Virus record (IMG/VR): IMGVR_UViG_3300027896_000016
DNA from: an uncultured virus (IMG/VR IMGVR_UViG_3300027896_000016)
Taxonomy: Duplodnaviria > Heunggongvirae > Uroviricota > Caudoviricetes
Length of the DNA: 64,000 nt
Strand: one strand, 5' to 3'
Within the stretch, counting starts at the first letter, position 1. Each line of letters opens with the position of its first letter. Of this stretch, positions 1 to 64,000 are shown in pieces. Position numbers and translations under genes: made by a program. The notes under the pieces are model-generated. The model did no database searches, was not told where the DNA came from, and was given only the letters and a program-made list of their open reading frames with translations.

Positions 1-322
1 AGCAGCCAAGCCCGCCAGCACCCCTGCCGTGCAGCCGGAAGCCAAGGCAGAGGCAGCGGCTAAGGCAGCACCCGCCGCTGACGACGGACGGGAAGCATTC
101 TTGGCCAAAGTTATTGACAAAACAAGAGAAATGATTAAAGATGATACGGTCAAAGATAAGGTTATGGAAATATTGGAAGAGCTTAAGATCGAAGGCGCGA
201 AGGGTATTAAAGAGGCAGATTTGCCTAAATTGAAGTTATTTATGGGTCGCCTGGAAGAACTTAGCAAGCCCGCTGACCCCAAAGAAAGAGACATTAAGGA
301 TTTCCTAGACGACTTGGCGTAA
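1..322 (+). CDS. Hypothetical protein, C-terminal part (Ala/Pro-rich linker plus helical acidic tail); probably begins upstream of the window
   Basis: ORF track 29..322; the frame appears open to the window edge; followed by a terminator. Confidence 0.6.
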   Translation, partial: AAKPASTPAVQPEAKAEAAAKAAPAADDGREAFLAKVIDKTREMIKDDTVKDKVMEILEELKIEGAKGIKEADLPKLKLFMGRLEELSKPADPKERDIKDFLDDLA

Positions 323-354
323 TTGGCACTATTAAACTAAAGAATATGAACAGA

Positions 355-390
355 AGATCGGGGAGCTAATCACTCCCCGGTCTTTTTTTT
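355..390 (+). terminator. Rho-independent terminator
   Basis: AGATCGGGGAG-CTAATCA-CTCCCCGGTCT stem-loop followed by a T8 tract. Confidence 0.85.
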
Positions 391-407
391 AGCCTAAAGG
401 GGCAATA

Positions 408-3395
408 ATGGATCAGGCACGGTGGCTGATTAGGGAACTTTTGAAGAAAACAACAAATAATTTCATTGAATTTAAATATGGAGCAACAAGTGAGCCAGAT
501 GAGGAAGAAATTGCAAAAGCAACAGAAAAGGGCAAAAAGTTAATCTTTGGAAAGGTCAAATACGGTCAAGTTGCATATTATCCCCGCGCATCTTTTGAAA
601 CAGATCGCGGTTGGGAAGTTTTTTATAGAAAGTTTTTACAGGAAGTAATAATTCAAAATAATCTTAACTGTGCTCACAGTATTAATTCAAGACCATATGA
701 AAAAATTGTAGACGGGAAAACGGTAAATTTTACAAAAGACGATCCACTAGAATATGATGCTCTGTATCTCGATATTGATTATTATACCAAATATGGCGAA
801 CAAAAAGTTACCAAAGATAACATAAAAGAAATTGTAAATAGGTTAATGGCAAACAATATTACACCAAGTTGCATAATTAAATCTGGATATGGATTACATT
901 TTTATTGGTTTTTAGAAAATCCAATAAAAGAAGATAAAGCAGAAATATTATTCAAAACAGCAAAAAAGGTCATACCCCAAGCAGATTCCACGCAAGATAT
1001 TATAAGAGCATACAGAACACCCGGAACATTTAATCATAAGAAGCTAAATAGAAAAGAAGACGAAGCACCGGGATTTTGTGAAATAAGTTATCCCAAAGAT
1101 TTAAATCAAGACGCAGTAAGATATGAATATGAAACGCTATTTAAGGGGTTTAGGGAAGCCCTAAAAAGTCCATATGAAGTTAATAAAGAACAAGATGCTG
1201 AAGCCGATATTGATAGCGTTTTTGGTAATAATAACCTTCCCGACAATGTAGATGAATGGGATATACCAGAGAATTACAAAAAATTAGTTAAGAATCCAGA
1301 AAAAGATAGGGATCTAAGACCAGGAGAAGGAAAAGATAGAACAGATTCAGCAATTTGTTTTGCAGTTTTGCTTAGATTAGTTGAGGCTGGATATTCAAAA
1401 GAATCAATTATGAAGGCAGTAATGGAATATCCATTTGGCAAACATATCCAAGATGAAGTCAGACGCGGAAAGAAAAATTACCTAGAAAAAGAAGTTAATG
1501 CCGCAGCAGAAAAAATAAAGGAAGAAAGAAAGGCCACTAAAACATTTGCAATAGATGCTGCCGGAACTTATCAAAAAGGAAAGGATGGAGAAAAGATTCA
1601 AGTATTAAATTGTGAAATGAAATTATTGAGGATGATTAAACAATTAAGAGAAGATGCGGCAGACGATACTACCGCAAGTTGGTTTGAGATGGAAATAATA
1701 AATAGTAGATCTCATTATTTAGATGTTATTCCAAGAGAAGATTTTAAATCTCTTGGTAGGTTCAAAAAACATATAAATCAAACAGCTTGTTGTTTCTTTG
1801 ATAAGGACAAAAATGTTGAAAAATATTTGGATTACCTCATTAAAAAGAGTAGATTAGAGGAATGTTATGGAATAGATTATGTCGGTTATGCTACTTTAAA
1901 TGGAAAATGTTATTGGATTTCAGATAATTTAGTAATAAGCGAGAACGAAATAACAGATTCAAATAAAGAAATTATTTGTATTCAAAAATATAGAAAAAGA
2001 TCAGAAGAATATGATGCAGAACCAGCAAAATTACCCATAAATTTTAGTAGAATAAGTTTAAAAGATGCAGCAATAGAACTAAATAATCTTATAGTTGATT
2101 TACGAAGAGTATTAGATGACACACAATCGGAAATGTTAATGTTATGGTGTATTGGATGTTTTTTGAAGAAATTTTTCTTAAGCGATATAAGCGAAGGTTA
2201 TCCAATTCTTAATATTATAGGGGAATCTGGAAGTGGAAAAAGTACAACGTTACCTATTATAAAGAAATTCTTTGGAACTAAGGATGTTAAATCAATTGAT
2301 ATTGGAACAACAGCATTTGCAATGAGAGATAGTTTAACAGTAAGCGATTCTATTCCTTTGGATATTGATGAATTTAATCCATCGGATGACCCAGAAGCTA
2401 AGAAGGAAATGGCAAGAATTAGAAAATTTGTTATTAGTGGATATAGAGGAACAGAAAGAAGAACCGGAACTAAAGGACAAAATACTCGTGGTTATTCAAT
2501 GCGTAGACCATTTATAGTATCAGGTGAAGTTTCGGTTGAGGGAACAAATCAGTCAATTTTTGAAAGAGTTTTACCTCTTTTCTTTTCAAAAGAAAAAGTT
2601 ACAGAAAAATCTATGGATATTTTTCAGAAATTTTCAACAAGAGTGTTATCAAAAAATAATGTTAATGGAATCGCACCATATGTAATTCAAGAAGTAATTA
2701 GAAATAAAGATAATGTTCAAAAAATATATTCAGAATGTTCAAGCTTTGTTAAAAAACTTCTCTCTGACGTTAAATTAGCTTCTAGAGGTTCAAATAACTT
2801 AATTACACTAACTGTAGCCTTTTTTATTTTAAAAAGTTTTTCCAAAAGAGCAGATATTGAATGTTCAATAACACCCGATAGATTTAAGGAAGTTTTGAAA
2901 AAACATATTGATGAAGTTTGTTCAAGACATTCAAGTACTATTGATGGTGCTAAAAAAGATTTAACTCGGGCATATTCAGATATTGGAAGAGTATTTGAAA
3001 TGTTTGCAGAAATGTATATGGATAGAAAACTTGAAGAAGCAAAGGAAATTTATCTTTTTGACCAAGTAAGAGACAAAGAATTTTTGCCGCTTATTAAAGA
3101 TTCAAAGAATCTCATATGGTTAAATTTTGAAGGTTGTCATGTTCAAACTTCTATGCATTTTCAAAGATTGCCCGAAAGAATTACCACACTAAAAAATGAG
3201 AGACATTGGTGTATGGATCTCAACCGATTATTAAAAGAAACCAATCCAGATAAGAAATGGATCATAACAAAGAAGACATTTCGGTTGAGAACGTCAGGAC
3301 AACGCAGATTTTACCTAGTAGATGTTGACAAAGCTATAAAGTGTGGAATAGATTTACAGGGATTTATGAAAAACTTCGACAAAACACAAGCTTAG
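408..3395 (+). CDS. Primase-helicase fusion: N-terminal AEP/RepB-like primase, C-terminal P-loop ATPase (SF3/DUF927-like)
   Basis: LYLDID, SGYGLHFYW and RAYRTPGTFNHK primase motifs; Walker A GESGSGKST and Walker B LDIDEF. Confidence 0.8.
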   Translation: MDQARWLIRELLKKTTNNFIEFKYGATSEPDEEEIAKATEKGKKLIFGKVKYGQVAYYPRASFETDRGWEVFYRKFLQEVIIQNNLNCAHSINSRPYEKIVDGKTVNFTKDDPLEYDALYLDIDYYTKYGEQKVTKDNIKEIVNRLMANNITPSCIIKSGYGLHFYWFLENPIKEDKAEILFKTAKKVIPQADSTQDIIRAYRTPGTFNHKKLNRKEDEAPGFCEISYPKDLNQDAVRYEYETLFKGFREALKSPYEVNKEQDAEADIDSVFGNNNLPDNVDEWDIPENYKKLVKNPEKDRDLRPGEGKDRTDSAICFAVLLRLVEAGYSKESIMKAVMEYPFGKHIQDEVRRGKKNYLEKEVNAAAEKIKEERKATKTFAIDAAGTYQKGKDGEKIQVLNCEMKLLRMIKQLREDAADDTTASWFEMEIINSRSHYLDVIPREDFKSLGRFKKHINQTACCFFDKDKNVEKYLDYLIKKSRLEECYGIDYVGYATLNGKCYWISDNLVISENEITDSNKEIICIQKYRKRSEEYDAEPAKLPINFSRISLKDAAIELNNLIVDLRRVLDDTQSEMLMLWCIGCFLKKFFLSDISEGYPILNIIGESGSGKSTTLPIIKKFFGTKDVKSIDIGTTAFAMRDSLTVSDSIPLDIDEFNPSDDPEAKKEMARIRKFVISGYRGTERRTGTKGQNTRGYSMRRPFIVSGEVSVEGTNQSIFERVLPLFFSKEKVTEKSMDIFQKFSTRVLSKNNVNGIAPYVIQEVIRNKDNVQKIYSECSSFVKKLLSDVKLASRGSNNLITLTVAFFILKSFSKRADIECSITPDRFKEVLKKHIDEVCSRHSSTIDGAKKDLTRAYSDIGRVFEMFAEMYMDRKLEEAKEIYLFDQVRDKEFLPLIKDSKNLIWLNFEGCHVQTSMHFQRLPERITTLKNERHWCMDLNRLLKETNPDKKWIITKKTFRLRTSGQRRFYLVDVDKAIKCGIDLQGFMKNFDKTQA

Positions 3396-3960
3396 AGGGC
3401 TGTCACGAGGTTGTAACACATATAAAATATGATATATTGATATATTCTCCTATGAAAACAAAAGAACTATAAAGTACTGTTACAAGGTTACAAGGTTACA
3501 AGGTTATTTATAATAGTTTATACTGTAGTTGGACTATATAACAAATGTTATATATAACAAATGTTATATAGATAAGGGGTAATATAAGGGGATGGATGTT
3601 TTGGACTGCAAACGCCGTAACCTTGTCATGTTACAAGCTTGTCCCTGTACTGGCTTGGACTTATGACTGTGACGACCTATCAAATGGGTTGTCACGGAAA
3701 CCTTGTAATCCAGCGTAAAACGTGGATTTTAAATTTTTTGGGCGTTTTGGAAGGTTTTTCATATAACAAACGTTATACGATTTTTCTCTTATTAAGCAAG
3801 TTTTGAAGATTTTCAGTTTTAATCTATATAACAAAACGTTATACGAATCCAGAAATTTTGGCTTATTTGCCCGATTTTTCGTGTTGTCTAGTTAATCTAT
3901 ATAACAAACGTTATATGATTTTCAAAAATTTCGGGCTAATTCCAACATTTTCCTCGTGCC
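3396..3960. repeat. Iteron- and palindrome-rich non-coding region, candidate replication origin
   Basis: GTTACAAG x3 (3479-3502); five copies of TATAACAAA(A)YGTTATA (3537, 3553, 3762, 3827, 3900); TGTCACG motifs; lies directly after the primase-helicase gene. Confidence 0.65.
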
Positions 3961-3983
3961 TAAGAGGCCAAAAGGAGCACTCT

Positions 3984-4472
3984 ATGAAAGAAAAAGCCGA
4001 AAAAATCGACGTAGATTTTCAATTATACGGCATTTTGGCCTATGGCCACGTCAAAAATTGTCCCGCAGATATCGGTTTTATCAATTTTCGCAAAGATAAT
4101 CACGTCTATAAAATCGTCGCTGGCAAGAAATCCATGCTTCACAGTGCTGCAAATACCCATTATTTGCGGTTATGTGCTGAACCTGGAGCAAGTTTACATG
4201 CCAAAACTTTCAGCTATGAGTATGAAAATGAAGAAAGAGCGAGTTTAGTAGCCTCTATGTTGATGGCGATAATTAACGCAATCAACGCCGGGACGGACCT
4301 AAAGACGATTAGCGACCCTGAACCAAATTTAACTGATCCTATTAGAATTCAAGTAAAATTTGAAAAGAAGCCGAGAAAGAAGCGAGAGGCCAAAAAGTTT
4401 GTTGACGCTACAGATGACGAAGGTGAAGATGATGACGAATTTTTTGACGATGAAGACGGAGAGCAATCATGA
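3984..4472 (+). CDS. Hypothetical protein with acidic C-terminus
   Basis: AAGGAG RBS before ATG 3984 (ORF-track start 3858 lies inside the repeat region). Confidence 0.65.
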   Translation: MKEKAEKIDVDFQLYGILAYGHVKNCPADIGFINFRKDNHVYKIVAGKKSMLHSAANTHYLRLCAEPGASLHAKTFSYEYENEERASLVASMLMAIINAINAGTDLKTISDPEPNLTDPIRIQVKFEKKPRKKREAKKFVDATDDEGEDDDEFFDDEDGEQS

Positions 4473-4702
4473 TTGAAATTGAATTTAATTGTAAGATCAA
4501 ATTGCAGCGGCCAAAAAGATTTTATCCTAAAGGCTTGAACCCTTCTGGCGTTTTGGACATTGAATTGTCTGAACTCAAAGAAGATCCCATTGATTATATT
4601 TATCAAAATTCGGCGTTTTTAATAATCGAGGTTTTAGAAAAGGCTATTAGGGAAGAACCGGATATTAACGAAGTACCAGAATTGGCCAAGAGTAATGATT
4701 AA
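4469..4702 (+). CDS. Hypothetical protein
   Basis: ATGA overlap with the upstream gene. Confidence 0.55.
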   Translation: MIEIEFNCKIKLQRPKRFYPKGLNPSGVLDIELSELKEDPIDYIYQNSAFLIIEVLEKAIREEPDINEVPELAKSND

Positions 4703-4720
4703 TTATAGGAGAAATCCCAA

Positions 4721-5041
4721 ATGTTAGAAAAAGGCGGTTCATGGGCCGGTGCGGCAAGAAGTAGAATGCAAACAATGTTTCGTAATGGCGAAACCGTAAC
4801 TTGGCAAAGTCAAGACGTATTGGAACCTCATGCTACAGTTCAAAATATTGAAGAAATTGCCAGAAAAGCTGCCGAGGCCGAAATTTGGGAAAGATTTATA
4901 CCATTGATGAAAATTACTAAAAAACTTCTTGCGGCTTATATTGATGAATCCGATGAAAGAATATATGTTAAAGAGGAACTTGTAGAAGAAGTCAATAAGG
5001 TAATTCTGAACGTATCTAGGGATTTAGAGGATTATATCTAA
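4721..5041 (+). CDS. Hypothetical protein
   Basis: AGGAG RBS; translationally coupled to the next gene. Confidence 0.6.
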   Translation: MLEKGGSWAGAARSRMQTMFRNGETVTWQSQDVLEPHATVQNIEEIARKAAEAEIWERFIPLMKITKKLLAAYIDESDERIYVKEELVEEVNKVILNVSRDLEDYI

Positions 5042-5532
5042 TGGAAGAAATCTCCGATCTTACAGTAGCACTTCATGAATTGTCTGTTATTTTTTGGCGC
5101 GGCAGTCTAGAAGATATTTGTTTTGGCCGAGAAAGTGAATTTTCACGCAATATCCAAAATTTTGTTACTTTAAACGGCAAAATCGGCATTGCGGCTATAG
5201 AGATTATTCTTCAAGAAAAGAAATTTTTGCCCAATTTGACTGCCGAATCTCTTCTTTGGATTACTGATATAAAACGACCGGATATATTAGATTCGCGCCG
5301 CGAGCTACTTGAAAAAGCCCTATTTGATACTGACCCGGTAATTCGCGGTGATGCTCTTACTGCCGTGCATCTTTTGAACGACCCATATTTTATTCCCATA
5401 TTACAAAAATTAATTGAATTTGAGAAGTCTCAATGGAATTTGCCACATTTGTTAAAACAAGTTATAGATTGTACCCAACGGGTTATAAATGATTTAGAAA
5501 GGGAAAAGGAGAAAAACTGTGGCCAATCGTGA
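5041..5532 (+). CDS. HEAT-repeat-like protein
   Basis: LEKALFDTDPVIRGDALTAVHLLNDPYFIPIL resembles a HEAT/PBS-lyase repeat. Confidence 0.55.
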   Translation: MEEISDLTVALHELSVIFWRGSLEDICFGRESEFSRNIQNFVTLNGKIGIAAIEIILQEKKFLPNLTAESLLWITDIKRPDILDSRRELLEKALFDTDPVIRGDALTAVHLLNDPYFIPILQKLIEFEKSQWNLPHLLKQVIDCTQRVINDLEREKEKNCGQS

Positions 5533-6583
5533 ATTCCTAATGTTAGCAAAAACCCTAGATTCTGATAATTACAGTGATGTTGTGGGGTGGTATATGTCTG
5601 AAAAGCTTGATGGGATGAGAGCATGGTGGGACGGTGGTTTGACAAAAGGAATGCCCGCCGAAGAAGTGCCTTTTGCCAATACTGAAAAAGATGACCGTCT
5701 CAAAGAAAAGGTTATTGCCACGGGCCTATGGTCAAGGTATGGCAAGGTAGTCCGTGCGCCCGCGTCATGGCTGGACTCCCTTCCACCTTATAGCCTTGAC
5801 GGGGAACTATGGACTGGTCGGCACCAATGGGAGTATGTTATAAGTATAGTCAAGAAACACAAAGGCAATGACGCAAATTGGGCTAAAGTAGCTTATCGCG
5901 TTTTCGATTGCCCGCCAATAAATGCCGTTCTTGCCGATGGAACTATCAATAATACTAATTTTCAGAAAGTATTCTCTGGCGCGATGAATTTTAAGTCTAA
6001 TCTAAATATTCGGCAGGTTATTGAAAATACGCCGTTTAATTTATGTTATAATTATCTTAGATCAATTGATTTTAGTAATAGTCCTATAGTTGTTCATGAA
6101 CAAGAAACTTTGCCTTTGAATGTTGAGGCAGTCAAATTGAGAATCGAAGAAAAACTCGAAGATGTTTGTCTTTTAGGTGGCGAGGGTTTAATGCTGCGCG
6201 ATCCTAATTCTATTTGGATACCCAAGAGAATGAAGCAATTATTAAAGATTAAGAAGCTTCTAGACTCTGAGGCCGAAATTATTGGATACACTTCCGGTAG
6301 AGCTACTGAAAAAGGCTCTAAGTTATTGGGCATGATCGGTAATTTGATCGTTATTTGGGGTGGCAAGGTTTTCGAGCTTTCTGGATATACGGATGAAGAG
6401 CGTAGTTTTAAAACTCCCGAAATGATAAAATGGGCCGAAGAAAATCCAGATCGTAAGTGTCCCGATTCTTTTGATGGCAAATATTTTCATGTTGGTGAAA
6501 AAGTAACGTTTCTTTATCGTGATCTAACTGACGCCGGCATACCTAAAGAGGCACGATATTTTAGAAAGAGGGTGGACGAATGA
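5519..6583 (+). CDS. lig: ATP-dependent DNA ligase (phage type)
   Basis: Motif I SEKLDGMRA, III LDGELW, IIIa YRVFD, IV GEGLMLR, V LLKIKK; C-terminal OB fold. Confidence 0.93.
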   Translation: MANREFLMLAKTLDSDNYSDVVGWYMSEKLDGMRAWWDGGLTKGMPAEEVPFANTEKDDRLKEKVIATGLWSRYGKVVRAPASWLDSLPPYSLDGELWTGRHQWEYVISIVKKHKGNDANWAKVAYRVFDCPPINAVLADGTINNTNFQKVFSGAMNFKSNLNIRQVIENTPFNLCYNYLRSIDFSNSPIVVHEQETLPLNVEAVKLRIEEKLEDVCLLGGEGLMLRDPNSIWIPKRMKQLLKIKKLLDSEAEIIGYTSGRATEKGSKLLGMIGNLIVIWGGKVFELSGYTDEERSFKTPEMIKWAEENPDRKCPDSFDGKYFHVGEKVTFLYRDLTDAGIPKEARYFRKRVDE

Positions 6584-6843
6584 AAGTAATTCTTGGCGAT
6601 CAAATTTATTCAGTATACTGGAAATATTTAAGTTCAAAAAGAATTCGATGCACAATAGAAGGTGCGAATAGATTTATTCTTGGTGATGGCGATTCTATGT
6701 GTATTGGCAAGGATCAATTCAATAAGAACACTGGCCGAAAAATTTCTATGAGAAAGGCACTTAAGGCTGTTTTCCCGTATAGTGACCATATTCGTCGCAA
6801 ATTTTGGGAATCTTATTTGGAGATGCGTCATGGCAAATGGTAA
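6580..6843 (+). CDS. Conserved phage hypothetical protein
   Basis: C-x-x-x-D-Q-F-N-K-x-x-G-R-K-I-S pattern typical of small phage proteins; overlaps neighbours. Confidence 0.6.
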   Translation: MKVILGDQIYSVYWKYLSSKRIRCTIEGANRFILGDGDSMCIGKDQFNKNTGRKISMRKALKAVFPYSDHIRRKFWESYLEMRHGKW

Positions 6844-7291
6844 AATGCCGCAAAAACAGCCGACTGATATTCAGCTAAACGCCTTTATTGCCGAAAAATT
6901 AATGGGGTATAAATGGCAGGTATGTAATCGTAAAATTTGGACAGAAAGACATTTTATGTATAACCGATTATATTTGGTTTCAATATACCCTTCTGGTCTT
7001 TGGAAAGGGCCGCGAAAAAAGTGTAGAAAGGCAGTTAATTGGTATTATCAGGTTCCGAGTTATTGCCAAAATTATACTCTAATTTTTGCGGTTATTGAAC
7101 AACTCAAAAAGCGTCAATTGTTTAATATATTAATTAAAATCTGGACAAAAGAAAAACATTGGGAAGTTTTTGTTATGGACAATAATAAACTCGCCACTCA
7201 AATTAATGCCTCATTGCCCCGCGCTATTTGTTTGGCGCTTTATAATCTCTATAAAGGAGAGAAAAATGTCGCGCAAAAAGCCGCCAAGTGA
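6830..7291 (+). CDS. Phage ABA-sandwich (BC1872-like) domain protein, paralog 1
   Basis: LNAFIAEKLMGYKW...VPSY...SLPRAICLAL signature shared with 7266, 28135, 35470 and 35855. Confidence 0.7.
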   Translation: MANGKMPQKQPTDIQLNAFIAEKLMGYKWQVCNRKIWTERHFMYNRLYLVSIYPSGLWKGPRKKCRKAVNWYYQVPSYCQNYTLIFAVIEQLKKRQLFNILIKIWTKEKHWEVFVMDNNKLATQINASLPRAICLALYNLYKGEKNVAQKAAK

Positions 7292-7685
7292 CACGGAAGT
7301 AAATGCTTTTATTGCCGAAAAGATTTGTGGGTGGAAGTGGAGAGTTTTTGATAATGAAATATATTTAGTTAGTATTTCTTTGAATAAAGAATATTGGGGA
7401 AGGCCGCGAAAGAATTTCAAAAAAGCAAAATGTTGTTATAGTTTTGTTCCTAATTATGTGGATAATGTTCCTAGTGTGTTTAATGCTATCGAACATCTCA
7501 AAAAGACCCGTCCAAGATTTCATATTGATATTTTTTCTTATGAAAACAATGGGAAATATAAGGTTGTTGCATGGGAAAGCGGTAGTTTTCATTATGAAGA
7601 TGTAAGTTATTCTGTAACAAATCAATCTCTTCCCCGTGCTGTCTGTCTAGCACTTTACGGATTATACCATAATGTTAGTTTATAA
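7266..7685 (+). CDS. Phage ABA-sandwich (BC1872-like) domain protein, paralog 2
   Basis: VNAFIAEKICGWKW...VPNY...SLPRAVCLAL; AGGAG RBS. Confidence 0.7.
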   Translation: MSRKKPPSDTEVNAFIAEKICGWKWRVFDNEIYLVSISLNKEYWGRPRKNFKKAKCCYSFVPNYVDNVPSVFNAIEHLKKTRPRFHIDIFSYENNGKYKVVAWESGSFHYEDVSYSVTNQSLPRAVCLALYGLYHNVSL

Positions 7686-8199
7686 TACTTTGGCCTCTTG
7701 CGACAAATGCGCCTCACCCAATATAATACAGGGCCAAGGCAGCATATTTACCCGAATTGTTTTTGTCTATGATTATCCCGATACAGACCCAAAAAGCGTC
7801 GAAATTTTCGACAAATTGCTCAAATTTTTGGCCATTGAGCGAAAGAATATTTATGTTACGAGTCTCGTAAAATGCGCCGTCAAAGATTACAAAATTGCCG
7901 AAAATTGTTCGGGCTATTTGCTACAAGAGCTTATTCTAATCGAACCCGAGATTATCGTGGCGCTAGGCGCGTTGCCGTTTAAATTCTTGACCGGCTTGGA
8001 GGGTATTATAGACAATAACGCTAATTTTTTTGAACCGATTCACAAAGAACTTAAGCACGTAATCAATCCAAAGACAATCTTTGCAATGATTCATCCGGGG
8101 TATCTTTTAAGAAATCCCGATGCAAAAAAATTATTTTTGTTTGCTGGTAAGATTTTGAAAGAGGCATTAATGGCGTTTGGCGATGATATTCCTTTCTAA
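7672..8199 (+). CDS. Uracil-DNA glycosylase family 4-like protein (Fe-S Cys retained, motif A divergent)
   Basis: CDKC, IYVTSLVKC, CSGYLLQELILIEPEIIVALG, MIHPGYLLRNP; the usual GEAPG position reads YDYPD. Confidence 0.8.
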   Translation: MLVYNTLASCDKCASPNIIQGQGSIFTRIVFVYDYPDTDPKSVEIFDKLLKFLAIERKNIYVTSLVKCAVKDYKIAENCSGYLLQELILIEPEIIVALGALPFKFLTGLEGIIDNNANFFEPIHKELKHVINPKTIFAMIHPGYLLRNPDAKKLFLFAGKILKEALMAFGDDIPF

Positions 8200-8220
8200 A
8201 CAATTCTATAGGAGAAGAAA

Positions 8221-8334
8221 ATGAAATCGAGACAATCTCTTGCTGCTAAGAAGGCATGGGTTACTATTAGGGCCAATGCTCAAAAGAGGTCGAATGCCGC
8301 CAAGAAGGCGTGGGTTACAAGAAGAAAGTCATGA
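8221..8334 (+). CDS. 37-aa basic peptide with a duplicated AAKKAWVT motif
   Basis: AGGAG RBS; MKSRQSLAAKKAWVTIRANAQKRSNAAKKAWVTRRKS*; ATGA overlap with the helicase start at 8331. Confidence 0.6.
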   Translation: MKSRQSLAAKKAWVTIRANAQKRSNAAKKAWVTRRKS

Positions 8335-11240
8335 AAAATTTCTTCGAGCAATTAAAGACTAGAGACAAGTTGTGCGAGGATAAAGATAAGATAATTATAC
8401 GAGTCATAGAAAGTCTTAAGATTCATAAGGATTTTCATGCCTTGCTAATGCCAGCTTTGTATGGTAGAGAAGTCAGAATTCTAAAATCAATGGGTGTTCC
8501 GTGTAATCAAATGTTTGCTATTGAACAAGAAGGTGATAGGCATGACGAAATAGTTTCTTGTAATCGGGAAGATAGAAAAGAATATAATGGAATAGTTACG
8601 ACTCCAAAGGCAATGGGCGCAAAAGAAGCGATTGAATGGGCCTATACTTTTAGGCAGGGGAAACCGTTTGATTTTATATATTTGGATTTTTATGGTCGTT
8701 GTAGGTTCAATTATCATTATGAGATAATTAAGAGAATCTTGAAGTTAAAGATGTTGGCTCCTAATGGTGTTATGATTTTGACATTTAGTGATGAGACGCG
8801 ATGTACTTCGGAAGTTTTGGAGCAAAATGATAAGCTAGGAGAAATATTTAGTGGTAGGCATTTGTCCGAGATTTTTTTGCTAGAAGCAGTAAAAGAAGTA
8901 AAGTGTCAGTATCCTAGACTAAATACGGAAAAATATGTTTCTAAGGGTTCTCGCCAAATACCAATTAATTATTATACAACTATAGCCGATTGGAGAGAAC
9001 CAAATTCTCTGCAAGAATGGTCTGATTTAACATCAAGTCTTTTGTATGAAGTTGTTGGATATAAAGGTAACGATAAGATTGATTTGGACGATTATTATTT
9101 AAGTCCTAAATATAAGATTTTTCAAGAAAAAATGATCGCTGATATTAAAGAAGAACTTAAGAGAAAGAAATCGTGTTCTATTGAACTATTCTGTGGTGGT
9201 GGCAAGACATTTATAGCTGGAAATGTTGCTATGGATTATAAGAAAGTATTGATGGTATCCCCTAATGTAATGGCGTTTGAGGGTTTTAATCGTGATTTAA
9301 AAGTAGCGGCGAAAAAATTTGGTCGAGAGATAGAGATTAATTATGAAAATGGTATAAAGATTTGTGATCTAAATATAATTACACCGTTTAAACTTTATAA
9401 TGAATGGAAGAAAGAATGTTCATACTTGAAACCTTTTGAAATGTTCATGCGTGAAGTAGATTTGGTAATTTTGGATGAAGTTCATAGGTATCCAGAAGAT
9501 CCAGAAAATACCTTACAGGTTATTAGCAAAGTAAAAGAGATAATAGAACAGTTTGTGCCGAATAGCCATGTATTAACAATGTCTGGTACTCATTTTAGGT
9601 CGGATGGAAAGAATCCGTATGGCATTAAAGATCCAGATATAAAACATTCGCTGTGTGATTTAATTACAGAAAATTGTGCTCCCGAGATGTTCGGTTATAC
9701 TGTGCCGATTCAAGTGGATGGTATTACAAAAGTTAGTAGATCTTCCGGTATGGTCAAATTTAAGACCAGATATTTAGAGAGATATCATAATGAAATTAGT
9801 GACATAATAAGTCGTGTTTATGGGATGGACCCAACAGCTTCTCATTGTATTTTCGTAAGTCATGTCGAGAATGCCAAATTATTAAGAGATGCTATTAATA
9901 GTAAGTTAGGTAAAAAATTTGAAGTTTTGGATCATAAAACTCCCAATAATGTTAGGCAAGAAATTATAGCCGAAATCAATAAAGGTGAGTTGCTTGGATA
10001 TATTACTGTTCAGGTTGGTTCAGAAAGTCTTAATATTCCGAGATTAAAATATTGTCACTTGGTAGCTAGAATTATTTCTGATGTTAAATTAATGCAATGC
10101 ATAGGAAGAGTAGCTAGGTCACACAAAGATAAAAATTGTTGCGTTGTTATTGATTATCAGGTTATGAAAGATAAGATCAAAAAATTGGCAAATGGTATCA
10201 AAACTATTAATGATATTCGTCGTGTCGGCAATGGTAATAATAAACCGTTAAGTAAGAATATTTCATTTGGTGGAAGGATATTTTCAGGTGAACCTATTTC
10301 TCTTAGTTTGGGTACTTATGAAGGATGGATTTTGTCTGAACAATATAAAAGATCAAATCTTAATTGGATAGTAAAATATAATGAATTAGTTAAATGGTTG
10401 AAAAAGTATAATAAATACCCCTCATATAGGTCTACAAATAAACAAGAAAGATTATTATATGTATGGTATAATATGCAAAAATGCGCTAAGAGAGGGAAAT
10501 ATTGTTATTTGTTAACTTTAGAACAAATAAAAATGATGGAACAATTGCCTGGATGGAAATGGGTAGATGATCGTGAAGAGAGATGGATAAATAATTATAA
10601 TAAAGTTTTAGATTTTTTAGAAAATTATAATAAATATCCGTCAATAGGTTCTAAAAATAAAGAAGAACAAAAATTATATAGATGGTGTAATCAACAAAAA
10701 CGTTCTAAAAAAGGTGTTGGTTCTTATTTATTGACTCCAGAACGTGTAAAAATGTTAGAGCAATTGCCTGGATGGAAATGGGTGCATAATATAGATGAAG
10801 AATGGGAAATTCATTATAATAAATTGTTGATATTTTTGAAGAGTCATAATAATAAATATCCTTCTAAGAAATTGGGGGATATAGAAGAACAAAAATTATC
10901 TAAATGGGTAAATACTCAAAAAAGATCCAAAAGAGGACAGGGTGAATGTTTAATGACTCCAAAGCGAGCAATGATGTTGGAGCAGTTACCTGGATGGAAA
11001 TGGAATAATGATTGGGATGAACAATGGATGGTTCATTATGATGAATATTCATCTTTTTTGAAGAATTATGATAGGTATCCCTCTCAATATTCAAAAAATC
11101 AAGAAGAACGAAGATTATCTACATGGTATAATAATCAACGACAGAAGAAAAGAAAGGGATGTTTATCCTCAGAATATAATGAATTGTTAGAAAAATTTCC
11201 TGAGTGGCAATGTCAGTCTCATAAGAAAAGAGCAAATTGA
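8331..11240 (+). CDS. SF2 (DEAD/DEAH-like) helicase with an N-terminal SAM-methyltransferase-like domain and four C-terminal helicase-associated (HA) repeats
   Basis: LFCGGGKT, ILDEVH, MSGT, QCIGRVAR; N-terminal FAIEQE...FDFIYLDFYG; four W..Y..L..F...Y..YPS....E..L..W...Q....LEQLPGWKW repeats. Confidence 0.85.
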   Translation: MKNFFEQLKTRDKLCEDKDKIIIRVIESLKIHKDFHALLMPALYGREVRILKSMGVPCNQMFAIEQEGDRHDEIVSCNREDRKEYNGIVTTPKAMGAKEAIEWAYTFRQGKPFDFIYLDFYGRCRFNYHYEIIKRILKLKMLAPNGVMILTFSDETRCTSEVLEQNDKLGEIFSGRHLSEIFLLEAVKEVKCQYPRLNTEKYVSKGSRQIPINYYTTIADWREPNSLQEWSDLTSSLLYEVVGYKGNDKIDLDDYYLSPKYKIFQEKMIADIKEELKRKKSCSIELFCGGGKTFIAGNVAMDYKKVLMVSPNVMAFEGFNRDLKVAAKKFGREIEINYENGIKICDLNIITPFKLYNEWKKECSYLKPFEMFMREVDLVILDEVHRYPEDPENTLQVISKVKEIIEQFVPNSHVLTMSGTHFRSDGKNPYGIKDPDIKHSLCDLITENCAPEMFGYTVPIQVDGITKVSRSSGMVKFKTRYLERYHNEISDIISRVYGMDPTASHCIFVSHVENAKLLRDAINSKLGKKFEVLDHKTPNNVRQEIIAEINKGELLGYITVQVGSESLNIPRLKYCHLVARIISDVKLMQCIGRVARSHKDKNCCVVIDYQVMKDKIKKLANGIKTINDIRRVGNGNNKPLSKNISFGGRIFSGEPISLSLGTYEGWILSEQYKRSNLNWIVKYNELVKWLKKYNKYPSYRSTNKQERLLYVWYNMQKCAKRGKYCYLLTLEQIKMMEQLPGWKWVDDREERWINNYNKVLDFLENYNKYPSIGSKNKEEQKLYRWCNQQKRSKKGVGSYLLTPERVKMLEQLPGWKWVHNIDEEWEIHYNKLLIFLKSHNNKYPSKKLGDIEEQKLSKWVNTQKRSKRGQGECLMTPKRAMMLEQLPGWKWNNDWDEQWMVHYDEYSSFLKNYDRYPSQYSKNQEERRLSTWYNNQRQKKRKGCLSSEYNELLEKFPEWQCQSHKKRAN

Positions 11241-11260
11241 TAATCTCACAATGACATTCC

Positions 11261-12299
11261 ATTTTGACGGGCTTGATCTTTGCTGTTCTGGCCAAACGAC
11301 AATCCGTCTCACGTTTTTCTGGACCTGTTCATTTCATCTTGACTCGCCTTGCCGCGTTCTCCTTATTCTCATTCGTACTTTTTGACGTAATTTGCCTGTC
11401 TCTTTTGCTCCCACCTGTTTTGACGTGCTTTTTTAGAGTGCCCGATTTGATCTTTACTAATTGACTAGCTGTTTCGTTTTACTGCACACTAACCTATTTT
11501 GACAAATTAACTCAGACAGCCGCCGCGCAAATTGACATGCCGTCTCACAGTTATTGCAAGTTATTTTGATCCGGCCAAAGGACAATATCTGCTCATTTCA
11601 GCCAAACATTTTGACATGTCTTGACTGGCCGACCGCAGCTAATCATTTTGACGAGCTAAGTCGCGCTAGGTTGAAATTTTGCCCGCACTATTTGACCTGC
11701 TTGTTTTCATCGCGTTGACCTATTTTGACTGGCAAGACTAGATCTTTTCGCATTAATTGACGTTCTGTTCCCTCTTTGTTTTGTCCATTTGACAAATCAT
11801 GTTGCCTTTTGCCAATTCGTTTGACTGGTCGAATTCTGCTTCGTTGCACCAAGCATTTTGACTCATTATCTCATGTCGAATCGACCGTATTTCTCCATTT
11901 TGACGATTCGGGCTATTGCGCACTACCCATTTTGACAAGCTTGCACGGCACGGTACACGTTTGAATTTGGCCCATTTTGACGTACTCTACTCAACTGTTT
12001 GCATCTCCACTTGAATTGCGCTATTTTGACGAGTTGAGCCGCTTTTTGTTTTACTTGGCTCCAAATGACGATTTACGTTAGCCAAACCGGATCGGACCAT
12101 TTGACGAATCGGGTCCGCACTTTCAATTTTATCCTAATTGACACTCTACCTTGTTCTGTTTTCAACTAGTTCATTTTGACTCGCTAACTTCGGCTCAATC
12201 AATCTACTTGACGTTTCATTTTGTTTCTTCCCAAGCAGTTCTCTAATTGACGGATTAAAACGATTTGTGTTCACACTAATCCGCGTTTACCTAATTGAC
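11261..12299 (+). repeat. Non-canonical tandem array: 27 units delimited by (W)TTGAC, each made of 5-8 NNN-YY pentamers; putative guide-RNA array
   Basis: 28 delimiters (25 TTGAC, 3 AAAnGAC variants); unit lengths cluster at 32-33, 36-39, 41-45 and 47-49 nt; e.g. AAATC ATGTT GCCTT TTGCC AATTC GTTTGAC. Confidence 0.85.
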
Positions 12300-12345
12300 A
12301 TTGTGTCTATTAGGCCGATTAACCTATCTAACAGGAGAAAGAAAC

Positions 12346-13161
12346 ATGGCACCGTCTATTCTTTCGCAGTTGAAGGAGAATTTCAAGGACCGCATGACCG
12401 TTACTGTTGAGTTTATCGACAAGGTTTATGGTGGTATTCCGAAGTGCAAGAAGTCGCTGGATTACTTTATGCAGGAACGGTGTATGTCTGATGAACAGAA
12501 GAAGTCCTTAGAGGAACGCTTGAGTATTCAGGGTATGACCGATGAAGAGAAGCGAATCGCTATGGATCTTAATTGGAACGTTTTTGAGAAGGATTTGCAA
12601 GGTAATTGTTGTCTTTGGACTGGCAATATCAAGGCTATGCTGCGGGAGATTTTTACGACCTTGGGCCTTACTCAGAAGCGGCATAAGAGCGGGGAAGATG
12701 CACACGCGGGCGGCAAACAGACTTTGCAGCATGGCGTCAGCGTTTGTTCCTGTAATCCCGGCGATTATCTCAGGATTCCGTTTCTTATTGACGGCAAGTC
12801 TCAGGCGGCTTCTCAGGGGTATGACGACAGGATTAAGCATATCGAAGACAAGGCGGGCAAGCGTAGCGTTATCGGTCGTCATGATTATTTCGTGACTCCG
12901 ACTATGCAATTTGTTTTGAGTTGGCCGCGAGACGGTGTTTATAGTGCGGCGGATATTATCAAGGCTCTTTGTTTCTGTGAAGACGATGGTCTTGGCGCTT
13001 GCCGCAGTCAGTGTTTCGGTCAATTCAAGGTTATCAAGATTGATTATGACGGTGAAGAGATTGACAAGATTATTACTATGGATGATTTGAAGAGATATAA
13101 GCCCGAGAAGAAGGCTGAAGAGGGCGAGAGTAAGAAGGGCAAGAAGGCAAAGGCGGGTTGA
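12346..13161 (+). CDS. Stand-alone Cas7/RAMP-superfamily-like RNA-binding protein (271 aa)
   Basis: AGGAG RBS at 12333; RRM beta1 MTVTVEFIDKVYGG; NIKAMLRE helix (cf. the S.KG.LR motif of RAMPs); C-terminal Gly-rich loop GLGACRSQCFGQFKV. Confidence 0.8.
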   Translation: MAPSILSQLKENFKDRMTVTVEFIDKVYGGIPKCKKSLDYFMQERCMSDEQKKSLEERLSIQGMTDEEKRIAMDLNWNVFEKDLQGNCCLWTGNIKAMLREIFTTLGLTQKRHKSGEDAHAGGKQTLQHGVSVCSCNPGDYLRIPFLIDGKSQAASQGYDDRIKHIEDKAGKRSVIGRHDYFVTPTMQFVLSWPRDGVYSAADIIKALCFCEDDGLGACRSQCFGQFKVIKIDYDGEEIDKIITMDDLKRYKPEKKAEEGESKKGKKAKAG

Positions 13162-13230
13162 TTCAACGGAATAGGGAGCAACTGGACGCAAAATTATTAT
13201 TTAGTACAGCATTGCGCCCTTTGATCCCAA

Positions 13231-13315
13231 CTTGGCGTAGCTTAAATATAAAGCGTGGCCATGCTGGCAAGTGCCAGCACATGAGATGCAGGTGTAACCC
13301 CTGCCGCCAAGTCCA
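13231..13315 (+). ncRNA. tRNA-like element with a non-canonical anticodon arm and encoded CCA
   Basis: Acceptor CTTGGCG/CGCCAAG + T + CCA; D-stem GCTT/AAGC; T-stem GCAGG/CCTGC with loop TGTAACC; anticodon position holds a TGCTGGC-AAGT-GCCAGCA hairpin. Confidence 0.6.
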
Positions 13316-13317
13316 TA

Positions 13318-13424
13318 GTCAAGTCCATTAGCTAGTAGTCAAGGCCAGAACGGGAAAAACTTTACCATCAGCAGTTTTCCCTGCAAATCGCGCCAGTGCC
13401 TCATTACTAGTCAATGGGCTTGAC
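13318..13424 (+). ncRNA. Putative long-stem structured RNA
   Basis: GTCAAGTCCATT..CTAGTA pairs with TACTAG..AATGGGCTTGAC; inner GGGAAAA(A)C/GTTTTCCC hairpin. Confidence 0.5.
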
Positions 13425-13430
13425 GTAGTA

Positions 13431-13542
13431 GCGGAGAAGGGAAGAGAAATGCCGTAGTAACTGGCTAGGTGTGGGCATTCCCCTTACGAGGAATCCGAAA
13501 GGATTGTCGCATTAAGGCTGAAACCAGTTACCCCTTCTCTGT
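13431..13542 (+). ncRNA. Putative multi-helix structured RNA
   Basis: GGAGAAGGG/CCCTTCTCT, GTAACTGG/CCAGTTAC, CCT-TACG-AGG, AATCC-GAAA-GGATT, and AATGCC/GGCATT (possible pseudoknot). Confidence 0.5.
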
Positions 13543-13567
13543 TTTATTATTTTAAGGAGAAATCGCT

Positions 13568-13939
13568 ATGATCTACCGTTTCAAATCCGCCATGAAGCCG
13601 TATAAGATTGGCAACAATAATCGTATGGTCGAAAAGATCGACAATTATTCGCGCCTTTTGATTTGGATACATCCGTCACTTGGAGGTTCTTTTACGAGAG
13701 GCTGCTTAGATGTTGGCCCGCTATACGGCCCCAATATTACAAACGAACGCGCCAGATTTTACTTTACTGAACAGGGTTTTCATCGTTTCGGTCATTATAT
13801 TATGTCCGATGCTAAGAGAAACGGCCAAATTTTGGTAGTCGAGAAGAGAAAGAATCCTAAGCGTTCGCAAATAATTTATCGGGATCAATGGCAAGTGGCT
13901 ATATTACCTAACAAGAAAGGAGAAAAAGATGGCGAGTGA
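13568..13939 (+). CDS. Hypothetical protein
   Basis: AAGGAG RBS; 123-aa ORF. Confidence 0.6.
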   Translation: MIYRFKSAMKPYKIGNNNRMVEKIDNYSRLLIWIHPSLGGSFTRGCLDVGPLYGPNITNERARFYFTEQGFHRFGHYIMSDAKRNGQILVVEKRKNPKRSQIIYRDQWQVAILPNKKGEKDGE

Positions 13940-14255
13940 CAAAGAATTTACGTCAGCCGAATTAAAGATAAGAAAAAGAATATGGTTTTTGAGAAGAGAG
14001 TTATCTAGAATTCATCTTCGAGAAAGATGGGCAAATCAAGAAATAAGTAAGGCACAAGAAAAATGTCAACATTTAGTAGTAAAAGCGGGAGATAAGGCAA
14101 TTTGCTCAATTTGCGACAAAAATTTGGGCTGGTGGTGCAAAACGTCGCCGCGCAATTTTTGCGATTATAGTAAAAAAGCTGACGATGGCCCTGTAGTAGA
14201 GTTTAGCAAATCTGACTATTGCAAATATTGCGGTCAACCGGAAGAAAGGAAGTAG
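13929..14255 (+). CDS. Cys-rich (Zn-finger-like) hypothetical protein
   Basis: CQH..CSIC..WWC..CDY..CKYCGQPEERK. Confidence 0.6.
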   Translation: MASDKEFTSAELKIRKRIWFLRRELSRIHLRERWANQEISKAQEKCQHLVVKAGDKAICSICDKNLGWWCKTSPRNFCDYSKKADDGPVVEFSKSDYCKYCGQPEERK

Positions 14256-14257
14256 AT

Positions 14258-15773
14258 ATGGGAGATAACGAATACCAAGAAATTCCCTACGAAGATTTCG
14301 CCCATGTCATAAGTACTCTCTTTAAAGAAAAAGACATAAAAACTTTCGTCAAATTGCGGCTAGAATTAGAAAATTATTTGAGTGTTTATGATAACGAAGA
14401 AGACGACACTTATCGGGTTTTAAATATGGCCAGAAGTATTTGCGTGGGCATTCACGAAAGCATGACAAATGATTATTATCACAGGCCACTAGGCGCGCTG
14501 AATGTTTTCAAAAAGCAGCCGCCGTATTTTTGGGTAATTTATTTCTTTGAACAAGGTGTGCGAGATAAAGAAAAAGCGCGTCGGGCGACAAAAGAATTGA
14601 CGTTTATTAAGAAAGAGCGACGTGGGAAGAAACTTAAGAAAGAAAAGGATTACTGGACATGAGCGAAAATAGAATTCGTAAGGCCAAGGAAAATCAAACA
14701 TGTACTTGGTGCAGGAGATTTTCTGGTAGATGTAAAAATAATGCAATTCTTTTCTTTGATAACAATACTAGTTATTGTCGTATTCATTGTATTTCTGCTA
14801 TAACTTTGGAATGTCAGATAGCTAATGATTCGCTTCTTGATTTAAATTCTAATTTTTCAGCTAGTGTTAACCTTCAAAGGGCTTGTAATATTGCAAAAGC
14901 ACTAGAAAAATACGACAAGTGAGGGCGCAATGGCTGACGTTTGGGACAGGCTAGTAGAATTAATCAATTGTCGCCTTGAATACTTATGCAAAGTCAAGGC
15001 TACACTAGAAAAAATTCTATATGGCGACAACAAAACTTGTGATTGGCATATCGACGTAAAGATGCTCAGGCCGAAAAATCGAGAATTATCAGAACAGCTT
15101 ACAAAAATTTTCGAGGAATCCGAAAAAGCCTTTAAATTGCTGACAAAAATCGAAGAGCATATAATCAATCTAAAATCCGAAAAGCCCGAGATTGAAATCA
15201 AGAAAGAAGATGTTCAAAATGATATAGATAATGCTTTGGATTTACTCCAAAATATTGATATTCAGATAAGTAAAATGCCAAGGGAGAAAAAAGATGAGAG
15301 TAACGAAGATTGAATTTCTTGAAGATGACCGAAATCTTACAATATTACGTGACAAAGATGGCGATAATAAATATTGTATTCACGAATGGGCTAAAAAGAA
15401 TAGATTGAGAATTCTGTCACCAAATCAGGATTGGTTATCTAGAGAGGAAATATTTGAGGAAATTACAAGGTTTTTCAACGACGATAATCGTGTACGTTTA
15501 AAGATTGAGATGATTTTCAAAGCGATAGGGTGGTAAAATAAGGAGCCGCAAATGCAAGCCCTAACACAAGTAGTTCTAGAAAGTCTTGAAGGCGACGGAA
15601 AGAAAGTAGTTATTAAACGCGCGCCCGGATGCGATTGGTATTATGTTGAATTTAATGGCAATGCTAAAAAATTCGACAGTAGATTTCAATGTCTCGAAGA
15701 AATTGCCAAGTATTTCGGCGGCGACGATACTAGGTCACAAACTGAACGTTTCTTTGATGTAATAGGGTGGTAA
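14258..15773 (+). CDS. Cluster of five small hypothetical genes (14258-14662, 14659-14922, 14930-15313, 15294-15536, 15552-15773); the last two are paralogs
   Basis: Coupled start/stop codons; 15294 and 15552 share EEI.(R/K)(F/Y)F..D...(I/T)E..F..IGW. Confidence 0.55.
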
Positions 15774-15798
15774 ATTTGCGGTAATGTTTCTTGGGAAA

Positions 15799-16020
15799 GT
15801 CAATGACCAGTTTCTAAAATGGTTTGAAAGTCCCTCCAAAGGGCAACTTTCAACGTAAGCGTTGACTAGACAGATTGTAACTGAACAATCTACCCGTGGA
15901 AGGGTGAAACACGTTGCGAATGCTACCCTAGTTTGCATCCTCTGTGATTGTCAGTGTCGAAGGGTTGTACAAATGTTAGAGTTTTTTTTGAATTACTTAC
16001 AATAATTCAAAGAATTTTGG
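15799..16020 (+). ncRNA. omegaRNA scaffold of IsrB copy 1
   Basis: Non-coding leader highly conserved between the two copies, with pairing-preserving changes; boundaries approximate. Confidence 0.7.
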
Positions 16021-16028
16021 AGAAGCAA

Positions 16029-17065
16029 ATGAAGAAAGTAATGGTTCCTGTAGTAGACAAAAATAATAAACCTCTTATGCCAACAACATGTTGGAGAGCT
16101 TCCAAGTGGATTAAATCCCGAAAAGCTACTCCATTTTGGAAACATGGTATATTTTGTGTTAGATTAAACGTAGAACCTTCTGCAAGAAATATGCAACCTA
16201 TAGCAGTAGGTATTGATCCAGGTAGTAAAAGAGAGGCATTTACTGTTAAATCAAAAAAGAAAACTTATTTGAATATTTTGACACATGCTGTAGATTGGGT
16301 TAAAAAGCAGTTGAAGTACGAAAGACTATGCGGAGAAGTCGCCGATTTAGAAAAACTCCATATAGAAAATCAAGATTTAATAGAAAAGGAAGAGGATTAC
16401 CGCCTTCTACCAAAGCTAGGTGGCAATTAAAACTCAGGATTGTTAATAAACTTATTAAAATATTTCCAATTTCCCAATTTGTAGTAGAAGATATTAAAGC
16501 TAAAACAAAAGGTCAAAGAAAATGGGATTCTGTTTTTAGTCCTTTAGAGTATGGGAAAACATGGTTTTATGAAGAACTTCGAAAAATTGCTCCTGTTAAA
16601 CTTATGCAAGGTTGGGAAGTAAATAATTTAAGAAATCGACTTATGTTAGAAAAGACTCATTCAAAGTTGGAGGAAGAATTTTCTGCCCATAATGTTGATA
16701 GTTGGGTATTGGCATGGAGTAGTGTCGGTGGAAAAGAAGAACCTGATAATGAATCTTTGTTGATTTTAGTTCCATTAAAATTTCATAGAAGACAATTATA
16801 TAAATTACAATTTTCTAAAGGCGGAAAACGTAAACTTTACGGTGGAACAAGAAGTATGGGATTAAAACGAGGGAGTTTAGTTGAGCATTCTGATTATGGT
16901 CTTTGTTATATTGGCGGAACATCTAAAAGGGGAATAAGTGTACATTCTCTTGTGGATGGCAAAAGAATTTGTCAATATGCTAAATTAGAGGATATCAAAT
17001 TTAAATGTTTTAGTAGCTTTAGATTTTACAGAAAGGAGGATATCGTTGATCCGTTTGTTGCATAA
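16029..17065 (+). pseudogene. isrB: IsrB (HNH-less IscB homolog) split by a 1-nt frameshift at about 16302-16306
   Basis: KPLMPT, GIDPG (RuvC-I), Arg-rich bridge helix, VVEDIK (RuvC-II), SAHNVDSW (RuvC-III); no HNH; ORFs 15948-16430 and 16328-17065 align end to end with intact copy 2. Confidence 0.8.
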
Positions 17066-17088
17066 ACAAATGAATTAACGAAATACTT

Positions 17089-20058
17089 ATGATTCCATTG
17101 CATTTACATACAACGTTCAGTTATTTAGATGGTTTTGGCACTGCTGAACAATTTGCCAAGGTTTTTGTAACTAAGAGTATAACGGCTGCTGCCGTGACCG
17201 ATCACGGTAAGATTGGTGCGTTTGTTTCCTGGGAGAAAATGTTAACCAAAAACAATATCAAGCCTATCTTCGGCTGCGAATTCTATATTACCTGCAAGAA
17301 GAATATTACGAATGGCGTTGCCGGATACAAGCATATAACAGTGCTGGCTAAAAATCTAGTTGGCTATAAAAATCTCTGCAAGTTAGTAACTCTAGCTCAT
17401 ACTGATTCACACTTTTACAAAAGGCCGCGCATACATTGGGGTGAGTTGTTGGAATATCACGATGGCCTTATTGTTCTTTCGGGCTGTCCCGTTGGATTGC
17501 TGGCCGATAAAGATGTAGCTATCGGCGACAAGATGCGTTGGATAAACTTAATGGGCGACACGTTCAAGGGCGACTTCTATTTTGAAATTCACTGCAATAA
17601 TTTCGAAGTGACCTTGGACATGAACATCGAAGTAATCAGGCTTTCTCTGAAGTATCCCGACATAAAGATTCTCTGTGCGAATGACGTTCATTATCCAGAT
17701 AGAAATGACGCCGAAGTTCAAGACGTTATGTGGTGCGTGGGCCAAGGCAAGACGATGGACGACCCTGCCCGATACTCCTATCTAAAGTCCGCTGGCCCGG
17801 TGCTCTTTGTCCACAGCAAGCAAGAGGCACTTGACCGAGTGCAGGAATTGTATGGCAAGGATGTCGAAATTGCCAAGGTATTTGATCGGGCCATAGAAAG
17901 AACCTACGAAATTCCAGATCAATGCGACGTGAAATTGCCCAAAGCCGAAGCGTTCAGTTTCAATGGAAAACCGGCTGAAGAAAACTTGACCTTGCTTAAA
18001 TCGCTTATCGGTGAGGGCATGAAGAGGCGCAAGACGCCACTTAACGACGTTTATAAGAACAGAATAATACATGAGCTAAACCTTATTTCCAAGAAAGGTT
18101 TCGTTGATTATTTCCTTTGCATTGCCGATATGGTTACTCACGCCAAGGATAATTTACACGTCTTTGTAGGTCCGGGGCGCGGTTCAGTCGGCGGCAGTCT
18201 CATAGCGTATCTCTTGAGAATTACCGAATTAGATCCGGTGGTACATGACCTTCTGATTGACAGGTTCTTGGACGAATCACGGTCGGACCCGCCGGATATT
18301 GATCTTGATTTTGAAGATGAAAAACGAGATTTGGTCAAGGCGTATTTGGCTTCCAAGTATGGCCAGAATAAAGTTGCCGACGTGCTGAATTATTCAAAGT
18401 ATCATGGACCTAGCTTGCTTAATGATGTATCTAGAATCTTTAAGTTAGACGACGACATGATAAAGATTATTAAGGAGCGAATTCCCGAACGTGATTTGAA
18501 AGACGAGCGATACTTTAAAACAGTCGAAGATACTTTGAATCAGCCGGATTTCGAAAAGTATGTTCACGATAATCCATGCCTGAGATATGCCGCGATGATG
18601 GAAGGACAAATCAGACAGCATAGTACCCATGCATCCGGTGTAGTAGTGTCGTCTATCAGTCCGCTGGAAGAGCATTTTGCCAAGTACGACAAGTCCTTAT
18701 TTAGTCTAGACAAAGACGAAGCTGAATCAATGGGTTTTCTAAAGATTGATATTCTTGGTGTCACGCAGCTAACCATGATTAGAAAAATGTGTGATATTAT
18801 TCTGGATCGCTACGAAAAAAAGTTGGATTTGTACAAAATATCTCTTGACGATTTAGAGACTATGAAGCTTTTCGAAAGTGCCGATGGATTGGGCGTCTTT
18901 CAATTTGAAGGTGAAGCGGTTCGCAGTTTGACCCGTAGGTACAAACCGACTAAATTTAGTGATTTGGTGGTTTTGAACGCTCTTTCAAGACCGGGGCCAA
19001 TTGAAAGCGGTGGTGCTCAAGATTTAATTGCCAGAAAAAATCAAGGGGTTGTGCCGCCAGTACATCCTATCTATGACGCGATTACTAAAGATAACTATGG
19101 CTGTATTGTTTTCCAAGAAGATGTTATGGCACTATGCAAGTTCATGGCAAAAATGCCGCCGGAAAAAGTTTACTTTGTAAGAAAGACCATAGCTAAGTCC
19201 GGTGGTCAAGAAATTCTGAGCAAGTATAATGATTTTATCGAAGGCTGCGTAAACAATGGTGTAAGCCAAGAAATCGCCAAGTCCGTATGGCAAGACATTA
19301 TCAAGTTCGGTGGATATGGCTTTAACAAAGCCCATGCTGTCGCATATTCAATTACTGCCTATTGGTGTCAGTATATCAAGGCACATTATCCAGATGCTTT
19401 TTATGAAGTTTATTTGCAGTATGGCGACGAATTAAAGAAAGTGCAGTCGATTGGTATTCTAAAAAATAGGGGATTCTCATTAGAATGCATTGATATAAAT
19501 CTTTCGGGCGAATTTTTTAGCATAAAAGGTAGGGAAATTTATCCCGGTTTTAGTGACGTTACCGGTATCGGGACTATCAACGCAAGAGAAATTATCAAGA
19601 GACAACCGTATAAAAACTATGACGATTTTATGAAGCGTTGTGAATGTGGCAAGCATATAAAAGAATTGCTTAAGAATCTCGGTGCCTTTGATGGCAAGCC
19701 TCTAAGTTCTACTAATGAAAAATGTTTCTGGATCAAATATGATTTTAGTCTAAAGCGTGGTTCTGTACATACGTCAATCTCAGATTTGCGCGAGGGTATG
19801 AAAACTCGCCTGTTGGCCAAGATCGACAGTATCAAAGTCAAAGTATCTGAACAAGACGGTCGGCAACACGCTAATATTTATCTCTTGGACGATACCGGCA
19901 AAGTGACGGGCATTGTCGGGCGAAATCAGTATGAAATTATGAAAGACAAGATTCTTAAGTTAAAGAAAAACATGATGGTAGATTTGGACGGTTCAGTGGG
20001 TTTTTGGAAGGATAAAGTGATGTTTTATGTGAACGATATAATTGAAACGGGAGTGTAA
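17089..20058 (+). CDS. dnaE: DNA polymerase III alpha subunit (phage-encoded, family C)
   Basis: PHP domain LHLHTTFSYLDG and TDHG; GPGRGSVGGS; PDIDLDF; KIDILG; GFNKAHA; C-terminal OB fold. Confidence 0.95.
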   Translation: MIPLHLHTTFSYLDGFGTAEQFAKVFVTKSITAAAVTDHGKIGAFVSWEKMLTKNNIKPIFGCEFYITCKKNITNGVAGYKHITVLAKNLVGYKNLCKLVTLAHTDSHFYKRPRIHWGELLEYHDGLIVLSGCPVGLLADKDVAIGDKMRWINLMGDTFKGDFYFEIHCNNFEVTLDMNIEVIRLSLKYPDIKILCANDVHYPDRNDAEVQDVMWCVGQGKTMDDPARYSYLKSAGPVLFVHSKQEALDRVQELYGKDVEIAKVFDRAIERTYEIPDQCDVKLPKAEAFSFNGKPAEENLTLLKSLIGEGMKRRKTPLNDVYKNRIIHELNLISKKGFVDYFLCIADMVTHAKDNLHVFVGPGRGSVGGSLIAYLLRITELDPVVHDLLIDRFLDESRSDPPDIDLDFEDEKRDLVKAYLASKYGQNKVADVLNYSKYHGPSLLNDVSRIFKLDDDMIKIIKERIPERDLKDERYFKTVEDTLNQPDFEKYVHDNPCLRYAAMMEGQIRQHSTHASGVVVSSISPLEEHFAKYDKSLFSLDKDEAESMGFLKIDILGVTQLTMIRKMCDIILDRYEKKLDLYKISLDDLETMKLFESADGLGVFQFEGEAVRSLTRRYKPTKFSDLVVLNALSRPGPIESGGAQDLIARKNQGVVPPVHPIYDAITKDNYGCIVFQEDVMALCKFMAKMPPEKVYFVRKTIAKSGGQEILSKYNDFIEGCVNNGVSQEIAKSVWQDIIKFGGYGFNKAHAVAYSITAYWCQYIKAHYPDAFYEVYLQYGDELKKVQSIGILKNRGFSLECIDINLSGEFFSIKGREIYPGFSDVTGIGTINAREIIKRQPYKNYDDFMKRCECGKHIKELLKNLGAFDGKPLSSTNEKCFWIKYDFSLKRGSVHTSISDLREGMKTRLLAKIDSIKVKVSEQDGRQHANIYLLDDTGKVTGIVGRNQYEIMKDKILKLKKNMMVDLDGSVGFWKDKVMFYVNDIIETGV

Positions 20059-20363
20059 ATATGGATCAAGGCAAGAATCGTGATGAATTGGCAATTGGTG
20101 TGATTGCAGTGATTGGGATTATATTATTTTTGATATTATTTGGAATGGGATTGAATAGCTAAAGGAGCTTTCGATGGCTTGCGACAATTGTAATTGTGAA
20201 AAGTGTATGAAAGAGAGAAAGTATAAGTTAGCACAAGAAGCATTAGAAAATTGGTGTGATGAAACCGGTTTACTTTCAGGTGGTGGATGGAGTCGTTGCA
20301 AGGTATTAGAGGTTATGGTTAGAGATTCTCTGAGATTAATTGAGATTTTAAAGAGATTTCCCA

Positions 20364-20834
20364 ATGATTAAACAATGCAAGCTAGTTTTCGACCCAATTA
20401 TCAAAACATTATGCCCAAAACCCTACTATAATCATCCAAAAGGCTGTCCGAATTATGGCAAGAAAATCGGATGTCCACCTGATACGCCCGATATAAATTT
20501 TATTCTAAATTTGGCCCGACCAGTTTATGTGATTTACAATAAGTTTAATTTGTTAAATCATATTCATAATATGGAGATATTACATCCTGATTGGTCTGAT
20601 AGGCAATTATATTGTTGTCTATATTGGCAACCTAGAGCAAGAAAAGTTTTAAATGAAATGATTTATAATTTTTTGTGTCTGAACAAAGATTATATAGTTT
20701 TTCGTGTGCCAGAAGCATACGGTGTAAACGTAACTCAGACAATGCGCGATATTGGCGAGATTTTGGAGTGGCCACCGATTAATTTCGCCTATCAAGTGGC
20801 CTTGGCGGGAATACCGATTGGAGAAAAGAAATGA
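20364..20834 (+). CDS. DUF2284-like predicted metal-binding protein
   Basis: GCPNYGKKIGCPP...PEAYGVNVTQT. Confidence 0.65.
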   Translation: MIKQCKLVFDPIIKTLCPKPYYNHPKGCPNYGKKIGCPPDTPDINFILNLARPVYVIYNKFNLLNHIHNMEILHPDWSDRQLYCCLYWQPRARKVLNEMIYNFLCLNKDYIVFRVPEAYGVNVTQTMRDIGEILEWPPINFAYQVALAGIPIGEKK

Positions 20835-20979
20835 AATATCCAAAAGGGTGTTGTAAAAAATGTTCTCGAAAAAAGTGTAGTCATCATTGTCCAAGTTTTG
20901 TGCGTTTTGGTGATAAGAGATGTAAACAGATTAATTTTTTGTGTTCCATTTGTATATTTAAAAGTAGAAAGATAAAAAC

Positions 20980-21275
20980 GTGAATCAAAAAAGACTAAGT
21001 AGTCTCATAAAGAAATTCGGCACTGGCGAAAGTTTCCCGGTCAAAATAAAATATGTGCGCGATATCCCGGCACTATTGTTAAATGGACAGGCTCTAGTAT
21101 AGAAACATATTGTATACCGGACGACAAAGTTCATGAATTTACAAGGTTTATGATGGACGAATTGCCTAGTCTTCTTGAGAAGCGCGGCGTTGAGTTTTAC
21201 GGTATGATAAATCATTATGAGTCGGCCACTAAAGAATATTATCCCGAGATATGGAAGGAGAAAAATGGACATTAA
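20980..21275 (+). pseudogene. Frameshifted paralog of the gene at 47046-47339
   Basis: GTG start overlaps an upstream TGA and that frame stops near 21102; an alternative frame encodes IETYCIPDDKVHEFTRFMMDELPSLL...HYESATKEYYPEI, matching CEAFCVPDHRMRAFLRFIMEEFPALL...HSESATKKKYPEV. Confidence 0.55.
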
Positions 21276-22097
21276 AGAATATCATTTGCCTGAAAATATT
21301 GCGGCAATAAGTTCAAAAGAAAAGAAAGATTTGGTCGATAGGTATTTTGATACAGTGAGACAGGTTGGTGTTTTAGCAGATAATGTAGTTGATTTAATCT
21401 TGATGGCATTGGATATAGATCCGTATACTCATCCCGATATTAGCTTCAAGAATTTTAATGACATAACAATCGACGATTATGATACAAGTTTTGAGTTGAA
21501 GCGATGCAACGATGATTATGATGTAACTCCTGAGCAAGCTCAAAAATTATTTGATCTTGGCTTTGACCAATTTTGGTTATGCTTCAAAAACGGTAAAGAA
21601 AAATATTATTCTAGTCCTGTTCTTGCTGCTCGGGTCTTGAAAAATTTGGAGAAAAATGGCCAATAAAGAAGAAGTCAGCGCGAAAAATTTAAGGGCTAAA
21701 GGTTGGCCACATTATTGCCTATCTTGCAAAAAGCGTGTGCGGCTAACGAATTTGCGCTTTTTCCGCAAAATGCAGTGGCATACGGGCTGCGAAAAATATT
21801 TCTTGAAAGGCGAGTGTCCTATATGCGGCAAAATTACGACTTGTTGGATTCGTAAGGCGGTTTACGATAAAATTGCGGATGATTTTGAGAAAGGAGATTA
21901 TTTCTGATGGATAAAAAGGCTTATGAAGAAACACAAAGAAGGCTTCCAATTCGAGACGAATTAAAGAAGTTTATAGAAAGTTGTAATGATGTAATTTTTA
22001 CTTCTATTACAAAAAATCAACTAATGTATTTTGTAGAAAAACATGCTAAAGAATTAGAACCAATTCTTAAAAAATTTGCAGAAAAGGATTATCCACA

Positions 22098-22373
22098 ATG
22101 ATTTGTCAACGTTGTGGCTATTGTTGTTATAATTATGATGTAATTATAGTCAAAGACCCAAAGAAAGGTATTCGAGAAGATAATCTTATTCATAAGGAAA
22201 GTGGCAAGCGTTGCCCGCACTTAAGAGGATCTAGTCCAGGTAAGTATCGTTGTGCTATACATAATAAGTCGTGGTATAAGAAAATGCCGTGTTACTCTCA
22301 TGGGCAAATTGAACAATCATCTAAAACTCCTTGTAGGATGGGCGTGTATGTCTTACAAAAATTTCACCGTTGA
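22098..22373 (+). CDS. YkgJ-like cysteine-cluster (Zn/Fe-chelating) protein
   Basis: CQRCGYCC...RCPHL...CAIH...PC. Confidence 0.7.
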   Translation: MICQRCGYCCYNYDVIIVKDPKKGIREDNLIHKESGKRCPHLRGSSPGKYRCAIHNKSWYKKMPCYSHGQIEQSSKTPCRMGVYVLQKFHR

Positions 22374-22757
22374 GTCAAATTGCCGCGATCCAGAGAATAG
22401 GTCAAGAAAATTGTGCGTATGTGGCGGGCATTCTATGAAAGATCAGAATGCAAAGCCCAAAGGTAAGAAAATTAGGCGAATTTCAATGAAAAGGAGATTT
22501 TATGAAACTTACATTTAAAAAGAATTTAGCAAGTGAATGGGTTGACGTTCCGACTGACGTGGCCAATATGTTTGAAAAAGAAGTAAAAAGTTTTGAGGAT
22601 ATGCTTCGTATTGCCAATTTAATTTTGGGGATGAATGAATGGGCGCTTTTACAAGTAGTAATTCCTGATGAAAGTACTTGGTTCTTTTCGATGAAAGAAC
22701 CCGGCCTTATGTCCGTTAATGCAGAGGTTAAATGTCTAGTTTAAGGAGAAATTTGCG

Positions 22758-23435
22758 ATGCCCAATAGGTTAGTGTTTCTCGTTGACAGTCCGAAAACTA
22801 AGATCGACCAAAAAATCCTATCAGACCGTGAAGCACTTTATTTTCTCACGCAACCTATGAGTACCTTGTGCCGACAGTTTAATCTTATCGCTGGTCAATT
22901 TGCGGAATCCGAAAAGAAGTATTTATTTAATTCTTTGGACAAGTTCTGGTCACACACCGAAGATCCAGACAAGGTTATAACATCAGCTTGCCTATTTTAC
23001 TTTTTACTATTTAATTTTGCTAGAACAAACGTTAGATTCAATGCGACTGCGCAATTGTTAAATCTATCGGCATTTACGGATTTGGCCAATTATAAAGAGG
23101 TTAGAAATTCAGTAGTCCTATCGCCAGATGATGACCGAATATTGCAGACATTAGAAAGTAATCTCGTTCGGGAAGACCAGGATACTTTTATGCTTTTGGT
23201 CAAACTGCAATTTTTAAGCAGCGTAGTTTATTATCGCGGCCTAAATAATAACAAAATTGGCCAATATACGGTCGAAGAAAAGCCGTTTGGTGATATAGAT
23301 GGCGCGTATACTTGGGCTTTGGCCAATACTAAGGTTAAGTTTTTAGAGCGCGTGACGAAACTAGTTTCTGATAGAAAATCTTTGATGTCTTTTGTATTTG
23401 ATAAGAATGGAGGAAACGTCAATGTTACGGCTTAA
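22758..23435 (+). CDS. Hypothetical protein
   Basis: AAGGAG RBS; 225-aa ORF. Confidence 0.6.
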   Translation: MPNRLVFLVDSPKTKIDQKILSDREALYFLTQPMSTLCRQFNLIAGQFAESEKKYLFNSLDKFWSHTEDPDKVITSACLFYFLLFNFARTNVRFNATAQLLNLSAFTDLANYKEVRNSVVLSPDDDRILQTLESNLVREDQDTFMLLVKLQFLSSVVYYRGLNNNKIGQYTVEEKPFGDIDGAYTWALANTKVKFLERVTKLVSDRKSLMSFVFDKNGGNVNVTA

Positions 23436-23646
23436 CGAAAGACCCGATGATTATTATAGTAAGAGACAGTTAAGAATGGGTACAAAGGTCGAGATGGAAC
23501 ATACGACCGATAAATCTATTGCAAAAAGCATTGCCAAGGATCATCTAGACGAATTTCCCGATTATTATTCTTGGCTTTTAGAGATGGAACGTTCGGCTAA
23601 ACGTTATTGGACTGAAGTTCAGAAACACGGGCGCAAGAGGCGGTGA
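23422..23646 (+). CDS. DUF5661-like small phage protein
   Basis: QLRMGTKVEMEHTTDKSIAKSIAKDHLDEFPDYYSWL. Confidence 0.7.
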   Translation: MLRLNERPDDYYSKRQLRMGTKVEMEHTTDKSIAKSIAKDHLDEFPDYYSWLLEMERSAKRYWTEVQKHGRKRR

Positions 23647-23849
23647 TGTTAGAGATTTTAGGTGCTATATTCTTAATTTTTATTGTTTTGGCGATATTTG
23701 TTGGCGCGATTTTAGCTGCTTGGTATTGGGTAGCTTGGTGGGCGGGTGTGATAGTAATTGCCCTTTTGTTAGCGGCAATTGTTTATTACGGGCGTGAGAT
23801 AATTGCGGCGATTGTGTTGTTTGAGTTTTTCCGAAATTGGCACGAATAG
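23643..23849 (+). CDS. Small membrane protein
   Basis: Two or three hydrophobic segments. Confidence 0.6.
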   Translation: MMLEILGAIFLIFIVLAIFVGAILAAWYWVAWWAGVIVIALLLAAIVYYGREIIAAIVLFEFFRNWHE

Positions 23850-23859
23850 GAGAAAAGAG

Positions 23860-24342
23860 ATGGCCAGTAAAAAGAGCAAGAAAAGCTCGAAAAAGGCGTT
23901 GGTTCAGGTGGTTACTATGGCTATGGCACCGAGACAGGCGTATCTTTATGCTAAAGACGTTTTGAGATATCGTTTTCCGAAAGGTGAATCAATTATTCGC
24001 ACAGATGCCGCCGTTTCTTATGAGTATGCCAAGAATGTTTTATGTGGGCCGTTTACAAAAGGCGAATTAGTAATTTCAAAGAATGCCGAATATTCTTATC
24101 TTTACTCCAAACTTGTTTTAGCTGCGGCTTTTTCAAAAGGCGAGAAGGCAATCGCGCAAAGTGCCGAGTATTCCTATTATTATGCCAATAATGTTTTGAA
24201 GGGGCGTTTTGTTTTGGGAGAAAAGGCGATTTTGGATAATGTCTATTTTTCTTCTGAATATCAAAAGAATATTCTTAAGCCTCTTGGTTTAACCTTGAAT
24301 GGTACTAAAGGTCTTAATCTAGTCGTAGGTGAAAAATTATGA
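23860..24342 (+). CDS. Tandem ~25-aa helical repeat protein (paralog of 44854)
   Basis: Repeats of (A/S)Y.YAK.VL..RF..GE..I. Confidence 0.7.
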   Translation: MASKKSKKSSKKALVQVVTMAMAPRQAYLYAKDVLRYRFPKGESIIRTDAAVSYEYAKNVLCGPFTKGELVISKNAEYSYLYSKLVLAAAFSKGEKAIAQSAEYSYYYANNVLKGRFVLGEKAILDNVYFSSEYQKNILKPLGLTLNGTKGLNLVVGEKL

Positions 24343-24707
24343 TGCATCCATCTTGCACAACCGATTTTTCTCCGCAAATTTGGATTACGCCATATTGGAC
24401 TAGATATTGGGGATTTAGATATAATTTGGCAAAAATTTTGTTTAAGGCGGCAAATTGGTTAATTTATGGGCCACCGATTCCGTTTGGATTTGTGCGAAAA
24501 CCGAAAGGAATATAATATGAAAGTTGCCGTAACTCTTGATGTATATGAATGGCACGAACTTTTAAGAGAGATGGAGCATTTGCTATGTATTGTAAATCGG
24601 GATCAATCTCATGTTAAACATTTATATGAATTAATTGCAAGTCAGCTTGGAGATAAACCTGTTAACGTTACTCTTCATGATGAAACAGAGAAAGGAAAAG
24701 AATAATT

Positions 24708-25475
24708 ATGGGCGCATGGGGTTATGGTTTGCGAGCGAACGACACGGCACAGGACGCAATAGGTTACTGTAACGACCGGCAGATTTTTAAGTACATTTTG
24801 AACGGCACAATTACTGTAGATCAGGCGTTTAAAAATTTATTCAAAGTATCTTGGATAAAAAATTCGCCAGAGGCGATATTGGGGATTGTCGATGAAATGC
24901 TGGATTATGAAATTGATTTTCGAAAATTTTATATAAGTGGTTTAATTGGAGATAAAATAAATCAGGCGTATGAAAAGCTACTTGATCCTAAAGATATTAC
25001 CACTTATACAAATCCTAAATTACGTAAAAAGGCAGTAATTAGATTTGGAAATAGATATTATAATAATGAGAATAGTCGTATAATTCAGAAGCAAGTCAAC
25101 AAAGAGAATCTCGGTCTATTTCCAACACTTGCCAGAATTTTTAGGCGCGATAGGTTCAAGAAAGTCAAGTTATCTTGTAAAGGCAAGAAATGTTATGCAC
25201 GTAAGAAATGCGAGCACGAGCCGATTCGTTATGGCGATATTTGGGGCGCTAGGTGGAAGTTTATTACAGACAAAGATCGCGGTTTGGACGAATACCCATT
25301 TATTCGCTTGGTGTCCAAGAAAAACAAGGATATTGCGAGAATTTTGGTCGGCAATAAGTTGGGCGTTATGTTAGCCGAATATATTTGTGCGTTGCATAAT
25401 CATAATGCCGAAATGGGTCATATGATTAAAAGATGTAAAAATATCAAGGGCAACGTTAGAAAGGAACCGCGATGA
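24708..25475 (+). CDS. Protein with a DUF4259-like N-terminus
   Basis: MGAWGYGLRANDTAQD. Confidence 0.5.
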   Translation: MGAWGYGLRANDTAQDAIGYCNDRQIFKYILNGTITVDQAFKNLFKVSWIKNSPEAILGIVDEMLDYEIDFRKFYISGLIGDKINQAYEKLLDPKDITTYTNPKLRKKAVIRFGNRYYNNENSRIIQKQVNKENLGLFPTLARIFRRDRFKKVKLSCKGKKCYARKKCEHEPIRYGDIWGARWKFITDKDRGLDEYPFIRLVSKKNKDIARILVGNKLGVMLAEYICALHNHNAEMGHMIKRCKNIKGNVRKEPR

Positions 25476-25619
25476 TTGAAATTATGAAGGTTATTACGTG
25501 GTCTAATGTAATTTTGGATGGAGTTCTTATTGGTTCAATTGGCGAATCTGAGCCAATCGTTAAAAAGAGAGATAGATTTCAGGCCGATTATTGTCCCGGC
25601 GGAATCGGTGATAAATGTC

Positions 25620-25983
25620 TCGGTGATTTTGCCTCAATGGATGCCGCAAAAGCGGCAATTTTGGCAGAACACAATAAACCCAAGTAGAAAGGAATTGAAT
25701 GAATGGTGATAACGAAGAATTTTCTAAAATGATTTTGGCTCGGATAGACAATATTGAACCTACAAAATATCCTATTTGGGAATATGATCCAGATGGTAAA
25801 TGTTGGCATTTTATTTCGAAATCATGCGATTATTATGGAAAATATATAAATAATATGTTAACGTTATATTTATCTAGAGATACTAATGAAATTATTGGTT
25901 TTGTTCTTGAGGGAATCGGTGATTTTGCCACAATGGATGCCGCAAAAGCGGCAATTTTGGCAGAACACAATAAACCCAAGTAG
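25620..25983 (+). repeat. 68-bp direct repeat (25620-25687 and 25916-25983) giving two adjacent genes near-identical C-termini
   Basis: TCGGTGATTTTGCC(T/A)CAATGGATGCCGCAAAAGCGGCAATTTTGGCAGAACACAATAAACCCAAGTAG, one mismatch. Confidence 0.9.
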
Positions 25984-25993
25984 GAGGATTGCG

Positions 25994-26488
25994 ATGCGTA
26001 ACGTTAGCGTTCTAAGTGCGTTTTGTCTGTTTGTTCTGGTAGGTTGTACTCCACCGCCACAGCCAACACCGGAGGAACTGAAGCAGATTTGTTTCGATGG
26101 TGGAAGCCTAAGCGCATTGACGTATTGCGTTGCCGCCAAGCCGACAGTAGAGCAAGCAAAGACGATCAAGATCGCGGTAGATCAAGTGCGAGTAGTTTGC
26201 AACAACTATCCCGTTGGTGGATTCGTCGCGGCAGCTTACCCGCTTGCCAAGGCCGAAATTGATAAGGTTCTTGCGGGCGATGAAAAGAAGGCTGAACGGC
26301 TGCTTGCTGAACAGCTTTGCTTGAACCTTATGCAGTCTTTGGACAATCTATTTAATAAGCACCCTGACTGGAAGACAAACGCAAATTTAGTCGCAACATA
26401 TGCCGGTGCATTCTGTGATGGCGCGAGCGATGCTTTGAATAAGTATATTACACCGAATAAGAACGGTCATCCCGTTCCGACACAGTAA
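25994..26488 (+). CDS. Putative lipoprotein
   Basis: AGGAGG RBS; MRNVSVLSAFCLFVLVG-C lipobox. Confidence 0.7.
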   Translation: MRNVSVLSAFCLFVLVGCTPPPQPTPEELKQICFDGGSLSALTYCVAAKPTVEQAKTIKIAVDQVRVVCNNYPVGGFVAAAYPLAKAEIDKVLAGDEKKAERLLAEQLCLNLMQSLDNLFNKHPDWKTNANLVATYAGAFCDGASDALNKYITPNKNGHPVPTQ

Positions 26489-26495
26489 TTCGAGT

Positions 26496-26551
26496 AACAC
26501 AAAGATCCCCGGTAGCCTCTTATAGTAGAGGTTATCGGGGATTTTTTGTTG
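26496..26551 (+). terminator. Long hairpin terminator, copy 1
   Basis: AAAGATCCCCGGTAGCCTCT...AGAGGTTATCGGGGATTTTTT. Confidence 0.8.
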
Positions 26552-26570
26552 GCATTTTTGGAGGAAACAA

Positions 26571-27032
26571 ATGAAAACGACTAAAATAACAATTACCGGT
26601 AAGCCGACTGTAATTGAAAAGGCACAAGTTATAGCAATGGCGACGGCATTGTATGAAATTTCTAAAAGTATTGTTCCAAAAGCTAAAGTGCCGACAAAAA
26701 TAGCGCTTGTTATGATTATGAATCAAGACCAGAAAGTAAAGATTTGGGTAATTCCAAGTGGTATACACAATTGCAAATGGAAGGATGTTCCGGCTTTGAT
26801 GCATTCTCCGGCGATTCACCCATATGGATATTCTGGTTTATGGGATTGGTATTTTAATACGGCATTTATTTATTATCCAATAGGTTCTTGGGTAGAGTTG
26901 TGTGCCGAGGAAATTGCACATTCTCCCGATCCTAATTATAATACTATTGGTATACACTATCTTTTAGATGGTAGTCCAGAACATGCGGCGATTAAGGCAA
27001 GGCTTATGGAAACGGCGAATAGTGTAAAATAA
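26571..27032 (+). CDS. Hypothetical protein, possible metallopeptidase-like
   Basis: GAGG RBS; AEEIAH motif only weakly suggestive. Confidence 0.5.
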   Translation: MKTTKITITGKPTVIEKAQVIAMATALYEISKSIVPKAKVPTKIALVMIMNQDQKVKIWVIPSGIHNCKWKDVPALMHSPAIHPYGYSGLWDWYFNTAFIYYPIGSWVELCAEEIAHSPDPNYNTIGIHYLLDGSPEHAAIKARLMETANSVK

Positions 27033-27055
27033 TGGGCTTTAATGGAGGAAAGGCG

Positions 27056-28057
27056 ATGCTTAAGTATTTCTTGGTAATTTTTGTTCTGGTAGCTAATATT
27101 TTATCTGCCGAAGAACCGTGGCGTGATATTTTGCAGGAATTGCGTAATAATAAGAATTGGAAACCAGATATTCCATTTAAGAATGAAAAAGAGCCGTTTA
27201 AGTACGAGAATAAAGAGACTAGTGTTATTTGTACCAGTGGTATTAATCATCTGATATATACCGGTATTTATCATTTTGAAACGGATATGTTTACTGAATT
27301 TTTTGTAATCCATAAAGGTGAATCAACGGTGGGCATTAGTAATTCTGGTAGTAGTATTCCTAGTAGTTCTAAAAATGATGGTTCAGTTCATGTATATCAT
27401 TTTATTCTGGTAAATAATCGTTGTTGTTGTAAATTGAACGATGAGGATTGGCGAATAAGAGAAAGAGTAGTCGGAAGTAAGGGGTATTCTCTTGTGGCGA
27501 CGTTAGAAAAAAGTGGCGAAATTTTGGACGCGAAGGCAAGAAGTTTAAAATATGTTCCAGAAGTATATTTAAGGGAACTTAATCTTGAAGATGTTTTTGA
27601 CAATGCTGATCCAAATATAGAAAAAGTTCTTAAGGATTGGGCTGATCGTGCAAAGAAAGCCTCTGATGATAATGATTGGCCCGAAGTATGTAGAATTTAT
27701 GATGAAAGTAATAAGTTAAGCGGAAAATCTAAAAGTAGGCAAATTATAATTGATTATTATAAAGTGGCATTGGGTCAATTTGATAAAGATTGTAAGGATT
27801 TATTAAGTGATCTTGTTAAAGATGATTTTTCTGAAGTATATAAGAAAATCAAGATATTGATTAATAAATGGGGAAAGACAAGTCTTAAGTTAAAGTTAGA
27901 TAATATAGAAAATTGTATAAGAAATTTTGAGAAGATAAATAATTATGTTAAATCTGGTTCGAAGAAAGCCGCTGATGATTTGTTAATTAAAGTTCTTAAG
28001 GATTTGCCAAGTTTTCTAGAAGGTTATGCTAACAAGTACAAGAAGAACTCAAAGTAA
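27056..28057 (+). CDS. Secreted hypothetical protein
   Basis: Signal-peptide-like MLKYFLVIFVLVANILSA-EE; GGAGG RBS. Confidence 0.6.
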   Translation: MLKYFLVIFVLVANILSAEEPWRDILQELRNNKNWKPDIPFKNEKEPFKYENKETSVICTSGINHLIYTGIYHFETDMFTEFFVIHKGESTVGISNSGSSIPSSSKNDGSVHVYHFILVNNRCCCKLNDEDWRIRERVVGSKGYSLVATLEKSGEILDAKARSLKYVPEVYLRELNLEDVFDNADPNIEKVLKDWADRAKKASDDNDWPEVCRIYDESNKLSGKSKSRQIIIDYYKVALGQFDKDCKDLLSDLVKDDFSEVYKKIKILINKWGKTSLKLKLDNIENCIRNFEKINNYVKSGSKKAADDLLIKVLKDLPSFLEGYANKYKKNSK

Positions 28058-28108
28058 CAAAAGATCCCCGGCGACTCTATAGTAGAGGTTGTCGGGGATT
28101 TTTTGTTG
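28056..28108 (+). terminator. Long hairpin terminator, copy 2 (homologous to 26496)
   Basis: AAAAGATCCCCGGCGACTCTA...TAGAGGTTGTCGGGGATTTTTT. Confidence 0.8.
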
Positions 28109-28134
28109 CCAAATTTGGGAATGGAGGACTGACA

Positions 28135-28452
28135 ATGGAAGACAAAGAAATAAATAATTTAATTGGTCAAAAATTATTTAATGATGTTTATATGTCCATG
28201 TCAAATGTAGAGTGTATGAATTATGAACCTACTAAAAATTTGAATCAAGCGTGGCAATGTTTACAAAAATTGCCAAAAGGCGTTTATTTTACCGTAACAA
28301 TAAATAAGGGTCGTTATTTAATAAATCTTATAGACGAAAATATTGTTACAAAAGGTTGGGCTTATTGTGACGATTTAAGTGAGGCCAATTTCGCGCGGGC
28401 GATTTGCGTGGCGATGTTGAGGCTTATTGGGGAGTATAAGGAAGAAAAATGA
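28135..28452 (+). CDS. Phage ABA-sandwich-like protein, divergent paralog
   Basis: EINNLIGQKL...YEPTKNLNQAW...NFARAICVAML. Confidence 0.6.
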   Translation: MEDKEINNLIGQKLFNDVYMSMSNVECMNYEPTKNLNQAWQCLQKLPKGVYFTVTINKGRYLINLIDENIVTKGWAYCDDLSEANFARAICVAMLRLIGEYKEEK

Positions 28453-31400
28453 CAAATGAAGAAGTTCAAAAACTCGATCATGGTCTTTATCGTATTTTTT
28501 GGAAAGATGGCAGTACTTCTCTTGCCGCGATTGGTAGCAATAAAAAGGGCAAACGTTGGCTTGCACCGACAAATTGGGTTACTGTTTCTAGTTTTGATAG
28601 ACATGTTGTGGATTGGTCTTTTATAGAAAAAGTCGTTTTACTGGCGAGACAAGGAGAAAATATGATCCCATTTACTCAGTTTGTTAGAAACATGAATTAT
28701 CCGCCTATTCCTGTAAGTCCGATGTTTATTGCGATAAATGGTCACTGGTGTTTGTGTTTGAACGGTCCAGATGATGAAGATAATATTTGGCGATTAGATA
28801 AGGTGATTATGTGGCAACGTTTTATTGTAGCTTGTACGGCTGAAGTAGAGTGGCTAAAGATCGCAGAAGAAGAAAAGAATCGACGTAGACAAATAATTGC
28901 TGGATCTTATAGGGAAAGTATTGATAAAGAAAATGAGTGTCGTTCAAATGCTAAGTTGTGGCGAGAATGGGGTAATACTTTTGTAGAATTAAAAATAAGT
29001 GAGAAACAAAAGAGGAAAATATGAAAAAGATGATTTTGGAAATAATTGACGATCATTCAGGTGGAATAAAATTTACCGAGTTAATTTGTGACGTAACTGA
29101 GTATTTGTGTAAAGAGAAGAAATCTATTTCGCCAGATTTATCAGATATATTAGAACAGGTAATTTCTGAAATGTCAGAATTAAAGATTTTGGATTATGGT
29201 ATGATAATGGGTGATACTATAAGACATAAAATGTTTGTATATAGACCATTAGATAATGGTATTAATCTTTTTGTAAAAGAAGTAAATAAAGCATTGAATA
29301 AGGAGAAAAAGTAATGACACAAATGCCAGTACTTATTCATTTAGAATGTCATGAGCATAATTGTTCTTTGTGTCTTCAGGCTCATATTGATTTGGGTAAT
29401 TATTTATCTGAGCAAACTGGTACACGTAATGAAGTGGATCATCTTGCTAAATATCGAACATGGTTGGAAAAGAGATTAAATAAGACAATGGAAACAGAAC
29501 ATGGTTGGGCATGTCCTGAAGTGTTTGAAGAAGATAATATTAAGGCTTATATTGTAGATTGGCAAAATAAAATAATGGAAATACACGAAAGAAAAATTAT
29601 TGGTAGTGTGATGGAGGATAAATAATGAATCTCGAAATTACCGACGAAATCATCGATTTATTTATGGATAGATTTTGTCATTGCGGCACTGAAGGAACAG
29701 TTACTTGTGGTTTTTGCGGCAAGAAATTTGAAGGTTCAAAAGACGAATCTGTTTCTTTTGGCGAATTTGAAGGTAGACCGATAGTTTACGAATGTCATTG
29801 TGATAAAGTTAAAAAGTATGTTGCATTTCTTGTCTCATATCGCCGCGAAATTACGGAATTTTTCTTATATCTTTCAAATCGAGAACGTGCCGATGCCGAA
29901 ACTTTATATCAGGATTTGAAGATAGTTGACAATAATAACGAGAAAGTGGCAAAGATTGGAATATCAATTTCGCGTGAAGAGGCGTTGAAAATAAGTAGAC
30001 AAGTTCTTGAACGAGCAGAACGAGAACGTTTGGAGCAAAAATAATGTCTCACCCAATAATCCCGATAAGCCCTAGATTCAATAAAATCGACGGCAAGGAT
30101 TATTTCTTTCTTTATGGCATGGGCCTACAAGAAATCGACCGTCTGGAAGGCTATGCCATAGATGATTGTGCGAATTGTGCGTATACGACATATGAAACTA
30201 AATATTTAGAAACTCTTGCTTTAGAATGGTTAGATTGGGCTAGGGAAAAACTTAGCGAGGGGTATGTATCATGAAACGATGCTGCAAAGATTGCGAATAT
30301 TCACAATTATATTGTCCTGGTAAATCTGATGATTCTTATCAGTGTAGACGACATGCTCCTGTTTTTCCGGGTAATAGTGCATTACCAGCATTTCCATTAA
30401 TGGGCGGCAAAAGTTGGTGCGGCGATTTTAAAAAGAAGAAAGAAGGCGCAAAATGAAAAAGTGTTGCGTAATGTGTGAATACATTTTCAGTGTACAAAAT
30501 AGAGTTGTTCTTACGGAAAATTCTGAAGTAAAAATAACTCCCGAGCAAAGAAAAATGCTTGAGAATTTTGTCCATTATGAGTGTACAAGATATCCGCCTC
30601 CATTTCCTACAATAATGAAACCTGATAATTTGTTGTGTGGCGAATTTAAAAAGAAAGGTACAAAATGACGTGTAAATTTTGCGGTAAGGAAATTGACAAG
30701 AATAACAAGAGTTATATGGAAATTGGTACTACATATATGGATGAAAATGTCCATCTTTATATTAACGAAGGAGATAAACTTTTATATAAAAATGAAGATG
30801 ATGAAAGTAATTGGATTTTAAAGTTTTGCGATCTTGTTTGTTTAATTTTCTGGATTCGGCGGCTAAAGGAATTGGCGAATGATAGTAAGTAAATTAATTG
30901 AAATTCTCAAGGAAATGCCGCAAGATGCTCCAATTGCATATATTTATAATGGTAGACTTTATTCTTTAACTAAATTTAAAGCATGTTCTGGGTTTGAAGG
31001 GAATAAAACACTTGTTGTATTTGATATTGGGTCTGCAAAAGATATTTGTGCTGTGGTGAGTAAATTTGGCGAGGAATTTATTAATGATGACAAAAACTAC
31101 TGGTGAGAGTATAACAATCTGCGATTTTTGTGGTAAGAAAATTGGCAAAAGAAATAAAAAATATATAACATTATGCGCGTTTTATTTTAATGACGATTTT
31201 GCTATTTATATTGGTCGTAAAAAGGTATTTCATAGCTCAGATAATGCTAATCTTTGTGATAAAAAGTGTCTTGTTTCTTGGCTTGATAAACTAGAAAATA
31301 CGGAAGGAGTTGGGTATCCAAGTGGCCACAAAACAAACAACGCCTGAACAAATATTTAAACTAGAGACGTATATGAAGCCCTATCAGTACGAGAACGAAT

Positions 31401-32127
31401 GTGCTATGGAAGCAGCAATACGACGAATAGAAACTCTTTCAAGCAACATTGAAATGTTTTTAGCACAAGATAAAAAGAAGCATCTAAAAATTGAACCAAA
31501 ATCTAAATGCGAATTTTGCGGTAGAGAAATTATTTTCAGGGCCGATGATAAAGAACAATTTAGTATTAGGCCGGAATATAATCATACTTTGGTTAGAATT
31601 TGCACTAATAATAGATTTCTTGAATCTTGGCAAGATTCTCTGGATTTTTGTAATATTCAACATTTTGTGTTGTGGTATGAAGATCTAAAGAAAAAGCATA
31701 ATGGAGTGTCAATAAATGACTGAAAAAGAACTTAAACTTGCAAAGAAAAATATTGACACAATGACGCACCGCGAAATGGCGCAAGTTTATCGTTTTGCGC
31801 CCGCCGGTGATTTGCGCTTTCTTGATGGTAAATTGAACGACTATTTTATGGAAAAATTTAAATCTTTTGGTGGTATGACTTCCGCGATATCTAAGGAAAT
31901 TGGATTAGTTCAAACTGAAAAAATTAGGGGAATTTTCAATGACTAAGTGTGATCATTGCAAAGAAGCCGTAAATACCCAAAGTAGTAATTACATCAAAAT
32001 CGAAAGTTTTGGCGATGTCGTTATTTGGGTGGGCCGTGGCAAGGTCAAAGAAATTTTTAAGAGCGTAATATTTTGTAATACTGTATGTTTTGTGAATTGG
32101 GTGATGGCGCTTAAAAAGAAAGGTTAA
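28449..32127 (+). CDS. Run of about 14 small hypothetical genes, many with Cys-rich Zn-finger (CxxC...FC/LC, TRASH-like) motifs
   Basis: Coupled ORFs; 30665, 31087, 31310 and 31939 share C-x2-C-(G)-K-x-I...(F/L)C-x3-C(L/F)-x2-W; 30271 and 30453 are paralogs. Confidence 0.55.
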
Positions 32128-32128
32128 T

Positions 32129-32497
32129 ATGAAGGTTATTATCGCCGGAAGTCGCACGATTACAAATCTTCTTATTGTAAGTAATGCAATAAATCAAAGT
32201 GGTTTTAAAATATCTGAGGTTGTATCAGGTTGTGCTAAGGGTGTAGATGAATTAGGTGAAATATGGGCAAATTATAATTGGATTCGTATTAAAAAATTTC
32301 CTGCTAATTGGAAAGAATTTGGCAAAAGTGCTGGTTACTTAAGAAATCAACAAATGGCAGATTATGCCGAAGCATTGATCGCAGTATGGGATGGCATTAG
32401 CAAAGGCACAAAGCACATGATTGACATTGCTAGAAAGAAGAATTTGAAAGTTTTTGTGTTTACTGTAGAAAGGGATAAGAATGAGGGAAATTACTAA
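32129..32497 (+). CDS. SLOG-family (YspA/DUF2493-like) protein
   Basis: MKVIIAGSRT..., VVSGCAKGVDELGE, SAGYLRNQQMADYAEALIAVWDG.SKGT.HMI. Confidence 0.85.
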   Translation: MKVIIAGSRTITNLLIVSNAINQSGFKISEVVSGCAKGVDELGEIWANYNWIRIKKFPANWKEFGKSAGYLRNQQMADYAEALIAVWDGISKGTKHMIDIARKKNLKVFVFTVERDKNEGNY

Positions 32498-33076
32498 AGG
32501 AGCAAAAGCGGGACAAGAGTTAGCCGATGCGTTGATAAATTGGGCACATTTATTTTATCAAAAAGACACAGCACAAAGGGTTTTGAGGGCTATGATTTCT
32601 CATTTACAAAAAAGATTGAAAGAATTTGAAAGGAGTAAAAATGGCCAGATACGAGAACGGCATTGACGAAATCGACGTTGGCGACACTATAATCAGTAAA
32701 GACAAGAAAATTCTCGGCATTCTTATTACATTCGGCCCGTCTATGAATGACCAAAATAATGCCGAAATAATTGTCGCGCAGACTCTTTTGGACGGTGTAT
32801 GGTCTAGAGAATCTATATTATTAGAAAGACCCTTTAGGGATATGACTGAAGTATGGCAAGAAAATTCGCCAAGATATGAAAATAATTCTGAAGCGGTTAT
32901 TACTGGTGATACTTTTGTTAATTATGAAAAAGGAATAGTTGGTACTGTAGTTGCAGTTGGTGAAATAGATTGCCAATCATCTAGAAAATTTGACGCAAGA
33001 CTTTTAGTTGCCAAAGTTGTTTTAGTCAAGGGCATGTCCCGAGATTTTAGTTTGGTACGAAGAAAGGTTCTATAAA

Positions 33077-33720
33077 ATGAAAATCATTAACCTGGATAGT
33101 TTACATCTACAAAGAGATACTAATGGTAAGTATTATTTATGTGAAGTGATATATAGTAATCCTTGTGCTGCTCGATTTAATAAAATTTGTGAAATAAATA
33201 AGTCAAGTATTACTAATTCTCTTTTACCTGGAAGATTTATGAAATTTTCTTATATATTTTGTAGTAAGGAGAAAGAAAAATGAAAAACATTAACCTGGAT
33301 AGTCTGCACTTAAGAAGAAACTATAATGGCACATATTCTTTATTTTCCACAAATTACAAAAGAAAGAATAGAAAGATTATTCGTTCCGAACAGGATATTT
33401 GCAAGATAAATTCGGAGAGTATTACTAATCCACTTAGACCTGGACTTGATGAACGTCTTTCTGTTATATTTTGGCATGATTCTTTTATCTCAAGAAAGAA
33501 ACTTGCACGTTATGGTTGGGCCACACTTAGGCTTGAATGCTACCGCGAATTGGGCTATGCTTTGGTCTACATGGACCATTTGAATCGTCCTTGGGAAAGG
33601 ACGCAAAGAAGGCGCGTGATAGCTCTATGTGAAGAGGTAGCCCGCGTAGGTCGCAAAGAGCATCTTGAACGAATGAAATGGCACCAGAAACATCCTAGAA
33701 AGAGTCAGAAGGTAAATTAG
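33077..33720 (+). CDS. Tandem paralog pair (33077-33283, 33280-33720)
   Basis: Both begin MK.INLDSLHL.R..NG.Y.L and share IC.IN..SITN.L.PG. Confidence 0.6.
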
Positions 33721-33799
33721 GCAGAATTAAAGAAATTCTGGTTAGATATGTTGCGTCGAATTGATGATGAAATTGAGAATATGTGTTAAGGAGAAATAG

Positions 33800-34230
33800 A
33801 TGGACAATCAGACGAGACTTGGCTGTATATTCATTATATTAGTTTTTGCCGCTGCAATTTGTTTTGCTCTTGCCTTTATTTTTAGTACTTGTAAATATAC
33901 TAGTATTCGGGCCGAAGCTGTTAAGAGAGGCTATGCCGAATGGTATTATCCTGAAAATAGTGATTGTCTTGACTGGCGATGGAAAGAGTTGCCAGAGAAG
34001 AAAGGTGAGAAATAATGGATAGAGACGAAAGACGTGGCTGTATAGGCATTGTGACGGCGATAATTGTTATTATAGTTTTGGCATTTTGTTTGGGCATGGA
34101 AATTAATCTAAATGATAATCTTAAGGCTGAAGCTGTTAAAAGAGATTATGCTGAATGGTATTATCCTGAGAATAGTAATAAGCCACAATGGCGCTGGAAA
34201 GAATTGCCAGAAAAGAAAGGTGAGAAGTAA
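33800..34230 (+). CDS. Tandem duplicated small membrane-anchored proteins (33800-34015, 34015-34230)
   Basis: N-terminal TM helix; shared AEAVKR.YAEWYYPENS....WRWKELPEKKGEK. Confidence 0.7.
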
Positions 34231-34796
34231 TGTCTGAATCTTGCGAAGATTGCCGAATTAGAAAAGAACACGAAAAGAAAAGATGTTATATTACTGGTAT
34301 TGTATCATGGGAGAATTTATTAACTTGTATATTCAATATTATAGATAGAGATCCAGAATTGACTAGTTGGGACGCCGAAAGATTGGAAAACGCCGCCGCG
34401 AGAATTAGGCGAAATATAAAGGATAAGAAAAATGATTGATTATATTATAATGGGTGTGATGCTTGGAATAATAATTGCATTTGCGTGGTAGTATTTTTCT
34501 CTCGTAAAGGGGAACTATAGAATGCTCGAAATGACCGGATGTTTTATACAAGATCATTGGGGAAAAGATGCGGCGATTGAATGGCTAGAATCACTAAAGA
34601 AATTGTATGAAAGGGATAAAAAGAATGCCTGAAATAAAACTAGCAGTATGTAGACCTACTTATATAACATGGAAACAAACCTTAGATATTTTATCTTATA
34701 TGGCGAAAAATTGGCCCGATAAAATGACAATTTCTGATGCAGAAAAATTGGAAGATTTGGCCGCGAAAATCCGGCAAATAGTAAGGGATAGAGAAA

Positions 34797-35237
34797 ATGC
34801 CTAAAATTCCCAAAGCTATAGGTAAATTTACCAAACCAAATATTTGGGACAAAATGCGAAGGCGCGTAACAAAATATAATGGCATAAATTTAGGCGAGCA
34901 AACAATTGATCCCGGCGTAGTCTTTTTTGTGGCCGCATTGAACTATCTTGGTGCAAAGACAAGATATTCTTGCGAAGGGCATCCCGATGGATTTTATATT
35001 GAATTTAGAGGTACATATAAATTTGCCAGAAAAATTAATTCTGTTGGATTCTTTGGAACAGAAATAGCTTGGCGTAATTGGTGGTGTATAAGAGGGCATG
35101 ATAACGACAATATGAAAAGTCATGTTGATTGTTTAAGATGGGCCGCTGATACTTGGCAGAAAAAGCTTGGGCTGACAGTTAGTGGTTTGGTTAGTGCTCT
35201 TAAAAAGAATGGATTTAATGTAAGGAGTATGGAATGA
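34797..35237 (+). CDS. Hypothetical protein with a TYW3-like T-x-x-S-C-E-G-H motif
   Basis: IDPG...VAALNYLGAKTRYSCEGHP. Confidence 0.5.
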   Translation: MPKIPKAIGKFTKPNIWDKMRRRVTKYNGINLGEQTIDPGVVFFVAALNYLGAKTRYSCEGHPDGFYIEFRGTYKFARKINSVGFFGTEIAWRNWWCIRGHDNDNMKSHVDCLRWAADTWQKKLGLTVSGLVSALKKNGFNVRSME

Positions 35238-35469
35238 AAGTAGCAATGAATATTTGCGAAATAAGATTTGGAACCGAAGGTGATTTAACTCATGTTTATG
35301 TTTATTTAGAGGTTATTCCTGGTTGTTTAATTAGTTCACTTCAATTTCAGGGTTGGCATCATAAAACATTTCCTCGTTCTGACGGTTTTCTTCCAATTTT
35401 GAAGTATATTATTGATAACGATGATCCTACATTGTGGCCATTAGAAAGTCCGAATTTGGAGGATAGAAA

Positions 35470-35877
35470 ATGAGAGTAAGTGATGCTGAGATTAATGCTT
35501 TTATTGCCGAGAAGATTATGGGATATAAATGGATGATAAGATATCCTCTTAATAAAATTTATTTAATTCCACCTTTCGATCAAAATGAGTGGTGGAGAAG
35601 TCCTAATGAATGTTCTAAAAAAGGTAAAAGTTGGGATTGTTTTGTTCCAAATTATATTAATAATGTTGATGAATCTTTAAATGTTATAAAAACTCTTGAA
35701 AAAAGAAGAATGATAAGAGGATTGTTTGATGTTTATATTAATGTGTTATTAGAAGGGAATTGGAATGTTAGAGGTAGACTAACTGCTAAAATAAATTCTT
35801 CACTTGCTCGTGCTCTTTGTTTGGCAATTTATAAGTTTTATAAGGAGAGGACAAATGGTACGAAAAGAACCAAGTGA
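35470..35877 (+). CDS. Phage ABA-sandwich domain protein, paralog 3
   Basis: EINAFIAEKIMGYKW...VPNY...SLARALCLAIY. Confidence 0.7.
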   Translation: MRVSDAEINAFIAEKIMGYKWMIRYPLNKIYLIPPFDQNEWWRSPNECSKKGKSWDCFVPNYINNVDESLNVIKTLEKRRMIRGLFDVYINVLLEGNWNVRGRLTAKINSSLARALCLAIYKFYKERTNGTKRTK

Positions 35878-36283
35878 CAAAGAAATTAATGTTTTTATTG
35901 CTGAAAAGATTATGAAATTTAAGTGGATGGTGAATAAAATTGAAAGAGAAGGACCGACAGTATTCAATAAAATGTTTTTAATTCCACATAATTGTTATAA
36001 TCGTCGCAGTTTATGGAAGAAGCCCATGAAAAATTCCAAAAAAGCTCAATATTGTTATTATAAAGTTCCAGATTATATGAATAGTCCAGAAGAATTTTTT
36101 AATGTTATTGAAATGTTTAAGAAACAAGAAAGTTTTGGTATTAAAATAATTTCTGATAAAAATAGAGAAGGTTGGGAAATTATTTTTTATGATGATAAAG
36201 ATAAACTTAGTCTTTCAAAAGATTTTTCTTTTTATCGTGCAATTTATTTGGCAATGTATAAGTTATATAAAGATAAGAAATGA
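35855..36283 (+). CDS. Phage ABA-sandwich domain protein, paralog 4
   Basis: EINVFIAEKIMKFKW...VPDY...SFYRAIYLAMY. Confidence 0.7.
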   Translation: MVRKEPSDKEINVFIAEKIMKFKWMVNKIEREGPTVFNKMFLIPHNCYNRRSLWKKPMKNSKKAQYCYYKVPDYMNSPEEFFNVIEMFKKQESFGIKIISDKNREGWEIIFYDDKDKLSLSKDFSFYRAIYLAMYKLYKDKK

Positions 36284-36679
36284 TAACTCTCTCCCTAATT
36301 TTGGCCGCATACTTCATGGTAATCGGTTATCTAGCGGGCCGTTTGATTGAACTTCTTATAGTGGAGGATGAAAATGGAAGATAAAGATGGATGTTATATT
36401 TGTGGTGCTATAGCTATTCTTTTTATTTGTATAGCAGCTACCCATATTGCGGATGTTATCTTTTCAAAGCCAAGCGAAGATAGAATTCAGAAATTAGAAA
36501 AGCGAATAGAAGAATTAGAGAAAAAGATCTTGACGCCGGAAAAGAAATCGGAGTAAGATAATGGATATACTAATATGGATAGAAAGAGTGTTAGCGATAG
36601 TTGGTGCTTTCGTTATATTCTATTGTATTATGGTGTTGATTCTTAGGTTGATTCTTTATAATACCCCAAATCATCGATT

Positions 36680-36930
36680 GTGAATTTTCCAAAACCCGAT
36701 AATTCACACTTTTGCCTTAATAAGCGAAAACTCACACTTTCTAACTCGATATTTCGGGATTTTGGCGGAATTTTCGATAGTGATTGAGTAGGCCAAATAA
36801 GACAACAGTTATATAACATTTGTTATATAGATCGGTAGAGTCATAAACCCTTGTCAGATAAGGACTTATGACTTCCTTCTACAGGAATACAACAGAATAC
36901 ATGTTCTGGTGTAAATTTTTTGCTCTAGGA
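36680..36930. promoter_or_regulatory. Non-coding regulatory or recombination region sharing motifs with 3396-3960
   Basis: TATAACATTTGTTATA (36812-36827) is the reverse complement of the 3537 motif; 14-7-14 inverted repeat at 36839-36873; AA(T/C)TCACACTTT direct repeat. Confidence 0.55.
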
Positions 36931-37613
36931 TGGCCTTCCGGCCCTATCCAGGCCAAATGGCGCTAGGGTTGGCCCAAAAGGGCATAAAGTGCCGGGGCTA
37001 TCCCGATTTAGCAAGCGAAAGGATCGGTTTTCAAATGGCGAAGAAGGAAAAGAGTAAGCAAAAGCCCCAAAAGTTTGAAGATCGGCCTACACCGTGTTGT
37101 AATGTAGGAATGAAGTTGTTTAGAGATGAATATCGTTGCCGAAAATGTGGTAGGATATGGGCTATAGCGTAAGAAAGGTGGCGAGATGAACACTGAGATA
37201 AAAGAGTTTAGGAAAAGTTACCGTAAGGCAAAAGAAGGCTTTCATTTTGTTAAAGTCAATGGTTGGAATGGACGTTATTTGTTCCGTTATAATGATTGTG
37301 TTGCATGGGACAATATTATAACGATAGGCCCAAGGAAATTTTGGTTAATGAATCATGGTAAGGGGAAATATGAGTTGATAGAAATTCCAAAGTCAATTAC
37401 AAAGAAAATGTTTCAATGTGTTGAGCTTGTGATGGAGAAGCAGTAGTATGACCCTCAAACCCATTTACCTAGTAGGCGACCCAATTAATTTTTGCCAATT
37501 GTCCGCGTTCGATCCATTGAAACAAGGTTTGTATGATCGTCTTGATTTCTTGCGGGCGGGCCTTGTAAATATTTTCGACAATAAGGACAATGCTAAAGAA
37601 TTTTATAAGACGT

Positions 37614-37872
37614 GTCAATGGCCAGTTTCTAAAATGGTTTGAAAGTCCCTCCAAAGGGCAACTTTCAACGTAAGCATTGACTAGACAACGATTGGAAAGG
37701 AGGTTAAAGACAAAAGAAAATTCCAATCAAACTGAACAATCTACCCGTGGAAGGGTGAAACACGTTGCGAATGCTACCCTAGTTTGCATCCTCTGTGATT
37801 GTCAGTGTCGAAGGGTTGTATACATGATAGAGTTTTCTTTGAATTGCCTAAAACGATTCAAGGAATTTTGGA
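37614..37872 (+). ncRNA. omegaRNA scaffold of IsrB copy 2, with an extra hairpin relative to copy 1
   Basis: Conserved leader; insertion GATTGGAA...TTCCAATC near 37690-37728. Confidence 0.7.
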
Positions 37873-37879
37873 GAAGCAA

Positions 37880-38917
37880 ATGAAGAAAGTAATGGTTCCT
37901 GTAGTAGACAAAAATAATAAGCCACTTATGCCAACTAGTTGTTGGAGAGCTTCCAAGTGGATTAAGTCTAGAAAGGCTACTCCATTTTGGAAACATGGTA
38001 TATTTTGTGTACGATTAAACGTAGAACCTTCTGCCAGAAATATGCAACCTATAGCAGTAGGTATTGATCCAGGTAGCAAAAGAGAAGCATTTACTGTTAA
38101 ATCTAAGAAGAATACCTATGTAAATATTCTGACACATGCCGTTACTCATGTTAAAGATGTGATGGAAGATAGAAAAAGTGCTCGTAAAAGTCGCCGATTT
38201 AGAAAAACACCATATAGAAAACAAAGAAAAAATAGGAAAATGGGTGGACTACCACCTTCTACTAAAGCTAGATGGCAGTTGAAACTTAGGGTTATTAATA
38301 AGCTTATTAAAATTTTTCCAATTTCTCAATTTGTAGTAGAAAACATTAAAGCCGTAACAACTGGACAAAAAAGATGGGATTCTAATTTTAGTCCATTAGG
38401 GGCTGGCAAGAAATGGTTTTATGGCGAGCTTAGAAAAATTGCTCCAGTTAAGCTTATGCAAGGTTGGGAAACTTGTAATTTAAGAAATCGACTTGGACTT
38501 GAGAAAACTTATTCAAAATTGGATGAAAAATTTTCGGTACATAATGTTGATAGTTGGACTTTAGCTTGGAGTGGGGTTGGCGGAAAAGAAAAACCAGATA
38601 ATGAATCTTTATTAATTTTAGTTTCACTAAGATTTCATCGAAGACAATTACATTATTGTAATTTTTTTAAGGGGGGAAAACGACGTTTATATGGAGGAAC
38701 AAGAAGTTTAGGGTTAAAACGGGGAAGTTTAGTAGATCATTCAGAATATGGACTTTGTTATGTTGGTGGATCATCTAAAGGTATGATAAGTTTACATTCA
38801 CTTGTAGATGGTTGCAGAATTTATCAAAAAGTTAAATTGAAAGATATTAAATTTAAATGTTATAGTAGTTTTAGATTTTATACAGAGAAAGATATTACTG
38901 ATCCTTTTGTTGCTTAA
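37880..38917 (+). CDS. isrB: IsrB RNA-guided nickase (345 aa, intact)
   Basis: KPLMPT, GIDPG, RKSRRFRKTPYRK, VVENIK, SVHNVDSW; no HNH domain. Confidence 0.85.
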   Translation: MKKVMVPVVDKNNKPLMPTSCWRASKWIKSRKATPFWKHGIFCVRLNVEPSARNMQPIAVGIDPGSKREAFTVKSKKNTYVNILTHAVTHVKDVMEDRKSARKSRRFRKTPYRKQRKNRKMGGLPPSTKARWQLKLRVINKLIKIFPISQFVVENIKAVTTGQKRWDSNFSPLGAGKKWFYGELRKIAPVKLMQGWETCNLRNRLGLEKTYSKLDEKFSVHNVDSWTLAWSGVGGKEKPDNESLLILVSLRFHRRQLHYCNFFKGGKRRLYGGTRSLGLKRGSLVDHSEYGLCYVGGSSKGMISLHSLVDGCRIYQKVKLKDIKFKCYSSFRFYTEKDITDPFVA

Positions 38918-39266
38918 GGTATAAAATTTTGAAGAAAGGAATTTAAATGGGCGCAAAATACGTCTACCTAGTCGAATGCGCAAATGAAATCATTGCTGGT
39001 GCTACAGATGTAATCGCCGTGTGCGGATCATTGCGCACCGCCAAAAGAATTAAAGGTTGGCAGGTAATTTCAAAAATGGCTTTGAATAAGCCATATTATA
39101 ATGAACTTGGTAACTTAAAGCATTGGCATTCAAAGAGAGATATAAGTCCTGAAGATTGTATTGTTAAGGGCAAGGTTACAGTGTCCAAGAAGTCCAAAAA
39201 GTTTGTTACTGCGAATGCGTTGGATACTATATTAGATGATCTCTATAATGAGAAAGGCGGTAAATA

Positions 39267-39647
39267 ATGTCTCTCTTAACCGAAGTGCGCCATTTCAAAA
39301 CTTGCGATCAGTATGCGGGTCTTGTTGAAGCATTAGAAATAGCGAAAACACAGCATTGTGATGTTCATCTTGACGTTGGTGTTAGTGGTTGTGGATGTAT
39401 CACATTGAATATAACTGAACATGATACATTTGAGCAATTACAAGTTTGGCTTAAGGATGGGATTGAGGCGTCAAATGAGTTACTTAGAGAAAAAGAAATT
39501 GAAAGGGCTATAAGAAAAGAAGAACTTGAAAAACTTTTCAGAGAGGATGAACTAGACGAGCTTGTAAAAGAAGAAAGACGAGTCGGAAAATTAATGCGGA
39601 AGGAAGAGAGAAAAAGAAGGAGAAAAGGAGAAATTCCATGCACCTAA
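39267..39647 (+). CDS. Hypothetical protein (paralog of 41619-41870)
   Basis: MS(L/V)LT.V.HF.T.D.(Y/F).G...A...A....C.V.L..G.. Confidence 0.6.
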   Translation: MSLLTEVRHFKTCDQYAGLVEALEIAKTQHCDVHLDVGVSGCGCITLNITEHDTFEQLQVWLKDGIEASNELLREKEIERAIRKEELEKLFREDELDELVKEERRVGKLMRKEERKRRRKGEIPCT

Positions 39648-40056
39648 CAAGTTGCTCAGAGTTAGTTGTCGAAACCAAAATAATGGACCCGCAACAGGCG
39701 TTTGCTATTTTTGAGCCGTTGTTCAAGGAATTGCAATGGCAAACATGCCCGCCGTTTTCTTTGGAGATGTTGCAGAAAATGAAACAACAGTATGAGAAGC
39801 CACCCAAAGTTGATGAAGATGGTGAGAGCGACTCAATAAGTGTCGAAGTTTTTGATTGCGAAGGTAATGGCTGTGGCTTCTATTATGGTACGGATGGTTG
39901 TAATTCTGAACATCATGGGTATTTCTTTGAATCTAGTGATTGTGAGTACAAAGCGTTTCCAATTTTCAAGGAGGCAATTGATAGGCTAAAACAGGCCACT
40001 CTAATTACAGTTGATGGTGGTCACAGTGATGTATATCAAGAGTGGGAGATGTCGCT

Positions 40057-40821
40057 ATGAAATTGGTCACGGTAAGTTTGGGAAATGCCTGTATTAAGAA
40101 TCCTAGATGTAGTTTTTGTTATTTGAAAGATCAGGAAGAACGTTCTTATTTTCATCCAAAATATTATCTAGAAAATTTGTTTGAGAAAGAACCTAAATTT
40201 ACCATGACAATTTGTTATGAATACTGCGGCCTAAAAATTCTTGATATGGCCCCGATAGAAGGTCATTTGGACCTAATACGCAACGTAACGACAATGCCGC
40301 AAGCAATCAACAAAGTTACTGTTAAGCACTTTAAGGCTATTGATATAAAACATATTGCGTTGAGCTATGACAGTCAGAAGTGTCCAGATATAAAAATCTG
40401 GACCGATGCTGCCAGAATAATACGCAAGTACTATGATACTTTGTCATGCAATTATCTTATAGAAAACTCGGCAAGTTTTATCATACCACCCGAAATTTTC
40501 GCGTACTGCACACAGTTTAATTTCTTGAGCCTTAAGTCCAAGGATCATACGCCGCGATTGATGAAAGATTTATTAAAAATGCTGCATATCATAATTTTCG
40601 ATTTGAAGGCAAAATACCCAAAGATTGATATTGTTTGCGATAATTGTTTGGCAATTCAGTTGGGCTATGACAGCAAGTGCCATGCTGGCGAGGATTTTGT
40701 ACTCCTAAATGCTGACGGCAAGTTAGAAGATTGTTGTTTCAAAGATAAGTGTTGTTATTGGACCAAAAATGTTGGCAAAGTTTCTTTGGCCAAAGGGGAA
40801 GGAGTAATAGATGGCCTTTAA
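40057..40821 (+). CDS. Radical SAM-like protein with an atypical CX5CX2C motif and a C-terminal Cys cluster
   Basis: CIKNPRCSFC; C-terminal CDNC..CHAGEDF..LNADG...CCF (twitch/SPASM-like). Confidence 0.65.
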   Translation: MKLVTVSLGNACIKNPRCSFCYLKDQEERSYFHPKYYLENLFEKEPKFTMTICYEYCGLKILDMAPIEGHLDLIRNVTTMPQAINKVTVKHFKAIDIKHIALSYDSQKCPDIKIWTDAARIIRKYYDTLSCNYLIENSASFIIPPEIFAYCTQFNFLSLKSKDHTPRLMKDLLKMLHIIIFDLKAKYPKIDIVCDNCLAIQLGYDSKCHAGEDFVLLNADGKLEDCCFKDKCCYWTKNVGKVSLAKGEGVIDGL

Positions 40822-42764
40822 TGATGCAAAATGTAAGAAGTGTGGCGCAAAGATAAGTTGGCTTGGCAAATTAACTGATAAACCCGTGTGTCCCAAGTGT
40901 GGCGAGAAACCAGATTTGGTCTTACTAAAAAAGATTGAGGACGAAATTGAAGCAGCGGTTAATGATCCAATTGGTTATGATGATTATGAGAAAGAGTTAA
41001 TTGAGAGATGCAGGGCAAAAAATATTCTTAAGGATTTTAGGAATAAAATCAAGGAGAAAGAAAATGAAAGTAAGAGTTAAGTATGGTTGTGAACCAAACG
41101 GTCAAATAATTGATCTAATTAAGTGTATCTATGATAGTTTAAGTGACGGTGTTAGTGTAATAGATGAGGCCAATAATATAAAATATGCTTTTGCGAGATT
41201 GATTGAAGTATTGGTTAAAAATAATTCAATTAAATTGGACCAGATTCCCGAGATTTTGGATGAACCGATTAATATTATTTGTTCATATGATGAAGTGCCA
41301 AGAAAGAAGCCCAAGTAATGATCCCCGGAAAATGGGAAATAAAGGTTATAAACGGTATTTTATATGAAGATACCAATGTTACGCCTCAAGCACCATATCG
41401 GCATTTTTATTTTACTATGCCACAGGAAAGTAATTTGCCACCACCGCCGGATTTTACCGCGTTCTTTCCGGCGATATTTAAAATTCTTGCACGGTCCGTT
41501 CAAAAATTAATTTTGCGGCTTTGGGCGCGGGCGCGGGCGAAGTCCATTGGTCGAATGGGAGATGATCTTTTGGGCATTCATAATTACCACAAATTGGATA
41601 GGTAGAAAGGAGACAAACATGTCAGTTTTAACAAAGGTTGAGCATTTTATGACTACAGACAAATTTAGTGGTATTTCCGATGCAATTCAGTATGCTATGA
41701 ATGTAGGTTGTTATGTTTATCTTTCTATTGGTATCGGTTATGGATGGGTTGATTTAATGATTGGACCCTTTGATACTTACGAAGATGTTAATAAAAAATT
41801 TATTGAAAAAGAAGAAGAGATTAAAGAGGCGTATTTTACCAAGAATCCATCAGAAGTTAAATATAGGTAAGGGGATGACAATGGAATTTACCGACAAGAT
41901 CGTGTGCAGCAAAAAGAAAATGCTGGCAGAGTTTAAGAAAGAGTGCAAAAAGGCGGCACGAAAGAGTAAGAGTATAGTTAGAGAATGTGTTATTCGTTAT
42001 ATCCGTTGCACATGTAGTAATAATGATTTTATATCTCTTGGTGGTATTGGCAGTGATTATTCTTTAGAAATTGTTGATGCCAGTAAGGCTTTCGGTAAAG
42101 AAATCGTGCGTTATTTACGAAATAATCCAGGCAAAGAGTGCAAACTCAAAGTAATTATGGAGAAATGACCATGACGACCAAAAAGTTAACGCATATAGGC
42201 AAAGCTACCTATGTAGTCGCATACCAACATGATTTTGTATCTATTTTACATCCTATGGGTACTCAGCATATAAAACTTGATGATGCCCGTGCTATTTTTG
42301 GCCAAGATATTATTGATTTCTTGGGCGAAAATTTGGGCTATTGCTACGAATTTACTATCAATATGAAAACGAAGGGAGAGAAAAAGTGAATTGGCACAAA
42401 GGACCGATTCCTATTAAATGGCGCAAGAAATTGGAAGGTAAGGCGGTTCTTGTTATTCTTAAACGTAGTGGCGCAATGCAAGAGATTGAATATTATGGCA
42501 AACCTATAGCTGTAATGTGTTATATGGATAAACTTAAGACTACTTATTATCCAACTCGTATTGAACATGATTGTGTTTCTAAATGGGCGATTTTGGAGGA
42601 GATATGAAAAAGCCCAAAACTTGTTGTCGAATATGTCGCGTAGCTAATTGTTTCTTTCGATGTGAGGATATTAGATTTGGTACTAAAGAATGTTTAGGGC
42701 AACAAAAAAGATATAGTGTGAAGTATTGTAGTAAATGTGCCTCTTTTAAGAAAAGGAGCGACCG

Positions 42765-43043
42765 ATGACTAAGCTTAAGTTTCTTTTGTTAGTTGGCATT
42801 CTCGCAATTTCCGGTTGCATGAGTGCGTCCGATAGGCAAAATGTTACATTAAGCACAAAGATCGCTATTGTCGCGGCAGATAAATATGATCCCGCCAAGC
42901 CGCCAGACCCCAAAGATATTAAGTTGTTCTTGGATAATAATGCGAAGTGCTGGAATCAATTTAATATTGCGGTTAATGGCAAGGATATGATGCCAGTCCC
43001 GCCAGTTGCTACTAATGGTCCTGCCGCAACGGTGCCAAAGTGA
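42765..43043 (+). CDS. Putative lipoprotein
   Basis: MTKLKFLLLVGILAISG-C lipobox. Confidence 0.7.
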   Translation: MTKLKFLLLVGILAISGCMSASDRQNVTLSTKIAIVAADKYDPAKPPDPKDIKLFLDNNAKCWNQFNIAVNGKDMMPVPPVATNGPAATVPK

Positions 43044-43813
43044 TTAAGTACGTTTACGGTTGGAAGAAAGATCCTCTAGATTACAGGGATTATGAATTTG
43101 ACAAAGATTACCCAAAGTTTATGAAGGTTATGCAGCTATCGAATTCTATGGACATGACCAACAAGTTTGCGGCAGTGTATAATCAGCTTAGACTTGGTTC
43201 TTGTACTGCCAATGCAATCATTGGCTCAGATCAATATATGGAGAAAAAGCAAAATAATACTGATTTTATGGGTTCAAGATTGATGCTATATTATGATGAA
43301 CGTATACCGGAAGGAACCATAACTACCGATTCTGGCGCGAATATCCGAGATGGCTTCAAGAGCATGAAGTCAACCGGTGTTTGTGCTGAAATCGATTGGC
43401 CCTATGATATTGCAAAGTTTGCCAAAAAACCGCCAAAGATTTGTTATACTAAGGCAAAAAGTTATAAGGCTTTGTCTTATTATAGTGTCAAGCAAGATTT
43501 GGTTCACATACAGACAGCCCTTTGTTCAGAAATTCCGATAGTATTTGGTTTCATGGTTTACCCAAATTTTGAAAGTTCCGCGATGGCAAAGACTGGTATT
43601 CTTACTATGCCCAAAAAGACCGACAAGTCTATTGGTGGTCATGCTGTTCTTATTGTCGGTTATGACAATAGCAAATCGGTGGTTATTGTTCGTAATTCAT
43701 GGGGTGGCGATTGGGGCATGAACGGCTATTTCACCATGCCTTATGATTATGTTTTGAACGCAAAACTGGCCAGTGATTTTTGGGTTATTAATAAAGTCAA
43801 AGTGGCCGCATAG
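43040..43813 (+). CDS. C1 (papain-family) cysteine protease
   Basis: NQLRLGSCTANA (Q/C), GGHAVLIVGYD (H), VRNSWG (N). Confidence 0.92.
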   Translation: MIKYVYGWKKDPLDYRDYEFDKDYPKFMKVMQLSNSMDMTNKFAAVYNQLRLGSCTANAIIGSDQYMEKKQNNTDFMGSRLMLYYDERIPEGTITTDSGANIRDGFKSMKSTGVCAEIDWPYDIAKFAKKPPKICYTKAKSYKALSYYSVKQDLVHIQTALCSEIPIVFGFMVYPNFESSAMAKTGILTMPKKTDKSIGGHAVLIVGYDNSKSVVIVRNSWGGDWGMNGYFTMPYDYVLNAKLASDFWVINKVKVAA

Positions 43814-44707
43814 GAGAATACAATGACAGATACGAAAAAGGTTTGCGGAAATTGTAGTTTTTGGCATGGATTGGTTAGTACAAAAACTCTTGCTCCAGCT
43901 ATTGATAAAGATGGAATAATGTATGGTGGTTGTGAACAACTCAAGAAAAGTTTGCCTCATAATGCGTCAATTTGTGATAAATTTAAGCTACATTTGGAAA
44001 GGAGTAAATAATGGTAGATGTTTCGAAGAATTGGGTTCAAGATGTAATGGTCGCAAATATTGGTTTGCCACTAGAGTTATTGGACTTCTTTACGACCTAT
44101 GAGCAAGATTTGTTAAGTTTGGGCCAGCAAACTTGGGTGGATTTCTTAAAGACAGTCCAATCTGGCGACAAAGAAAAAGCTGTATTGGACCTAGTAGACA
44201 AAATGGATTTCGCAATGCTGGCGCAAATGATGGGCGACGTTGCCGACGCTGAGAAAAAGTTAAACGAAATGCGCGAAAAATGGCGGGCAATGGCCTGGAA
44301 TTTCATTAATTTGGCCGCGCCGGTTATAATTAAGCTTCTTTTGACTGTGTTGGTAGTTTGAGATTGGAGGATTTTGTGGCAAAAGATAGTGAAAAGAAAG
44401 AAATTTTTAATGATTCTCAAATGATATTGAATAATTTAGACAAGATTAGCGAAAAGGCTTGTCCTAAATGCGGTATATGCCCACCTACTGCTAATATACA
44501 TACAGTTATTATTGAAGGAAAGTCAATTGATATTGCTGTTTGTGATAACTGCGACAAGGTTTTGTTTATAATTGACCGTGCAAATAACGATGTCTTTGTT
44601 AATTATAAAACTACGCATCATGAATATGGCGATGATCTAAATGAAGAACTTCCTGATAATCATGATAATTTAGTAGAAGATACTTTTGCATTTTAAATGT
44701 TTCGCCG

Positions 44708-44831
44708 GATTTCCGTGTGGCGAGCGGGACGTGAGGCTTTCATTCGATCCCCTCCATGTTTGGAGTATGAAAGACACCCCTGTCTTTAATGACAAGCTCG
44801 AACGACTAGTATGATCGTCCACACGGAAATC
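44708..44831 (+). ncRNA. Putative multibranch structured RNA in an intergenic gap
   Basis: Perfect 13-bp closing stem GATTTCCGTGTGG/CCACACGGAAATC enclosing CGAGC/GCTCG, CTTTCAT/ATGAAAG, CTCCA/TGGAG and TGTC/GACA helices; strand assumed. Confidence 0.55.
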
Positions 44832-44853
44832 TTTTTGGCCTTGGAGAAAATTA

Positions 44854-45330
44854 ATGGAAACGCCGACTAAAGAAGAATCCCTAAAAGATCCAATCGATGC
44901 CTATCTATACGCAAAAGATGTTCTAAAGGGTCGCTTTGAAGAAGGCGAGCCGATTATTGCCACCGAAACTTATTGCGCATACGATTACGCCAAAAATGTT
45001 TTGGGCGGGCGATTTGAATTGGGCGAACCGGCAATTAAGAAAAGTGGCTATTGTTGCTATATTTATGCACGGGATGTTTTAAAAAAGTGTTGGCCCGAAG
45101 CTGAACCTATTATTGCAAAAGATGCCGAAGCAGCTTATGGCTATGCCAAGGATTTGATAAAAGGTCGATTCGTAGAAGCTGAACCTATCATCAAACAGGG
45201 CATGAATATTACAGCATACCTATACGCCCAAAATATTTTGGTTCCTTGTGGTCTAACATATGACGAAATTATGAAGGCTGTAGGTGCGGCTATTGATGTT
45301 AAATGGGCGAAAGAAAGGTCTGGAATATGA
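44854..45330 (+). CDS. Tandem ~25-aa helical repeat protein
   Basis: AYLYAKDVLKGRFEEGEPII repeated about five times. Confidence 0.75.
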   Translation: METPTKEESLKDPIDAYLYAKDVLKGRFEEGEPIIATETYCAYDYAKNVLGGRFELGEPAIKKSGYCCYIYARDVLKKCWPEAEPIIAKDAEAAYGYAKDLIKGRFVEAEPIIKQGMNITAYLYAQNILVPCGLTYDEIMKAVGAAIDVKWAKERSGI

Positions 45331-45621
45331 ATCCTCCGTGGGAAGAAGTTTTGATGCGTATAAAAGAAAAACTTCGGCAGGATAGGGTAATAGTGCCTAT
45401 ATGCGACAATGAAGAAGAAAAGGAAGAATACGAAAAAGATATACAATATAAATCTGAAGAAGCAATTAGCAATTTGATTGATAATTTAGCACAATTGGCT
45501 ATAGATTTGAATAGGCAAACTAGTTATCCTAAAGGTGGCTTAAATTTTCATATTAAAGAAGTAGCAAAAGAGGCTATTTATGAAAGTAAACAATGCGTTG
45601 ATATTGACCCTAAGAGTGAAG

Positions 45622-45891
45622 ATGGATACTAAAGAGAAAGTTGTACATTGCAAGAAAGATTTCTATGACGTTTATATAGGTCGGCCTTCTAAGTGGGGCA
45701 ACCCGTTTGAAATTAGCCTAGACCAAAATCGGGAGCAGGTTTTAGAAAAGTATGAGGTATGGTTACGCGGCAACGAAAAATTACTGGCCGATTTGGAAGA
45801 GCTACGTGGTAAGACTTTAGGCTGTTGGTGTTTTCCAAAACCGTGTCATGGAAATGTGTTAATCAAATTGTTACATGAACTGTGTGACTAA
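45622..45891 (+). CDS. DUF4326 family protein
   Basis: YDVYIGRPSKWGNPF...LRGKTLGCWCFPKPCHGNVL. Confidence 0.9.
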   Translation: MDTKEKVVHCKKDFYDVYIGRPSKWGNPFEISLDQNREQVLEKYEVWLRGNEKLLADLEELRGKTLGCWCFPKPCHGNVLIKLLHELCD

Positions 45892-46362
45892 ACGGAGAGA
45901 AAATATGAAACTTACTTTAGGAAAAGTAGTTTGGTATGTCAATTGTGATGAATATAATAAGTGGCAAGTTACCAATTGCTATGTTGTGAATATAAATACA
46001 TATCTTTTTCGATATCGCAAGATTGATTATGGGCTGAAAAAGATTTGTGATAGTAAAGTTATCAGGGGCAAAACTGTTAAGAAAACAACTTACTATTCTA
46101 ATGATTGGATCGAATTGGTGCCGAGTTTATGTTTTTCTTCTGAGAAAATGGCGCGATTTATTCTTGGTAAGATAAACGATATTAAGACCAAACAAGATAA
46201 AGAACTATTTAATATTGATCCCGCAGAAAAGCAAAGAATAACAAGTGCTATGAAGGTGATAGAAGCGAATGCTAAGATTACGGATGAAATGATTATTGTT
46301 TGGGATAAAAAGATAAGCCGCACGGTTAAGAAATGGGAAATAGAGTATAATAGGAGCTAAGA

Positions 46363-47049
46363 ATGTACATACAGATAACTACAAAATGTAATATGGCCTG
46401 TGCCCACTGCTGCTATAGTTGTGGGCCAGATGGAATCCACATGTCAATGACAGTTTATAAAAAAGCAATCAAGTGGTGTTTTGATGAAGGCGACATTATT
46501 TTTATTGGTGGCGGGGAACCTACGTTACACCCGCGATTTTGGGAAATGATCGGATTGGCGCTTAGATATAATAATTCAGAAATGGATGTCGGTGTGATAA
46601 CAAATGGCTCTAGAACAGAAGATGCGCTAGCCTTGGCCCGAATGGCAAAACGCGGTGTGTTGTATGCTGGTCTTTCTTTGGATCAATATCATGAAGGGAT
46701 TGACGATAGCGTGATAGAAGCGTTTGAAAAGCCCGAGAGAAAATATGAATTTAGTGGTAGTAGAATGCCAGATAGTGATTTAAGAGATGTCAGGAGAAGA
46801 GAAGTTGGTGCAAGTGTTGCCGCTGTTGGAAGGGCCAAAAGTTTTGGTGAGAAAAGATGTCCATGTAGTGATATTTTGGTAGATCCTACTGGCAAGATAT
46901 TTAAGTGTGGCTGTCTTGATACACAATGGGGAACTATATTTGATCCGAAATTACCCGAAAATTGGCATGATTTATCTAGCGAATGCGAAGGTCCGAAGAT
47001 TTCCGAGAATCCCCGAAAGATTTGTTCCTTGATGGGAGGCTTTAGGTGA
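46363..47049 (+). CDS. Radical SAM protein with a C-terminal twitch/SPASM-like region
   Basis: CNMACAHC, GGGEPTLHP, ITNGS; C-terminal CPC..DPTG.IFKCGC. Confidence 0.9.
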   Translation: MYIQITTKCNMACAHCCYSCGPDGIHMSMTVYKKAIKWCFDEGDIIFIGGGEPTLHPRFWEMIGLALRYNNSEMDVGVITNGSRTEDALALARMAKRGVLYAGLSLDQYHEGIDDSVIEAFEKPERKYEFSGSRMPDSDLRDVRRREVGASVAAVGRAKSFGEKRCPCSDILVDPTGKIFKCGCLDTQWGTIFDPKLPENWHDLSSECEGPKISENPRKICSLMGGFR

Positions 47050-47339
47050 AATGGGAAATAAACCCGCTGACAAAAATTTACGAAGAGTTACTATCACCAA
47101 AATGGCCAAGAATTCCGGTACGCATGTTATCTAATAGTACGCTCAAGAAACCTATCTGTGAGGCGTTCTGTGTGCCGGATCATAGAATGCGGGCGTTTTT
47201 AAGGTTTATCATGGAGGAATTTCCGGCGTTGCTCAAGGAAATTGACTTGGAATTTGAAGGTTTGATACCCCATTCGGAAAGTGCGACTAAGAAAAAGTAC
47301 CCGGAAGTTTATGGCGAGATTATGGAGAAAAAGAAATGA
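47046..47339 (+). CDS. Hypothetical protein (intact paralog of the 20980 pseudogene)
   Basis: Sequence similarity described under 20980. Confidence 0.6.
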   Translation: MKWEINPLTKIYEELLSPKWPRIPVRMLSNSTLKKPICEAFCVPDHRMRAFLRFIMEEFPALLKEIDLEFEGLIPHSESATKKKYPEVYGEIMEKKK

Positions 47340-47701
47340 GTGAGCAATTGCATCCACCGATACCGCCGAATTGCAAAATGTTTGGTCTTGATGAAGAAGG
47401 GAAAATGGCATTTCTTATTGCAGATAAGATTGACGAAAATAATGGGCGCACAACAATAACATGGACTCTTAGTAGTCTAACTCTTTCATTATGTCAAAAA
47501 CAAATTATTGCAGCCGTGGCAATTGTTGAATGGCAATGGGAAGCCGATAAATTATGGCATGAAAATCCCTGTGCATTTGAAACATACCGTATAGACCCAA
47601 AAAGTTGTCTTAAGGAAGAGATAGAAGTTATAAGAGCGCATGAGAGATGTCAATTAAATGTTATTTATTGGAAAAGATGGAAAGAAGGGAATAATGGCTA
47701 A
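47336..47701 (+). CDS. PPIPPNC-family hypothetical protein
   Basis: Shares PPIPPNC..F....G...F ... (Q/K)(I/V)I.A/C.....W ... W..W with 49656 and 49970. Confidence 0.6.
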   Translation: MSEQLHPPIPPNCKMFGLDEEGKMAFLIADKIDENNGRTTITWTLSSLTLSLCQKQIIAAVAIVEWQWEADKLWHENPCAFETYRIDPKSCLKEEIEVIRAHERCQLNVIYWKRWKEGNNG

Positions 47702-48677
47702 ATACCGGCAATGTTGTTACATTTGCAAAAATCGTCGATTATCAGGATGTTTTGTCGGCCTTAATCTATGCGTTTTAAGTTCTTTTGAGTGCGGAAAAGT
47801 TTTGGGCAAAGGCGCAAGTTGCGATTGCCCGAAATTCATATTTGGGTCGAGGCCACGGAAAAAGAGGGATTATCATGTTAAAAATTAAAGCAATGTTAGC
47901 AGATGGTACTTGGAGAGATTTGCCCGACGATGCCCAAAATTTCGATCAGGCGCTTCGCGCGCAAACTTATTTTGACCAAATGATTGTGTATGGCTGCTTT
48001 CTATTACAAACTCCAGAAAAGTTTGTGGGAGTTAAATTTTCTTTTGATACAGATGGCGAATCGGCTGATTGTATTGTTAATTTAGTTAAAGATAGGCCAT
48101 TTCGTGTCGAAGTGTTTATTAATTTTCACCCGTTGATGCCGTAGGGGAAAGCAAATGCCAAAATTTGACAGATTGCCCAAATGGGCCAAAGAATTGATTG
48201 AGTCCAAGGACAATAAAATTCGAAATTTAGAACACGATTTGGCCAATTTGTGCAAGGCCCACGCGATTTTAGAAAATCAGGATTGGTTTGTTTTGAACAA
48301 TAGTCGGCTGGAAGATCGGGCCGATGAAAAAAGTATAAGCTTGTGGTTCTTGGATAAAGACGATCCGCACAGATTTTGCACTTTATATTGTGGCGATACT
48401 CTTCTAGTAGGAAGGAGAAAGAGATGAGAAAGAGAAAATATGTACGTAGGAGAACTAGAGTAAATGTGGCATGGAGACGTAAAAATCGAGAAGAGGCTAA
48501 AGAGTCTCTTAATGCGCTATTTAAGAGTATTGTTTGCGCTCAATTAGTTTGTTCAGTTACTCAAGGATTACTTACTGTCCAATTTAACGCAGATAAAATA
48601 AATGCCCCAAAATTTGCCAAAAAAGTACGAAAGATTTATAATGCGGTCTGCCGTGAATTTAAGATAAAGGGATATAA

Positions 48678-49091
48678 ATGAATACTTTCTTGCCAGTTCA
48701 AAGTTTTCCGGTATCCGCAAGGATTTTAGATTACAGGCGTTTGGGCAAGCAGCGCGTTGAGGCAAATATTGTTTATAACATATTGTTATCCGGTAAGGCC
48801 AAAGGCGCATGGGTTAATCATCCATGTACTAAAATGTGGCGCGGTTATGAAATGGCTCTTGCCGAATATTATAATTGTTGTGTTGCCGAATGGAAATCTC
48901 GTGGGTATAAAAATACTATGCCATTTTTATTCGTGGACTATAACATTTTGGTATATCCCAAGTGGCTAGGAAACGATGCATTTCATGCTGCTATGAGAAG
49001 TAATTTGCTCCGAAAAGATTATGAGTACTATAGTCAGTTTGGCTGGAAAGAGCCGAATAATCTACCTTATATTTGGGGGAATATAAAATGA
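48678..49091 (+). CDS. Pyrimidine-dimer DNA glycosylase/DenV-related (MSMEG_6728-like) protein
   Basis: MNTFLP..SF..SARILDYRRLGKQRVEA...W.NHP.TKMWRGY...H...RSNLLRKD. Confidence 0.85.
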   Translation: MNTFLPVQSFPVSARILDYRRLGKQRVEANIVYNILLSGKAKGAWVNHPCTKMWRGYEMALAEYYNCCVAEWKSRGYKNTMPFLFVDYNILVYPKWLGNDAFHAAMRSNLLRKDYEYYSQFGWKEPNNLPYIWGNIK

Positions 49092-49655
49092 GCGGCGAAA
49101 AAGTAATCGCGAGTTTTGACTATCTTGTGGCGATATTTTGGGTGCTCATGGCAAAAGATGTCAAAGAAATAAAGATTGGTGATTTAAGCAATGTGCAAGA
49201 AGTGATTTATAAATTGCAGCAATCCCAAGTTTTCGGAAAGTTCTTTAAAAGTTACGACGATTTTGTTGTGCGGGAAAAGAAAGAATCGTTTAAATTAGAA
49301 CATGATATCGCCAAAATGGGTTATAATGATTTGTTCGAAAAGAAAGTGTGCTCCGATGGCTTATATTTGGTCCTTTTGCCCGATAATATTATCATGTATT
49401 ACGAAGAATTCATAATGAAGAATATTAAGCGAGAAGATAAGGCAACAATTTGGCTAATGGCCGACGAATTTTTGAGGATACTTTGATGAACAAGATTAAA
49501 AGAACTGCGATGCGACTTGCAAAAAGAATAGAAAAGGCGCAATTGAAATTGGATAAATTGAATAAATTGAATGAGCGTAATATGGAACGGTGCAAACATA
49601 AGTCCGTTACGCATCATGAAATGTTCAACTGGTGTGATGACTGTGGTAGGTGTTT

Positions 49656-50263
49656 ATGAAAATACCACCAATCCCACCAAATTGTGATATGTTTGATACT
49701 GACGCAAAAGGTGAAATATTATTTAGATGTAATATTTTACAAGAAAATAATCGTTATTATTGGGCTTTGGCCGAATGGAATGTGTTGCCATTAGATTTGC
49801 GGAAAGTGATAAGTTGTGTGGGTGAAGTATATTGGTACAAAATTTCAGAAGAAGAAGTTGAAAGGGCTGCGTGTGCTGATAGTTCAGATGAAGAGATGAA
49901 TCATATAGCAAAAAGAGATGTTGCCGTTGCCAATGCTTGCGAGTGGCGTAAATGGGGAAAGGGTTAATTATGAAAATTCCGCCAATCCCACCGAATTGTG
50001 AATTTTTTTATAAAATGGATGATGGTACATGGTTTTTTCGTTGGAGAACGCTTTTAAGTGCTGATGGTTGGAGTATTAATGATTGTCTTTCATTGGATAT
50101 GCGACAAATTATTGCCGCTATAGCCGAAATTTCTTGGCGCAAGATTGCCGAAAAACAGGAATATGATAATTTTCGCAAAGGTCATGGTCCTGATTATGAA
50201 AGTCCAAAATCTGAAGCTTGGGAAAATGTCGATGCGTGGCGTTTATGGGGAGAAGAAAAATGA
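49656..50263 (+). CDS. Two tandem PPIPPNC-family paralogs (49656-49967, 49970-50263)
   Basis: Both start MKIPPIPPNC. Confidence 0.65.
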
Positions 50264-51655
50264 GTTGGCATTGCTTATCAAGTTCGTCACCAGTTGCCCG
50301 CAAAAACCATAAGTGTAACATTTGTTATAAGATTATCAAGAAAGGCCAAAAATATAATTATAGATTTGGCGTTGATAATGGTGATGCTTTAAGTATGCAC
50401 GTACACCCAAAATGCGACGATTTTGCCGCGAATTATTTTGATGATTGGGATGATTGGGATATTGAGGGCGACGAATTTCAGGCAGATCTCAAGAAATTTT
50501 TGAAAGGGGTGAAAAATGGCAAAGTATAGCGTTAAATTAAATCTTACGAAAGAAGATAAAAAGAAGCTTGGATGGAAAGAGAAAAATCAAATACCTAAAA
50601 TGAGCGAAAAAGAAAGAATAAAGAAATTAGTAGAGTTCTTTGAGAAAGAAAAAGCAATGGGCAAGTTTACAATAACGATTGATCCACTTCAAAGTATTTC
50701 AAATTCACCTTGTAATCTACAATGTCCAAAATGTGGCAGTGGCAATGTTTCGCGTCAATATTATGCAAAAGGCGATAAATACGATCTGCATAAAAGTTTT
50801 AGCTTTAAACTTTTAGATAGTTTTGAAAGACCTTTAGGGCTTCTTGAATATGTCGCCAAGGCCGACTGTATTGAACATCATTGTCGAGTTTGCCAATATC
50901 AGTGGATAACGCCGCCGATGGGGAATAAATAATGACTAAAATCGACTGGCATAATTTGCCATTTCCATATGGCAATGTAAGATTTAGTTCATATAAATGG
51001 CCAAAGATTTGCTGGTTTGGCGACAATGGTAATTGGATTCCTATAGACGAATTAGGCATGGTTTCGCGCGAAGATTGTTGTTGCAATGCAATAGTTTGGT
51101 TTGAAATGCAAGCTGCGGCAATGTCTGAATTAGTCGATAGAATAGGGACACACGATCTCAAGCAGTCAGAAGCAATTTGGGAAATTGAGTCGGAATATGT
51201 CGCGTGTGCTGAACAGTGGCGAGAGGCGTTGAGAAGTTTGGGGAGATACTGATATGTCAGAAGAAAAAGAAAAGCCTTATCATGTGGAAGATCCCGAAAA
51301 AGAAGAATGGGTTGGATCTCGCCTAGTAGGCCCAAATGGTTTTGAATGTTATCTTAGTGAGCCTGAAGATAGAAGTTGGTACAGAGATGGCAAGGATGTT
51401 GTTGATGAATTGAATAAATTGGCGGCAGAAAAACAAGAGTTGCTTGATGAAATTTATGATTTTATGGTAACTATGAGGCATTTACATATATTTCCCGATG
51501 GTGTGGTTGGCAGATGTCGTGGTTGTTGCAAGCCAATACTTACTAAAACTACGATATTAGATCCAGAGTATCATGAGAAAGGTTGTCCTATGGCTGATAT
51601 GGGGCGTCTTTATCTCAAAGTTGGCGGTAAGTTTAAGTCAGATTAGGAGAAAATT

Positions 51656-53632
51656 ATGGAAGAGTTTAAAATAGTAGATGGCGGAATAAACTATATATTT
51701 ACTCTATTGAGCGATTCTGTCAAAATTGAAAAACAAGATGGCACTGTTTTCTCGAATTATTTTGTGCCGATTAAGGTTTTTCTGGAATTTGTAAGTGTAT
51801 ATAATAAGCGCGAAGAAGTATTAACAAATATACTTACTAAACCAATAAGTCAACCAATATATGATGATATGTCTGAAGCAAAACAAATATTTTTGCCGAA
51901 AGAGTTGGCCCGAAAATTTATCGAATTTAAAACTGGTCAAAAGGGAAGTTATTACACTATTCAAATAACTAATCAATCGCATAGAGACACAAAATTTGGT
52001 GAAAATGGCCGATTTAATTATGTTGCGTCTAATAAAATAGTTTTGTCAAGTGAAATTTGTGGCCCAAATTGGTTTAAATCTGTAGATGGTTTTTGTGTTT
52101 GGGGGCCGAATAAGGCTACAGATAATAAGATTGTAGATATTAGTATCAAAGAGGATTTTGATAAAATTGTCGCGGCCTTGCGCGAATATAACCAAAAATT
52201 TGCGTCAATAAATATAAAAGTTAGCAATTCTGAAATTGGCGTTAAAGTAAAATATATCGGTTATGAATCAAATCCCAAAGATTTAACTATTAAAATTATT
52301 GCTCAGACACATATAGGCAAAGAGTTTGGTATTAATAGTGAAAAATATATAGCTTCTAATAATATAATTTTATGTAGTCTAAGTAGTGTTGAATGGGTTA
52401 GAAGAGAAAATATTTTTTATGTTAAAGGAGTTAATACCAATAGTGATAATAGTTTTGCGTGGATTGATAGTCGAGATAATTACGAAAGAGTTATTGCCGC
52501 AATAGATGAATATAACCAAAAATTTTCGGGCGTCGATATTAACCAAAAAATTAACGAAGGTAAGCAAAGGTTTTTTGGCGCAAGGACTACAATTCGCCAA
52601 AAATATGTTGATTATGAGATAGATACGTTAGGTCTGACTCTTAAAATTATCGGTCAATCGCATAGAGGCAAAGAATTTGGACCCAAAAATAATAATTTTA
52701 CTGCGTCTAACGGTATAGTTTTAACTAGTGGCTCTTATCCTTCTTGGGATGTAAATTTAAGGAATTTTTGGGTCAGAGGTTTTGATGGAGATACTGATAA
52801 TACTATCGTAAAAATCGGCAATTTAGAATATCTTAAGATTATCGTCGCGGCCTTGGATGAATATAATAAGGAATTTTCGGGCGAGAAAGAAGAACCTATG
52901 GAAAGATGGCAAAGAGAAGACGAAATGGGTCAGCGAAAAGAAATCGTATTTATAACTCAAGAAAATGTTGCAAGTAATCTTTATACTATTCAAATTAAGG
53001 AACAGACGCATATTGGCAAAGAATTTAGTGAAAATGGAGATTATGAATACCGTGCATCTAATGGTATATTATTAGCGAGTATTGGTCAACCGTATTGGAA
53101 TAAAACCTTACAGCGTTTTTCTGTTAGGGGGACTGATAAATCTAGAGATAATGATGCGATAAAATTCGAAGAAAGAGTAGATTTCAAGAGAGTTTGTGCC
53201 GCTTTGACCGAATACAACCAAAAATTCGGTCAAGTTCAAGAAATGCCGCGAATAAATAAGTATATTAGAATTGTGACCACCCAAAAGACTATTCAAATTA
53301 CCGCGCAAAGCCATATTGGCCGAAAGTTTGGCGAAGATAATAATATTTACTATAAAGCTTCAAATGGCATTATGTTGATGAGCGAAAGTTATCCTAATTG
53401 GACTGTAAAATATAGTATATTTCATGTTCGCGGGTCTGATTCAACTAAAGATAAAACAGTTGTTAATGTCGGAAATTTTAATGATGCTGTCGCAATTTGT
53501 TCGGCAATAAACGAGTATAATGCGAAATTCTCTGATCCCAATTTTAAGCCAGAAGTGCAACAGAAAAAACAGTCCAGTTTTGACAGTAGCGACGGTGTTT
53601 TGCCAGCAACGGAGGATAGATATCCGATATGA
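51656..53632 (+). CDS. Protein of five tandem ~85-aa domains of unknown function
   Basis: 5x TI.I..Q(S/T)H....F.....(Y/F).ASN.I.L.S....W......F.V.G.....D......I..A..EYN.(K/E)F. Confidence 0.8.
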   Translation: MEEFKIVDGGINYIFTLLSDSVKIEKQDGTVFSNYFVPIKVFLEFVSVYNKREEVLTNILTKPISQPIYDDMSEAKQIFLPKELARKFIEFKTGQKGSYYTIQITNQSHRDTKFGENGRFNYVASNKIVLSSEICGPNWFKSVDGFCVWGPNKATDNKIVDISIKEDFDKIVAALREYNQKFASINIKVSNSEIGVKVKYIGYESNPKDLTIKIIAQTHIGKEFGINSEKYIASNNIILCSLSSVEWVRRENIFYVKGVNTNSDNSFAWIDSRDNYERVIAAIDEYNQKFSGVDINQKINEGKQRFFGARTTIRQKYVDYEIDTLGLTLKIIGQSHRGKEFGPKNNNFTASNGIVLTSGSYPSWDVNLRNFWVRGFDGDTDNTIVKIGNLEYLKIIVAALDEYNKEFSGEKEEPMERWQREDEMGQRKEIVFITQENVASNLYTIQIKEQTHIGKEFSENGDYEYRASNGILLASIGQPYWNKTLQRFSVRGTDKSRDNDAIKFEERVDFKRVCAALTEYNQKFGQVQEMPRINKYIRIVTTQKTIQITAQSHIGRKFGEDNNIYYKASNGIMLMSESYPNWTVKYSIFHVRGSDSTKDKTVVNVGNFNDAVAICSAINEYNAKFSDPNFKPEVQQKKQSSFDSSDGVLPATEDRYPI

Positions 53633-54247
53633 GTGCGTCGAAATTTTTAAAAAGGAGGATTAGAACGTATACTATTATGTGTATATTAGTATCTATATTG
53701 TTTATAATTTTATTTTATAATGATTATTTAACAAATTTTATATGTTTATTTTGTGGTTTTTTATTTGGTGTGGCGGTACATGCGATTCGGCGCGATTGTG
53801 ATTTGTACAAGCTTTGTCTAAAAGAAGAACAGAAAGAGGTAAAGCAATGACGCGAAAAGAAAAGATTCAAAAAAGAGTACAGAAAATTGACGAATTAAGA
53901 GATAAATTAAATAAGGAATTAGATCAAATTGAACTTGAAGAAAATAAAGGTATCGGAGAAAGTTTAATTGGGAAATGTTACAAATTTGAAAATTTTTTTC
54001 GTGGTAACAGGAAAGATTCTTGGTATTTATATACAAAAGTTATTGCAGTAAATGTTTTTGGTTATTTGGAATGTATACGGTTTCAAATTTATAATAATGG
54101 CATGATTGAAATTAACCCAAATCTTAATAACTGTTACCCAAAAAATTGTTTTGATAAAGACTATGAATTGATAAGTGACGAAGAATTTACGAAAGCTTGG
54201 GCAAAATGTTTGGATGCGATTGAAAAAATAAATAAGGATTTAAAAAC

Positions 54248-54643
54248 ATGACTCCCGAACAAGCCGCCGTAAAACTTTTCCATGAGAAATTCGGTCTTAC
54301 TATTAATTCTAAGCCTACTATACCCGACCCAAAAGATATTAAATTGAGAATAAATTTAATTAACGAAGAGGCCAAAGAATTCGAAGAGGCGAGTTGTTTG
54401 AAAGATCCAATCGAAGTGGCTGACGCGCTGGCCGATTTGCTTTATGTCTTACACGGCGCGGCCTTGACATGGGGAATTGATCTTGAACCCGTGTTTAAGG
54501 AAGTCCAGAGAAGCAATATGAGCAAAGTTTGGTCCGATGGAACTGTTCATAAGCGAGAAGAAGACGGCAAAATTCTTAAGCCGCCGACTTATTCGCCAGC
54601 GGATATAATAAGTGTCTTAACCAAGCAGGGGTACTTTTCATGA
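54248..54643 (+). CDS. MazG-like/PRA-PH NTP pyrophosphohydrolase
   Basis: LRINLINEEAKEF...EVADALADLLYV...VQRSNMSK...REEDGKILKP. Confidence 0.85.
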   Translation: MTPEQAAVKLFHEKFGLTINSKPTIPDPKDIKLRINLINEEAKEFEEASCLKDPIEVADALADLLYVLHGAALTWGIDLEPVFKEVQRSNMSKVWSDGTVHKREEDGKILKPPTYSPADIISVLTKQGYFS

Positions 54644-55128
54644 AGATTATAAACGAAGATCTATTGGCCCAAAAATGTGACGTGATATGTTTTAGCGCCA
54701 ATGCCTTTATCAAGGCCAACGGTCGGCTGACGATGGGTGCTGGTGCTGCCAAGAGGGTAAGGGACGCTTTCCCCGGCATTGATGATGTCTTTGGGACCAG
54801 ATTGTCAAAAGGGATAACTGGTTTGGTTTGCGAAGATTATAACATTTGTCATGTCAAATATAATAGTCAAGATTTTATTGCCGTCCAAGTTAAGCGGCAT
54901 TTTAAGGATTTCCGAGAGAAGTGCTGGAATTTAGCGTGGCAGTCAATGGAAAAGTTTAAGTTCATGGTCGGTGAGAATCCTGATATGAGTTTTAGGATGA
55001 ATGTGCCGCTTATCAATAATTGTGGATATGCCGGTTCAGAGACTTGTATTATCGGAAAGTTGCACGAATTGTTTGATTCTTGTGATAACATAACTTTTTG
55101 CAAATTGGCAAGGGAGGTTAAGATATGA
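54640..55128 (+). CDS. Macro-domain-like (ADP-ribose-processing) protein
   Basis: NAFIKANGRLTMGAGAAKRVRDAFPGID...VKRHF. Confidence 0.7.
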   Translation: MKIINEDLLAQKCDVICFSANAFIKANGRLTMGAGAAKRVRDAFPGIDDVFGTRLSKGITGLVCEDYNICHVKYNSQDFIAVQVKRHFKDFREKCWNLAWQSMEKFKFMVGENPDMSFRMNVPLINNCGYAGSETCIIGKLHELFDSCDNITFCKLAREVKI

Positions 55129-55565
55129 ACGCAGAGCAACTTATGGTGCGAAAATTGTTGGAAGCTTCTGGTATAAAATCTCCAGATAAACCTTGTATAC
55201 CTAGTGATATTGATTTAGAAAAAATTCAAAAGACTCTTTGTGATTTAGGTGGAAATACTTTACTTATTGCTCAATCGAAAGAAAATCTAGAATTACTTAG
55301 TACCGTTGTACATTATCTTTGTCGAGTCATGTTTTTAGTATATGATATGGCCAATATTTATGGTGTAGATATAGAACCATGTTTTAAGGCGATATTTGAA
55401 TCTAATCTTAGGATGCTCTTTCCTGACGGAAAATTCCATAAGGACGAAAATGGTAATCTTTTAGTTCCCGAAGGATGGAAGAAGTCGGATATTGACGGAA
55501 TCCTTAAGTCAATGGGTTACGATAAGATGGATGCTTACTTGCAAAAATTTTCAAAGGATAATTAA
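55125..55565 (+). CDS. Degenerate paralog of the MazG-like protein at 54248
   Basis: PDKPCIPS...YGVDIEPCFKAIFESNL...DGKFHKDENG; acidic metal-binding residues lost. Confidence 0.65.
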   Translation: MNAEQLMVRKLLEASGIKSPDKPCIPSDIDLEKIQKTLCDLGGNTLLIAQSKENLELLSTVVHYLCRVMFLVYDMANIYGVDIEPCFKAIFESNLRMLFPDGKFHKDENGNLLVPEGWKKSDIDGILKSMGYDKMDAYLQKFSKDN

Positions 55566-55948
55566 TCATGGCAGTCTCGAAGTGTCCGAAATGTAGCAAA
55601 TTTCCAGTTGTAATTACTATTGAATATTATAGTGAAGAGTCTATGCCTCAATATATTGTTCAATGTCTTAAGTGCAGCGATTATAAATTGGGCAAAATTG
55701 TATTTCCTACCGAAGAATTGGCCATAAAAGTGTGGAATCAATGTGTATCTAGCGCGACTTCGATACACCCAAAAGTTTCTGATACTGCAAAGCAAAAGAA
55801 AGTTCGCGTATGTCATTTGTCGCCTGATAGGAAGAAAAGTGGGTCAATTTGCCCTGAATGCGACGAATCAATACCCTGATTTCGTCACGGGGTGTTTTGA
55901 CGGATATCTCTTAGTTCGGAGGGATTCCCTATTCACTAGTTTTGGGGC

Positions 55949-55987
55949 GCTATGGGGAGAGTATGGGCCTCATGCTTTCCCCATAGC
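55949..55987 (+). terminator. Long hairpin (terminator or processing signal)
   Basis: GCTATGGGGAGAGTATG-GGCCT-CATGCTTTCCCCATAGC followed by AATTTTT. Confidence 0.6.
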
Positions 55988-56484
55988 AATTTTTGAAAGG
56001 CGACAATGAACAAGCGCGAATTAATTAAAGAATATTTTAAGCAGTTCAAATTTTCGGCGCTTTTTGACGAAGCACTTTTACGACGTGAAATGGAAGAGCA
56101 TTTTAATATATTTATGGTTTATACGTTATTCAATGAATACTTAGAGCAAGGCTGCGAAACTAAGAAAGAAAAGATGGATAAACTTAATGTGGTCTTGAAT
56201 TGTTGGAAGAGTTCTCTTAAGAAAAGTTTCAAAGATTCCGTAAAGATACATCGTGAACTTATGATGTCCAAGATAGGCCAAAAATATTCTGGCAAGATCG
56301 ATGATGGTGAACAATTTATGGTTTTACTTAATAAAATTTCAAATAAATTTGCAGAAGACGTGACGAAATTTTATGAGTGACAGTGACATATATTCAATTG
56401 TCATAGTAATAATAATTTGTTTTATAATAATCATAACACCATTTGTTATCTTAGTCGGCGCTTACAGAAAACTAAAGAGGGCAT

Positions 56485-56799
56485 ATGATAAACTCAGAAA
56501 TAGCGATCCAGGCCATAAAGAAGGCCCATAAGAGCATTTGTAAGTATCGTGTATCGGCAATCGGCCTGGACAAGAATTTTCGGGTAATTGCCAAAACTTT
56601 TAATCGCCCGCGTTTTGCGCGGGAAGGAGGTTCAAGACACGCCGAAATGATAGTGATGCTTAATCGCCGCGTCAAATACATAATTATCTGTCGTATTACA
56701 GCGTCGGGTATTATCAAACCTATACATCCCTGCATCGCTTGTGCGAGCAAGGCTAAAGAACTAGGTATAAAGATTTATGGCTTGTTGGAGATAATTTAA
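56485..56799 (+). CDS. Zn-dependent cytidine/deoxycytidylate deaminase-like protein
   Basis: SRHAE...HPCIAC. Confidence 0.8.
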   Translation: MINSEIAIQAIKKAHKSICKYRVSAIGLDKNFRVIAKTFNRPRFAREGGSRHAEMIVMLNRRVKYIIICRITASGIIKPIHPCIACASKAKELGIKIYGLLEII

Positions 56800-57326
56800 G
56801 ATGACTGATATCAAAGATATAGCAAAACAAGAACAGTCCCAATTAAACCTGAGAGTTCGTATGGCATTGCCTATAAAAGTTAATGGCAGAGATCTTGTTT
56901 TTGATTCTTATTTTGTTATGAATTTATCTACTTATGATATTGAAGATGATTTGTTAAAGCTTTCCGAAAAAGAATATGTTTTCACACTTTTATGTCCAGC
57001 ATGGTCTGACAAATTTATTCATGCAGGTTTGGACGATATGGCAAATTTAAATGGCGCGTTAGGCAAACTTCGTTATGATTTTTTGGAGATTTGCCGAATT
57101 TTAAAGCCAATTAAAGGCTATAATGAAATTAGTATTAGTATTGAATATATTAATCAATTTGGATCTGTTGTTTTAAGAAAATCGACAGGCGATACTAAAT
57201 GGTTTTGTGATATTAAACTAAAGACCGACGAAGCTTGTGATTTAGTAAAGTTTACTAATTGTTCAGTAGATTTACAAACAATGGCCGATAAAATTAAGAA
57301 ATTCTTGGATAAGAAAGGAAAGTAAA

Positions 57327-57953
57327 ATGGCTGAAGCAGCCGAAATGCGCCAGAAGGATTATGTCCAAATGATGAAATCCGTAACGCTTGAATCAAAGGC
57401 CAAAGAATTTCATCGTCAAGCTGTCGAAAAGGCCATTAGTTCTGGTCAGCGCGTAGCCGAAGTTGTCTTGGACGATTACCCGGATTTAAAGAAAGCGGCA
57501 AAAAGTAAAGGTTTAATGAAAGGATATGAATACATGAGCGGCGAAAAAGATATTGACCCAAAGCCTGAGAAAAATCCAGATAAAGAGGAAGAAGGTGAAG
57601 AAGAAGATGACGATTGGGAAGATGAGGAAGAAGAGGAAGACGAAGAAGGTGACGAAGAAGAAGACGATGACGACAATTTTGACGAAGAAGACGACGAAAT
57701 AGATTATGACGAAAATGAAGATGAAGAAGATGATGACGAAGAAGAGGAAGACGAAGAGGAAGAAGAAAATGATGATGACGAATTCGACGAAAATGGCGAA
57801 GATGAAGAGGATGGCGTAATTAAGAAAGGTACGATAAAAGAAACAGAGGCAACAGTTAAGCCAGTTGCTTCCGCACCTGCTGTAGCTCCAATTGCACAAA
57901 CGGCAACGCCAGAAAAGCGCAAGCGTGGTCGGCCTCGAAAAACTAAAGAGTAA
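57327..57953 (+). CDS. Highly acidic low-complexity protein with a C-terminal AT-hook
   Basis: ~80-residue D/E tract; KRKRGRPRK. Confidence 0.75.
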   Translation: MAEAAEMRQKDYVQMMKSVTLESKAKEFHRQAVEKAISSGQRVAEVVLDDYPDLKKAAKSKGLMKGYEYMSGEKDIDPKPEKNPDKEEEGEEEDDDWEDEEEEEDEEGDEEEDDDDNFDEEDDEIDYDENEDEEDDDEEEEDEEEEENDDDEFDENGEDEEDGVIKKGTIKETEATVKPVASAPAVAPIAQTATPEKRKRGRPRKTKE

Positions 57954-58127
57954 TTATGCCGCAAAATAAAGACAGCGAATATGAGCGAAAGCTTAAAATA
58001 AAATTGGCAGTTCTCGAAGGGGCTAAAAAGACGCGCAAGATTGATAAGCGATTATTGGAGATGTTTCATCGTGGGTCAAAAATAGTCGAACGTAAAATCG
58101 ACAAAGATAGGCATAGAAAGGGGCCAC

Positions 58128-58724
58128 ATGGGCGCACAGACAGTTACCGAAATGATTAATTTTGCTGGGGATATAATCCAAAATTGGGCAAAGTCCCAAA
58201 ATTTTCCTGATACTAATGAAGATATATTTAATGGTCTTGTAGATATGGTCGGGCGTTTGGCAAGAATACGTAAGAATGAATCCAGAAGTAATTTTCCATT
58301 GCCGCACGATGTAGAGATTGTTTGTTCACACATAATTGTTTATATATTGCGCTACGGTATAAAGAATTGTTCTAATCTTGGGAATTGTGTTGAGGCTATA
58401 ATGCAAGGTAATTTTGGACTTAGTGATACCGAAAAAGAAGATTATAATATTGGTAAATTGCCGATTAACATTAGTAAGAATACTTCGCCAACTTTAACTT
58501 TAGAGGATAAAATTCATGATTCTGGAGGACAAAATACCAGCACAATCCCCCAAACCGGAAACGACCCAATTACCCCAAGTATCACAATCGCCCCAGGAGT
58601 TATCTCAACAAGCACAACCGGAACAAACGTCCCAACAACCTATATCGTTAAAAAGATCCCGCCGAAGAAAATATCCAGAGGCAAAAAATCGGGAAGAAAT
58701 CGACGATCTAAGAATAAAAGGTGA
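58128..58724 (+). CDS. Hypothetical protein (3' end overlaps the recombinase gene)
   Basis: 198-aa ORF. Confidence 0.5.
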   Translation: MGAQTVTEMINFAGDIIQNWAKSQNFPDTNEDIFNGLVDMVGRLARIRKNESRSNFPLPHDVEIVCSHIIVYILRYGIKNCSNLGNCVEAIMQGNFGLSDTEKEDYNIGKLPINISKNTSPTLTLEDKIHDSGGQNTSTIPQTGNDPITPSITIAPGVISTSTTGTNVPTTYIVKKIPPKKISRGKKSGRNRRSKNKR

Positions 58725-59478
58725 GTTTGACAAAATCGTCTTAGAGGCCGATGTTATCAGAATCGTCAATTATTTTAAAGAACGCGGGAAAGAAGGAAAA
58801 TTAAACAAGCGTTATTTCGGCATGTTTTGTATTGCGAATTTTGGTTTGCGCGTTTCCGAATGCTGCCTATTAAAAAGATATCATTTGGAGACATGTAGGG
58901 CGGGACATGTTACAATTCCGACTTTGAAGCAACGGGACAAGAAGGAATTGCGTAAACTAAAGCGCCAAAGGGCTTTAGAGAGGAAATTAGGGCTGGATAA
59001 AAATTCCTTGAAACAGCCGGTAGAACCTGTCCAAGCTGTACCTGGAAGTGAAGCTGTCCCGATTATGCCTGTTATGCCTTTGATTAAGGTCCAAAAAGCT
59101 ATAGACATGCGTATAAGTTGCTCAAGCAATTTGTGTGATACTATTGATAATTATCTCTTTGCATTGTCTAAATTGTATCCAGAAAACAAAGAAAATTGGG
59201 TATTTCCTTCGGGGAAGGAGGGTAGAAATCATCTAACTCGCTTTGCATTTGAAGAGGCATTCACCGACGCAATTTTAGATTTGGGCCTTAACCGAAAATA
59301 TTCTGTTCACGCCTTGCGTCACTATCGGGGTACTTTACTTTATAGAATAACACGGGACTTAATATTGGTCATGAAAGAAATGCGACATGCTGATTCAGCA
59401 ACAACGCAAATTTACGTGCATATTGTGGAAAATGAAGAGAAGATGAAGCAATTACGTGAATTGGAGGGAATCGTTTGA
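58516..59478 (+). CDS. Tyrosine recombinase/integrase (Xer-like catalytic domain)
   Basis: GLRVSE (R), LKQR (K), HALRH (H-x-x-R), MRHADSATTQIY (H, Y); GAGGA RBS. Confidence 0.9.
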   Translation: MILEDKIPAQSPKPETTQLPQVSQSPQELSQQAQPEQTSQQPISLKRSRRRKYPEAKNREEIDDLRIKGEFDKIVLEADVIRIVNYFKERGKEGKLNKRYFGMFCIANFGLRVSECCLLKRYHLETCRAGHVTIPTLKQRDKKELRKLKRQRALERKLGLDKNSLKQPVEPVQAVPGSEAVPIMPVMPLIKVQKAIDMRISCSSNLCDTIDNYLFALSKLYPENKENWVFPSGKEGRNHLTRFAFEEAFTDAILDLGLNRKYSVHALRHYRGTLLYRITRDLILVMKEMRHADSATTQIYVHIVENEEKMKQLRELEGIV

Positions 59479-59723
59479 GTAAAATAAATCCAGTTGAAGC
59501 ACTTAATAAGATGGGGATTGAGGATAATAGTTTATGTCATAGAATGATAGAATATTTAATATTACCAACTGGTCCATCTATTGTTGGTGGTGCGGAAGCA
59601 GGTTTTTCAGTTAATCCATTGCCAAAAGTTTGTGTTGGGGCAAAGTGTAAGTTGTGGTCCAAAGAGTTTGGTGAATGTGCGGAGATTCTCAAAATCAAAT
59701 CTAACTTAGAAAGGGCTATCTAA

Positions 59724-60380
59724 ATGGCTACTGCTACAAATACTCCTGCCGTTTTGGGCGAGCGTCTTGGTATTTTCGTTGACGTTCGTGGGCTTTATTA
59801 TTCTACTATGAAGATTTTTGGCGAGAATTCTAAGATTAATTATCGTGAATTGCTGGCATTTATTAAGAAAGATCGTGCTTGCGCGGCGTCGATTGCTTAT
59901 ATTATCACGAAAGAGAATATCAATCAGGGGAGCTTTTATGGTATGCTCAAACATGCCGGATATGTTCCCAAGGTAAAAGAGCAGAGAAAGTCAGCGAATA
60001 GTGACGAAATGAAGCCGATTTTCTGGCATGTCGGAATGACAATTGACATTATGGAAATGGTGTTTCGTGGCCAGATTGATACCGTTTGCTTAGTTACTTC
60101 TGACGGTATTATGACCGATTTGGTCAAGAGTATTTGTCAGAGAAATATCAAGTGCGAAGTTTATTGGTTTGAAGGTCAATGTTCAAAGGCACTGCAAAAT
60201 TCTTGCAATGAATTTGTGGCCTTGAATAAGAAAGTGGTCATAACCGACTCTAAGAAGCCTAAAGAAGAGGCCGTAAAGGACGAAATGACCGACGAAATTG
60301 AAAAAGCTGCTGCCGATTTGGATAAAGATATTGGTAGTGACGAGGAACAGATTGAGATAGGCAACATTGGGGACAAATAA
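59724..60380 (+). CDS. NYN/LabA-DUF88 (PIN-like) domain protein, partly degenerate active site
   Basis: GIFVDVRGLY, WHVGMTID, LVTSDGIMTDLV, S.AL...C.EF. Confidence 0.75.
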   Translation: MATATNTPAVLGERLGIFVDVRGLYYSTMKIFGENSKINYRELLAFIKKDRACAASIAYIITKENINQGSFYGMLKHAGYVPKVKEQRKSANSDEMKPIFWHVGMTIDIMEMVFRGQIDTVCLVTSDGIMTDLVKSICQRNIKCEVYWFEGQCSKALQNSCNEFVALNKKVVITDSKKPKEEAVKDEMTDEIEKAAADLDKDIGSDEEQIEIGNIGDK

Positions 60381-60748
60381 TGTCCAAGAAAGCCGTAGGT
60401 GTTCGGCTCACTGAAAAACAATATGTTAATCTTTATAAGATAATGTCTGCGGAGTCCAAGAATATCTCAGAAGTATTCTTGGATTCCGTAGATAGTACTA
60501 CTATTGAAGATGTCTTGGTTTTATTGGACTCTAAATTTGATAAGCCGATTTCTTTTTGCGTACCGGGTGAACTTTACCAAAAATTATTGGAAGTGTGTGC
60601 CGAAAATGGCCTAAAGATAAGCGATTTATTGCGGGCCTATTTGAGCGTCTATTGCGCCCGAAAGATTAATTCAATAAGTGATAAAGAAGTCAAGAAGGTT
60701 CGCGTTGAAGCCGCAAAATTGGTCGAAGATTTGGGTGAGAGTTTATGA
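60380..60748 (+). CDS. Putative ribbon-helix-helix DNA-binding protein (tandem RHH)
   Basis: VGVRLTEKQYVNL...ISEVF and ISFCVPGELYQKL...ISDLLR. Confidence 0.55.
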   Translation: MSKKAVGVRLTEKQYVNLYKIMSAESKNISEVFLDSVDSTTIEDVLVLLDSKFDKPISFCVPGELYQKLLEVCAENGLKISDLLRAYLSVYCARKINSISDKEVKKVRVEAAKLVEDLGESL

Positions 60749-61731
60749 ATAACCGCGAAATTTTGGTGAGACTTATTGATATTCAGACAGAAATTGGGCT
60801 TTATATTTCTGGTACTGAGCTAGACCCAATGTCCCAAGAAGTTTTGGCCAATATCTGTAGCAGTATAAATAATTTGGCTATGTCTCTAGAATCGGAGGGT
60901 CCAATGGCAGAAAATGCGCCTCAAACACCCGAAAAGCCACAAGCAACGCCAATCCCGGCAGTTTCGATTTTCGACAAACTTAACGAAGATTTGGGCAACG
61001 AAATCTTGGTCAAAGAATGCAGTCTAGAAGACGGCGATTTTGAGGATTCTTTGGTAGTTCTGGACGATCCCGGTCTTAGGACGGGTTGGCCCGAATTATG
61101 GGAAGTTCTGCAAGACGATTCGGCCAAGTTGACCGAAGAGTCCGACGTTTTTGGTGATTGCTATGTATGGAAGCCGCCCGTTGACGCTAAAGACAAAAAG
61201 TTAGTCTATCGATTTTATATGATAGGCGACGATGATGAAGATGAAGACGAAATCGCGCCAAATCCCGAAGAGATGAAAGCGGCAATGGCAGAACAATATG
61301 ATACAAGTATTACTATGATAAATAATATTATGAAATTGCGCAATTTTGTCGTCAATAAGTGCGCTGATTTGGCTGACGTAAAAATAGATTCTTGTCAGGT
61401 TATTGAACGAAAGCGGCTCAAGCAAAATAAGAAAAAGTTCCAGAGATACTATGCCCATACGTATCATAAGCCAAAAATTATCTGCATATCCAAAGATTTG
61501 TTCAAGCTGCCGATAAATAAAGTATTTGCTATTTTATTGCATGAATATGGTCATGTTGCGTGTGGCCACAGTAGTAGAGAAAAAGAAGAAGCTGGCGAAA
61601 TAAACGCGAATCTTTGGGTATTGACTAATCTTGGTATTAAGATAGATTATGTCGGTGATTTGCAATTGCAGACGATTAAGGACGAAGATTGTTTTGCGAT
61701 TTTGAATAGGTGCGAGGAAAAAGAAACATGA
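60745..61731 (+). CDS. Acidic protein with a C-terminal HExxH zinc-metallopeptidase-like domain
   Basis: ILLHEYGHV...EINAN. Confidence 0.6.
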   Translation: MNNREILVRLIDIQTEIGLYISGTELDPMSQEVLANICSSINNLAMSLESEGPMAENAPQTPEKPQATPIPAVSIFDKLNEDLGNEILVKECSLEDGDFEDSLVVLDDPGLRTGWPELWEVLQDDSAKLTEESDVFGDCYVWKPPVDAKDKKLVYRFYMIGDDDEDEDEIAPNPEEMKAAMAEQYDTSITMINNIMKLRNFVVNKCADLADVKIDSCQVIERKRLKQNKKKFQRYYAHTYHKPKIICISKDLFKLPINKVFAILLHEYGHVACGHSSREKEEAGEINANLWVLTNLGIKIDYVGDLQLQTIKDEDCFAILNRCEEKET

Positions 61732-62667
61732 CCGAAAAATCAGCCGAATGCGCAAGACGTAAAAAGACCGTATGCTGTTTTCTTTATGTAAATAGTGAGC
61801 CGATATGTATTAGTTGTTATAATATTAAGTATAGTTACCAAACATTTACTGGTATAAAATGTCAAAGATGCGGTAATTTTGTTTGGTCCATTACTTTTCG
61901 TGATAATATGTTATTGTGCAATAATTGTGCTAAAATTTTGGAAAATTTGTCTTTGTCTCCACCGAAAGGTTGGCAATGTCCAATTTGCGGCACGATAATG
62001 AGTCCTTTTGTTGAGACATGTGTAAATAATTGTGGCAAGAAAGGTGGTGAAGATGACAACTGGCGTTCAGGTTCAACCGGATGAAAATGGCACCTATAGT
62101 TTATTTAAATTGTCGCCAACGGGCAAAAGTTTAAAGTTGGCCGAAAATATTAAGACCAAAGAAATTGCCGGTTATCTGGCAAAATGTGGGGAAGTTATAG
62201 ATTTGCAAACACAAATTGCATTTCTTACAAAGATTGTGACGTTTTGGGAGGGGTGCAAAATATTGTCTATGGATCATTTGCCGACGTGTCACTCTAAGAC
62301 AAATAAAGAAAGTAGAATTTGTAATTGTGGCCACAAAGAGGCTATGGCCCGTGTTAGGGTAATTATTAAGGAGAACTAATGCGAATAAAAATCCCAAAAG
62401 AAATAGTTCTTGATAACGGTTATAAAGTAATTATTAATTTAGGTATTAATATTTTGAAAGGTCTTAAGGCAGAGGCTTTAGAAATTATTGAATTAGAGAT
62501 CTATAAAGATAATGTTCAGGTGGCGCGGCGATCAATGACGCCCGCCGAAATAATTCCAAAAGAAATGATGGACGCATTTAATGCTTATTCGACCAAGACG
62601 ACAAAGTGATAATCTGTGAGCCGTCGCAACGATTGCAAGCCGATTGGGCGTTATTGTTTTATTTTAG

Positions 62668-62919
62668 CTAGACCAAATGTCTTTGCCAATGCTTTTCATC
62701 CAAATCACCCATTGCCCAATTTTTATGAGCCAAAATTCTTAGACTTATTGAGATTAGTTTATCTAGTTCTTTTTCTGTAGGGCATCCGTGTTGTCTAAAT
62801 ATTAGAATCCAGCCAAAACATTTTGGGCATTTTGTGACTATACCGTATTCATCTTCATAGAGAATAACCGAATCTTTTGGCAAATTACAAAGAGGGCATT
62901 CGCTGTATTCATTGTTCAA
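62668..62919 (-). CDS. HIT-like/Zn-binding small protein
   Basis: CPLC..ILYEDE...LIFRQH. Confidence 0.45.
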   Translation of the reverse strand: MNNEYSECPLCNLPKDSVILYEDEYGIVTKCPKCFGWILIFRQHGCPTEKELDKLISISLRILAHKNWAMGDLDEKHWQRHLV

Positions 62920-63268
62920 TTAGCTTCCTTTCATCTATTGTGAAAGGTCCAGAGGTTTTGGTCTTAACGCACAAAATCGCTAGATCTTTCACCGTTAGCC
63001 TATAGTCTTCTTTTGCGTCGGCATTGTTCAAGAAAAAGTCTTTGCCGTATAATGTTTTGCTTTCAGGTTCCCATATTAGACTATAATCTTGCGTATTAAG
63101 TTCGACCCAGGCATGACCGCCGCGTTTGTATTGTCCGGTATTGGCGTCTTTTACTCTTGCCGTGCCGTGAATTACAAAAACGCTGTCAAAATCGTCCAAG
63201 TAGGGAAGATTTTTGTCTCCCGATATGACGGCTTGCATGACTGTATGAAAACAGTGACCGTAGGGCAT
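62909..63268 (-). CDS. Hypothetical protein (C...H...GHAWVE transglutaminase-like triad candidate)
   Basis: GHCF, VIHG, GGHAWVE, IWEP. Confidence 0.5.
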   Translation of the reverse strand: MPYGHCFHTVMQAVISGDKNLPYLDDFDSVFVIHGTARVKDANTGQYKRGGHAWVELNTQDYSLIWEPESKTLYGKDFFLNNADAKEDYRLTVKDLAILCVKTKTSGPFTIDERKLIEQ

Positions 63269-63287
63269 TGCGCGCCACCAATTTTTG

Positions 63288-64000
63288 CTATTCTATCTTT
63301 ATGGTTTCTTTTCTTAATTTTTGCAAGCCATTTTCGAGAAATTCGGTCATTCCGTGCATACCAACAGCCGTTATTAAATTAGTTAGTTTATAGAAATTTG
63401 CCGCCATTCTTGAATGATAATCTCCAAGGGCACTTTCAAAAGCCCTGCCGCAATCGCCATAATCTGTCACGTAATGCGTACATTCGTGAACGGCGACTTC
63501 GTAGATACGTTCAAGATCCTGCCTGTCAGTGGGCCAAAAAATTTCATCGCCGCGCATTGGATTGAACAATATCCAATTATTGTCTTTTATTTGCAATCCA
63601 GCCAATTCTGAGTCTAGGACAAAGCCGGTATTGAAAGTTGTCTTGTCGCAGTTCATTTGTATAAGTATAAATCGTACTAACTCTGTCCAGAATTTTGCAA
63701 GACGCAGCGTATTTGGTTTCATATTTTCTAAATGTAATCCAATAGGTATCTTAGTATCGCCCTTATTATTTAAGATTAAGAATTCTGGCTTCCAAGTTAG
63801 TAATTTAAGTGCCGATTCTATATGACCTTGGCCAACGAATTCTATGTCTAGCAAGACTTTTGCTATATCATAGCTAACATTTGCGAGCAAATTATCATCT
63901 TTTCTTTCAGCAAAATGGCCATATGCCTGTGCTGCAATAGCGCCCAAAATTTTCGGCGGAATGATTCTTACTTTTCTTTTCTTGATAAATTCTGTTTCTG
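63288..64000 (-). CDS. C-terminal part of a larger protein with a HExxH motif (5' end outside the window)
   Basis: Frame open to the window edge (ETEFIKKRKVRIIPPKILGA...); VAVHECTHY. Confidence 0.6.
   Translation of the reverse strand, partial: ETEFIKKRKVRIIPPKILGAIAAQAYGHFAERKDDNLLANVSYDIAKVLLDIEFVGQGHIESALKLLTWKPEFLILNNKGDTKIPIGLHLENMKPNTLRLAKFWTELVRFILIQMNCDKTTFNTGFVLDSELAGLQIKDNNWILFNPMRGDEIFWPTDRQDLERIYEVAVHECTHYVTDYGDCGRAFESALGDYHSRMAANFYKLTNLITAVGMHGMTEFLENGLQKLRKETIKIE

Follow-up and report, generated by a model that had tools for sequence, protein, structure and literature searches.

In VIPR systems, a lone RAMP protein coats an RNA built of pentamer repeats, hides the fixed bases of each pentamer, and leaves the variable bases free to pair with DNA (bioRxiv 10.64898/2026.04.26.720920). 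For the VIPR of phage SUSP1, three preprints (10.64898/2026.04.26.720920, 10.64898/2026.04.26.720927, and 10.64898/2026.10.15.759431) report experimentally that one RAMP protomer occupies each pentamer, that the fixed bases are sequestered, and that pairing with DNA is gapped. According to the same three sources, Vipr is a phage-encoded protein of ~20 kDa, and its guide, the vrRNA, consists of 9–16 GGY/NN pentamers and a structured 3′ tail. GGY is flipped into pockets of Vipr, where D177 and W178 hold the two G, and NN pairs with double-stranded DNA, one target base being skipped per step. The complex silences competing phages and satellites. Seven VIPR types and "staggered" head-to-tail arrays are distinguished in 10.64898/2026.04.26.720920, the Methods of which admit alternative NNNGG, YNNNG, and NNNNG repeats and a "related consensus." A survey named Evo-PIN (bioRxiv 10.64898/2026.10.21.760802) lists 99 period-5 clusters, of which 21 have a different trinucleotide fixed, and names TIGR-Tas as the class with an 18-nt period.

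The window analyzed here is the whole stretch of 64,000 nucleotides from one record of an uncultured Caudoviricetes virus (IMG/VR IMGVR_UViG_3300027896_000016). It contains a feature that, on the comparisons given below, is best read as belonging to this published kind. We consider it very probable that positions 11252–13161 constitute an RNA-guided system of the VIPR type in a large freshwater phage, made up of ~27 head-to-tail guide RNAs and the gene of a Vipr-like protein. The locus would contribute an example with 27 guides, from a freshwater phage of low GC, of a VIPR-like branch that is experimentally untouched.

Anatomy and periodicity of the array

The array occupies 11252–12299 on the + strand. 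It is held by a non-coding gap of 1.1 kb between an SF2 helicase gene (8310–11240) on one side and an ORF (12346–13161) on the other. Its units abut and follow the formula (NNN-YY) × 5–8 plus a delimiter of 7–8 nt, 28 delimiters bounding 27 units of 32–49 nt. The delimiter consensus is C-ATTTTGAC. GAC was invariant (28/28) and TGAC was present in 26/28 delimiters; the two weak ones are CAAACGAC, ending at 11300, and CAAAGGAC, ending at 11583. The first-pass annotation had listed 28 delimiter ends, all of which are present in the sequence, and had given the lengths of the 27 units exactly (32 nt in seven units, 33 nt in two, 36–39 nt in nine, 41–45 nt in six, and 47–49 nt in three). Three more TGAC, ending at 11255, 11625, and 11719, are absent from its list. 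Ahead of the units lies a stub of a single pentamer, caatGAC-ATTCC-ATTTTGAC, on the same strand. A typical layout is that of the 43-nt unit at 11301–11343 (unit 2 in the earlier numbering), in which the pentamers AATCC, GTCTC, ACGTT, TTTCT, GGACC, TGTTC, and ATTTC are followed by ATCTTGAC. The terminal delimiter TAATTGAC at 12292–12299, read directly from the sequence, has no phased unit behind it, so that the array has a closing delimiter at either end.

A 5-nt rhythm, with roughly 70% of the pentamers ending in two pyrimidines and with occasional 1-nt register slips, had been claimed by eye. This claim withstood statistical analysis. YY was found at positions 4–5 in 112 of 151 pentamers (74%), as against 38% expected from composition, and taken singly, Y was kept at position 4 in 85% and at position 5 in 91% of the window-array pentamers. 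When the sequence was phased on GAC, the counts of Y out of 28 were 25 and 27 at +4/+5, again 25 and 27 at +9/+10, 21 and 25 at +14/+15, and 24 and 22 at both +19/+20 and +24/+25; position −8 was Y in 28/28. Dinucleotide-preserving shuffles served as controls. The lag-5 autocorrelation of the Y track reached 0.223 (0.00 ± 0.03 in 1000 shuffles; z 7.5; highest shuffle, 0.145), and the per-unit period-5 power was 21.3 (6.6 ± 1.3 in 300 shuffles; highest, 11.1). Periods 3, 4, 6, 7, 8, and 10 did not exceed their highest shuffle, period 4 coming nearest (9.15 versus 10.18). Unit lengths of 5n+2 were the mode (12 units), followed by 5n+3 (8 units); the two classes accounted for 20/27 units as against 40% by chance, and the register slips are seen in this split.

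Tandem Repeats Finder detected no repeat array in the window because the units are too unlike one another. Read as in-frame codons, the NNN triplets contained 6 stops in the sense and 6 in the antisense direction (8.2 and 6.6 expected), and stop-codon depletion was thus absent. No family was matched by Rfam at E ≤ 1 between positions 10500 and 14000, no tRNA or tmRNA was found in the window, and blastn of 8310–13161 against 50,697 phage records matched nothing. When IMG/VR was scanned at the DNA level for three spaced copies of ATTTTGAC, 120 loci were returned, and those inspected were simple tandem repeats unrelated to the array.

The adjoining RAMP gene

The array is followed after 46 nt by a gene on the + strand (12346–13161), preceded by the Shine-Dalgarno-like AGGAGAA at 12333–12339, which ends 6 nt before the ATG at 12346. 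Its product, P0001, is predicted from fold modeling, Foldseek, and VIA-align to be a Vipr-like protein, a lone Cas7/Csm3-type RAMP of 271 aa whose C-terminal tail is rich in Lys. P0001 matched nothing in Pfam or PHROG. An AF2 model calculated from an alignment of homologues had a pLDDT of 76.9 and a pTM of 0.72. Foldseek against the PDB matched this model to the type VII Cas7 9j9e_D1 (E 1.2e-8) and also to Cmr4, Csm3, and Cas7-11, with 161 matches at E ≤ 1e-3. VIA-align, which is independent of Foldseek, yielded Cmr4 6s6b_I (Z 11.6) and Csm3 6ae2_B (Z 11.3). The top matches from both programs were Cas7-type RAMPs throughout. By two independent structure aligners, the modeled protein is a Cas7-family RAMP. 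Cas7-type RAMPs are proteins that hold guide RNAs at regular intervals, and the position of such a predicted protein beside the array fits the idea of a scaffold and points that way.

The codons of the glycine-rich loop GLGACRSQCFGQF (residues 215–227), which would be the RNA-binding loop of the RAMP, lie at 12988–13026 on the + strand, and the loop aligns with GVGDWRPR-FGRF of SUSP1 Vipr. Within it, we take GLGACRSQCFG to fit the RAMP consensus G-h-G-x5-G-h-G. A profile search gave a weak signal for Csm4/Csm3 at this loop (E 0.06–0.6), and sub-threshold Pfam matches among 113 family members were to Cas6_C (28), RAMPs (9), and CRISPR_Cas6 (8). The 21 homologues of P0001 have 36–51% identity and a common C-terminal motif, DDGLGACRSQGFGKF. 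As in VIPR, the protein is a lone RAMP with RRM core, glycine-rich loop, and thumb, encoded outside any CRISPR-Cas locus; other Cas families were found in none of the 49 window ORFs scanned.

Genomic setting

Upstream of the array, the SF2 helicase encoded at 8310–11240 (+ strand) has three HA domains according to Pfam and PHROG scans. Its stop codon precedes the first GAC of the stub by 11 nt, and the gene is not conserved beside homologues of P0001 and is regarded as context only. The gene-assigned ORFs from position 1 to ~62.6 kb are all on the + strand, and minus-strand ORFs in this region are short or overlap + strand ORFs. Genes for a primase-helicase, an ATP ligase, a UDG, a helicase, a DnaE-type polymerase, HNH endonucleases, and an integrase are present. 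The window belongs to a contig of 134 kb, and the genome has a GC content of 36%. Judged by this content, the window looks like part of a large phage, that is, a viral or mobile-element context.

Gene-array partnership and variation in relatives

Profile-guided scans identified 5 viral and 25 metagenomic loci with homologues of the RAMP gene, and tblastn added Microcystis phage Mae-JY09, making 31 loci. Together with the window, these are 32 sources; several duplicate one contig in two collections, and ~17 arrays are distinct. A period-5 array was located directly upstream, directly downstream, or on both sides of the RAMP gene in 28/32 sources. Two of the sources without an array (L125 and L126) had none in the DNA examined, and the other two (L122 and L140) are cut inside the end of the gene. 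When ORFs within 4.5 kb were compared all against all for 25 loci, only the RAMP gene was common to them, and no vap gene was found.

The array anatomy of the GC-rich relatives is sharper than that of the window array. Units of the relatives are 28, 33, 38, 43, or 48 nt long and almost purely 5n+3 (16/18 in L130, 19/24 in L131, and 11/11 in L143). Positions 4–5 were C in 52–100% of the steps in the relatives; for the GC-rich ones, position 5 was C in 75–100% and position 4 was C or T in 65–96%, with positions 1–3 unconstrained. Position 3 was Y in 36–54% of the steps, showing that a third fixed base is absent. Near-identical copies of units were available from sister contigs. Their differences fell on NNN in 19 of 20 cases, on position 4 once, and on position 5 never, in pairs that are not fully independent. 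The sister contigs L134, L136, and L137 have some units in common and differ from each other by whole units. As far as these alignments tell, the fixed bases are constrained and the units turn over in the manner of cassettes.

The family profile collected 881 representative clusters at E ≤ 1e-3, and the nearest ESM-Atlas clusters were 94–98% viral. To judge by these figures, the RAMP family is large and viral. Homologues occur on IMG/VR contigs, one of which is 320 kb long. A search of phage records by tblastn with the RAMP gave one weak match, at E 8e-3, to Mae-JY09; it is meaningful because an array follows the gene there. This cultured carrier has the RAMP gene and the array at the end of its genome. 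Single-protein scans of IMG/VR with RAMP and helicase queries returned no relatives, and a profile scan of GTDB genomes for the RAMP family found none.

Comparison with VIPR and other systems

The presumed vipr ORF of SUSP1 (KT454805.2, 28474–29061, minus strand) was assigned by size, position, and flanking GGYNN tracts. A direct reading of the locus showed that the GGYNN tracts are on the strand of this ORF. Comparison by hhalign with the presumed SUSP1 Vipr gave E values of 0.14 (A1) and 0.0038 (A2), a marginal similarity confined to the C-terminal strand-helix-G-loop. When SUSP1 Vipr was compared by BLAST with 174 proteins of the family, a small database, the best match was P0131 (E 0.004; 22% over 219 columns), a full-length bridge. 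In the alignment obtained through this search, D177 and W178 of SUSP1 correspond to A and to C/S/D/N in the P0001 family.

Both systems consist of a lone small phage RAMP outside a CRISPR-Cas locus flanked by non-coding tandem pentamers, some positions of which are fixed and others hypervariable, and in both, several guides are present per locus and the array is on the gene's side. They differ in the code. Two fixed and three variable bases are found here instead of GGY/NN; the gene strand reads NNN-YY (RR-NNN on the other strand, with the third base unconstrained), whereas in SUSP1 it carries G-rich GGYNN, and the canonical motif is not present on the strand of the RAMP gene. The guides are also shorter (5–8 pentamers as against 9–16) and are followed by a delimiter of 7–8 nt in place of the structured 3′ tail of ~40 nt, so the type II architecture is not seen; 27 guides stand in one array. 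The protein has 271 aa compared with ~195 aa and a marginal sequence similarity to SUSP1 Vipr. A conserved vap gene beside the RAMP gene was lacking in the 25 loci compared; this does not exclude membership because vap is said to be "typically" present in 10.64898/2026.04.26.720920.

In the first-pass annotation, YY had been proposed to serve as a scaffold bound by protein, and NNN to carry the variable information of a discontinuous guide. This proposal appears essentially right by homology, not by experiment, because the anatomy matches that of VIPR systems (bioRxiv 10.64898/2026.04.26.720920). A protein-bound fixed dinucleotide with informative variable bases is, in our analysis, the published logic of the VIPR class, and a reading of the raw letters without tools had thus recovered the logic of a guide-RNA class that was published only in 2026. 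Figures S17 and S18 of 10.64898/2026.04.26.720920, which are devoted to alternative logos and staggered arrays, may already depict the format of the window array. The non-canonical clusters of Evo-PIN (10.64898/2026.10.21.760802) are likewise intergenic arrays of period 5 by a Vipr-like fold, and their motif, too, is not GGY/NN. They differ in that a trinucleotide is fixed (GAC/NN, CAC/NN, WGT/NN, or TGH/NN) and ~10 repeats are present; arrays with a fixed dinucleotide, a variable triplet, and punctuation by delimiters are not mentioned in the passages of that survey consulted.

Type III (Csm/Cmr) and type VII CRISPR-Cas systems provide the closest solved folds, and their Cas7 filament also grips the guide periodically. 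Its periodicity is 6 nt, and pairing occurs in contiguous 5-nt segments. CRISPR-Cas systems acquire spacers via Cas1-Cas2 and employ multi-subunit effectors with Cas5, Cas10, and Cas11. The present locus is unlike a type III CRISPR-Cas locus: the delimiter has 7–8 nt, Tandem Repeats Finder drew a blank, and no other cas gene is among the 49 ORFs. The "spacers" are constrained every 5 nt and therefore cannot be raw protospacers. TIGR-Tas systems are phage-borne guide arrays of short period outside CRISPR, as is the array described here, and use a Nop-domain effector; the 18-nt period, the lack of a RAMP, and the lack of a pentamer code set them apart. The CRISPR repeats of Thermus thermophilus, to which we return below, measure 36–37 nt (PMC12102369, Table 1).

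Proposed mechanism

By homology with the VIPR of phage SUSP1, we infer how the locus may act, from transcription and processing through RNA binding and the pairing rule to target and biological role. The array would be transcribed and the transcript cut at or near the ATTTTGAC delimiters. Each resulting RNA of 32–49 nt would be coated by a protein filament with one protomer per pentamer. The protomers would hide the fixed dinucleotide (YY; CC in the GC-rich relatives) and expose the variable triplets, leaving 15–24 informative bases per guide. The exposed bases could then pair, with gaps, with DNA of a competitor phage or another mobile element and bring about its silencing.

Matches of the 27 window guides to the rest of the window, with skips of 0–3 and on both strands, were at shuffle level. 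When 147 guides were compared with 1.5 Mb of local DNA under the same settings, only unmasked twin arrays matched. The next-best match in the 1.5 Mb was 14/15, which we estimate to be at chance level for DNA of this size.

Strand of the guides

Transcription of the gene (+) strand appears somewhat the more probable. It is favored because the two flanking genes point the same way and are only 11 and 46 nt distant from the array. The array takes up the intergenic space, and the 46-nt gap is without a promoter-like site, so a transcript of the RAMP gene arriving from upstream would contain the + strand of the array. Scans of the window for promoters and terminators gave nothing useful. Among the relatives, one + strand promoter-like site was found just upstream of the array of L128 (0.6 expected by chance), and none fitted at L146 and L121. 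That T is tolerated in place of C suits a pocket that excludes purines, as the published Y3 pocket does, and was counted for the gene strand.

It is possible, if on balance improbable, that the same system works from the opposite strand, with guides antisense to the gene that read (RR-NNN)n, or GG-NNN in the relatives, and carry GUCAAAAU as the 5′ element of each unit. Judged from its sequence, the window array read in this direction is the "NNNGG" format, and NNNGG repeats are named in the Methods of bioRxiv 10.64898/2026.04.26.720920. G is, moreover, the fixed base in every characterized vrRNA. A GC-rich hairpin with a T-rich tail lies between gene and downstream array in L130, L138, and L149, and such terminator-like hairpins could end the gene transcript before it reaches the array. 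On the other hand, the C/Y-rich strand was the gene strand in 28/28 arrays, whatever the side of the gene on which these lie (upstream, downstream, or both), and the vrRNAs of SUSP1 are co-oriented with vipr. The gene-assigned ORFs of the window up to ~62.6 kb are uniformly on +, and from the gap no minus-strand promoter-like site leads into the array; sites at 12386–12358, in the gene, and at 11210–11183, beyond the upstream end of the array, change nothing. Finally, the loop residues with which SUSP1 Vipr contacts G are not conserved in the family.

Likeness of the delimiter to a crRNA handle

The delimiter consensus of the relatives is CC-(A/T)(A/T)TG(C/T)(G/A)AC. In L138 and L143 it is ATTGCGAC, the same 8 nt (8/8) with which the CRISPR repeats of Thermus thermophilus end; these form the 8-nt 5′ handle of the crRNAs (PMC12102369, Table 1 and introduction). 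The likeness could be due to chance because the other 18 arrays scored match the handle in 3–7 of 8 positions and the window consensus in 4/8. If the guides are gene-strand RNAs, each would begin with a crRNA-like tag.

It is quite possible, though short of probable, that the branch of 881 clusters reads a code of its own. The guides would come from the gene strand and consist of a crRNA-like 5′ tag of 7–8 nt (A-U-U-G-C-G-A-C or AUUUUGAC) followed by (NNN-YY)n. YY would be buried in two pockets of each protomer that select pyrimidines, and each step would present three contiguous bases to the target, a C-anchored 3-of-5 code that would be the mirror image of the VIPR code. Guides of this kind, C-anchored and crRNA-tagged, would make the branch bear directly on the relation between VIPR and CRISPR. 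Should the crRNA-type 5′ tag be real, the branch would be the closest known link between VIPR arrays and the crRNAs of type III CRISPR. The ~17 distinct arrays with strict 5n+3 units and a CC-ATTGCGAC delimiter, together with the cultured carrier Mae-JY09, form a comparative set from which the code of the branch can be worked out.

Alternative explanations

The copy in the window might be decaying or inactive, in which case array and protein would once have functioned and now be drifting in a genome of low GC. Partial decay of this sort is compatible with a VIPR-type system, and we regard it as unlikely. The fixed positions have loosened from C to C/T, the unit lengths jitter more than those of the relatives, with only 20/27 at 5n+2 or 5n+3, and P0001 is altered at two near-invariant positions, where H92 is T and G223 is C. 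However, the ORF of P0001 is intact and full-length, and 23 invariant residues are retained. Y still occupies 85% and 91% of positions 4 and 5, and GAC is intact in every delimiter. Moreover, a pocket selective for pyrimidines would tolerate T in place of C at 36% GC.

Very unlikely is a role as an RNA decoy, in which units mimicking crRNAs, together with a phage Cas7-like protein, would soak up or mis-assemble type I or III complexes of the host as an anti-CRISPR, with no guiding involved. Such a role would draw on the handle identity of the CC-ATTGCGAC delimiters in L138 and L143 and on the closest folds, type III/VII Cas7. The tag, however, matches in just 3–7 of 8 positions in the other 18 arrays and in 4/8 in the window. 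Hypervariable triplets, conserved fixed bases, and unit-wise diversification are expected of guides and would be needless for decoys.

That the array acts at the DNA level in a replication module (as origin iterons, primase/helicase loading sites, or a partition site, with the 8-bp motif as protein site and the rhythm as DNA shape) is barely credible: it does lie among primase-helicase, ligase, UDG, helicase, and DnaE genes, and GTC of the minus-strand delimiter is what we take to be the recognition triplet of T7-type primases, but homologous arrays follow the RAMP gene and not replication genes, no other neighbor is conserved in 25 loci, the units are unique in content, with cassette-like turnover, and strict 5n+3 units with a fixed dinucleotide per 5 nt are not known properties of iterons, whereas the published RNA mechanism explains both directly.

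Several further candidates were dropped. Sigma-70 −35 boxes leave the link to the RAMP gene unexplained, and TTGAC occurs only in this low-GC copy; the link is equally unexplained by Chi-like or primase sites, rut sites, and TRAP-like triplet binding. A period-5 detector also flagged 20441–20620, inside an ORF, which by eye is not an array. The only sequencing run (DNA) listed as containing the window stretch is labeled as a freshwater metagenome and may be the source sample.

Homologue in a cultured cyanophage

A distant homologue of P0001, the lone Cas7/Csm3-type RAMP of the window, was found in a cultured cyanophage, Microcystis phage Mae-JY09 (L151, PP395641.1; positions 37713-38459). Its product, WWT39994.1, is annotated as a hypothetical protein and shows 22% identity. 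The gene is followed, at the genome end, by a CCGAC-delimited, C-phased pentamer array (about 38460-38860), and in the Mae-JY09 record neither the homologue nor the array is annotated as a system.

Deviant residues of P0001

At residue 92, P0001 carries T in place of the H found in 20 of the 22 homologues (WHGN); residue 223, a near-invariant G in the glycine-rich RNA-binding loop of the homologues (RSQGFG), is C in P0001. This deviant protein belongs to the copy whose array relaxed the fixed CC of its GC-rich relatives to YY. Together, the residue changes and the relaxed array may reflect protein-RNA co-variation or drift.

Sequences flanking genes and arrays

At loci with a downstream array, the gene's stop codon is separated from the first delimiter by a GC-rich hairpin (e.g. 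GCCCCCTGGG...CCTGGGGGGC). It was located directly after the gene stop in L123, L134-L137, L139, and L144 and is also present in L130, L131, L138, and L149, with a T-rich tail in L130, L138, and L149. The hairpin may serve as a terminator, stabilise the 3' end of the mRNA, or act as a processing signal. For phiSUSP1 (L152), a near-consensus promoter, TTGACA-17-TATACT, was recognized by eye on the minus strand at about 29330-29290, 5' of the upstream GGYNN tract and on the same strand as vipr.

The 406-nt intergenic stretch directly 3' of the Vipr-like gene (window 13162-13567) had a minimum free energy of -133.9 kcal/mol versus -112.1 ± 5.6 kcal/mol for shuffles (z -3.9), and 0 of 100 shuffles folded equally well. 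The pentamer rhythm is absent from this stretch, and nothing in Rfam matched it at E ≤ 1. It is possibly a structured RNA.

Other genes of the window

Directly upstream of the DnaE polymerase, an RRXRR/HNH endonuclease gene (15948-17065) is broken into two overlapping ORFs of 160 and 245 aa; an intact paralogue of 372 aa lies at 37799-38917. Two neighbouring overlapping ORFs at 6782-7685 (169 and 171 aa) each contain a Phage_ABA_S sandwich domain scoring slightly below the Pfam cut-off. A tyrosine-integrase-like gene (PHROG 216, E 6e-21) lies at 58516-59478. At 62600-64000, coding and GC/AT skews both switch to the minus strand, starting from about 62.6 kb; this does not represent a second array.
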